Counted from the stretch's first letter, positions 1 through 64,000 are shown. The stretch is DNA of 64,000 bases from Hyaloraphidium curvatum SAG 235-1 (GCA_025558095.1 JAIVFI010000037.1:434001-498000); one strand, 5' to 3'. The notes: generated from the sequence alone by a model not told the origin. Numbers and translations are program-made.

Positions 1-42
1 CCTGCGCTCTCCCGATCACGGGCGTGGCGGCGGGTGGGGTCG

Positions 43-591
43 CTAAGCGCGCGCGGCGGCGTTGAGCAAGTCACGGAGCGATCGGCGGGTGCGAGCACGA
101 GCGAAGAAGCCGAGGAGTGCAGCGCCTGCGGGGATCTGACGCCACAGGCGATCGTGGGCGCGCAGGATAAGAGCAACAGGGTAGGAGCTTGCCACAACGT
201 AGTGCTTGGCGTAGCGGACGAGCGCAGCAACGAGGTCGTCGCGACGCGTTGAGCGATGGTGGATCGCGAGGAACCGAGCTATTACCACGTGGAGGAAAAG
301 CGAGTGGGGGTATGGGTTGTCGAAATCCGGCAGAGCGTTGACTGGGAAGGCAAAGAGGTCGCGCTTGTTGAAGTGCCGTGAGTGGACCCGGAGGTCAGGC
401 GCAATCCACACCGTGCAGTCCAGGTAGTTCGAGAGGACGTCGGAAGAGTTGCTGCGCTCGAGGTCGAGGCCGATTTCGCGGAAGTACGGCGCGACGATAG
501 CCATGAAGTCATCGCGGCGGAAGCCGAAGACGTTGATGTCATCCATGAGGCGCTTCCAGGCGTGCGAGAGGCGGGGAAAGGAGCCGAACAT
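43..591 (-). mobile_element. 5'-truncated Penelope-like retroelement reverse transcriptase (palm end and thumb)
   Basis: Translation shows RT motif WKRLMDDI (YxDD-like), then YLDCTVWI and KRDLFAFPVNALPDFDNPYPHSLFLHVVIARF, resembling the PLE thumb consensus (KRDDFxFPIVNFP..SNIP); upstream RT motifs are absent. Confidence 0.7.
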
Positions 592-878
592 CGGGGAACT
601 TCTTCGGCATCGGCAAAGCCGCCCATTTTCTGATAGTGCGCGCTAAGCAGGCGTTCAACGCCGTTTAACGCTTGAACGGTCAGTGAAGCCTCTGTGGATG
701 TGGAGACTGTCTCACCTTCGCCGCCGGCGCACCTGTACAGATCATCGAGGGGCGCCGTAGGGAAGTCGAGATGAGTGCTGTGGAGTGAGTTCGGATTCGT
801 GTTCCTAGACCATGCCTTGAAGCGGCCATATCAACATTCAATATCGATCGTGGTGAAAAGTGCAAAAGAATGTTACAA

Positions 879-1810
879 TCAAAGCTCAGAAGACGAATCC
901 GACCCCTCGGTATCGTCCCTCCCGCCCAGCTCCCCCCTCCTCTGCCTCGTCCTCGGCCCCTCCCCCGCAACCCACGCAAACAGCCCCGGGAACTTGCCCT
1001 TAAAATGCCCCACGAACCCCCCGGCCTCCTCCCGCGGGATCATCTTCCCCTCCTCGCCCATCCAAGCCCTTCCGGCGCGCTGGTTCCACTCCCGCGCCAC
1101 GTGCACCACCGCCAGCCTGCTGGGCTGGCCCGTTTCGACGATGCGCCGGGCGTTGGCGAGCGAGCGTGGGGCGGGGGGGTGGGAGAAGTGCGAGGCGAGG
1201 GAGGCGTCGAGCGCCTCGAGGGGGTCGATCGATTCGTCCGAGGTGGGGGAGGGGGGGAGGGAGTGCGTGGAGAGGGGAGTGGAGGAGGAGGTGGTGCTTG
1301 AGGGGGTCGAGTTGCGGCGGCGGGCGGGGCGGGGAGGGGGCTTTTGGATGGGGAGGGCGGACTGGTGGGGAACGGGGATCGGTGACGCATCCTGGCGGGA
1401 AGCCGGCTCGGGGACTCACCTTCTTGGCCTTTCCGAGGCCAATCGGAGGTGCACTATTGGTTTTCTTGGCGGGTGTCGCACGTCGCTTCGTCACCTTGGG
1501 TGCCGGCGGCGTCTTCTTTGCCGCCGGACCAGGCCGTTTAGACGTGGCGACGGTCGGCCCTTCGTCCTTCCACTCCTTCCCCTTCCTCGCAGCAGCGGCC
1601 GGCGCGTCCGACTTGGCCGCCTTCGCGAGCACCCGCCGCGCCTCCTCCTCGGCGAGCTGCGTGAGCACCTCCAGCTCCGACGGGGCAAGGTTCGCGTATC
1701 CTCCCTCGAGCACGAAGCGCGCGAAGCGGTGCGTGTCGATGCTGCGGAACTTGAAATTAGGGTTGTCGGAGGTGGACTACAAGCGAAACGTACATCTGCT
1801 GGCCGTTCAT
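879..1810 (-). CDS. Hypothetical Lys/Pro/Ser-rich protein, 2 introns
   Basis: MNGQQI|IDTHRFARFVLEGGYANL joined across a GTACGT..CTAAT..CAG intron; second intron begins GTGAGT at ~1420; stop at 879. Confidence 0.55.
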
Positions 1811-2252
1811 GGCGCGGGGAACGTAGCGTGGGAATCGATTCGCAGCATGCGGATCGGTGACGGAGCGATCGGTGATTCCTCTTCCATCATCTCCTCGCGG
1901 AAAGCGGCCGCCCCCGAACGCGAACCAGAGCTGTTCTAAGCAAATTCGAGCAATTCGCGCCGCGATTTCTTTCCATTCAGCATGCCCGACGATGCAGTTG
2001 TGGTCTCGGGAGACATCGGACTCCGATCGACTTGTCCACGCGAGTCCTCGGGGAGCGGGGAGCAGAAAGGTCCTAGACGGTCAGTTTCAGCAAATCCATT
2101 TGGCCATCCATGATAGCCTTCCGATCCAGCGAGGTTTCCCGAATGGGGCTGAGCACGCGCGTGGCTCGCACGGAGTTCTCGCGGTTCGGCGGTTGGCCTC
2201 CAGCCGCGATAACACCACCCGCATCGCGCCCCCCACCCGCTCCTCCGCCGCG

Positions 2253-4128
2253 ATGGGCCTCAACGAGTTTTGGGACAAGATGCTGAAGAAGCACGGCGCC
2301 AAGGCCGCGGCGTCCAAGGAGACGGGCGCCGACAAGCTGAAGGACTACAAGTTCGAGAAGGTGCGGCCGCCGCGCTGCCTCCGCGCCCCGCTGACGCCGC
2401 GGCAGCTCCTCGGCAGCGGCACGTACGGCGAGGTGATGCTCGCGACGCACGCGCCGTCGCGGACCAAGTAGTGCGTGCGGCCGGCGGCCCGGATGGACCC
2501 CTTTTGACGCGTCCCCCAACAGCGCGGTGAAGATCCTCAAGAAGGCCTTCCTGGAGAAGCACAAGAAGACCGCGATGACGGCGCGCGAGACGGCCATCCT
2601 GAAGCTCACGCAGCACCCCAACATCGTGCGGCTTCACGACACGTTCGAGGACAAGGACAGGTTCTACATGGTGTTCGAGCTGGCGTCCGGGGGCGAGCTG
2701 TTCGACCGGATCGTGGCCAAGGGCAAGTTCACGGAGCGGGACGCGGCCGTGATCATGGCCACGATCATCAACGCGGTCGTGTACCTCCACGGTGGGGCCC
2801 TGCGGACGTTCGGAGTCCCCCGCCTTCCTGACGCGCCCCAGACCCGCCCAACGAGATCATCCACCGCGACCTCAAGCCCGAGAACCTAGTGTTTGCCGAC
2901 GGGTCCAAGGACGCGCCGCTCAAGCTCGTCGATTTCGGCATCGCGAGGGTGCTCGACAGCTCGGACGACATGCTGACGACCGTCATCGGCAGCCCGGGGT
3001 ACACGGCCCCGGAGATCCTCCGGAGGGTGCCCTACGGCAAGGCCGTGGACGTCTATTCGTGCGGCGTCATCGCGTACACCCTGCTTTGCGGATGTGGGTC
3101 GCCGAAAGGGCGCTGATCGCCTCACGACCGGCTTCTGATCCCGCCTCCCCGCCGCAGACGGCCCGTTCCAGGAGTCCAAAAACATGACCGAGATGATGGA
3201 ACGCATCCTCCGGGGCAAGTACAAGTTCGACTCGCCGTGGTGGGACCCCGTCTCCTCCCTCGCCCGGGACTTTGTCATGCGCCTCATGGAGGTGGACCCC
3301 GAGAAGCGGCTCACGGCGCGGCAGTGCCTGCACCACAAATGGCTCACCGACAACTGCCCGCCCGGGTACGTGGATCACTTGCGGCAGCTCAACCGGCGCG
3401 TGCTCCGCGCGGAGTTTGCCGCGCTCGGGCTGGAGATGCCATCGGACGTGCGGACGCTGCCGAGGAGGATATCGGTGAGGCCGGACCATCCGCTGGCGTC
3501 GCTGGCGAAGTTGCCGCCCCGCGGGTCGGCGGACATCCCGCTGGGCACGTCCCCGGCGACGACGGGGTCCGCGGGCAGGCCGGCGCCCAAGATCCCCGAA
3601 CCGACGACGGTGCAGAGCAAGGAGGAGCAGGAGCTGCAGCAAGCGGCCGACGCGGCCAAGGGCAAGGCGGGCGAGGTCGAGCTCAAGGTTTCCGACTCTA
3701 GCGGCGGCGAGGTGCCTGTGATCCCGGCACCGGTAGGGACCGGCCCGACCGAGGTGGTCTCGGACGATTCGGACGACGACGGGTACCCGACCGACAGCCC
3801 CATCGGGCACGAGATCGAGGTCAACGAGGACGACCCGATGGACAGGGCGCTGGCCGCCGCGCTGGTGGACGACGGCGAGGAGGGCCCGTACGACCCCGCC
3901 TTTTCAATGGGCGTGCTCGACATCGCGGACGGACGGCAGCACCCCGAATCCGGGGCCGGGCCGAACCTGCTGGGGGACAAGTCGGCGACGGCGCTGGTCG
4001 AGGCGCTCAACAAGAGGAGGGCGTCGCAGGTGCCGGTCGACCTGCTGGACGCGGCGATGAGGGCCAAGCTGGGGCTGGGGGAGGCGGCGCCCGAGGCTGC
4101 GGCGGCGACGGCGAGCAGGGCAGAGTGA
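2253..4128 (+). CDS. Ca2+/calmodulin-dependent protein kinase (CaMK1/Cmk-like) with acidic C-terminal tail, 4 introns
   Basis: GSGTYG, AVK, ELASGGELFDRI, HRDLKPEN, DFG, GSPGYTAPE and DVYSCGV motifs across GT-AG introns. Confidence 0.92.
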
Positions 4129-4587
4129 TGCATGCCCGGAGGGGAGGAACGGGGAACTTGGTGGACGGGTGGCCAAGTGCGTATTGGTGATGTAGTGTCG
4201 TGTTGGAGTCGGCCGAATCGGCGGCCCGGGTAATCCTATTCTGATACCGATCCCGCTCTCTAGACTGTGTATTTCGTTCTGTGCCTGGCTCAGTGTCTCT
4301 CTTGATTGAGTGGCAGGCCGTCTAGGATAGCGGAGTGGAAGGAGTGTCTGGAAGAGCGATTCGGCGGCTGCAGAAGGTATCCGCTTTCCCGTCTAGTCCA
4401 GCCGCGATGCCCCGTGAGCGATACTATCTCTGGAAATCACTTCTGACCAGGGTATCGAGTCCCACAAATGGGGAAGCTGTCGGGGGCGTTGCGAGGGGAT
4501 CGGAGCGGAGGGCGCACCAGCCCGTCGCCGCAGTCAACGACGAAAAGTGTGACTTCGGAGGCCTCTCCACGGACCTTGAAAACAGCG

Positions 4588-6425
4588 ATGCGGCGCCGTA
4601 CTCCCGCGATCGGCGCAATCGCGCTCCTGGCTGCCGGGATCCTGCTCCCGGCTGCGTCTGCGCTCCCTGCCGAGCGCCAGGCGGACCCGGCCAGCCTCCC
4701 GGTTTCCAGCGAGGGCGCCTGCGGGGCCGCGGCGGGCTTCCGGTGCGCGGCCGGGTTCTGTTGCTCAGCAGGCGGGTTTTGTGGCACGGGCGGCACCTGG
4801 TGTGGTGCGGGATGTCAGCCGGCGTTCGGCACCTGCGGGGGCGCCGTCCTGACGGTGGTCTCGGCGACGCCGACCGGCCCCGCGCAGCCGACGGCCACCC
4901 TCCCGCCGCCGCAGAACCCGTCGGACGACCTCTTCGCTCCGCTGAGGAAAATTCTGGAGGTGCTGGGCATCCTCGGCATCTCGGTGCCGGCAAACCTCCC
5001 GCCGGCGCTGTCGGCCATTACTCCGGCCGCCACCACCGCCGTCGCGGCCGCCACCACCCCGGCGCGGCCGGTGCAGACGGTCGCCCCCGTCCCGCAGCCC
5101 GCGCTGCCAAAGAACCCGGCCACGCCGCTGGTCAGCTGGATCACCGAGGAGCTATGGGACCGGATCTTCCCCTACGCGGCGGCCTCGACCATCTGGTCCA
5201 CCGACGGCAGGCCGTTCTACACCCGCGAGGCGTTCCTGGCCGCCGTGGACTACATGCAGGCGCACCCCAACGCGTCCCTGCACGGCTTCGGCACCGCCTC
5301 GGACGACCTGACCAACCGCATCGAGGTGGCCGCCTTCCTGGCCTCGGCGGTGCAGGAAACTGGCGACCCGAGCCTGGTCATCCCCTACCCCTGGGCCTCC
5401 TCCACCCCGCCCGCTGCGAAGGAGGGACCCGAGTTCAACAGCCAGGGCGCCGGTGGCCTGCTCTCCCTGATGGAGGGCCTCGCGCAGCAGGTCATGCTGG
5501 TCGACACCCCCTCGTCGCCCGCACCGTTCGCGGGCGCGCTGTCCGTCGTCGCGCCCCTCACCGACCGCCAAGTTTCCCTCATCGGAACCGGCCAGCGCGC
5601 CATCGCCGTCACGGTCAACAGCCTGGCCAACTCCAACCAGGCGGCCTTTGGGCTCGGCGGGGGTACCAACACCGGCGTCATCTGGCAGCCCGGGCTGGCG
5701 GCCGTGTCGGACGACGGCACGCTGTACGGCGACGGGGTGCCGGCCGCGGGGGTGCTGCCGTCGGCGCAGGCCACGGGGAGCGACAGGAAGACGGCGTGCT
5801 ACGGTACCTACTGCCAGGTGATTCCTACTCGTGCTGGATGCCTTGAGATCCAAGCTGACATTCTTATTGTCTCCAGTATGGTGGAAGGGGCGTGCAGCAG
5901 CTCAGCTACAACTTCAACTACAACCCCTGCTCCCTCGACCTCTTCGGCGACCTGCGCCTCGTCCGCTACCCCAACCTCATCATCTCCGAGGACCGCACCA
6001 ACCACCACGGCCACCCCGCGACCTTCGGCTTCCCCGGCCCGAACCCCGGCGGCAACAACCAGCTCCCCGCCGACATCGCCTCGACGACCCCCGAGGCCCG
6101 CGTGCTCTCGTGGGCCACCTCGCTGTGGTTCTGGATGGCGGCGACCAGCGGGAGGGGGATGACGTCGCACGCGGCCATGATGAAGCCCTTCGGTGCGTAG
6201 CACTTTTCGCACCCGGACCGCTCACACGCGACTTACCATCGGGTCCCCGGCGCAGAATACGGCATCACCTCCGCAAACGTCATCGTCAACCGACAGGACG
6301 GCTGCAACGGCGGCTGGGCGGCGTCCAAGAACGCCTACTACCGCCGCATCTCGGCCATTATGGGGATCGACGCCGCCGTGACCGAGTCGTCGATCGTGTG
6401 CCCGGGGAAGTTGACGACGCGGTGA
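4588..6425 (+). CDS. Secreted CBM18 + GH19 chitinase-like protein, 2 introns
   Basis: Signal peptide; hevein/CBM18 CG..C..CCS..GFCG..CG.GCQ..FG.C; GH19 motifs FYTREAFLAA, EVAAFLASAVQETG, YGGRGVQQLSYNFNY, TSLWFWM, YGITSANVIVN. Confidence 0.85.
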
Positions 6426-6525
6426 GGGGCTGGACGGCGCGGGACCGGTCGGGGCAAGATGATTGGAGAGGCTGTGAGGCCATGGCCAAAAGGAAGGCAA
6501 CAATACCTGCGGTTGCTACACCCTG

Positions 6526-9500
6526 CTACTTATCATAGAATTTCTTGGGCCACCCAGCAAATGCGGACTTGTCGTAGGCGCCGTCGGTCCACCCCGTACC
6601 CCTCATCATGCATCCCGAAATGAAGCATGCACCGCCGAACCTGGTGAAGCCCATGGCTTCAATTCGGGTTGCCAGGGCGGCGACCGCCGAGCTGTACCAG
6701 TTCATGACCTGCACACATGCGTAAGCCAGCTAGCTGGACGAAGCGGCGGAGAAGGCGAGTGCGATCTACCTGGCACTGGACCTGTCCCCCATTGTTGTTG
6801 CGCGACAGGCAGGCCGCCTTGCACATGTCGTACGTGGGCATGTTGCCGAGGTATTGCTTGACGCATTTACAGCCCCTGCAGACCTGGGCTTTGCCGAAAT
6901 CGCTGGGGCTCCAGAAATCTCCGAGGAAGTAGCTGATCCTGTACGGGTCACCGTCCGGCTTCGTGTCCCCGGCATTAATGCGGATCCAATCGTCCCTGTA
7001 GTTCTTGTATCCGGAAAAGAGCCCGTCCTGCGACTGGACCAAAAGACCCCACATGCCTGGATTCTCGGCCGTCCACATGAAGGCGGACCGCCCGTGGCAG
7101 TACGTTCTCCTGGGATGCGCATGAGCAAAGAACCAGCACCACAATCGCTGCGACCCACCATTCCGCAGCCGAAGACTGCGGTGATTCCCAAATGTATGCC
7201 CAGCAAGCCTGATCCGCCTCGCACAGGGCCCGGCAGTCGTCCTCGGACGCCTGCTTGCCGTACTGTCCCCGAACCGCTGAGCATCGACCGCACTAAAGGC
7301 TCCCGCGGCGAGGGAACCCACGTTGTACAATCCGTCCACCCCATCCCACTTAACCATGTCGTTGGGCTTTACCGCGCCGCCGTAGCGCATGTTCCACCCC
7401 GGCATCGGCGTCCACCCGTCGAACCCGAGGGCGGCGGCGATCGGCGGCCGGGTGGCCTCGTACTTTGCCTGCCAGCTTTCCACCGCCTTGCGCAGGTCGT
7501 CGGGCAGCAGCTGGTGCACCGGGACGAAGTTGCTCATGGCGACGACGGCCCAGTTGCCGACGCCCTGGTCCACGCTGCGCTTCCACTCCTCGAACGGGGA
7601 GGTGTCTCCCGAGGCCGAGATGCCGCCCGAGACCAGGGAGGTCTTGCCGCCGTACGCGGTCCAGGAGGACGACTGCGTGAAGCTCGAGGAGCCGCTGGAG
7701 GAGCTTTCGCTCTTGCCCCGGCCGGCGCTCACGCCGCCGCCCGCGTTGCCGAACTTGGCCTCGACTTCCACCTTGATCTGGCTCGAGGTTTCCTGCGCAC
7801 GGGAGCATCGCTTTAGGGTCTCACAAGGACGTTGAGTGACGCAACGGCTCTCACCCGCGAGTTGGAGGCAGCCTGGGTCGACAGCGCGAACGACGACGTG
7901 AGCCTCCCCCCGAGCACGATGCGCTTAGGATAGACGTGGCCCCAAGACTCCAGCATCCCGAAGTACATCTCGTACTTGCGTTCGTCCGACTCGATGGCAG
8001 CAGCGATCTTGCCCACCCCCGCGATAAAGTCCGGGTTGGTCCTAAACGGGAACCCGATCCTGTCCCTGTCGATCTCCACCGTCGCCCTCTGAAGCAAAAA
8101 GTTGGCCACGGCCCTCGTGGAGCTGCTCGAGGACTGCGAGCTGCTCTTCTGCTCCTTGCGCACGCCGACGCTGGCGCTGGCGAACCCGTAGCTTGCGCTG
8201 ACCTTGACGTCCGTGAAGCCGGCCTGCGCGTTGGCCTCTTCCTCCTCGGAAAAGGTGACCAGGACGCTGGCCGTGGACATCTTGCCGGGGTTGAAGTCCG
8301 GCACGGGGAAGGCGCCGGCCTTGATCGGGACGAACAGCGCGCGCGCGGGGCCGATCGTGGGGTTCGGAGGGCGCTTGGTCATCACATATCTGCCGTTCCG
8401 CGGATGAACGAGGCGGCGGCGAAGGGAGGCCCGGGGGATGCTCACCCGTTGAATAGCGCAACGCGGTCCACCACGCGCTTCCACTGCGCCGGGCACAGGT
8501 CCGCGGCATCCATGGGCTCGTCGACGCACTCCGCGGCGGGCTGCTTGGGCCTCCCGTCCGGGTCATCCTGCTCCTTGGGCGGCGCATTCTGCGCGGGCTC
8601 GGGTTCCGCCCGCGGGGGCGGCGCCAGCAGCTTCGCCCCGTACCACTCGGGCATGGGCACAGGGACCAGGTCCCCGATCCGCACGTCGTTGGCGCGGCGC
8701 CGATCTTGATCAAGGAGGACGATCCCGAGGAACCGCCCGTACTCCTTCTCCTCCAGCTGCACCTCGAAGCGCCACAGGTGCGGCGACGCCGCGGTGCCGG
8801 GCTGCCCGCCGCAGGAGCGGTACACCTCCTCGTCCGCGGGGCCGAGGGAAGCCCTAATCGTTCTGATCTGGCGCGGCTCCGTGCCCAGCGTGCTGGAGTA
8901 CGAGACCAGTGCGGCGGCGAGGTCCCCCGGCGGGGAGCCCTTGACGCAGCCCCATCCGAAAAAGGTGGCCCGTGCGACTTCCTGATCCGGGGCTGCCAAC
9001 GGGGCCGGGGTAATTGCATCGGTCTTGCCCTCGGCGTCGCCGGCCGGCGTGATTGCATTGCTCTGGGACGCCGGCGGCGTGATTGCTGCATTGCTCTGGG
9101 CCTGTTTGATCGGGTCCACGATCGCCTTTTGCAGGATTGCATCATCATCGCGGGGTCGAAGCAGGCGACGCGCACGTACCGTGCTGAGAAATTGGGCAGC
9201 CTTCTTCCAAACATCTTTGTAAAGCCTCCGCCCCAACCTTCTCCTCCCCGCCGACACGCTCGCCTTCTCGACCACCCCCATCGGCAGACCCCATGTGATG
9301 TCCAGCACCTCCCCCGACCCCTCCCCGCTGTACCCGTCCATCTTGAGCATCGCCCTCCTTCCCGACCTGACGGCCGCCAGATCGTTGAGCCTCGGATCCA
9401 GGACGAACGCGGAGAACGCCGCCCTGCCGTCCTTGCCGCCCGCCAGCAGCTTCCTCGACGCCTGGCCGTCCAGCGTGACGGAGAACCACGCCGCCGCGTC

Positions 9501-11357
9501 CCGGTTCCTGCACCGCCGGAGCATCTCCCCCTCGAACCCCGGCTGCGTCGCCGCCGAGGTCACCCCCGCCGCGAGCAGCGTGTCCGGGGCCGCGGACCGC
9601 TGCACCCACACCGTGACGGGGGACGAGGAGCCCCCCATGCAGGCCCATCCGCGGATGTTTATGGTGCCGGCCTCGTTGGAGGCGCCGGTGATGCGGCCGG
9701 AGAGGGAGGGGGCGAGCTGTTCGAGGTCGACGAGGGCGTCGATCGACTCGGAGGGCATGGTGGGGGGAGGCGAGCGCATGCAGCGGTACCATATGCGGAG
9801 GTAGGGAGGGGCGCCGGCGGGACATGCCGCGGGCGGATGGGTGCCGAGGAGGGAGGATGGGGTGCCGGAGATGCGGCAGGCGCGCTTGCGGTGGCAGGCG
9901 GCCTGCAGGGAGGAGAGAGCGTTCTTGTCGGTGCCGCACGGAACGGTGGTGTTTCCGGCGGCGGGGCAGAGGTGCGCTGTGGATGGGTGCCGCCCGAGCG
10001 TGGCGCGGTCGATCGAGAGGAGGAGGGAGGGGGAGGTGCACTCGAGCGAGATCTTGAAGCGGCCGCGGCGGTCGGGGCAGACGGTGGCCACGCGCACGTC
10101 GTCGCCCGCCGGGCGCTTGGGAGGCGATGCGGCGCAGGTGTAGGTCACGCCCAGGTAGGCGTGCGTGCCGCGGCAGGTGGGGCTCGAGGGAACCAGCTCG
10201 CGGATGCCTGCGCCGCAGGTCGGGGCGCCCCAGCAGGCCGCGCGCACGCGGACGCCGATGGTGTCGCGCTCGTCGGGGCCGATGACGCACGAGGGCTTGA
10301 GGGTGATGGGGATGGCCGCGAGGTTGCGAAGGGCCGAAAAATCGGCCGTCGAGGCTGACGTGGTGGATCCCTCGTCGTCGTCGTCTCCGCCATCTGGGTC
10401 ATCCACCTCATCCTCTCCTTCTTCTTCGTCCCCGCCTTCCTCGTTGTCGGCAGCATCCTCCTCTTCCTCGTCTTCTTCCGGAGGCGGCGGCGGCGGCGGA
10501 GGCCGGCGAGGTTTGGTCCGCTTGCCGAGACGGACTTTCCGCCTCTCGTCCGAATCATCATCGCCCTCCTCGTCATCGCCATCTTCCCCGGGCCCCTCGT
10601 CCTCGGGCGCCGCGCCGCCGCACTTGTCCGCCATCTCGCTGTTCCCGTACTCGATCCCCGTGACCACGATCACCCCCCTGCGGCAGCCCAGCGCGAGGTA
10701 CCCCGTGTCCGAGCACGTGACCGAGGCGAAGGCCTGCTCTTTCTTCCTGCCCGCCTGGGCAGCGGGAAAGACAAGGGAGGGCGAGAGCAGGACGGGCTTC
10801 CCGCTCGCGTCGTCGTCGTCGTCGTCCTCCCCGTCGTCGTCCGGCTCGTTCAGCCCGGCGAGCTCCTCCTTGGTGGGCACGTACGCGGCAAGCGGCCTGC
10901 GATCCGCCGCAGAGGGGCGTTGGGGAGCGTCGTCGAAATCCTCCCCGCCGTCCTCGGCCTCATCCGGCCCCTCCTCCTCCGAGTCCCCGCCGTCGCCGCC
11001 GCCACCAAACTGCTCTTCTTCCGGGAAGCCCCGAGACCCGCCTTGGGCCCTCCCCGCCGTGCCCGTCCCGCGGGACGCGGCCACCGCCCCGAACTCGAAG
11101 CCGCCCGCGTCGGCCCCCGCGCCGCGCCGCCCTCCCGCCCCCGCGGTCTTTTTCGGCGGCGGCTTCGAGGACACCGCCTTGTTGTTCGTGGCCTGCTTCG
11201 GCCCGCCCGAGGGCGCGCCCTTGGACACCGCGCCGCCGGACCGCGAACCGCCGCCGGCGGAGGCGCCGCCGCGCGGGCGGCCGCTGGGCCGGGCGGACAC
11301 CGCCAGGGAGAGCAGCAGCACCAAAACTAGCGCGAGCGTGGCCGCGGACGCGCGCAT
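6526..11357 (-). CDS. Large secreted multidomain protein: 2x SUEL (Gal/rhamnose) lectin, 2x 'GWAC' Ig-like domain, MACPF, Cys-rich C-terminus; several introns
   Basis: Signal peptide MRASAATLALVLVLLLSLAVSA; SUEL Cys patterns ending YLGVTYTC and YLRIWYRC; MACPF signature WGHVYPKRIVLGG and W..SV....NW.VV...FVPVHQLL; exons joined by GT-AG introns. Confidence 0.8.
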
Positions 11358-12325
11358 CGCGGATTCAGGCCGGGTCCGGAGGCGGCGGGCGGGCGTTCGA
11401 CGGGTGCTGATGGACGTTCCCGCCGATGGCTGATCAGCCGGGTAAGCCGTGCGGAGGCTCCGCGACCACACAGTGCGGCGCGGACAGCGTCCCGCGCGAG
11501 GCACTTAAATCAGCTTGTTGGGGCTCCGGCTTCGGCGGGGTGCCGGTATCGCATTGTCTAGATGGGACGTGGCAAAGCTGTCGATGCGTGACGGGTCGGG
11601 TCGAAAAGAGGTAGGCTCAAAAGAATCAAGGGCTACCGATTAGGCCCGGATGTCGCAGCGGTCATTCGAGCCGTATCGGAACCCGGGTCGGAGCACCGTG
11701 GACGGACGGCGACAAGTTCATGGGATGGGGAAACCGAATGCAGGTGGTGACCCCCATCCCCGCTCCGGCAGCGGAATGCGGCCCCAGGCATCGACCCTGC
11801 GATCTCTCGTGAACGATGGGCCAGCTGGGAACGATGCGCCCGACCGGTTTCATGGAACACATCCCGCAAGGACCGCGCAACGATTGCCGTGCGGCCCCGC
11901 GGGCGAGGGACGACCCAGGAAACTTGCCCCACCCAACCGGCCCTCACGGCGACCCGCATCATTCCCGGAGAGAGCAATGGCGACAACGCTGAGGAGTTCC
12001 ATGGAACCGCAATGCCCGACCATGAGCAAGCGTGCTGTGCGGGCCCAGGCGCGAGGGACCATCCGCGTATTTCCGCGCTCCCGTCCCCTTCCTCCACCTC
12101 CCCGACCCGCCAAACGCCGGCCCCTCGTCCGCGATTCCTCCGACGTCCCGCCTGTCCGCCGCGGCGCCCCGTTTCCCGGTGCGCCCCGCCGCGAGACCCC
12201 TTCACGTGCGCGACGTCACCGCGCCTGGCTGGCCTCGGAATTCCACCGTCGAACGGTCCCATCCGGGAACCCCCGCGGCTTCCGTCACGCACCGACGACA
12301 CCCCCGACATCGCTGCACGAAGAAG

Positions 12326-13538
12326 ATGGAGAGGCTCAAGGGCATGTTCGGCAAGAGCAAGCGCGCGAGGAGGGAGGCGCCGGCCTCCGCCCCGCCGGCC
12401 GCGGCACCGCGGCAAGGGACCTGCACCGAAGAGGAGGGCAAGGGCGGCATGGCGGAGTTCAGGGCGCGCTACCTCATCGGCCGCAAGCTCGGCGAAGGCA
12501 GCCACGGTGCGTCCCGATCGGCCCTTCCGGGCGCAGGGACGGGGGTGCTGACCGCCCGCACCCGACAGCCGCGGTGTTCGCGCTCACGGACCGCCGCACG
12601 GGCGCCCAGGTCGCAGGCAAGATGTGGGATTTGAGGACGCTCGGCACGGGGGTGGAGTTCGCGCGGGCGGAGCTGGCCGCCCTGGCGGGGTGGGAGGCCT
12701 CGGGGAACGCGCACCTGGCGGGGATGCTCGGGTGCTACGAGGGGGACGGGAAGGTGTGGATGGTCACCGAGGCCGCCGATGGGGATCTCCTGGACCTGCT
12801 GGTGCGGAGGGGGGGTTACGTGGGCGAAGGGGAGGCGGCGTGGGTGCTCAGGGCGGTGCTGAGGGGGCTGGAGGGGATGCACGGGCGGGGGTGGGCGCAC
12901 AGGGACGTGAAGCCGGACAACGTGCTGCTCAAAGGTGGGCCGTTTGTCCTGCTGCGGTGCAGGGGCTGTTGCTGACGATGGGGGCAGGGTCGAGGGTGTG
13001 GCTCGCGGACTTTGGCTTCGCGGCGAGGGCGGGCGACGCGCAGGCGCTGCAGACCGTGTGCGGGACGCCGGCGTACATGGCGCCCGAGATGGTGGACAGG
13101 ACGGGGCACGGCGTCGAGGTCGACGTGTGGGCGTGCGGGGTCATGCTTTGTGGGTTCACTTGGCCAGGACGGAGGTTCCTGGCCTGAACGCTGAACTCGT
13201 TCCCGACGGCAGACGGCATGCTCTGCGGATACCTCCCCTTCTGCTCCCCCCGCGGCAGCTCCCTCGAGACCATGCTCCTCGTGAAGCGGGGCGAGCTGAA
13301 GTTCGACGCCAGGGACTGGGCCGGGGTCTCGGACGACGCCAAGGACTTCATCTCCTCGCTCCTGGAGCGGGATCCGAAGGTTCGGCCAACGGCGGAGGAG
13401 GCGCTGCGGCATCCGTGGCTGGGACGGGCCGACGGGTGGGATCCCGAGGCCGGGGCGGGGCAGGTGCAGGCGATGGCGGCCGGGAACCCAACCGGTGCCT
13501 CGCCGGTGGTTACGCAGCCCATCGCGGTTGCAGTGTGA
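12326..13538 (+). CDS. CAMK-group Ser/Thr protein kinase, 3 introns
   Basis: GEGSHA, VAGK, HRDVKPDN, DFG, CGTPAYMAPE, DVWACGV, VSDDAKDFI. Confidence 0.9.
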
Positions 13539-13987
13539 GCGCGCTGGATGCGCCTATGACTTATGTGGACGCTGCTGGGCATGACATGGAGCTGTCAATC
13601 ATGGTATCGCTAGTCGCTGTTGCAAATTGCCGGCGTAAAATAGAGCATTGATTAGTGCCTTTAAGACGGTGCGCATCTTAGATCCGCATCACTCGTACTG
13701 GCAACGAGGGCTATTTTGTTGCCGGGGTTTGGGAGTGGCGTTGGGACGAGCTGGGCCGAGTGACCGGCCTCATGCGCCACGGGGCGGGCGTCCCAAGCAA
13801 ACCGACGTCGACTGCACACGCAAAACCGGCAGTTTAGCGCTCCAAAGCATCGACAGCTGCTCCTTCGAAGTCGCACGTACCGCGGCAGACGTTTCCGCGG
13901 CAGAACTTCGCTTAGCAGCGGCGCGCGGTCGACCGCGACCAGCTCCCCCCCGCGGGGACCCGCGTCCCTCCTCCCCTCTGCCCCTCG

Positions 13988-16430
13988 ATGACGACTCCGT
14001 TTCCGTTCGCGGCGCCGCCGGCCCCGCCGGTAGACACGCTGCTGTTCCGCGACCCGCCGTGCGGCGACTACCTGCGGTCGGCGGCCTTCCTCCTGCCGAC
14101 GGGCTCGCCCCCGCTGTCGCCCGACCCGCGCTCGCTGCCCGCCACGCCCCCCAAGAGGCCCTCGGGCGGGCTGGCCGAGCTCCCAATTCCGAACAGCGAG
14201 GCGCGGGAAGCCAAGGCGCAACCGGCCGCGTGGGGCCTGGCAGCGGGTGCAGCTACCGCAGCAGGAAGAAAGCATCACACGCCGCGCGGCACCGCCAACG
14301 AGGACGGCTGCGGGCACTTTGCGGGCGCGCTGGAGCTCCCCCGCGCGCTGGACGACGTGCCGGCGTCGGCACAACTCCCGGTCTCGAAGACAAAAGTCGC
14401 GCTGCACTACACGGCAACGTACCTGTGCGACGGGCACGGCGAGCCGGCGCCGCAGGGCAAGCCGGGCACGAGGACGGGTGCCGAGGTGTTTGTCGACAAC
14501 CTTGCAGGGGTGATTCCAGTGACAGTTCATGCGTGGGTCTCGATCGCATTCGATCCTGCCGCGCCTGAGTTGAGATCTGACGCCGATGCATGCTCGCCGC
14601 ACGCACCCCGCCACCTCCCACAGGATGCTCCTCGACGCCGTCGCCAGGGCCGAAGAAACCTTCAACGAGCTCGCCGCCGGCGCATCCGCCGCCGCCCGAC
14701 AGCCCGAGGAGACGCAGGCGACGGGTGGCACGGCGAGCCAGGGACCCATGACGCAGCCGCCGACGCAGCAGCACACGGCCACGCAGCCGCTGACGCAGCC
14801 GATGCTTCCGAGCGAGACGATGGGGCCGGCGTGCGTGCCGGTGGTCGTCGATGCGTCGGAGGTGCTGGTACTTGCGACGCCGAATGCGGGATCCGTGCGA
14901 GAGACCGAGGCCGAGACTGGTGCCGACACGGAACGCGCAGCAACCGAGCCACTCGCCGGTGAAACGCCAGCCGAGCAAGCTCAGGAGCCCCCTGACCCGT
15001 TCGCCCTCCCCCTCTCGTCGGAGCCGAGGTCGCAGTCGCCGCAGCCCGATCCCGAACCTCCCTCGCCGCTGCCAGCGCCCGACCCGCGCACCCCCTTCTC
15101 GCAGCTCCTCCACCACCAGATCATCTCCGCCCTCTCCACCCTCCACGCGCGCCTCACCTCCATCCTCGACCTGCGCTTCCCCTCCGCCTCGGCCGAAAAC
15201 GGCTCCACCCTTCTCCTCACCCTCCTCCTCCCCGCCCTTCCCTCCTCCCTCCCAGCCTACCACACCCCTCCCCACCCTCAACCGCGCCCCGAGATCCCCG
15301 GTACCCTCTATGCGGCCTGCATCGGCGACTCCTCCCTCCTCATCCTCCCGCACCCCCCGCACCCGCCCGTGCTCCCCCTCTTCCGCCGCATACTCCCGGA
15401 CCTGGACCCGTGCTTCCACCCCTGCTCCTACGAGGACACGGTGCACGCCCACCCCCGCTTGAAAGAAGGCCAGTCCCCTCCCGGCCCCGCGCGCGACGTC
15501 GCGCAGCTGGACCTCATGCGCGCCAGGGCCGGCCTGCCCCCGCGGCAGCCAGCGCCCGGCAAGGCGCAGGGATGGGGCGCGGTCTACAGCCCGAGGTCGG
15601 GGTGGGGGCTGGGGATGTGCTGCACGCTGGGCAACCGGAACCACGCGGGGGTGCTGGTGGAGCGGACCAACGTGTACGCGTGGCGCGCGGGGGACGTGCT
15701 GGGGGAGGGCGCAGACGTGGTGCTCCTGAGCGACGGGGTCAAGGACGTGCTCACCGCGGCGCAGGTGGGCGGGCTGGCGAGGAACCCGTGGGAGGGGCTC
15801 TGTGCGCTGGCGGGGGTCGGGGCGGGGACGTCGATGGATGCGGGGGAGGTGCTGGACAGGGTGAGGATGGCGGTGGGGGGTTCGTGGGGCGGAGATCGGT
15901 TGGTGCATTCCCCTGCGCGAATCGGATCGGTGCTGACCGCCTGCCGCGTGTCGTTCAGGTTCGACAGGAAGGTCGCCGAGGTGTTCACCGACGCCCTCGA
16001 GCGCCTCGACGGCGCCCGCCCCGGCCCCGAGGACCTCGCCCGCCTGCTCTGCGCGGCTGCCGTCGCGCGCGGGTCGGGCGACGACGTGACCTGCCTCGCG
16101 TTCCGGCTGCTTCCCCGGGACCTGCTTCCACCGGCCGGTGCGAGGGAAGCAGTGGGGAAGGAGAACGCGGAGCCGAATTCGCAGCATTCGCAGGCGTCGA
16201 GGGCGTCGGTGAGGCTGGGCGCGACGGCGCCGCCGAGCCCGGCGAGCGAGGGGGTGGGGGAGGCGGATCCAGAGTTGGTGCAGGCGCCCGCGGAGCCGGT
16301 ACCGGGGGAGAAGAGGGCGGCGGAGGGGGATGCGGGGGAGGATGGGGCCAAGAGGAGGAAGGTGGACGACGAGGAGGGGGAGGAGGTGGTTGCGACGGCG
16401 CCCGAGGGGATGGACGAGCGGGCTGATTGA
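13988..16430 (+). CDS. Divergent PPM/PP2C-type phosphatase domain protein with low-complexity insertions
   Basis: NED, CDGHG, GST, IGDS, LGN, LLSDGVKD and SGDDVT motifs in order; intron ~14533-14623. Confidence 0.75.
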
Positions 16431-16677
16431 GAGGGAGGGCCGAAAAGGGACATGCACGAGCGACGGTGATGGCAGCAGCACGGTAGATGGCATTCATAGA
16501 TGAGAAGAGTGATTTCCGCTCGGTTTGGTTGCCGCAGATCCCGCGATGGCCTCGCGGCGTGGAACGGATTCGGGGAGAGTCGGGGGTCGGGACGCAAGGG
16601 TCCCCGCCTCGGGGTCCCTGCCCGAAACTCGGCCGCCTCCCGCTCGTCAACCCGCCCCGCGCGCATCCTCTCCCGCC

Positions 16678-17876
16678 ATGGCCGACGCGAAAGCCGCGCC
16701 GGCGCCGAAGCTGGGCGTCAAGCAGAAGGCGCTCGCGTTCGTCGCGGCCGTCCAGCGCGGGGTCTACGTTGCGGGCGTCGGGGTGCTCCACGCGCTCACC
16801 AACCCGGCAGCGAGAAAGCAGGCACGTGCAATGCCATGATGCGGGCATCGGATGGCGGTACTGACCCACCTGGCCAACCGCCGACCAGCTGATCATCTCG
16901 ATGGGCCCGCTGCTGGCGTCCTCCGCGGCGCTGTACTTCCTGGCCCCCGCAGTGGCCAAGCGGCTCGACGTCATCCTCGAGAAGCTGGTCGCACTGCCGC
17001 TGATCAGGAAGCTCCCCCTGCCCAAGGACTTTGACCTCACCGAGCGGGTCAAGACGGCGCGGTTCACCACGATCGGCCTGTCGTTCGTTCGCCAGGTGTT
17101 CTCGGGGCCGCTGGACAGCCTGTTCTACGCCAACGTGCCCAAGAGTAGCGAGAAAGGCTTCGAGCCCTTCTCGTCCGAGATCTCGCGCGTGAACGCGCTG
17201 GCGCCGCAGCCCCAGAAGGTGCCGGTGCCCAAGGCCCTGGCCATGTACGGTCTGCGGTGTGTATTCTTCGATCGTCGGCCCAGCTTCGAGAGCCGGGCTC
17301 ATTCAGGTCATCTCCAGCACGGCAAAGACACAGGCCGTCTCGTTGCTCGCCCACTTCCTGATCGGCATCAAGGCCATCAAGAAGTTCGTCGCCCCGGTGC
17401 TGGGCTCGTTCTACGTATGTCCTGGAGGCACCTTGGCATCGCAGGCGGCTCACGCGGCGCGCCCCGCAGCTCTACAAGACAGGCGACTGGGTACTCGTGC
17501 TGCTCGCCATCCCCATCTCGCTGCTCCCCAAGGTCAACATCGTACAGGCCTTCCTCGCCCTCATGGGCATTCGCAGCATGAGCGTGAGTGGCCCGTCCGC
17601 CCCGTCTCGACTACGAACCTGATCGCGGCCCGTTAGCGCGAGCTCTTCGAGCCCCTCGTGCTGCGCGACGAGTCCATCGACAAGAAGTCCTTCTTCAAGC
17701 AGAACGCCCTGACCATGGCCGCCTTCACCCTGCCCTTCTACTTCCTCCAGGACATCCCCGGGGTCAACGCCGTCGCTTTCGGACTGGCCCAGGCAGCCGC
17801 GGCGCCGCTCGCGGCGCTCATGCTTTCGCCCGGGGGCGTGGACTCGTTCACGAGCGCGATGAAGAAGACGGAATGA
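16678..17876 (+). CDS. Multi-pass membrane protein, possibly EI24/CysZ-like, ~4 introns
   Basis: Several hydrophobic helices; C-terminal 'FYFLQDIPGVNAVAFGLAQAAAAPL' resembles the EI24-family end; first intron GC-AG 16822-16888. Confidence 0.55.
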
Positions 17877-17961
17877 GGAGCGGACGGGAGGCCGGCGCGG
17901 GCTCGAGGACTGGATGTTCGGCTCCTGAGGAGCTCAATCAGCTCATTCACACCTCGTCTGT

Positions 17962-19991
17962 TCACTCTTTCCCGTCCCCGAACTCTCCCAGCACCCCCGT
18001 CAGCGCCCTCCAACCCCCCGCGCTCCCGGGCACGTACACCGTGACTACCTCCGAATACCCCATCCGCACCAGCCGGCCGTGGATCTCGGCCTCCCTGTCC
18101 TCGCCCGCCGTGGCCTTCTGGCACTCCTCGTCCGAGTACCGAATCTCGACGTCGGCCCAGGTGCACAGCGTGTCCTCGCTATCAAAAAAGAGCCGTTCGA
18201 TCCTGTCCGCGGGATCGACCTTGCCCGAACGGGCCGTGACGTTCTTGAAGCTGCCCCTCGCGGCGGCGAGGATGAAGTCCGTGTGGAGCTGTTCGTGCGC
18301 CTCGACGCAGCGGGCGAGGCGGTCGCAGCCGCAGACGTAGGGATGGGGGGTCGTGGAGCCCTTCTTGGGCGGAGGCGGTGGCTGCTGCTTCTGCCTGTTG
18401 TACTCGTCTGTGATCGGGAGCGCATCAGGCGGATTCGGGCCAGGGCGGGGAAGGAACAGAGGCCCACAGACGCCGGGGGGAAACTCGGATCCGCTGGTAT
18501 CCGCGGGGGTGATCTTGCGGTTAACCACCAGCTGCCTCGAGATGCGTAGCTTGTGCTCCTTGACGACATAGAAGCCGTGGTACGGCCCGACGCCGTCTTT
18601 CTCGTCTTCCACTTTGTCAGTCGAGTATCCAATGTCCCGCCAGGTGTGCTTCGCGGGGTCGCGGTGGTAGTAGTGCTCCGCCTCGTCCCTGCCCACGGGC
18701 CCGTCGTCCAGGCTGCACGTGTTGCGGCCGAACTGGGTCGAGCTGCCCATCACCAGCTCCGCGTGCTTCACCGCCGAGACCTCCTCGACCGGGGTAGCGG
18801 GGAACTTCCGGGGGCGGCACGTGATCTTGACGGGGTCCGAGGTCGCGGTGCAGCCCTTGTTGTCGGTGACCTTGAGCTTCGCCGTCAGGTTGTCCAGGAC
18901 CACGACGGTGCAGGTTGGGGACTTGCACGTCTTCTTGGCGTCCGAGCGGGGCGGTTGCCGCGGCGGGTAGCCGAGGTCGGGCGGCTTCGGCGGATCAGTC
19001 GGCTCAAACGTCCACTCGAACTCGACAATGTCGCCCAGCGGCTTTGATTTCGACGCGTCGAGCTTGAGCTCCGCCCCGCGCTCGACTGAGTAAGGCCCGC
19101 CGGCGTGGGCTTTCAGGTTCTTGCACTGCAGGTCCCATTTCGATTCCATATGGAGCTGCACGATGAAGTTCACGTCCTGGCTCATGCTCCCCGTCAGCTT
19201 CGGCGGGCTGTCCGGATCGTCGAACTGGGGCAACGGTTCGAGGGAGCAGCCGAAAGAGACCTCCTCCGTGCCCTCGTCGCTTTCGTTGAACGAGTCGTTG
19301 GTGCCCCATGCGGCGGAAACGTTCCCCTTGATCGACTGTTTCTTCTTGATCGTCGTGGAAGGGACCCGGATCTCGTACGTGCCCATGTGCGGGCTCACGA
19401 TCAGGTACACGTCGCCCTCGATCTTCTTCCCCGAATCGGAGCCGGACTCCTGGAGGTTCGAGCCGCCGGCGAACACGGGATTTAACGGTTTGATGTCGTA
19501 GGTCCCCGACGTGTCGTAGGTAGCTTCGACGAGGGTGGCGGTGCCCTTCCAGACGAGCCGCACGCCGGAAACCGTCTGCGACGGATCGCGCTCCAGGTCC
19601 AGGCGCACCTCGGCGCGCGTCCGCGAGTGGTGATCCGTGTTGAACACGAAAAGGCGACCGGTCATGTCGCTCCGCGACTCGGAGGAGAACGTGCCTTCCC
19701 AGGAGCTTCGTTGCGGCGTCCAGATTGGTCGCGACCGGAGCGGGCGGGCGAGGCAGGTGAGCGCGAGGTGCGCGGGAGACGCCGAGGCCCGGCCCACGTT
19801 ATGGAGCACCACCGCGATTCCTCTTCCGGGGACACCTTCCGCATCTTCGGCATCTTCAGATCGAGCTTCGGAGGCTGCGGTAGCGGAGGGTTGTAGATGA
19901 CGGGCACGTGGTCCGAGGGCGTCGGTTCCGGGGCGACGGGGATCCCGTCGACCTCGCTCCGCGGGGGCTGCGATCTCCCATCGTCGTCCAT
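17962..19991 (-). CDS. PKD-domain protein with HExxH motif, bacterial-like, 2 introns
   Basis: AHAGGPYSVERGAELKLDASKS..FEWTF..KLKVTDNKG (PKD); downstream VEAHEQLHT; introns near 19710-19800 and 18410-18465. Confidence 0.7.
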
Positions 19992-20602
19992 CGGTGTGGG
20001 CTGCAGTTTGCGGTGGGTTCTGTCTCTGCAGCGGCGGTTCTGCGTTGCGCTTTGTGAGTCAAATCGGCGGATGTGAGTGTGGCGGTGCAAGGTGGGACGC
20101 GGAGTCGAGGGCGATGAAGATCGACGATTCAGGAAACGCTCGAAAAAACTCGAAAGGGGAGTGCATGAAGCTTCTCCATGGCTGGTATGGCCCGGGAGCT
20201 GCATTGCCGCATGTGAGGCTCTCGAGCCGAGTAAAGGGCCCACGACTGGTCGGTCTCCACGACGGAAGAGAGATATGCACTTGGCAAGCACTTGGGCATA
20301 TATGTGAGATCTAGATTATGTCCTGCGTATTGTGTGACGTCTTTCACGGCTTCGGCATAGATGGACTGAAGGCGCAGCTCAGCACTACGCTCTGGACATC
20401 ATCCATCGCTCTTACTGCGAAGGAAGGCGATGCGAAGATAGAGAATCACCCTGACAATCAAATTTCTTTTTGTTGCTGGTGTCGCTGGGCGCAATAGCGT
20501 TTCAATCGGGTTGAACGGGTCGCAAGGCCGGACGCACGCGGCGGGACGAGCGACCCGGTTTGAAACGCGGTCAAGGACGTGTCCTTCCTTCCTCTTCTCG
20601 CG

Positions 20603-23085
20603 ATGGACCGGGCGCGAAAGGTCCTCAAGACGACCTTTGGTCACGATGCGTTCCGTCCCGGGCAGGAGCCGGCCATCAGGCGGCTGATAGAGGAGAACGA
20701 ATCGGCGTGCTGCATCTTCCCGACGGGAGGTGGAAAGTCTCTCGTTTACCAGCTGCCGGCGCTCTGCTTCGACGACGGCGTCACGCTGGTCGTGTCGCCG
20801 CTCATCGCGCTCATGAAGGTGGCGGGCGGCCCGACCTCCTCCGGGCCCGTCCTGACGCGGAGCCGCAGGACCAATGCGACGCGCTGAAGCGCCGCGGCGT
20901 GGCCGCCGAGGCCCTCGACTCGTCCCTGACGAATGAGCAGTCGCGCGACATCAAGGACCGGCTGCGGCGGAACGAGCTCAAGCTCCTCTTCGTGGCGCCG
21001 GAGCGGTTCAACAACGAGTCCTTCGTTTCCATGCTTCTCAACCTGAAAGTGGCCCTCTTTGCGGTCGACGAGGCGCACTGCATTTCCGAGGTTCGTCGCT
21101 GGCCACGGTCGAGGCCCACGTTGCCGGTTTCTGACACTTTTCCCGTCCCCAGTGGGGACAATCTTTCAGGTGACTTTGGTGGACCTCTTCGCGGCCGACA
21201 TCCTTGTCTCATTGGTCTCTAGATCCGACTACCTGAAGCTTCCGCGTTTTGCAAAGGGCTGCGGCGCGCGGAGAATCCTCGCCCTCACTGCGACCGCGAC
21301 ACCTCAAGTCGCCCTCGACATCTGCGCCTCCTTCAACATCGATTCTGAGAAGGGGCTCTTTCGGACGAGCAGTTACAGGACGAACCTCAACATCAACGTC
21401 ACCTATACCGCAACCTCGAAGGAGCGAAACGAGCGGCTTCTGGCATTCTTCAAGGCTCCCGATTCCGTCGCAAAGCTCCCTGGCGCTTCCATCGTCTACG
21501 TCACGCTACAGAAAACCGCCGACGCCGTCGCCGCGTTCCTGACCAAGAACGGGATCAAGGCCGAGTCGTACCACGCCGGCATGGCCTCGGACAAGCGGCA
21601 GACCGTCCAGGACTGTGAGCACTGGTCTCGAACCAGCCAAACGCATTGCTGAGGACCACTTCGCAGGGTTCATGAAGACGAACCAGGCCGTCGTCGTCGC
21701 CACGATCGCGTTCGGCATGGGCATCGACCACTCCTCGATCCGAGCCGTCCTGCACTACAACGTCCCGAAAAGTCTCGAGGGCTACTCACAGGAGATCGGT
21801 CGCGCCGGCCGGGACGGCAAGCCGAGCCACTGCGAGATGTTCCTCTGCCCCGAGGACGTGGGAACGCTCGAGTCGTTTGCTTACGGCGACACGCCCAGCT
21901 TGAGCTCGGTGGGGAGGATGCTGGGGGAGTTCTTTGGCGCCATGGTCAAGACGGGGGGCGTCGATTCGGCACAGGGGTTCTCGGCGGACGGCAGCGCCGG
22001 CGAGGTCAAGGCCTCGATCTACCACTTGAGGTGAGGAGATTAAAGTCCACCGCTATGTTCAATCGGCTCACTTGGCGCTCTCCACAGCCGCGACTGCGAC
22101 ATAAAGGAGACCGTGATCAAGAACATGCTCGCCCAGCTGGATCTGGGATTCGCTCTGCTGACCGAAATCACGCCAATGTATGGGAGCTACGAGGTCGCCG
22201 CGGTGGCACCGAACTGGGACATGAGGACCGAGAGCGTCGGCGATCCAATCTTCGGTGCGTACGCCTTGCTGTTCCGACACTCAACCGCTCACCACCTCCT
22301 TCTCCAGACATTCTTCGCAGACACACGGTCAAGAAGGCCAAATGGGCAATCGTCGACGTGGACACCGCAGCTCGGCAGAACCCCCAGCACGAGCGCTACG
22401 CCTTCATTGGTGCTCTGCAGAAGCTCGAGGACAAGGTCATCATCACCATCCGTGCGAGCCAGGTGATGAACCGCTGGCGGGTGCTCAAGGATCCTCCTTC
22501 CGACCTTGCGCCGCTCGCCGAGGACCTCTACAAGAGGGCGCTGGACCGGGAGACCAAGGAAGTGGAGCGCCTCTGGGCCGTCGTCGGTTTCGCGACGGGG
22601 GACGGATGCCTCTCGGCCAGGCTGGCGCGGCACTTCGGGGACTCGCTGCCCGAGGGCGCGGAGCGGTGCGGGCACTGCTCCGTGTGCCGTGACGGCAAGC
22701 CTTGCGACGCGCCCGGGATCGGTGGCGACTCCCAAATGGATCGGCTGGAGATGTTCGACGACAAGAGGTGGAAGGCGATCCTGTCCGACTCCGCCGTCCC
22801 GAAGGACGACGCGCGGCTGCTGGCGAGGTTCGCCGTTGGCTTCACCTCCCCGCGGATGACGACGTTGAAGCTGGGGAAACATCCGGTGGGCTCCGAGCTG
22901 CTCTTCCATACAAAGGTGGCTGACCGCTTGTCACACAGCTGTACGGCTCGATGGAGGACCACGACTTCCGGACCATTCTCACGTACGCGGAGCAGGAGGT
23001 GAAGAAGGCGACGGGAGACAAGAAGCGTGGTCCGGATGGTCCCGCGTCCCCCAAGTACGACGCCAAGAAGAAGAAGCACCAGTGA
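20603..23085 (+). CDS. RecQ-family ATP-dependent DNA helicase, multiple introns
   Basis: [60 protein letters not shown]-terminal Zn motif CGHCSVC. Confidence 0.93.
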
Positions 23086-23244
23086 TTCCAGATACCCAAT
23101 AAGTAGATTCTGTCTCGTTCGAATACAGATTGGTCGAGCTCTTTCCCACGGAAGTCGCCCTCAGAAAGCGGTCCAGGTTTATTTCACGGATTCTTCGGGG
23201 GCGAACTGTGGTCCACCTGGCACAGATCCTCTTCTGGTTGTCGC

Positions 23245-23818
23245 TCAGGCCTTGGTGAGAAGGCGGAGGTACATCCTGACGATGTAGCCAGAGCTGATGA
23301 TCCACAGACCCGAGCGGGCAAGGGAAGGCCCCTGGCTGGCAGCCCCGGCGTAGGCGAGCGTGTACAGCAGGCGGGTCATGAGGACCCTGTAGCAGTCGTA
23401 GTTGACCTGTTTGTCGAGGCCGGGCGACACTTGATCACAAAGGTGTCATGGGCGGTCCGCCGGGCTGCCTACCGCATCCTGGTCGACCTTGGCGACGGCC
23501 GACAGCGCCACGGCGCCGGCAAAGAAGCCAAGGCTCTCGAGGCCGTTGGCGCTGGCTCCGTCCAGGCGCTGGGCAAGCGCCTTCTGCTCGGCCGACAGCT
23601 TAGCCTGCTCGGCCTCGTCGTGCCTGGGGTTGTAGTTGTTCCAGCTGCCATGGAAAGCAATGTCAGCTCTGGCGTAGCCACACCATAACAAGTGGAACAC
23701 ACGCGTTCCCGGCAATCTTGACGCCGAGGGCGGCGAAGTGGGGCAGCTGAGCAAGAAGCCAGAAGGCCGGGACTGCAGCGTAGGAGAAGGGCGTGTATCC
23801 AAGGAGGGCGGACGGCAT
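23245..23818 (-). CDS. MAPEG family membrane protein, 2 introns
   Basis: WNNYNPR, RLDGASANGLESLGFFAGAV, RLLYTLAY, ARSGLW. Confidence 0.82.
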
Positions 23819-24105
23819 CGTTCTGTCCCGCGTCTGCGGTGTTCCCGAGGGGCGCAATCAGTGAACCGCCGGGTCGGACACCGCAGCGGCCGCCGGGAGG
23901 CACCGCGGGAGCACGGGTCGCCCGGTGCCGCCTGGCTCGGTGCGTCGTGTCCCGCACCACTACGATGTGGCCCTCGAGTTTTGGACACCTACAGGTGTTG
24001 GCTGCGGCAGCAAGTCGAGTGGCGTTCGGCGGTGGCGCTTCAAACGGAATTTGCGGGCGCGGTCTCCGGGGACCACGCCGCTGACAAAGCCTCGTTTCGC
24101 CGCCG

Positions 24106-25386
24106 TCAATCCAAACGACCCCCGCCGCTGTCCGAATCAGAGTCGCCACTGGAGCTACATTCGACTCCATCCAATTCGGATTCGGAGGTCGTCATCGACA
24201 TTCCTGATTCATCAGGAACCCCAAGCCAAACAGTCTTTCCCGCCTTCCCCACGGCATCCACCACGACGAGCTGGCGCGAGACCGCGTCAAAGGTCACGAG
24301 AACAACAGAAGCAACCGACATGATCGGATTTCTTCGCTGGGCCGACCCATTGCGCGGAGCTGCCGCCGATCGGGGCAAGGTTTGGTCCATGAAGCCCGTG
24401 AGCCAGGAGTGCAGGAGGGCGCGCACTGCGCTTGGACGGCGCAACGAGTCCAGGGATGTGAGGGAGAGGATAAAGTCCCGCGCAGAAGGGGAAATGTAAG
24501 GGGAAATGGCCGGCGAATCGGGGAGCTCCAGCTTCCCAGTGTGTATCGCGTGCACAACGTCCGGGAACGATTCCAATTGCTCGTAAGGGTGGCTGCCAAA
24601 CAGCAGCTCGTACGTCGTGATGCCCACGGCATAGACGTCGTCGGCCATGGAAGGCATCTCGCCCGAGACGGCTTGGGGTCTCATGTACTGCAGGGTGGCG
24701 AGCGGGATGTCGGTGGACTTGAGCTCCGCCAATCCTTTGTAAATGATGCGCATCCACTAGATGGGAAACGACCTCGAAAAGTCCGTCAGCACGACCGAGC
24801 TCGGATCGTCCAGGTCCTGGTGAAGTGGGGGAGCCGATCAGGCAGAGTTGAGTGGCAGAGGGACGAAGAGGGACGGCAGACCAACCCTCAGCATCATATT
24901 GTCGGGCTTGACGTCACGATGGAGCCATCCTTCGCCGTGCAAGAGTGCCAGGGCGCTGAGCGCGCCCTTGGCAACTGTTGCCGCCTCGGCTTCCGACAGG
25001 GATCCCCCTTTGCGCTCCACAAGGGCCGTCAGCGGGGCCTCCAAAAGCTCCCACACCGAGTGCATCGCGCTCCGCGTGCGAAAAATGTCGTAAACGCGGG
25101 GCAGGTGCGGGCACCGAGCGGCCACCGGGATCAGGGCCGCCATGGCCCAGGGCATGTTGAAACCGACCTCAAAAGACTTTTCACCCGGCGCAGGTTTTCT
25201 CGTGGACTTGAGCGCCACACGCAGGCCGTCGCTGCGCTCCGCAAGAGTGACGCGGCCGTCGGACCCGGAACCGAGAATGGCGAGGGTGCGATAAGTTCGT
25301 CTCCTGCGGCGGCCGTCGGCGACGACGGCGGCAAACTCTGCCGGTGTTGGGCCAGGGTCGAGCGGTGACGGCAGAGAGGATGGCAT
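24106..25386 (-). pseudogene. Degenerate CAMK-like kinase (probable pseudogene or pseudokinase)
   Basis: GSGSDG, VALK and HRDVKPDN present, but DFG is DFS, an in-frame TAG lies at 24757-24759, and APE is RPQ. Confidence 0.65.
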
Positions 25387-26348
25387 CGCTCAGTGCGGTG
25401 GCCGAACCACCGGAGCCGGGGAAAGCATTGAGGGATCTGGCGCGGCCCAGACCCGTCGCCCGCAGAGGACTCACTTCCAACTGGCCGCTGCCCAGAGGAC
25501 CCATAGACGGTTATGAACAACGGCGGGAAACTGCGACTGGAAGTATACGATCGCATTGCGAATGGACCTCTTGCCGCTGTGCGTGCACGAGCGCAAGGAG
25601 CGATTGCTGTACCTGGAAATCAGACGGCAAGGAAAAAAGAGGCCCAGATCAAAGGTCTCCACTCCGTCTTCCCGATCATCCTTCAAGTACGCCCCGTTTG
25701 TTCCGCATCGCTCGGCAACGCATTGTTCACGCGACCGCCTCTTGGCCTGCACGTATCCGCGCAGCCGTCCACTCCCGATTCTGGAGATCGGTGGCGTTCC
25801 CAAGGGCCACTGGAAACAGCTCTTCGCTGAGCTGGAAGGCAGAAGCCGTCCCTCGTTATTTGCATATCATAATCTTCATGCACGTTTGTTGATGGTGAAG
25901 CTCGTCGACTGAATCCGGGAGCAGTCAGAACCTGGCCGCATTCAATCGCGCCTTTGCGGAAACGACTTCGGACGAGCGTCGAAGCTCAACTGGTGTTCTC
26001 CCCCTCAAATATCCAGATCTGTTTTGGATTCGGCAAAATGTGTGACCGAGATCTGAAGAGCCCTGACTCCACCTCCTTGAGATCTCGGACCTAGCGGCCG
26101 CCGAGCTATGCATACCGGCGCCATGCGTGTACTCCGTGTGACGAGGGAAATATAGTTGAGCTTATCGGAGTTGTCTGACTCTCTACAAGAGCCCCACAGG
26201 TCCATGAGATGCGAGTTCTCGCGGCCCTGTCGGGCGGGGTCCTGGTTTTGTTTCTTGGCGCAGCTGCGAAGCCAATCCGGCCGGCAGGGGAAACGGCCAA
26301 GGGCAACGGCTTCTCTCCACTCCATCTCCGCCTCCGCCCGCCGCCGCC

Positions 26349-29300
26349 ATGTTCTCGTCCGGCTCCGTCGTTCCCGAGGGCCCCGCGTCGCCCGCCCGCG
26401 CCGCGACGCCGGCGCTGCAGTTCGCCGAGCCCGCCCGGCCCGAACCGCGCCGCGGCAGCTTTATCGGCACCGGCGCGCCTGTCGGCCGCACGCTCTCGCT
26501 CGGCGGCATCTCGCTGCGCTCCGTCAAGACCTCCGTCTCGCAGACGACGTCGAGCGGCAGCGGCGCCAACCCCGAGATCCCCGTTAGGTGCGCCGCCGTT
26601 CGCCAGCCACCTCCCCACCGAACTGCTTGGCTCACGGCGCGACCTTGCATCTTCCTCCGCAGGTACCGTACTGTATCCATTCATGTCTCCGAGGAGGTGC
26701 CGAGCCTCGACGTCCCCGCCGAAGCCGACCTCGTGCGCGAGCTCAAGAACGTCGACCACCATCTCGTCCCGACATCGGAAGTGTACGCCCGCTACGGCAC
26801 GGATCCCGACCTCGGCCTGTCGTCCGCAGCTCTGAAGAAGCGCATAGCTGAGAATGGCGGCAACCTCGAGGCCAACGTCATCTCACCACCCAAGACCAAC
26901 TACTTCTTCAAGTTCCTTGGCTACGTGTTTGGTGGGTTGAAGATCCGTTCGGTCTCGAAGAGGGCCGTGGCGCGTCTCAGGATGCGTTCTTCGTGCGCCA
27001 CTAGCGGGAGCCGCTGCTCGGATGTGGTCTCCCCCGATCCTGATCGCCCCCCTTGTCCAGGCGGCTTCAACTTCCTCATGTGGATCGCCTTCATCATGGT
27101 TCTCTTGTCATATCAGCCTCTCGGCCAGCCCAACCCGGCAATCTTCAATCTCGGCGTCGCCATGCTGATCCTCTTCGTCATCATCCTGTCGTCCTTCTTC
27201 TGTGGGTTCCGGCCTACCTTGGGCCCGATCAAGTCGCTGATCATTGCGTTCGATCTCACAGACGCTTTCGTGGACTTCCAGTCAAGCCGGGTCATGCGCT
27301 CCATCCGAAACCTGATCGCCACCGAGGCCTCCGTCACGCGCAACGGCACCCGCCAGCAGATCAAGGCCCAGGAGCTCGTCGTCGGCGATCTCGTCCACGT
27401 TTCGCTCGGCGTGCGGGTCCCCGCTGATCTCAGGCTCGTCAACGTTTCGGCGGACCTCAAGTTCGACCGCAGCCTCCTCACGGGGGAGAGCGATCCCGTC
27501 CCCGGTGCCGTCGATGCTACGGACAAGAACCCGCTCGAGACCCGCAATCTCGCCCTCTCCTCCACATTTGTCGTTCAGGGCTCGGGCACCGGCATCGTCG
27601 TCTCGATCGGCGACAACAGCGTGATGGGCTCGATTGCCAACCTCGCCGGCGGGCAGAAGCAGCAGCGGACACCCATTCAGCAGGAGATTTGGAGGTTCAC
27701 GATCATCATTTCCTCCGCGGCCGTTACCCTGTTCACCGCCGCTATCGTCTTCTGGGCCGCTTTCATAAAGTTTGTTTTGGCTCTGCGCCTGGACTCTGCT
27801 TCGAACTGACGAGACTTCCCTTGGCAGCCCTCGCTATCCCGGCTACCTCAACGTCTCCGGCGCCATCATCAACGCCATTGGCGTGCTGACAGCTTTCGTG
27901 CCTCAGGGTCTTCCGCTCTGCGTGGCTCTAGCGATGACCGTGATCGGCAAGCGTCTCACCCGGGTTGGCCCTGCTCTGCAGGTCTCACCCTCCCCGCAGC
28001 GCGCAGGATGGCTGCCCGCAGCGTGCTCGTCAAGAATCTGGCGACGGTCGAGACGCTGGGCTGCATGAGCGTGCTGTGCTCCGACAAGACAGGGACGCTG
28101 ACGCAGGGCAAGATGATGGTCGTCCGGGCCGCCGTCTCTCATCTGAAGCTCGATTTTGAGGTAGGCAATCTCTTGTCTTTGGCCGAGGTGCCCCACCTGA
28201 TGCGATCGCCCTCAGGTCGCCCCGGCAAACCGCGACCTCGCCCCAGACCCGGCGGTTTCCAAGGTCCACGAATGCGCTGCCCTGTGCTGCGGAGCTTCGT
28301 TCGACGTCAACTCGATGCATCTGCCTATCGATCAAAGAACCATTCGGGGCGACAGCACCGACGCCGCCGTGCTTCGTTTCGCCGAGTCCATCGGTCCCGT
28401 CGACGACGCGTGGCGGGATTGGGAAAAGGTGTTCGAGGTGCCGTTCAACTCCAAGAACAAGTGGATGATGTCGGTCGTCAAGCCCAGGTTCACGCCGGGG
28501 GCCTCGAAGCTCTTCGTCAAGGGTGAGCAGTGATGAGTCGGACCCCAGCCCGACGCCTTGCTCACAATTGATTGATTCGAAGGCGCTCCGGATATCCTCA
28601 TCCCGGCATGTTCCTTGGTTCTGAACCCCGACGGCTCGGTCTCCGCATTGGACTTGGACGCCCAGGCCACGGTCGTCACCACGCAGGAGCAGTGGGCTTC
28701 GGAGGGCCTGCGCGTGCTGGCGCTCTGCGCCAAGGACACCCCGGCAGACCTCCCTTACGACCGCCCTGGGCAAATGGAGACCGTCGCCCCGGCGCAGGTG
28801 AAGGAGCTCACCCTTCTTGGATTGATTGGTGGGTGTCGGTACGGGGTCTTCTTCCCGCAGCACCACCAGGTTGACACATGGCCGTCGCAGCTCTGGCGGA
28901 TCCCCCTCGTCCCGACGTCACGGCCGCCGTGGCCAACATGCGCGGCGCCTCGGTCCGCGTGTTCATGGTCACGGGCGATTTCCGGCTCACAGCCGTCGCG
29001 GTGGCCAAGTCGGTCGGCATCATCACGGCGGCCCAGGTGGACTCGCTCTCCATGATGCAGGAGAACGCCGAGCTGGTGAACAAGTTCAAGGACCTGAAGC
29101 CCGAGCAGATCAGGCCGGATTTCGAGGGCGAGGTCCGCGCGCTGGTCGTCGACGGTTCCGAGATCGCGACCATGAAGAAGGAGGACTGGGACGTGGCCAT
29201 CGGCGCGTACAGGGAGATGGTCTTTGCCCGCACCACGCCCGAGCATAAGCTGAGGATCGTCGAGGAGATCAGGAAGCGCGGTGACAACGTCGTCGGCGTG

Positions 29301-30502
29301 ACAGGTTGGTCCCCAGCGAAAGCCGCTCGATCCCGCGCTCACGGACGACATCCCAGGCGACGGCGTGAACGACTCTCCTGCTCTCAAGGCCGCCAACGTC
29401 GGCGTCGCTATGGGGGCGGGCTCGGACGTCGCCAAGGAGGCCGCCGCGCTCGTGCTGCTGAACAACGACTTTGCTTCCATCCCCGTGGCCATCGAGAACG
29501 GCAGGCTTCTTTTCGACAACCTGAAGAAGGTGCGTCATTCTGTAGGCAGCTTGCTGTGCTGTAGCTCATTCGCTGGTTCGCTGGGATGCAGGTCCTCGCG
29601 TATCTCATGCCGGCCGGCACCTACTGCCAGTTCACCGCCATCTTCTTGAACTCCTTCCTCGGTTCCCCGCTTTCGCTCTCGGGATACCAGCAGATCATCT
29701 TCTGTATCACCAACGACGTCGCCATGTCCCTCGCCATCATGTTCGAGAAGGCGGAATCGGATCTCATGCACCGGCCTCCCCGCAACGCCCGCACCGACAA
29801 GCTGACGGACTGGCGCTACTTCGTTCAGGTCTACCTCTTCATCGGTCTTATGATGTGGCCTTGTGAGCTTTGAGCTTTGGCCGCGCCGGCGTTCGCCATG
29901 ATCGCTGACTTCCTTCGCAGTCGTGAACTACCTCTTTTTCAGGTACATGTACCAGGCCGCCGGCATCGGTATCAGTGACCTCATCTTCGCCTACGGAAAC
30001 TGGACGGACGGCTACCTGGGCTACTCGCAGGACCAGCTCAACGCCTTCCAGTCGGTGGGCCAGACCATCTTCTACGTGGCGCTTTGCATGTTCCAGATAG
30101 GCAACATCTTCGCGGTCCGCAACCGCCGCATGTCGACGCTGCAGTCGAATCCGCTCTGGGGCCCGAGGTGCGTGCGGTCGGGAACGCGGGCTCTGTACAG
30201 CTCGGCGGACGCTGATCCATGCGAGCAGGCAGAACATCTGGATCTTTGGTTCCATCTCCGCCTCTATCATCATCGCCATCATCAACGTGTACGGGCCCGG
30301 CATCCAGTCCCTCTTCGGGGTCGCCGTCATCCCCTGGGAGTACTGGTGAGCGGTTCGGGCGCCGATCCGCCTTCGCTCTGATGCGAACGTGCCCAGGCTC
30401 ATTCCTCTGGCCTACTCGGTCGGCATTCTCGTGGTCGACGAGGTGCGCAAGGTCCTGGTGCGCGCCTATCCGCAGTCGTGGATCGGAAAGGCTGCGTGGT
30501 AG
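26349..30502 (+). CDS. P-type ATPase, type IIC (Na,K/H,K-ATPase alpha-like), many introns
   Basis: [67 protein letters not shown]. Confidence 0.93.
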
Positions 30503-30711
30503 GCGCAGGCGTCGCGATAGAGCAACATCACCGCCATAGAGAGGACAGGGCCCAATAGAACATTACTCTATTCTGAGCTTGAGATGACATACCTGCTGCT
30601 TGGTTGGTGTTCTTGCTCGGGTTCGAGTGACCGCAGCTGCTGACCCGCCCATTGCCCCGCCGCCGCGTGCCATTTTCAGAGCGCGCCGACTGGCGCTCGC
30701 GGCCCGCCGCG

Positions 30712-32154
30712 ATGTCGACGTACCGCGCTGCGTTCGTCGTGGTGGCCGCCGTGCTGCTGCTGCTCTTCTTCCTCGGCGGGCTGCCGCGCGGTGCCGTGAC
30801 GGAGGTCGAGGTCGCGGGGGCGGGAGCGTCCCGCAAAGCCGCACAAAAGCCCATCGGCGACTCGGCGGGGGCCGCACAGGGACGTGCCAACGTCAAAGAT
30901 GGACCGAAACCGTCGGAGGAGGATGATTCGCCGTCCGAGGACGAAGAGGACGCTGGCGGCGGGTCCCCACCTGACGCGGGGAGCCCGGAACCGAAGCCTC
31001 CTTCCAAGCCCGCCGAGGAAGAAACCGAGGCCGCCGAAGATAAGGAGCAGAAGGACGCCGACGGAGACAACGGGGCGGATTCCGAGGGCGGCGAATCGGA
31101 TACCGCGAAGGCGTCCAAGAAGGCCGGCGAGGACGAAAACGGCGACGGAGACGCCGATTCAAAGGATTCCGGTCCGGACGAGCCGGTTTCGGACTCGGAG
31201 GACGTTTCTTCCCCGGCGGCGACACCGTCTGGCCCGCAGAAGACAAAGAAACCTCTCCCCGGGCGCAATCCGGAATACCCCAACATCCCCGTTCCCCTCG
31301 TCGACTCGCAGCTCACGTCACGCGGCATTCCCAAGGTCTTCCTCTCGCGCGGCAAGGCGGACGCGCCCCCGCAGACCTTCATCCTCGACGTCGGCCTGAA
31401 CGACGGCGAATCCCTGGTCGGCCTGAAGGACCACTTCGAGGGCGACTACGACTCGGCGATCCGGATCGGCTTCGAATGCAACCCGAAATGGATCCCCGGC
31501 CTGGAGAAGCACGCCCGGAAGCACAACTACACCCTCTACAACTACTGCGCGTGGACCGAGGAGCGCGAGATGAGGCTCTGGATCGACGAGCACTTCGAGG
31601 ACTCGTACGGGACCTCGCTCCTCGGCTCGCACTCGCGCGCGCAGAAGGGCAAGCTCCGCGTCGTGCGCGCGCTCGACTTCCCCTCCTACCTGGGCGAGCT
31701 GGTCCGCGAGCGCGACCGGGTGCTGGTCAAGATGGACGTCGAAGGCGCCGAGTTCCGCATCGCGAGGGCGATGCTCGTGCGCGCCGCGCCCGTGGCCGCG
31801 CTGGACGACCCGGCGCGCGGGGTGCCGATCATGTGCCTGATCGACGAGGTGGCGATGGAGGAGCACGAGGAGGAGGCGATGCTGCCGCCGAGCCTGAGGA
31901 CGGTGGACAGGGGAGAGGGGAAGAAGGCGCGGAGCAGGCTCAAGGACGTGATCGAGTTCGTGGGGGACGCGTACCTGGAGGCGCAGCAGGCGCCGCAGCC
32001 GAGGAATCCGGGGATCGAAGGCGTGGATCTGACTGAGGAGGAGAAGCGGTCCATCTGGGAATCAGAGCTGGACGAGGCGTTGAAGGCTGGACCGGACGGC
32101 AAGGTGACGGGGAAGAAAACGCAGTGCAGAATCAAGTTCCACGATTGGTCGTAG
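30712..32154 (+). CDS. Type II membrane FkbM-family (Methyltransf_21) methyltransferase, apparently intronless
   Basis: N-terminal TM anchor, acidic stem, ILDVGLNDG, GFECNP, LVKMDVEGAEF. Confidence 0.82.
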   Translation: MSTYRAAFVVVAAVLLLLFFLGGLPRGAVTEVEVAGAGASRKAAQKPIGDSAGAAQGRANVKDGPKPSEEDDSPSEDEEDAGGGSPPDAGSPEPKPPSKPAEEETEAAEDKEQKDADGDNGADSEGGESDTAKASKKAGEDENGDGDADSKDSGPDEPVSDSEDVSSPAATPSGPQKTKKPLPGRNPEYPNIPVPLVDSQLTSRGIPKVFLSRGKADAPPQTFILDVGLNDGESLVGLKDHFEGDYDSAIRIGFECNPKWIPGLEKHARKHNYTLYNYCAWTEEREMRLWIDEHFEDSYGTSLLGSHSRAQKGKLRVVRALDFPSYLGELVRERDRVLVKMDVEGAEFRIARAMLVRAAPVAALDDPARGVPIMCLIDEVAMEEHEEEAMLPPSLRTVDRGEGKKARSRLKDVIEFVGDAYLEAQQAPQPRNPGIEGVDLTEEEKRSIWESELDEALKAGPDGKVTGKKTQCRIKFHDWS

Positions 32155-32325
32155 AATTTGTTGGCTACAAATTTGAAAGCCGCTTCACTTTTGTGACGGA
32201 CGATCGCGTGCTGGTGGCTTCTGGCGCGGAGTGGCGCCGAGAAGCCAGGCGCGGCAAAGAGCGCCCAAAAGCCTAAGGCCGCATTGTTCCCATTCCTCCC
32301 ACAAATCAACCTCTGCCGACAAGCA

Positions 32326-33108
32326 ATGGAAGACGTCGACGTCACCCCTACCGTCCACAGCGCCCTGCGCGCCGCCTCCACGGTTGCCAGCGCCGCCTCG
32401 CGCGGCGCCTCCGCCGCAGCGCACGGCGCCAAGGTCGCCGCCGAAATCTTCGCCCCCCCCGCGACGGCGGCCCCGCGCTCGCCGATGCTGAGCTTCGTCC
32501 TCGCGCTGCTCGCCGCCGAGATCGCCGTGCTCGTGGTGCTCGCGGTGCCGTTCGCGGTGCCGGGGAGGGCCAGGGCCGTGGCGATGCTCAGCCTCAGCCC
32601 CGGGGCCGAGAGGGTGCGCTGGGTGCTCTACACCACCCTTGCCGGGCTGGGCGGGCTGCTCTGGGATGCCGGGAGGAGGTGGAACGGAGCCGAGAAGGAA
32701 GTGAAGAACCTTCTGGAGGATCAGTCAAAGTGGGACTTGATGGGCCCTGCAGCGCATGGGACTCGCTGACGCCTCCGCGGCCGACCAGCCTCAGGGTGTT
32801 CTACGACACCTTCACGCGCGCGTCGAGGCTGCAGACCGACTTTATCCTCGTCGCCGCCGCTCTCTTTGCCTCCTTCCTCATGTGGGGCTCTCTCGATCCG
32901 ACTAAATCACCCGACGGTGCTGATCCTCCGACCCATCAGATACGTCCTCCACTTCCGCACGCTGAGGGAGGAGCCCGGGATCGCGAGGAGGTACGAGGCG
33001 CAGGCCGACAGCGCAGCGCAGCGGCAGGCCAAGGTCGTCGAGGTGCGGGACGAGGACGCGGACGCGGACGCGGGCCTGAGGCAGAGGGCGATGGCGCGCG
33101 GTGCTTGA
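32326..33108 (+). CDS. BAP31/Yet-like ER membrane protein, copy 1, 2 introns
   Basis: FVLALLAAEIAVLVVLAVPF, LLWDAGRR, RLQTDFILVAAALFASF resemble the three Bap31 TMs. Confidence 0.7.
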
Positions 33109-33547
33109 TCGAAGGTGCTGATGCTTAGGCAGACACGACAACCGATTCCTTGTCGTGCAATGCTGCTATCCAACCTTACTCGTTCGTCGTATCGGCGCCA
33201 TGCTCACGTCCGCGCCCCACCATGAACACGAGCGGTCGGATGATGATCCACGCTTGGTTCTATGCCTCGCGAGCATACGTTGGGCCCAATCATCAATTCC
33301 TCCTTCGATGAACCCTCTATCCGGCCAGAGAGAGAGGCTCGGAAAAGACCTCGAAGCCGCGACTGTTCGCGTGGCAACCTGTGTTCCAACTCGTCCTGGA
33401 ACTACGAGCGCATCCAACATTGCTGGCCACCGGCTGAATGGCGCGTGGGGATCCTTGCGCTTCAAGCTTTTTGCGAATCAAATCTTTGTTTGACCCACTC
33501 TGAAGTGCACCACCGATGCTTCCGCCGACCTGCAAACGGTTCACAGC

Positions 33548-33949
33548 CGACGGGAAGAAGGCGCCGAGCAGGGTCAAAGAAATGGTCGAGTTTGTGGGGG
33601 ACGCGTGCCTTACGGCGCAACAGGCGCAGCAACCGCGAGATCCCGTGACCGAGAGCGTGAGTATCAGGGATAAAGGGATCTATTCGTTAATATGTTGAGC
33701 TCGAGCAACGAGGCACTGTTCTCTTGGGGCGCGTTGTTTTCTTCGCTCGCAACGGTCTCCGACCTGCTGCTAAGCTATTCGGAAGGCATCGGTCAGCCCA
33801 GATGAGAAAGTGCGAGATTTGACGGAGAAGGAGAAACATACCACGTCGTCTGGGAATCCGAGCTGGATGAGGCATTGAAAGCGGGGAAGGACCTCACGGG
33901 GAAGATGAAGATGTCGCAGTGCAGGATCAAGTCCCATGCGTGGTCGTAG
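33548..33949 (+). pseudogene. Decayed duplicate of the FkbM gene 3' end, split by a 156-bp insertion
   Basis: Aligns by eye to 31917-32154 (GKKAPSRVKEMVEFVGDA ... SQCRIKSHAWS*), with indels. Confidence 0.85.
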
Positions 33950-34102
33950 CTTACTGGTGATTATGATTGATGCCCGGCCCATTCGTTGGCGCACACTGGA
34001 GTCCAGGTGTCGGCGAGGCTTTTGACCCCGTGACTGCCCTTTGCGCACCGTCACCCATCGTCGCCCACACTCCCCACACGCCAAACCTCGAACCGACAAG
34101 CA

Positions 34103-34886
34103 ATGGAAGACATCGACGTCACCCCGACCGTCCACAGCGCCATGCGCGCCGCCTCCACGGTCGCCAGCGCCGCCTCGCGCGGGGCCTCCGCCGCCGCTCA
34201 CGGCGCCAAGGTCGCCGCCGAAATCTTCGCACCCCCCGCCACCGCGGCCCCCCGCTCCCCCATGTCTGGCTTCGTCTTGGCGCTCCTCGCCGCCGAAATT
34301 GCCGTGCTCGTGGTGCTTGCAGTGCCGTTCGCGGTGCCCGGGAGGGCCAGGGCTGTGGCGATGCTCAGCCTCAGCCCCGGGGCCGAGAGGGTGCGCTGGG
34401 TGCTCTACACCACCCTTGCCGGGCTGGGCGGGCTGCTCTGGGATGCGGGGAGGAGGTGGAACGGGGCCGAGAAGGAGGTGAAGAACCTGATGGAGGATCA
34501 GCCCAAGTGAGTCCGATCCCACGCGGACGGTGACGACGAGGCGCTGACGCTGTTGTGCTCCCTGCGACTGGACCAGGCTCAGGGTGTTCTACGACACATT
34601 TACGCGCTCTTCGAGGCTGCAGACCGACTTCATCCTCGTCGCCGCCGCCCTCTTTGCCTCCTTCCTCATGGGGGCAGGCCGCGACCCGATCGACCGCCTG
34701 ACAATGCTGATCTTCGTTGCCATCAGATACGTCCTCCACTTCCGCACGCTGAGGGAGGAGCCCGGGCTTGCAAGGAGGTACGAGGCGCAGGCCGACAGAG
34801 CGACGCAGGGGCAGGCCAAGGCCGAGGTGCAGAACGCGGGCGAGGACCCGGGCCTGAGGCAGAGGGCGCCGGGGCGCGGTGCTTGA
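34103..34886 (+). CDS. BAP31/Yet-like ER membrane protein, copy 2
   Basis: Near-identical protein to copy 1; second intron donor altered (see findings). Confidence 0.7.
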
Positions 34887-35239
34887 TCGGAGGGCGTTTT
34901 CTTGATGCTCGGGGCAGACACAACAATCGATTCTTGTCGGGCAATGCTTCTGTGTATGTTGTGCGCATCCAATCTTACTGGATCGGCGCCCGTCAACGTC
35001 ATCGGCGCCATCCTCAGTTCCGCGATCCATCATGAACCCGAGCGGTCGAACGACCCGCAGCTTGGGTCTCTGAGTCCTCGCGAGCGTGTGTTTGGACCAA
35101 TCATCAATTCCTTCTTCCTCCTTCGATGAACTCCATCCGGCCGGAGCGAAGGGGCGCGGGTTGAGAGGTCTCGAAGCCTCGACTGCTCCTCGTGGCAAGG
35201 TGCGTTCCAGCTCGTCCAGCAACTGCGGCCGGATCCAAC

Positions 35240-36247
35240 ATGGCCACCGAATTGCGCGTGCGGGTCCCGCCCGCTTCCTTTTACGAAAGCTTCGATTGGC
35301 CCCCCCTGAGGTGCGCCGTCCGCGCCGAGGTCCGCCTCGGCGGGGCGTGGGAGCGGCTCCGGCTCTGCGACGTCGCCGTCAAGGGCACCGCGGCCAGCGC
35401 GTCCGTCGACCTGGCGCAGCTGGGGCAAGCCATGCGGGAAGGGAGCGTGGCGAGGATCCGGGTCGTCGTGCGGACCGACGCCGCCGGGGAGGTCGGCGAC
35501 GACGGGGAGGAATGGTTCGCCATGGCCGAGGCGGTGCTCGACGGCCGTCCCCTGCCGCAGGCCTACGCCGACTTTGGCGAGGAGATGATCATTGATTCGG
35601 TTAGAGGCGCCGGGGCCGGTTGCCCAAAGTCAACCAGACTGACGTCCCCGTCTGCCCAGTACGAAGCCGCCAACGGCAAGGAAAACCCCATCTCGATCGC
35701 CTACGTGGATTTCAAGCCTCAGAAGGACCTCGGCAACGACGCCCTCTCGGAGGCGCGCGAGATCCAGGGCAAGATGGGAACAATCAGCGTCAAGGTCCGC
35801 CTCTGGCTGCACCAGGAAGAGCGCATGGAGGCCGCAGGGCCCGACGAGCAACTCAGCGCCGTGGCGGAGCTGATGCACTCCAAGGGGATCGTTCCCAAGG
35901 GCAAAGGGAGAGACTCCCCGTACGCCAGCGCCAGGTGATTTCGGCCCGGCAAGCTGCCCAGCTCGTCGCCGTGCTGACCGTCCTCTGTCCCGTGCAGGTT
36001 CTGCGACGGCACGGCCTCAAAAGGCACCGGGGACAGCGAGCCCCAGGAGCCGGTAAATGCGGAACCGGGGGAACCGGGACCGCACGCCCCGGCCGGGCCC
36101 AGGATGCTCCGCGTCGACTACGGCGGCACCACGCGCGTCCTCGCTTCCTTCGACATCCACTACGGCCGCAGCGCTCCGCAGCCCCGCGCGTCGGTGCCGA
36201 TGCCCGAGGGCACGAGGGAGGAAGGCGGGACGGTGGTCGTCGACTAG
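35240..36247 (+). CDS. Hypothetical protein, 2 introns
   Basis: Coherent spliced ORF MATELRVRV...MGTISVKVRL...LASFDIHYGRS...VD*; GT-AG introns near 35600-35659 and 35935-35997. Confidence 0.6.
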
Positions 36248-36643
36248 CGGGCGGATCGAGAGCTCGCCAGGATGGGCTCGGGGTCTCCTGGGCAGCCAGC
36301 GCATCAATAAACGGCCCCGTCGCATCGGGCGTACCTCGAGGTTCGTCCTGCCCGGCAGCCACCGGCCCGGGCAGAACCCCGCGCGGCCGTCCCACCGGAA
36401 CCGCGGGCGTGCCCGGGCGGAATCCCCGCGGGTTCCGGGAGCAATCCGCGCCGCGAGCCCGCCGGAGCGGCACCGGACCGGACCGGACGCCCGGCGCGGC
36501 ACCGAGACAAAAGGTCCGAGACGCAGCTCTTCCCCATTCCGCCGCCGACACCCCCTTGGCATCGTCCCCCTCCCCCGCTCCGTCCGCCCCTCGCCCGTAC
36601 CCTCTCCACCCTTCCGCCTTCCCCTTCCCCGCGCCGAAAGCGG

Positions 36644-37181
36644 TCACGCCGCGACCTTGTTCTCCTGCCCCCTCCGCCAGCTTCCCCGTTCCCCCCTTCG
36701 TCAGCCCCATCTCCCCTCGCGCGACGAACGGAGAGACCCACTCCCATATCCTGAAGAGCTGGTAGAACCCCGTCCCCGCGACGAAGATGTTGACGAACAT
36801 GAGCGAGTAGTTGACCGGCGTGATGACGGTGGCGTAGCGCGACCAGATTGTTCCCGTGGCGGCGAGGGCTGGGGCACGGGCGGCGGGGTTTCCCAGAGGG
36901 AGCGGGGGAGGGAGGGCGACGCGTGAGACGGTGGCGGGGGGTTGCGACGGCGGCGGACGCACAGACGCTCTGGCTGACGCTGAGCTTGTCCGCCGGCCTC
37001 TTGAGATCCGCGAGCCCCGCGATGACCAGCGCCTGCCCCTCCGTTAGCGCGCGCGAGGACCCGGAGGCGGGCGGAGGAAGGCTACCCATTTCATCAGCGG
37101 CGCCCAGAAGAATATCGTGCGGGGGCCGGCGGGGTGGTTGATGAAGCGCGAGAGGGCGGAGGGCGCGGGGGCGGCGGCCAT
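36644..37181 (-). CDS. MPC2: Mitochondrial pyruvate carrier 2, 3 introns
   Basis: NHPAGPRTIFFWAPLMKW|ALVIAGLADLKRPADKLS..ALAATGTIWSRYATVITPVNYSL. Confidence 0.92.
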
Positions 37182-38479
37182 CGCGGCGAACTGTGGGGGA
37201 GGTGGGGGGGCAAGTTGGACGCGTCGGCGCGGCGGACCGTGCGGAACGGACGGGGAGGGGCGGATTGCGGGGACCGTGCGGAATCGGCGCCGGGGGAGGC
37301 GCAAACGGGAGCGGTGCATGGAAAAACCGGCGCACGGGGCAGATGGCGAGATCGAGGCATGCCGAAAGCGGTGCGGGGCAGGGCGGGGGTTCCGCGGGCC
37401 AAGGGAAGGAGGTGGCCGGGGGTCCTTTGAACCGGAGGCGTCCGCCCGTCGCCGCGGCGCACGTCCCGCGCCGAACCGTGCCGTCCCGCTTCCCCATGCC
37501 TTCCATTTATCCATGGTCGCGATCGGGACGTGGAGATGGCGGGCGGCGGCGGCGGTCCGTTCGGTCGTCGCCGCCGCGAAGTCTGGACGCCCTCCATACG
37601 GGCCCTTTTGCTACGGAGGAGCCCTGGTCCGCCGGGAATGTCTCCCCGCGGCGGGGCACGGACTCTTTCGGCGGGGTGTCGCGCTGTGAGCACAATCGGG
37701 GTGATCGGCCGCGAAAAAGGTGGGGGGACGGGGGAGGCGCCAAGCACGTGCACTCCGGGAAAAACGATGGGGGGGTGCGGCGAAGCGGCCCCGTGCGCCG
37801 TCGAGCGGATTGTGCACGGGATCCCGCGCCGGGGGCCCGGGACGATCGGCAAACAGGCCGGAAACGTCGTTGTGGGAGGGCGAGGGAGTCGGATGCGCTT
37901 GCGCCTGTGGAAAAGCCGCGTGGGGAATCGCGAGGCGATTTTCACGTGGGTCCAAAGCGTGCCGTTCCGAGTCGATCCCGGACCCGGGGGGAAGCCCGCC
38001 GCAGCACCACCCGAACATTCCTCCCTGGCACGGAAGCGTACGTTCCGCCGACTTTGTTCGTCGCCCTGCCCCGCTGTCGGTGAAGCCCGCTCGTTGAAGG
38101 GGGGCGCGGGCTGGACGAAGGGCACCTCGCTTACGTCAATCCTCGACTCCCCCTCGACCGGTTCCCGTCCATTCATTCACCCGGCCAGCGGCAGAGGGGC
38201 GCCGATGCCCCGCGGAGGGCGCGCGTGAGCCGCACGGCGAGAGCGAGCGAGGTGGGCGTCGGCGGCCGGGCGCAAGGGCAGGCGGGGGGCGGCTCGGCGG
38301 GGACGGCACCGCCGCACCGTGGGCTGGCGGGCACACCGGGAGGGCGCTGTTACCGGCGGGGCACCGGCAGGGCACACCGGCAGGCGCTGAGAGACCGAGC
38401 GGCGGAGGAGGGCGGCGACGAGGCCGGCCCGCGCGAGCGCGTTCGAGAGACCCGCTGATCCGCGGCCGTTTCGTTTCAG

Positions 38480-40070
38480 ATGGGGACGTTCGTTGCCGAC
38501 TTCGGGCTGGACGGCGAGCACGGCGGCGAGGGCGTGCCGCGGCGGCGGTCGTCGGCGACGGAGCTGCGCGGCGTGGCGGCGCGCGGCGGGCGCGGGCAGG
38601 ACAGGGTGGAACGCGGGGCGGGCGGCGACCGCGGCTCGGCGCCCAGGCAGCGCGTGCGCACGGCGCCGCTGAGCGGGATCGGCGCGCTCAGCTCGCTGTG
38701 GGCCGGCGTGGTCGGGGACGCCGCGCCGGAGAGCCCGGGAACGGGCACGCGGACGGACTCGGACTCGGGCGGGATGCCCGACCCCGCCCGCTCGCGGCCG
38801 GCCTCGCCATCCGGCCAACTCACGGGAGGCTCGACCTCGGATGTTGGACACTCGGGATACGGGACGGCGCACGGCCCGCCTGCCCGGGGAACGCGGGAAG
38901 CCCCCGCCTCCCGCAATCACGTGCGCCCCGCGACCCCCGCTCCCGAGCCCGCGGACTCGCACCCCGGCGCGCAGGACGACGCGCCCCCGCGCGGCACCCG
39001 CGGCCCGATGCCCACGCCCTCCCCCACGCCGCCGCTGGCGGGGCGCATGCACGCCAAGCTGCGGCACGCGGAATCGTCCTCGGGCACCGACTCGGAGGAC
39101 GACGGGGCCATGTGGTTCGGCCGGGGATCGGCATCCTCGTCGCCCGCTGCGTCGTCGGCGTCCTCCCCCCGCGCCAAACCCCCGCAGCCCGAACCCGCAG
39201 ACGACCTCGACCGCCGCCCCATTTCCAAGCTCGCCGCGCCCGAGCTCTCTCCGCGCCGAACCGCCTCGGCCTACTCCCTGAGCAAGAAGGACCTGCCCCC
39301 CTGGAACCGGCGCGACCGCGTGCGCGACTCGAGCCCCTCGGACGGCTCGTCGCCGCGGCGCAGCTCGAGCTTCACCTTCTCGCCCGATCGCAAGCAGCCC
39401 GCGCAGGGGCAGGCCAACGCCAGGTCGCCGGCAGCGAGGGTTCTCTTCCCCGACCCCGGGCCCCGCCGCTCCCCGCCCACCCCTCCGACGCTCACCTCGC
39501 GCATCGGCTCTCGGCCGCGCGCTGTTCCTCGACGACACCTTGCCCCCTCCTTCCGGTGGCTCGCCTTCCCACCCGCACCTCCCCCTCCCCACCACCCCGC
39601 CGCTGCACGCCGCCCGCCAGCCCGGCCGGCGCTACGCCCCGCGCACCCCGTCCCCCTCCTTGCCGAGGGAAGGCGAGATCCCCGAGGACTACGACCCCAA
39701 CCTGCTGTGGGACGGCCCGGCGCCGCCGCCGGCCCCGCGTGCGCCGCGAGAGCCGCTCACCCCCATCGCGGCGCTGGACAGCCTGCTCGTGTTGAACGCG
39801 ACCGTCCTGGCCGCGCTCGCGGTCGTCGGGATCACCCTGCTGTCGTACCTCCTCTCGGCCACGGACGCCGTGCTGCCGGCGCTCAAATCCGGTTCGGGGC
39901 ACGTGCTGGATGCCGTGGGGGGGGTGGGGAGGACGGTGGTGCCGGGGCTGAGGAGGGTCGGCAGGGCGCTGGGCGGGCTGGGGGTCGTGAGCAGGGGGGG
40001 CGGGGGGAGGGTGGCGGGGGAGGGGGAGAGGGAGGTGCGCGAGGTCAGCAGGGAGGGGGTGGGGATGTGA
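38480..40070 (+). CDS. Hypothetical Ser/Pro-rich protein with C-terminal TM segment; frame change near 39440-39520
   Basis: Two overlapping frames with coding-like codons; hydrophobic LLVLNATVLAALAVVGITLLSYLL near the end. Confidence 0.5.
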
Positions 40071-40334
40071 TTCCTTGGGAGGGGGGGAGGGGTTGCCTGG
40101 GAAGGACTGCTCGGGGAGAGATGCTTGGGGGCAACGTACCGCTTGGGAGAAGGACGACGGGAGCTTTGGCCACGGGAGTGGATGCATGTACAACAGACGG
40201 TCACACGGGAGGTAGAGTTTTCGGGATCATGGCCTGCGATGCCCTGGTGCTCTTTCGAGCAGTTCGCCTTCTCGTTGGTGCGCGCGGATGCTGCGTGGCC
40301 GGGGTGGTCCGCGAGGTTCTGCGCTTCGCGGTGA

Positions 40335-40723
40335 GCTAGGATGGGCGCCGCGATCCTCCGGGCGGCCGGAGCTGACGACGATTCGGGGGCGGGCACCCGT
40401 CGGATTAGATCAGGAAGTGCTCGGGGCGCCGGTGGACGTGTACGCATTCGCGATGGTGTGCTACGAGGTGGCGAGCGGGGGGATGTACCCGTTCCAGGGG
40501 ATGAACGCGATGGCGGCGGGCTCCTCCACACCGTGTGGAGCATCGAAGCTCACCTCCCGCTCCCCGGCAGATCATGTGCAAGGTTTGCGACGAGCAGAAG
40601 CGCCCCCCGCGGCCCGACGGGGCGTCGGACGCCACGTGGGAAATGATGCGGCGGATGTGGGCGCAGGCGGCGGCGGCCAGGCCGGCGTTCGTCGAGGTGG
40701 CGGCCGAGATGGCAGGTTGGTGA
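40335..40723 (+). pseudogene. C-terminal remnant of a TKL/tyrosine-kinase-like gene
   Basis: DVYAFAMVCYEV..YPF..RP.RP..WEMMRRMW....RPAF (subdomains IX-XI only); no N-lobe upstream. Confidence 0.8.
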
Positions 40724-41099
40724 GCCGTTCGGTGTATTTCGATCAAAATCTATGCCGTCGTTGGTCATTCCGTTCTTGCTTTGTATGCGTGCTTTTTTCC
40801 ATGGCTTCGCAGTCGGGAATCGGGTTCGCCTGACAGATGAGGCAAGATTCTCCCGTCGGCGTCGAAAACGCCGACCTACGGTGCACGGCCCACCTACTTG
40901 GTCGCGGCGGTCCGTGCACGGACCATCGGCGCCGGAGAGCAGCCGCAGCGAGGACGGACGCGGGGGCGAACGTCGTGCGCCACCTGGGGCACGGCGGACG
41001 CGTTCACGCGCTTGCGGCGCCGCATCGCGCCCTGATTGGCACATGGAACCTTCTTCGAACCAATACCTGGATTTACGGTGCCGGGAGACCCCTGCGGCT

Positions 41100-42354
41100 A
41101 TGTCTCAAGCTTCCTCGGCGGCCGGTACCCTCAATGGCCTGGCGCGCCACGCCGATCCGCCAGAGTACATCTGCGCCATATGTACCGAGACGATCCACCC
41201 GCATCGCCAGCCCGTGCTCCTGGCCGGCCCGTGCGAGACCCACGTGTTCTGTCGCGAGTGCGCCGAGGAGCTTCGGCAGAAGGAGTGTCCCGTCTGCCGG
41301 AAACCGTTCGAAGGGATCATGCCGCTGAGCGGCAACCGATTTGCGTGGAGGGCGTACAACAACGCGAGGTTGCGGTGCTTCTACGAGTGCGGGGAGGCGG
41401 CCGACGTGGCGGACCTCGAGGGGCACTACAGGCGGTGCAACAAGGCCAAGTGCGGCGCATGCGGGATCGTCTTGGCTCCCCCGACGACCCTCGAGGTGGG
41501 CCGGCTTCCGGTACCCGTCGTCGTGAGCTGAGCTGATGTCCCGGCTCGTGCAAGGATCACAAGGGCACGTGTCCCAGGAGGCTCGTCCCGTGCAAGTTCG
41601 TCGGGCAAGGCTGTACGGACAAGAGTCTAGCCAGTGAAGAGCTAGCCAATCACGAGAAGCTCTGTGGTTGGAGGACGGTCAAGTGTGATCTGCTGCTGTG
41701 CGAGCACGAGGTGGGCGACCCCCAGCCTTCCGAGGAGCGACAGATTGACGACGTCTGCAGTGCCTAGCAAAGGACTTGAAGGAACATGAGGTCGCTGCGA
41801 TGGGAGACCACCTGAAGCTGGCTTTGGAGGAAGTCAAACGCCTGCGCACCACTGTGGCGGGTAGCTTTGGGGTCTTCACCGTGGATGTCGGGCTCCCGCG
41901 CCGCGAGTGGACCGTGCCAGTCTCTCCATCTCCAGAGGGTCGCTTGCAGTCACCTTTGTTCGGATGCGGAGGCGCGACATTCTACGTGCGAGCGGCACTA
42001 GGAAAAGCGGGAACCGAGTCATCGGTTGGACTCTCCCTGTATCTTCGCTCAACAGACTTTGGACATGGAGGAGTGTCCGTCAGGATCCGTTCGGTGCATG
42101 CGCATTTTTCGCTCGAGCTACTTGACAAGAACAACCAGCCCGTGAACAAGAGAGTTGAGAAGGGGACAATCGGCATTGCGGGTTCGGGCTGGCACAACTT
42201 TTGTGACTTCGACCCCGGGATGCAGGTCATTGACCTCGGCGACCGCTCCGTTCTCCGGGTCAAGGTCGAGCTCTACGTTCGAAGAACGTTTTCCGATGCC
42301 CTCCCCACCTCGACGATATCAACAAAGTGGCCGGATTCCCCGTTGGAAGACTAG
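41100..42354 (+). CDS. TRAF-like E3 ligase: RING + TRAF zinc fingers + short coiled coil + MATH, 2 introns
   Basis: CAIC..CETHVFCREC..CPVC RING; H...C repeats (CPRRLVPCKF..GC, CGWRTVKC); MATH-like SPLFGCGGATFYV, LSLYL, FSLELL, GSGWHNF. Confidence 0.82.
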
Positions 42355-42612
42355 GATGGCTTCATGCAGGTGCAAGCATCACGAGTGGCTGCCCGTCATT
42401 TGGGCGCTGATGCGGCGGATGCGGGCGCAGGAGGCGGCGGCCAGGCCGGGTTGGTGAGCCGAGCGGTTTCCGATGGGACTGTATGGGTAGGGCACCCGTC
42501 GTTGGTCGTTCGGAGCTTGCTTTCTCGCCGCGGCGCCGCATCCAACCGTCGCGGATCCCGCCCGCTTCCCCTGCCCCCCCCTGCCCACGTCCCGGCCCCA
42601 AACAAACACGCG

Positions 42613-43464
42613 ATGCCCTCCCTCTCCGCCCCACCGTTTGCTCCCCTTCGCCCCTCCTTTGTCCCGCTCCTCCTCCACCCAGCCGCCGCAACCGCGCCGG
42701 AACGGGGACCCGCGTCCCACGTCGACCCGCTCCATCTGGGCCCGTGGATGCCCGGACTGCCGCCGAGCTCGCCGCGGGGGCTGCTGCAGTTGATGGTGGG
42801 GGAGGAGGGGGGTGGGGAGGAGGAAGTGGGTGGGGAGGTTGGGGGGCTGTTCGGGGGGGTGGGGTGGGGGGTGGGGAGCGCGGGGCCGGTGGGCGCGGCG
42901 GGCCCTCGAAAGGACGATGAGAAGATTGCAGAGGATCTGGAGAAGGCCATCAAGGTGGTTTGCACTGCTTCCCCCCCGAATGCGCCGACCAACCCGCCCC
43001 AGACGCCCCGGCCCCCCGCCGCCGCATCCCCCGCCTCCTCTCCGCACGCCGGCTTCCCGACCATCACCGGGGACACCCCCCGCCCCGCGCTGTCACCCAC
43101 CGCCATGCGCCCGGAGCCGATCACCCCGTGCAGGCCCAAGCCGACGCCGGGGAGGAGGGCGACGCCGAAGAGCACGCCGAGGAAGCCCCGCGCGCCTGCA
43201 AGGCCCAGGAACGTCGAAAGCACCCCCACGCGCACCCCGAAACGCACGCCCAAGCGCTCTCCCGCCCCCGCGATCGCCGACGTCCCGGCCAGGCCGGCCG
43301 AGGACCCCGTGCTGGCGCTGCTCGCGCGGTGCAGGCACATGAAGGCCAACCGCTGGTCCAGGGCGCGGATGGCGGCGGAGATGGGGAGGATGGGGGCGGG
43401 CGCGGTGCGGCCGCTGGGGGGCGCGAGGGTGGGCAGGGGGGCGGTGCCGCTGCCGGGGGCGTAG
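42613..43464 (+). CDS. Hypothetical Pro/Arg-rich protein
   Basis: Single ORF with coding-like codon usage; no recognisable domain. Confidence 0.4.
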   Translation: MPSLSAPPFAPLRPSFVPLLLHPAAATAPERGPASHVDPLHLGPWMPGLPPSSPRGLLQLMVGEEGGGEEEVGGEVGGLFGGVGWGVGSAGPVGAAGPRKDDEKIAEDLEKAIKVVCTASPPNAPTNPPQTPRPPAAASPASSPHAGFPTITGDTPRPALSPTAMRPEPITPCRPKPTPGRRATPKSTPRKPRAPARPRNVESTPTRTPKRTPKRSPAPAIADVPARPAEDPVLALLARCRHMKANRWSRARMAAEMGRMGAGAVRPLGGARVGRGAVPLPGA

Positions 43465-43683
43465 GATGGGACGGTGGCCGGCGGGCGGACGGGCCCGGAA
43501 AAACGAGGGAAGCGGGCGGATGGGGTGCATCCACGCTATAGAGGGCTAGAGACGTGGTTTCCAAGGCGGCTTTCGGTCCCCCGTTCCGCGTCTCCCGAGT
43601 GAGGAGCAGGGGACCGCCCGCCCTGTTCTAGCCATTTCCCTATCCGACGCCACGACAAGTCCCGCTCCCCCCGCGCCGCGGCG

Positions 43684-46600
43684 ATGGCGTCCGACGGCCC
43701 ACCCGCGCGCGCGCACGTGACGTTTGCGCCGTCGCCGGCTGTGGTGCCGGTGCCCAAGGACCAGGCGGCGGTCGGCGTGGGCGACGACGAGGGGCCGCCG
43801 GGCGTGCGCGACCTGAGCGCCAAGGAGCGCGGGCTGCTGGCGGCGGTGGCCGACGCCAACGCAAACAAACAGAGCGGCGAGGGCGGGGACGGCGAGGGGG
43901 AGGGCGGGGAGGGCGGCCGCGGCGGCGAGGCGGCGGTGCACCGCGTGCGGTTCGCGGGCCCGGCGGTGGTCGAGGTGCCGCGCGACCAGGTGCTGATCCC
44001 GCTGGACGACGAGCTGTCGACGCTGGAGGAGCGGAGGGGCGACCGCGTCACGCTGAACGACGTGGGCGTCGATGGGGCCGGCCAGCGGGCCGACGACGAC
44101 ACCGAGGCGTCCATCGACGGCCCCGGCGCGCCCTCGACGGACGCCTCGATCGACGCGCCGCCGTCGCTCGGCCAGGAGCCCGCCGGCCAGCCGCACCCGC
44201 ACCCGTCGCCCATGTCGTCGACCACCGCCGTGCCGCCCTCGGACGCCTCGTCGCTGCCCGACCCACACCAGCCGCCCCCGCGCCGCCCCACGCGCGACAG
44301 GCTGCCCTCGCGCGACAGGGCCGGCGTGCGCGCCGCGTCGGACCTCAGCCTGCGCGAGCTGGAGCTGCTGGAGGAGCACCACGTGGAGCACGACGGGCAC
44401 GCGCACGGCGGCGGGGAGCATGCGGGGCCGGCGGACGGACGGACGGGGGCGACAGGTGGCAATGATGCTGCGCAGGCGGAAACCGGGGCGGGCGAGCAGG
44501 CCGGACCGACCGTCGAGCCAGCCACCTCGTCCTCGTCCTCCTCGGAGGAGGAGGAAGAGGAGCGGCCCCGCCGCACCTCCCGCGCGCGCTCCCTCTCCGC
44601 CGGCTCCGCCTCCCGCGTCACCTTCTCCCCCCTGCCCAGCGTGGTCCCGATCCCCAAGGACCAGCCGCACCTGCACGTGCTGCACCACGCGCGCTCGGAC
44701 GAGGAAGGCGGGCCGAGCGGCAAGGTGCCCGGCGATCTGAGCGCGAGGGAGGTGGAGCTGCTTCACGAGCGGGGCGGGGAGGAGGAAAGCAAGGTGGGAA
44801 GCGGTACCGGAGCGCCCGGCCGTCCACGGTCTGACCCTCGCGAGTTCCGCCAATGTTCCCACAGGTCACCTTCTCGGAGACCGCCGCCACCGTCCGCATC
44901 CCCAAAACCCAGTCCGTCGTCCCCCTCGACCTCGCCCGCATCCGCGGGCGCTCCGCCTCCTCCTCCCGCAACTCCCCGCGCTCCCCCGGCGCCGCCGGCA
45001 CCCCCCCTTCGCCCGGGGACAACGCCGAGGACGAGGGGGCCATCGCCCACCTGGGGAGCCACTGGGCCTCGGACCTGTCGATGCGCGAGGTGGAGATGCT
45101 GGAGAGCAAGATGGAGGAGAGGGCGGCGACGCCTGCGCCGGAGGAGCCCGAGGGGTGGGAGGACGACGAGGGGGGGGAGGCGGACGACGGGGTGGAGGCC
45201 GCCGAGGGGGAGGGGGAGAGGTACAGGGAGGGGCAGGGGCACGGACACCGGAGGAGCCTGACGCCCAGCGGCGGGTTCGCAAAGGTGCTTCCCCTCCGCG
45301 CTCCCACCCCGGATGCCAGCTCACCCCGCCCGCCGCAGGTCACCTTTTCCCCGCGCCCCGCCGTCGTGACCATCTCCAAGGACCAGCCCACCATCCCCCT
45401 CGCGCTGCCGCCCAACGCCGGCGCCGCCGTGCCCGTGCTCCAGGCCCGCGTGGGCGAGGAGGGCGACGTGCAGCTGCTCGGCGAGGAGGGCGTCGGGCGC
45501 GACCTCAGCGGGAGGGAGGTGGAGATGCTGAGCGCCAAGCTGAGCGAGAGGGGGGACAGCGAGGATGCGGAGGCGGAGGGCGAGGGGGAGGAGGGGGAGG
45601 GGGAGGGGGAGGAGGGGGACGACGAGTATGCGGATGCGGACGAGGGGGACGGGGACGATCCGCCGCCGGGGGGTGCGCAGGGGGGCGCTGGAGGCGGCGG
45701 CGGTGGGCAGGGTCCGGAGGATTCGGACGGGGATGAGGACGCCGGCGATGCGGGCCCGCGCGGAGCCGGTGACGATCGTCCCCCGCACCGGGGCGGCGTG
45801 GCGCCCCGCGGCAACGGCCCCAGGGACGCCGTGGACGGTGAAGCCTCCGACGACCTCGAGGACCCCTCGATCCCACGCTGGACGCCCGGCCGCCGCGCCT
45901 CGATCTTCACCGCCGGCTCGGACGGCGACTCGGCATCCACGGACCCCGACCCCGCGCCTCCCCCGCCCGCCGCCCCGCGCCCCGTGCACCTCGCCGTGCA
46001 CACCGGGGAACGGGAACGCGGCCGCTCGCCCTCCCCCACCGCCGCGGGCCCCGCGAGCCCCTCGCTCATCGCGCGGTTCTACCGCAGCCCTTCGGCGCAG
46101 ATGCTCGCGGGCGCCATCGCCTCGGGCGTCTCCACCGTCGCCGGCCTCGCGCAGGCCGCCGCGTCGGCGGCCGGCGGCACCCTCGCCCCCGGGCGCGGCG
46201 CAAACATCCTCGCCGCGCCGACGATGGAGGCCTTCGCGGCGTTCCTGCGGCAGCGCAGGCCGGGGAGGGTGGTGGTGCTCACGGGCGCGGGGATCAGCAC
46301 GTCGGCGGGGCTGGCGGACTTCAGGAGCGAGGCGGGGATATACGCCCGGTTCGACGAGTGGAAGGCGAGGATCGGGGTGCCGTACCCCGAGGCGGTGTTT
46401 GATCTGAACTACTTCCGGTGGGTCGGGATCGGCGCGTCTGCGACCCGGATCGCTGACAATCGAGTCTTGATGACCCACAGCCAGGACCCCAAGCCGTTCT
46501 ACGCCATGATGAGGGAGCTCTTTGGGCGCAAGGCAGGACACGTGCCTATGCCCACCGAGGCACACTGGTTCATGAGGCTTCTGTACGAAAAGTGGGTCGG

Positions 46601-47734
46601 CTCGACTCTTGTCTGCTCGCTTTAGCTGACATGAGGAGTGTGGTCCCACAGAGGGATCCTGCTCCGCAACTACACGCAAAACATCGACTCGCTCGAGCAC
46701 CTCGCCGGCCTCCCCTCTGAGCTCGTCGTCGAATCCCACGGCCACTTCCGCTCCGCCTCGTGCACCGGCCGCCTCTCCTCGGGCTTCGGCGGTCTCCCCG
46801 AGGACATCCCCGCCTGCGGCGCCGAGTACCCGCCCTCGTACGTCCGGCGGTTCCTGGAGAAGGAGCCGTGGGGGGTGCCGACGTGCGCGCGGTGCGGGGG
46901 GTGGGTGAAGCCCGCGCTGACCTTCTTCGGGGAGGCGCTGCCGCCGACCTTCTGGGACGCGGCGAGGGCCGATTTCGACGAGGCGGAGGCGATGATCGTC
47001 ATGGGGACCAGCCTTCAGGTGCGTCCTCAATGTTCGGCGCGAATGACAAGTTCCTGACCGCTTTCCCCTGTTGACAGGTCCAGCCGTTCGCCTCGCTCAT
47101 CGAGCGAGTTCCTCCCACGTGCGCCCGCCTCATGATCAACCGCGACCCGCCCAAGTTCGGCCCCTTCCGCCGCACAGCCCGGCGTCTCGCGCTGTGGAAC
47201 GAGCGGTCCCGCCTGGGCCAGAACCCCCGCCAGGTGCTCCGCGAGGACGACTCGGACGCGGACGACGACCTCGTGCACGGGTACGACCACGACGGCGCGC
47301 CCAAGCGCGGCCACGACGCGTTCGGGGACCTGGTGCAGCAGTTCGACTTTGCCCTCGAGGAGGAGGCCGAGGCCATGGGCGGCAACGCCGTGCGCGATCC
47401 CAACAGGGCCAAGCTCCGGGACGCGATCCACCTCGGCGATGCGGACGAGGCGGTAGCGGAGCTGTGCCGCATGCTCGGGTGGGAGGCCGACCTGGCGAGG
47501 GTGCGGGCCGAGGGCGAGGCGAGGTACGAGAGGTACCGCGCCGAGCACGGCGACGGGGGCTGGTGGAGCGTGTTCGAGTTCGCGGCGTCGCCGCCCGACG
47601 AAAAGGCCGACCCCGCCGGCGCGGAAAAGAGGGGGACGCGGATGGGGGGGATGGCGGGCGGGGCCAACGAGGCGTGGGCGAGGCTGCAGAGCAGGTTCGG
47701 CGTCGAGACGCCGAGGGAGTGCGAGTTCATGTAG
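43684..47734 (+). CDS. Class I sirtuin (Hst2/SIRT2-like) with long N-terminal repeat region, ~5 introns
   Basis: GAGISTSAGLADFRS, TQNIDSLE, ESHGHF, Zn Cys pairs, KPALTFFGE, GTSLQVQPFASL. Confidence 0.88.
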
Positions 47735-48000
47735 CTAATGGGCGAAGGCTAGTCAGATTCGGGCGATGAATGGTTCCATTGCCTGCGGTCGCCGGATGGC
47801 CTGCTCTCCTCCTCGCGAAGCTTTCTTGAACCCTGGGGACGCACGTACAGCGGGATCGGGCCGAAAACGGGGACCATTGATCGGTGAAGAGGATGTTGAA
47901 TCGCCAGCACGGAGCTGATCGAGCTCGCATGCCCGTAACGTCATCCCACATACTCTTGCGACACGCTCGGTCATCCTACCCCCGTTTTTGGCTATCCGAT

Positions 48001-64000: not shown

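Follow-up and report, generated by a model that had tools for sequence, protein, structure and literature searches.

A MACPF gene of the early-diverging fungus Hyaloraphidium curvatum with SUEL, Ig-like and PAN/apple-like modules, predicted to encode a secreted single-chain protein

Positions 11357..6526 (minus strand) of the 64,000-nucleotide stretch of Hyaloraphidium curvatum DNA analysed here (the window) are one six-exon gene of this early-diverging fungus, encoding 1514 amino acids followed by a stop codon. The predicted domain order is signal peptide, low-complexity region, split SUEL domain, second SUEL domain, two Ig-like GWxC domains, Pro-rich linker, MACPF domain and two PAN/apple-like modules (Table 1). 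As a whole, the gene product is best explained, and with reasonable likelihood, as a pore former of the pleurotolysin-B branch that is secreted and self-contained in one chain. A preliminary description had proposed a secreted, lectin-targeted MACPF protein of mosaic architecture; all of its elements (signal peptide, SUEL, GWxC, MACPF and Cys/Trp-rich tail) were found at or near the positions it gave, on the minus strand.

Table 1. Coordinates of the gene and its predicted features, counted from the first letter of the window.
Feature	Position	Strand	Basis or remark
Whole coding region	6526..11357	minus	ORFs and sequence; all junctions in one spliced RNA contig
Exons 1-6	11357-8446, 8389-7855, 7792-7322, 7262-7159, 7109-6770, 6708-6526	minus	
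Intron 1 (56 nt, GT..AG)	8390..8445	minus	joint in RNA contig
Intron 2 (62 nt)	7793-7854	minus	joint in RNA contig; interrupts MACPF domain
Intron 3 (59 nt)	7263-7321	minus	joint in RNA contig
Intron 4 (49 nt)	7110-7158	minus	joint in RNA contig
Intron 5 (61 nt)	6709-6769	minus	joint in RNA contig
Signal peptide, aa 1-22, Leu-rich core, MRASAATLALVLVLLLSLAVSA|RP, AVSA|RP cleavage-type end	11292..11357	minus	read from sequence by eye
Low-complexity G/A/D/P/S-rich region, aa 23-205	10743..11291	minus	composition count; RNA contig 10288-11050 covers part, gapless
SUEL-1, N-terminal half, FASVTCSDTGYLALGC...IEYGN...DKCGG	10611..10730	minus	alignment with paralogs and L014
Insert inside SUEL-1, ~103 aa, acidic/poly-Pro/basic low-complexity (D/E/G/P-rich)	10302..10610	minus	
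SUEL-1, C-terminal half, LKPSC...CRGTHAYLGVTYTC	10125..10301	minus	second Pfam SUEL stretch
SUEL-2, complete, 8 Cys	9771..10091	minus	Pfam SUEL_Lectin (PF02140) 47.7 bits, cut-off 31.4
GWxC domain A, Ig-like/FN3-like beta-sandwich, conserved Cys pair	9258..9722	minus	AlphaFold2 model
Gene-specific insert/linker: basic helix-like stretch RRRLGRRLYKDVWKKAAQFLSTVRARRLLRPR and A/P/T-rich repeat	8997..9257	minus	alignment, model
GWxC domain B, second copy of same sandwich type	8655..8996	minus	hhalign, alignment; spliced RNA contig covers
Pro-rich linker and conserved Cys-pair segment (EC.D.P...DLC..QW...N), leads into MACPF	8446..8654	minus	conserved in paralogs and L014
MACPF domain (Pfam envelope), interrupted by intron 7854-7793	7481..8250	minus	Pfam, PDB profile match
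MACPF signature variant WGHVYPKRIVLGG	7906..7944	minus	aligns with YGHVFRTKVHIGG of pleurotolysin B
PAN/apple-like module 1, spans introns 7321-7263 and 7158-7110	7070..7360	minus	sub-cut-off Pfam, paralog, PDB profile
PAN/apple-like module 2 and C-terminus, spans intron 6769-6709	6529..6883	minus	paralog homology

Gene model and transcript evidence

All five introns are present as joints with CT..AC ends (plus strand) in a single 4149-nt RNA contig from one run, confirming the spliced model. This contig begins at 9093, inside the gene-specific linker, and reaches 440 nt beyond the ATG of the deposited model on its 5' side. Two additional RNA contigs, both unspliced, span 9335-10053 and 10288-11050, with 9094-9334, 10054-10287 and 11051-11367 uncovered; none of the RNA contigs listed bridges the lectin and MACPF parts of this gene. 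Contig depth, itself a poor measure, declines toward the 5' end from 366 to 75 to 10.

The deposited model P0001 (589 aa) takes an internal Met at 8654 as its first residue and contains the MACPF domain and tail only. It is the spliced product of the end of exon 1 through exon 5, the last intron having been missed by the deposited annotation. Since the RNA extends 440 nt upstream of 8654 and the sequence contains no in-frame Met between 9093 and 8654, the truncation is probably an artefact of 5'-incomplete transcript assembly. The frame is open without a stop from 11357 to 8446. Note that ORF length alone is weak evidence for a gene in this window, because the DNA has a GC content of 70% and ORFs of 400-550 aa also occur in other frames. 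Real support for the coding region comes from the domain matches and from protein-level conservation in the paralogs (tblastn E 1e-73 to 1e-77). The tail-to-tail neighbour is a hevein and GH19-like gene with a wall-active look.

The fused architecture in paralogs and in a second organism

Six further MACPF_1 matches bring the MACPF loci of the genome to seven, and SUEL lies upstream in each, together with the same signal peptide and GWxC part. Matches to the lectin, GWxC, MACPF and PAN parts are collinear at two loci on C6, on C42 and at C8:137000, and through the MACPF domain at C8:774000. The C16 locus has the same N-terminal part in its ORF, but a C-terminal SUEL domain replaces PAN. At L012, both parts lie within one uninterrupted 712-aa ORF. 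P0003 matched SUEL, MACPF_1 and PAN_1 in Pfam, and P0027 matched SUEL (below cut-off) and MACPF_1; P0002, deposited for the C42 paralog, is 5'-short like P0001. Beyond the seven genome loci, the same domain order is found on contig L014, which has a GC content of 55.6%, is no more than 56% identical to this genome and belongs to another organism. The paralogs have diverged (27-48% identity in the MACPF exons), their C-terminal modules are swapped (PAN or SUEL) and their inserts are variable. The linker between the two GWxC domains, modelled as low-confidence helices, has no counterpart in any paralog or in L014.

Signal-like N-termini were also seen in P0003, P0027, the L015 ORF and L014. The signal peptide belongs only to the long form of the protein, and a short form starting at 8654 would be without one. 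The N-terminal part has 22 Cys and the tail 12, both even totals, and the MACPF domain has none. The fusion of lectin and MACPF parts is thus supported, at the level of predicted proteins, by the family-wide architecture, the single-ORF paralog, the second organism and the long-form-only signal peptide. The same points uphold the earlier reading of one secreted mosaic gene rather than two, and we consider it very probable that a single gene encodes a fused secreted protein. The domain combination, described earlier as unfamiliar, is indeed absent from the literature searched, though it is present, unremarked, in the deposited proteome, where two paralogs already stand as fused proteins (KAI9027744.1 and KAI9028037.1).

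The MACPF domain

P0001 scored above both Pfam cut-offs, with 44.0 bits for MACPF_1 (PF22693, fungal-type; cut-off 27.5) and 35.5 bits for MACPF (PF01823; cut-off 21.5). Exon-wise matches are collinear, covering profile positions 42-164 and then 230-265. Against the PDB, the domain matched pleurotolysin B over 247 residues with an E value of 1.1e-11, in agreement with the initial assignment of 7490-8450 to MACPF. The standard MACPF signature is (Y/W)-G-(T/S)-H-(F/Y)-x6-G-G and the pleurotolysin variant is (Y/W)GHV(F/Y)x7GG. The signature WGHVYPKRIVLGG can be aligned with YGHVFRTKVHIGG residue for residue, representing the pleurotolysin B-type variant without T/S. By alignment only, two Ser/Gly-rich amphipathic regions correspond to the hairpin-forming regions TMH1 and TMH2 of pleurotolysin B, and the alternating hydrophobic/polar pattern is retained in these putative hairpins (VKVSASYGFASASVGV and IKVEVEAKF). 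As judged from its sequence, the MACPF domain belongs to the pleurotolysin-B branch of the superfamily, and pore formation by the protein seems fairly probable.

No match to PlyB_C (PF18684) was detected in P0001 or exons 4-6 at E values up to 0.1-10. Aegerolysin (PF06355) gave zero matches in the 31.9-Mb assembly, in a weak search that returned zero in the control genomes as well.

SUEL domains with atypical ligand sites

The SUEL family profile matched rhamnose-binding lectins (RBLs) in the PDB (5h4s, CSL2, CSL3 and the latrophilin RBL) with E values of 8e-24 to 2e-8. SUEL-1 is split by its insert of ~100 aa, unlike the solved RBLs. An insert occurs at the same position but with different sequence in P0003 and L014, and is short in P0027. 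The paralogs show equivalent half-domain matches (profile positions 34-80) upstream of a full SUEL domain, and P0027 has a SUEL-1 equivalent without large interruption (Pfam SUEL positions 1-80, 28.6 bits, below cut-off).

The reference sugar ligands are the Glu at +1 of the first Cys, the Tyr of YGR and the Lys of KYL, corresponding to E42, Y63 and K120 of latrophilin. At these sites SUEL-2 has CPD for CE, TLGR for YGR and PPYL for KYL, and SUEL-1 has CSD, YGN and HAYL. Thus, while the domains share fold family and eight-Cys framework with CSL3 (2zx0), CSL2 (9vwi), 5h4s and the latrophilin RBL (2jx9; PMC2430599), alignment with the solved RBLs finds the sugar-binding Glu and the KYL Lys missing from both: Glu is replaced by Pro or Ser and Lys by Pro or Ala, and the YGR Tyr by Leu in SUEL-2. 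The latrophilin RBL no longer bound rhamnose or galactose once Glu42 or Lys120 had been replaced, even conservatively (PMC2430599). Because both SUEL domains are without the needed Glu and Lys, canonical glycan guidance is doubtful, and we regard it as unlikely. Of the proposed lectin targeting, the lectin fold is therefore retained (E 8e-24) and the guidance by sugar is called into question.

GWxC domains and the PAN/apple-like tail

An AlphaFold2 model of GWxC domain A, built with 7 sequences, had a pLDDT of 83.7 and a pTM of 0.79. Its best structural matches, at a Z score of only 8.0, were to Ig-like domains from GH2 glycosidases and from adhesins of bacteria, and Foldseek returned zero matches at E <= 0.001. 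Domain B is related to A (hhalign probability 85%, E 5.9e-6), and beta strands are present in its structure model. The GWxC domain had no match in Pfam or NCBIfam, and a profile search among proteins of about 90-280 aa found no sequence relatives. Language-model neighbours were bacterial hypothetical proteins (score 0.90, a lead only). The models thus suggest only a generic Ig-like fold outside any matched sequence family, and the suggested occurrence of this domain mainly in bacterial surface/RHS proteins found no confirmation in these searches.

The tail at 7360-6529, initially called PAN-like, stayed below the Pfam cut-offs in the window, where exon 4 alone scored 21.8 bits for PAN_4 (PF14295; cut-off 27) and 15.6 bits for PAN_1 (PF00024; cut-off 21.4), because introns split the domain. 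The paralog P0002 passed the PAN_1 threshold (23.5 bits; cut-off 21.4). Exon 6 has homologous counterparts in P0002 and P0003, and every language-model neighbour of the paralog tail was a PAN cluster (score 0.87, a lead only). The top PDB profile matches of the tail were all apple/PAN domains, but weak (E 0.16-0.4). The tail shares the Cys-spaced core S..C...C.....C..(F/Y)(T/I)W with known PAN/apple domains (Toxoplasma MIC4 apple 2ll3, factor XI apple and Eimeria MIC5), from which its sub-cut-off Pfam scores and these E values set it apart. By eye, the C-terminus carries no GPI or transmembrane signal. To our knowledge, a PAN domain C-terminal to MACPF is not an arrangement known from described proteins.

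Proposed function and alternatives

After secretion, the disulfide-rich non-MACPF modules would bind a surface ligand on another cell, taking the role of pleurotolysin B's separate aegerolysin partner. The MACPF domains would then oligomerise, and a beta-barrel pore would form as their two Ser/Gly-rich amphipathic regions refold. Most likely the protein would serve to attack other plankton or to defend the fungus against them, for example grazers, algae or rival microbes, and the diversity of the paralogs fits such a role. Other MACPF proteins have a membrane-proximal domain C-terminal to MACPF, such as perforin C2, TgPLP1 APC-beta and the pleurotolysin B C-domain. Because the PAN modules occupy the matching position and the SUEL domains are without canonical ligands, PAN would be at least as good a candidate for binding as SUEL.

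The deposited start at 8654, the beginning of the main RNA contig at 9093, the lower contig depth and holes upstream, and the 5'-short P0002 would also suit two expression units: an abundant short MACPF and PAN product, made from Met 8654 or from a transcript starting at ~9100, and a lectin/GWxC part that is a separate weak product or untranslated. However, an upstream product could not terminate in a frame open as far as 8446, and RNA reaches past 8654 into GWxC domain B over a stretch free of in-frame Met. Moreover, the short product would lack a signal peptide, and the fused order is kept in seven loci and a second organism, once in a single ORF. Two units are quite improbable, and the fused secreted protein remains the preferred reading.

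What that protein does could be otherwise. Apicomplexans use perforin-like proteins for egress, and conidiation-linked fungal MACPF genes exist, both parallels for a role on the fungus's own membrane or wall in development (autospore release or cell separation) rather than against other organisms. The deep RNA contig in a single run is compatible with a routine cellular role, and the tail-to-tail position with a wall-active-looking gene and the SUEL folds without foreign-sugar ligands point the same way. Seven diverged paralogs (27-48%) with swapped C-termini and variable inserts, however, suggest a recognition family that is diversifying rather than a housekeeping tool, and we consider a developmental role unlikely. 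Some MACPF proteins, such as astrotactins and BRINPs, form no lytic pores. The protein might likewise be a non-lytic adhesion or matrix protein, in which SUEL, Ig-like and PAN domains make protein-protein contacts and MACPF serves as a scaffold. Consistent with this, the SUEL domains are similar to a class of RBLs that bind no sugar (PMC2430599), bacterial adhesins are among the structural neighbours of the Ig-like domain, and the low-complexity spacers are long. Yet pleurotolysin B, a proven pore former, can be aligned with the MACPF domain at the signature and in both hairpin-forming regions, where the alternating pattern is retained, and no transmembrane or GPI anchor was apparent by eye at the C-terminus, leaving little probability for this role beside that of a pore-forming protein.

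Comparison with known pore formers

Among solved structures, the MACPF domain is closest to pleurotolysin B (PlyB) of Pleurotus ostreatus (PDB 4oej, 4v2t; PMC4318580); both belong to Pfam MACPF_1 and share the same signature variant, (Y/W)GHV(F/Y)x7GG. PlyB has ~520 residues with PlyB_C at its end, and needs a separate lipid-binding aegerolysin (pleurotolysin A/ostreolysin A6) to reach the membrane. In contrast, the MACPF domain described here lies within one predicted secreted chain of ~1500 aa with SUEL, Ig-like and PAN modules. Fusion of MACPF_1 to a lectin fold is shared with Ricin-B-lectin and MACPF_1 proteins of Agrobacterium/Rhizobium (e.g. WP_153515960.1) and their metagenomic relatives, which came up among the distant matches. 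These proteins are bacterial, uncharacterised and ~27-30% identical, and their beta-trefoil lectin is C-terminal to MACPF, whereas here the lectin fold is SUEL and upstream. The lectin of perivitellin-2 is of the tachylectin type. Precedents for lectin-coupled pore formers are perivitellin-2, CEL-III and lectinolysin (PMC12031178). In perivitellin-2 of apple snails (PmPV2), a MACPF-lectin 'AB' toxin, a pore-forming MACPF unit is physically joined, as here, to a delivery unit with a lectin fold, and the proposed role of the lectin is to contact surface ligands ahead of pore formation (PMC12031178). Perivitellin-2 is an animal protein of two disulfide-linked chains, whereas the H. curvatum gene encodes a fungal single chain that joins SUEL domains without canonical sugar ligands to Ig-like and PAN modules.

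Gene structure and transcript evidence

The studied gene lies on the minus strand in DNA of Hyaloraphidium curvatum, a monoblepharidomycete fungus. The region is GC-rich: over windows of 500 bases, GC content near the gene ranges from 59% to 77%. Its 5' part is an open frame at 11504-8442 (1020 codons) containing a Met at 11357, directly followed by a signal peptide of textbook type as read from the sequence (MRASAATLALVLVLLLSLAVSA followed by RP). Because other frames of this DNA often carry long ORFs, ORF length alone is not evidence for a gene; support for the predicted gene lies in domain matches and conservation. The gene is intact, with no break to bridge, and the protein is carried on in downstream ORF pieces joined across short GT..AG introns.

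One public run contains the studied DNA as spliced contigs and is therefore RNA. A contig of 4149 nt spans 9093 to beyond 6300 and skips exactly 8445-8390, 7854-7793, 7321-7263, 7158-7110 and 6769-6709, all GT..AG on the minus strand. The five introns in this one contig thus give a spliced model of a single gene with six exons, encoding 1514 aa. Exon 6 is homologous to the matching part of two paralogs. An intron 3 at 7372-7293 was ruled out by the RNA and the deposited model, both of which give 7321-7263. Two more RNA contigs (9335-10053 and 10288-11050) are unspliced. Contig depth falls toward the 5' end, with holes at 9094-9334, 10054-10287 and 11051-11367, and none of the contigs listed for this run spans both the lectin and the MACPF parts.

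Exons of the lectin-MACPF gene and the insert specific to it
Feature	Position	Strand	Description
Exon 1	11357-8446	minus	RNA joint
Exon 2	8389-7855	minus	RNA joints
Exon 3	7792-7322	minus	RNA joints
Exon 4	7262-7159	minus	RNA joints
Exon 5	7109-6770	minus	RNA joints
Exon 6	6708-6526	minus	RNA joint
Insert between GWxC A and B	8997-9257	minus	~100 aa, basic helix-like stretch RRRLGRRLYKDVWKKAAQFLSTVRARRLLRPR

The insert between the two GWxC domains was found in the studied gene alone, being absent from every paralog and from L014, a contig of another organism. The main RNA contig begins within it, at 9093. Its strongly basic part spans aa 702-735. The insert could be a putative processing or regulatory linker. 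An in-frame, GT..AG-like candidate intron of 240 nt at 9333-9094 has two RNA contig ends within one base; it was rejected as a constitutive intron, since it would delete GYSGEGSGEVL..., a segment that the paralogs conserve and that the structure model shows as a strand with good confidence. A further in-frame candidate of 54 nt (9179-9126, GTACGT..AAAAG) lies within the insert.

The only database protein matching the locus is P0001 (DFJ74DRAFT_692904, a hypothetical protein of Hyaloraphidium curvatum; 589 aa). This model begins at the internal Met 8654, so that the first ~900 residues, and with them the signal peptide, are missing. The shortening is explained by the RNA contig, which starts 440 nt upstream of Met 8654 with no in-frame Met between. 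P0001 also leaves the last intron (6769-6709) unspliced, so that ~36 residues at its end are translated from the intron and its C-terminus is false. The public annotation of the locus therefore needs correcting at both ends. P0002 (KAI9002494.1), the deposited paralog on contig C42, is likewise short at the 5' end.

The tail-to-tail neighbour at 4468-6159 (plus strand) matches Chitin_bind_1 (hevein-type, 25.4 bits) and Glyco_hydro_19 (23.3 bits), both scores, obtained with the unspliced ORF, being just below the cut-offs. The RNA contig of the MACPF gene continues past 6300 toward this neighbour, and the 3' ends of the two genes may overlap.

Domain composition

Each exon of the spliced model was searched separately, using the deposited proteins P0001-P0004 and P0027 where spliced sequence was needed. 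The preliminary description had placed a MACPF core at 7490-8450, and this assignment is borne out. P0001 scores 44 bits with MACPF_1 and 35.5 bits with MACPF, both over the cut-offs. The match to pleurotolysin B (E 1.1e-11) covers both hairpin-forming regions and sets the signature WGHVYPKRIVLGG opposite YGHVFRTKVHIGG. Outside the Hyaloraphidium family, the top MACPF matches are bacterial or metagenomic, among them P0005 (Bradyrhizobium brasilense WP_092089334.1; 31% identity, E 1.5e-21), and named fungal matches (Serendipita, Cordyceps) score below these. Most near MACPF_1 matches are metagenomic proteins. Note that one distant match, P0090 (1103 aa), has a caspase domain at its N-terminus (Peptidase_C14, 86 bits) joined to MACPF_1, an unusual fusion of protease and pore former.

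The lectin part matches Pfam SUEL_Lectin in two stretches (47.7 bits; cut-off 31.4). A profile built from the lectin domains of the family matched solved rhamnose-binding lectins (5h4s, E 8e-24; CSL2, CSL3 and the latrophilin RBL), although a PDB search with SUEL-2 as a single sequence gave no match. SUEL-1 is interrupted after its N-terminal half by ~103 residues rich in D, E, G and P. An insert occurs at the same place in the paralog P0003 and in L014; the paralog P0027 has almost none, Pfam profile positions 1-80 being contiguous in its SUEL domain.

In the latrophilin RBL, the sugar is contacted by Glu42 (immediately C-terminal to the first Cys), Tyr63, Gly117 and Lys120, and E42D, E42Q or K120R is each enough to abolish binding (PMC2430599). 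In the studied family, SUEL-2 has Pro at the Glu position and an invariant Pro at the Lys position, and SUEL-1 has Ser and Ala, respectively. The Tyr position is Leu in SUEL-2. With the Glu and Lys positions replaced in both domains, the earlier statement that SUEL domains bind galactose or rhamnose does not carry over to this gene. The family's SUEL folds belong to a class predicted not to bind these sugars, and their ligands may be proteins or others. The label 'SUEL lectin' should accordingly not be equated with galactose/rhamnose binding. SUEL_Lectin matches number at least 28 across the genome, the majority lying outside MACPF genes; the fold is a heavily used module in Hyaloraphidium curvatum.

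GWxC A and B had no match in Pfam or NCBIfam, and a profile search from GWxC A found nothing among short proteins. No tie to bacterial surface or RHS proteins, in which such domains were first said mainly to occur, was found in these searches. An hhalign comparison shows the two domains to be related (probability 85%, E 6e-6). GWxC A is predicted to fold as an Ig/FN3-like beta-sandwich (pLDDT 83.7, pTM 0.79); among known structures it comes nearest to the Ig-like domains found in GH2 glycosidases and in bacterial adhesins, with Z at most 8.0, a level that the structure-search tool itself rates common. For a model of both domains (pLDDT 58), Foldseek matched only Fab-like and transglutaminase-like pairs, and the Atlas yielded bacterial GT2/TarS-linker proteins at TM 0.31; both were set aside as too weak. 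Residues 430-970 of exon 1, used in a word-indexed search for homologues, recovered only P0001; low-complexity words had probably swamped the search.

The tail consists of two Cys-rich modules. Their PAN scores are under the Pfam cut-offs because introns split the domain; the paralog P0002 passes the PAN_1 cut-off. The best PDB profile matches of the tail are apple/PAN domains without exception, but weak, and the language-model neighbours of the paralog tail are all PAN clusters, a lead only.

A family of lectin-MACPF genes

The strongest evidence for the predicted fusion of lectin and MACPF parts is comparative. Paralogs were found in the same genome by searching with the post-lectin part of exon 1. 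In tblastn with separate exons, lectin, GWxC, MACPF and PAN parts are collinear on one strand at four loci (two on contig C6, one on C42 and one at C8:137000), and the same order extends as far as MACPF at C8:774000. The Pfam MACPF_1 model finds six loci in the assembly besides the window. At every one of them, a SUEL match or lectin-like sequence lies on the same strand, a few kb upstream. Thus, all seven MACPF genes of the genome share this type. At C8:774000 (L012), the lectin-like part and MACPF lie within one uninterrupted 712-aa ORF. The deposited proteins of two paralogs are themselves fusions: KAI9027744.1 (P0003; 1390 aa) with SUEL, MACPF_1 and PAN_1, and KAI9028037.1 (P0027; 1098 aa) with MACPF_1 and a SUEL match under the cut-off. 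Signal peptides are present in long forms only. Two members on C6, L010 and L016 (~78000 and ~84000), stand in tandem on the same strand ~6 kb apart.

The order also recurs in L014. This contig is 10.8 kb long (GC 55.6%) and stems from an unrelated sample, SRR26194948; its MACPF shares no more than 56% identity with any sequence of the Hyaloraphidium curvatum genome. It encodes a signal-like start, a split SUEL, a SUEL, GWxC A, GWxC B, poly-Pro, a conserved Cys pair, MACPF and PAN, with an intron between the Cys pair and MACPF at the same place as in the studied gene. Its neighbouring ORFs had no Pfam matches. The secreted lectin-MACPF mosaic of the preliminary description is supported by an order kept across paralogs and L014 and by the single ORF at C8:774000.

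The C-terminal modules vary among members: PAN, PAN plus SUEL (both in P0002 and P0003), or SUEL. L015 (C16:171000-180999) and P0027 (C8, ~778000) form a second subfamily. In L015 the acidic insert lies within SUEL-2, not SUEL-1, and a helical stretch and a SUEL domain replace the PAN modules at the C-terminus. The literature searched held no mention of MACPF in Hyaloraphidium or of any SUEL-MACPF fusion. The combination is not unique to this gene, being shared by a family of seven.

Possible role and comparison with known systems

In conclusion, the analysis establishes a predicted product that is of the secreted type, disulfide-rich and multi-modular, with an intact pleurotolysin-type MACPF domain. 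All elements observed initially were confirmed, while their interpretation was supported in part, being weakened for SUEL sugar binding (ligand residues) and unconfirmed for the bacterial surface/RHS link of the GWAC domain (no family match).

Target recognition for pleurotolysin B is the job of its aegerolysin partner (PMC12031178). In the studied protein the accessory modules would supply this function, standing in for the partner, and the MACPF domain would then oligomerise and insert. An assembly search, not itself validated, found no aegerolysin gene. The PAN modules may be membrane-proximal binders, as suggested by their C-terminal position, where other MACPF proteins have their membrane-proximal domain. 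Carried on long low-complexity spacers, the SUEL/Ig array at the N-terminus may contribute further avidity or specificity.

A developmental role of the family is possible. Seven diverged paralogs with swapped C-terminal modules fit a repertoire for attack or defence better than a housekeeping function. We tentatively propose, as a reading that is rather less than probable, that Hyaloraphidium, together with one or more related or similar organisms, has evolved a single-chain, self-targeting perforin-like weapon. Its recognition apparatus would consist of SUEL folds turned to ligands other than rhamnose/galactose, a hitherto unclassified, disulfide-braced Ig-like GWxC domain and PAN/apple modules, and it would have diversified as a module-swapping family of seven genes. 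If so, this would be a microbial innate attack/defence repertoire in an early-diverging fungus, operating without the aegerolysin of described pleurotolysin-type fungal MACPFs. The family would show how recognition couples to pore formation, with seven natural variants as a tractable set of swapped modules.

Lectin-coupled pore formers are an established theme, as in perivitellin-2, CEL-III and lectinolysin (PMC12031178). In bacteria, MACPF_1 is repeatedly found fused to lectin-fold domains of the ricin-B type. Pleurotolysin B, the nearest solved MACPF pore former of fungi, depends on a second protein, its aegerolysin partner, for reaching the membrane. In the studied family the putative targeting modules are fused to MACPF, which would make it a natural single-chain counterpart of the pleurotolysin B system. 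A lectin-fold-coupled MACPF pore former is thus a known theme; the architecture itself is novel and conserved.
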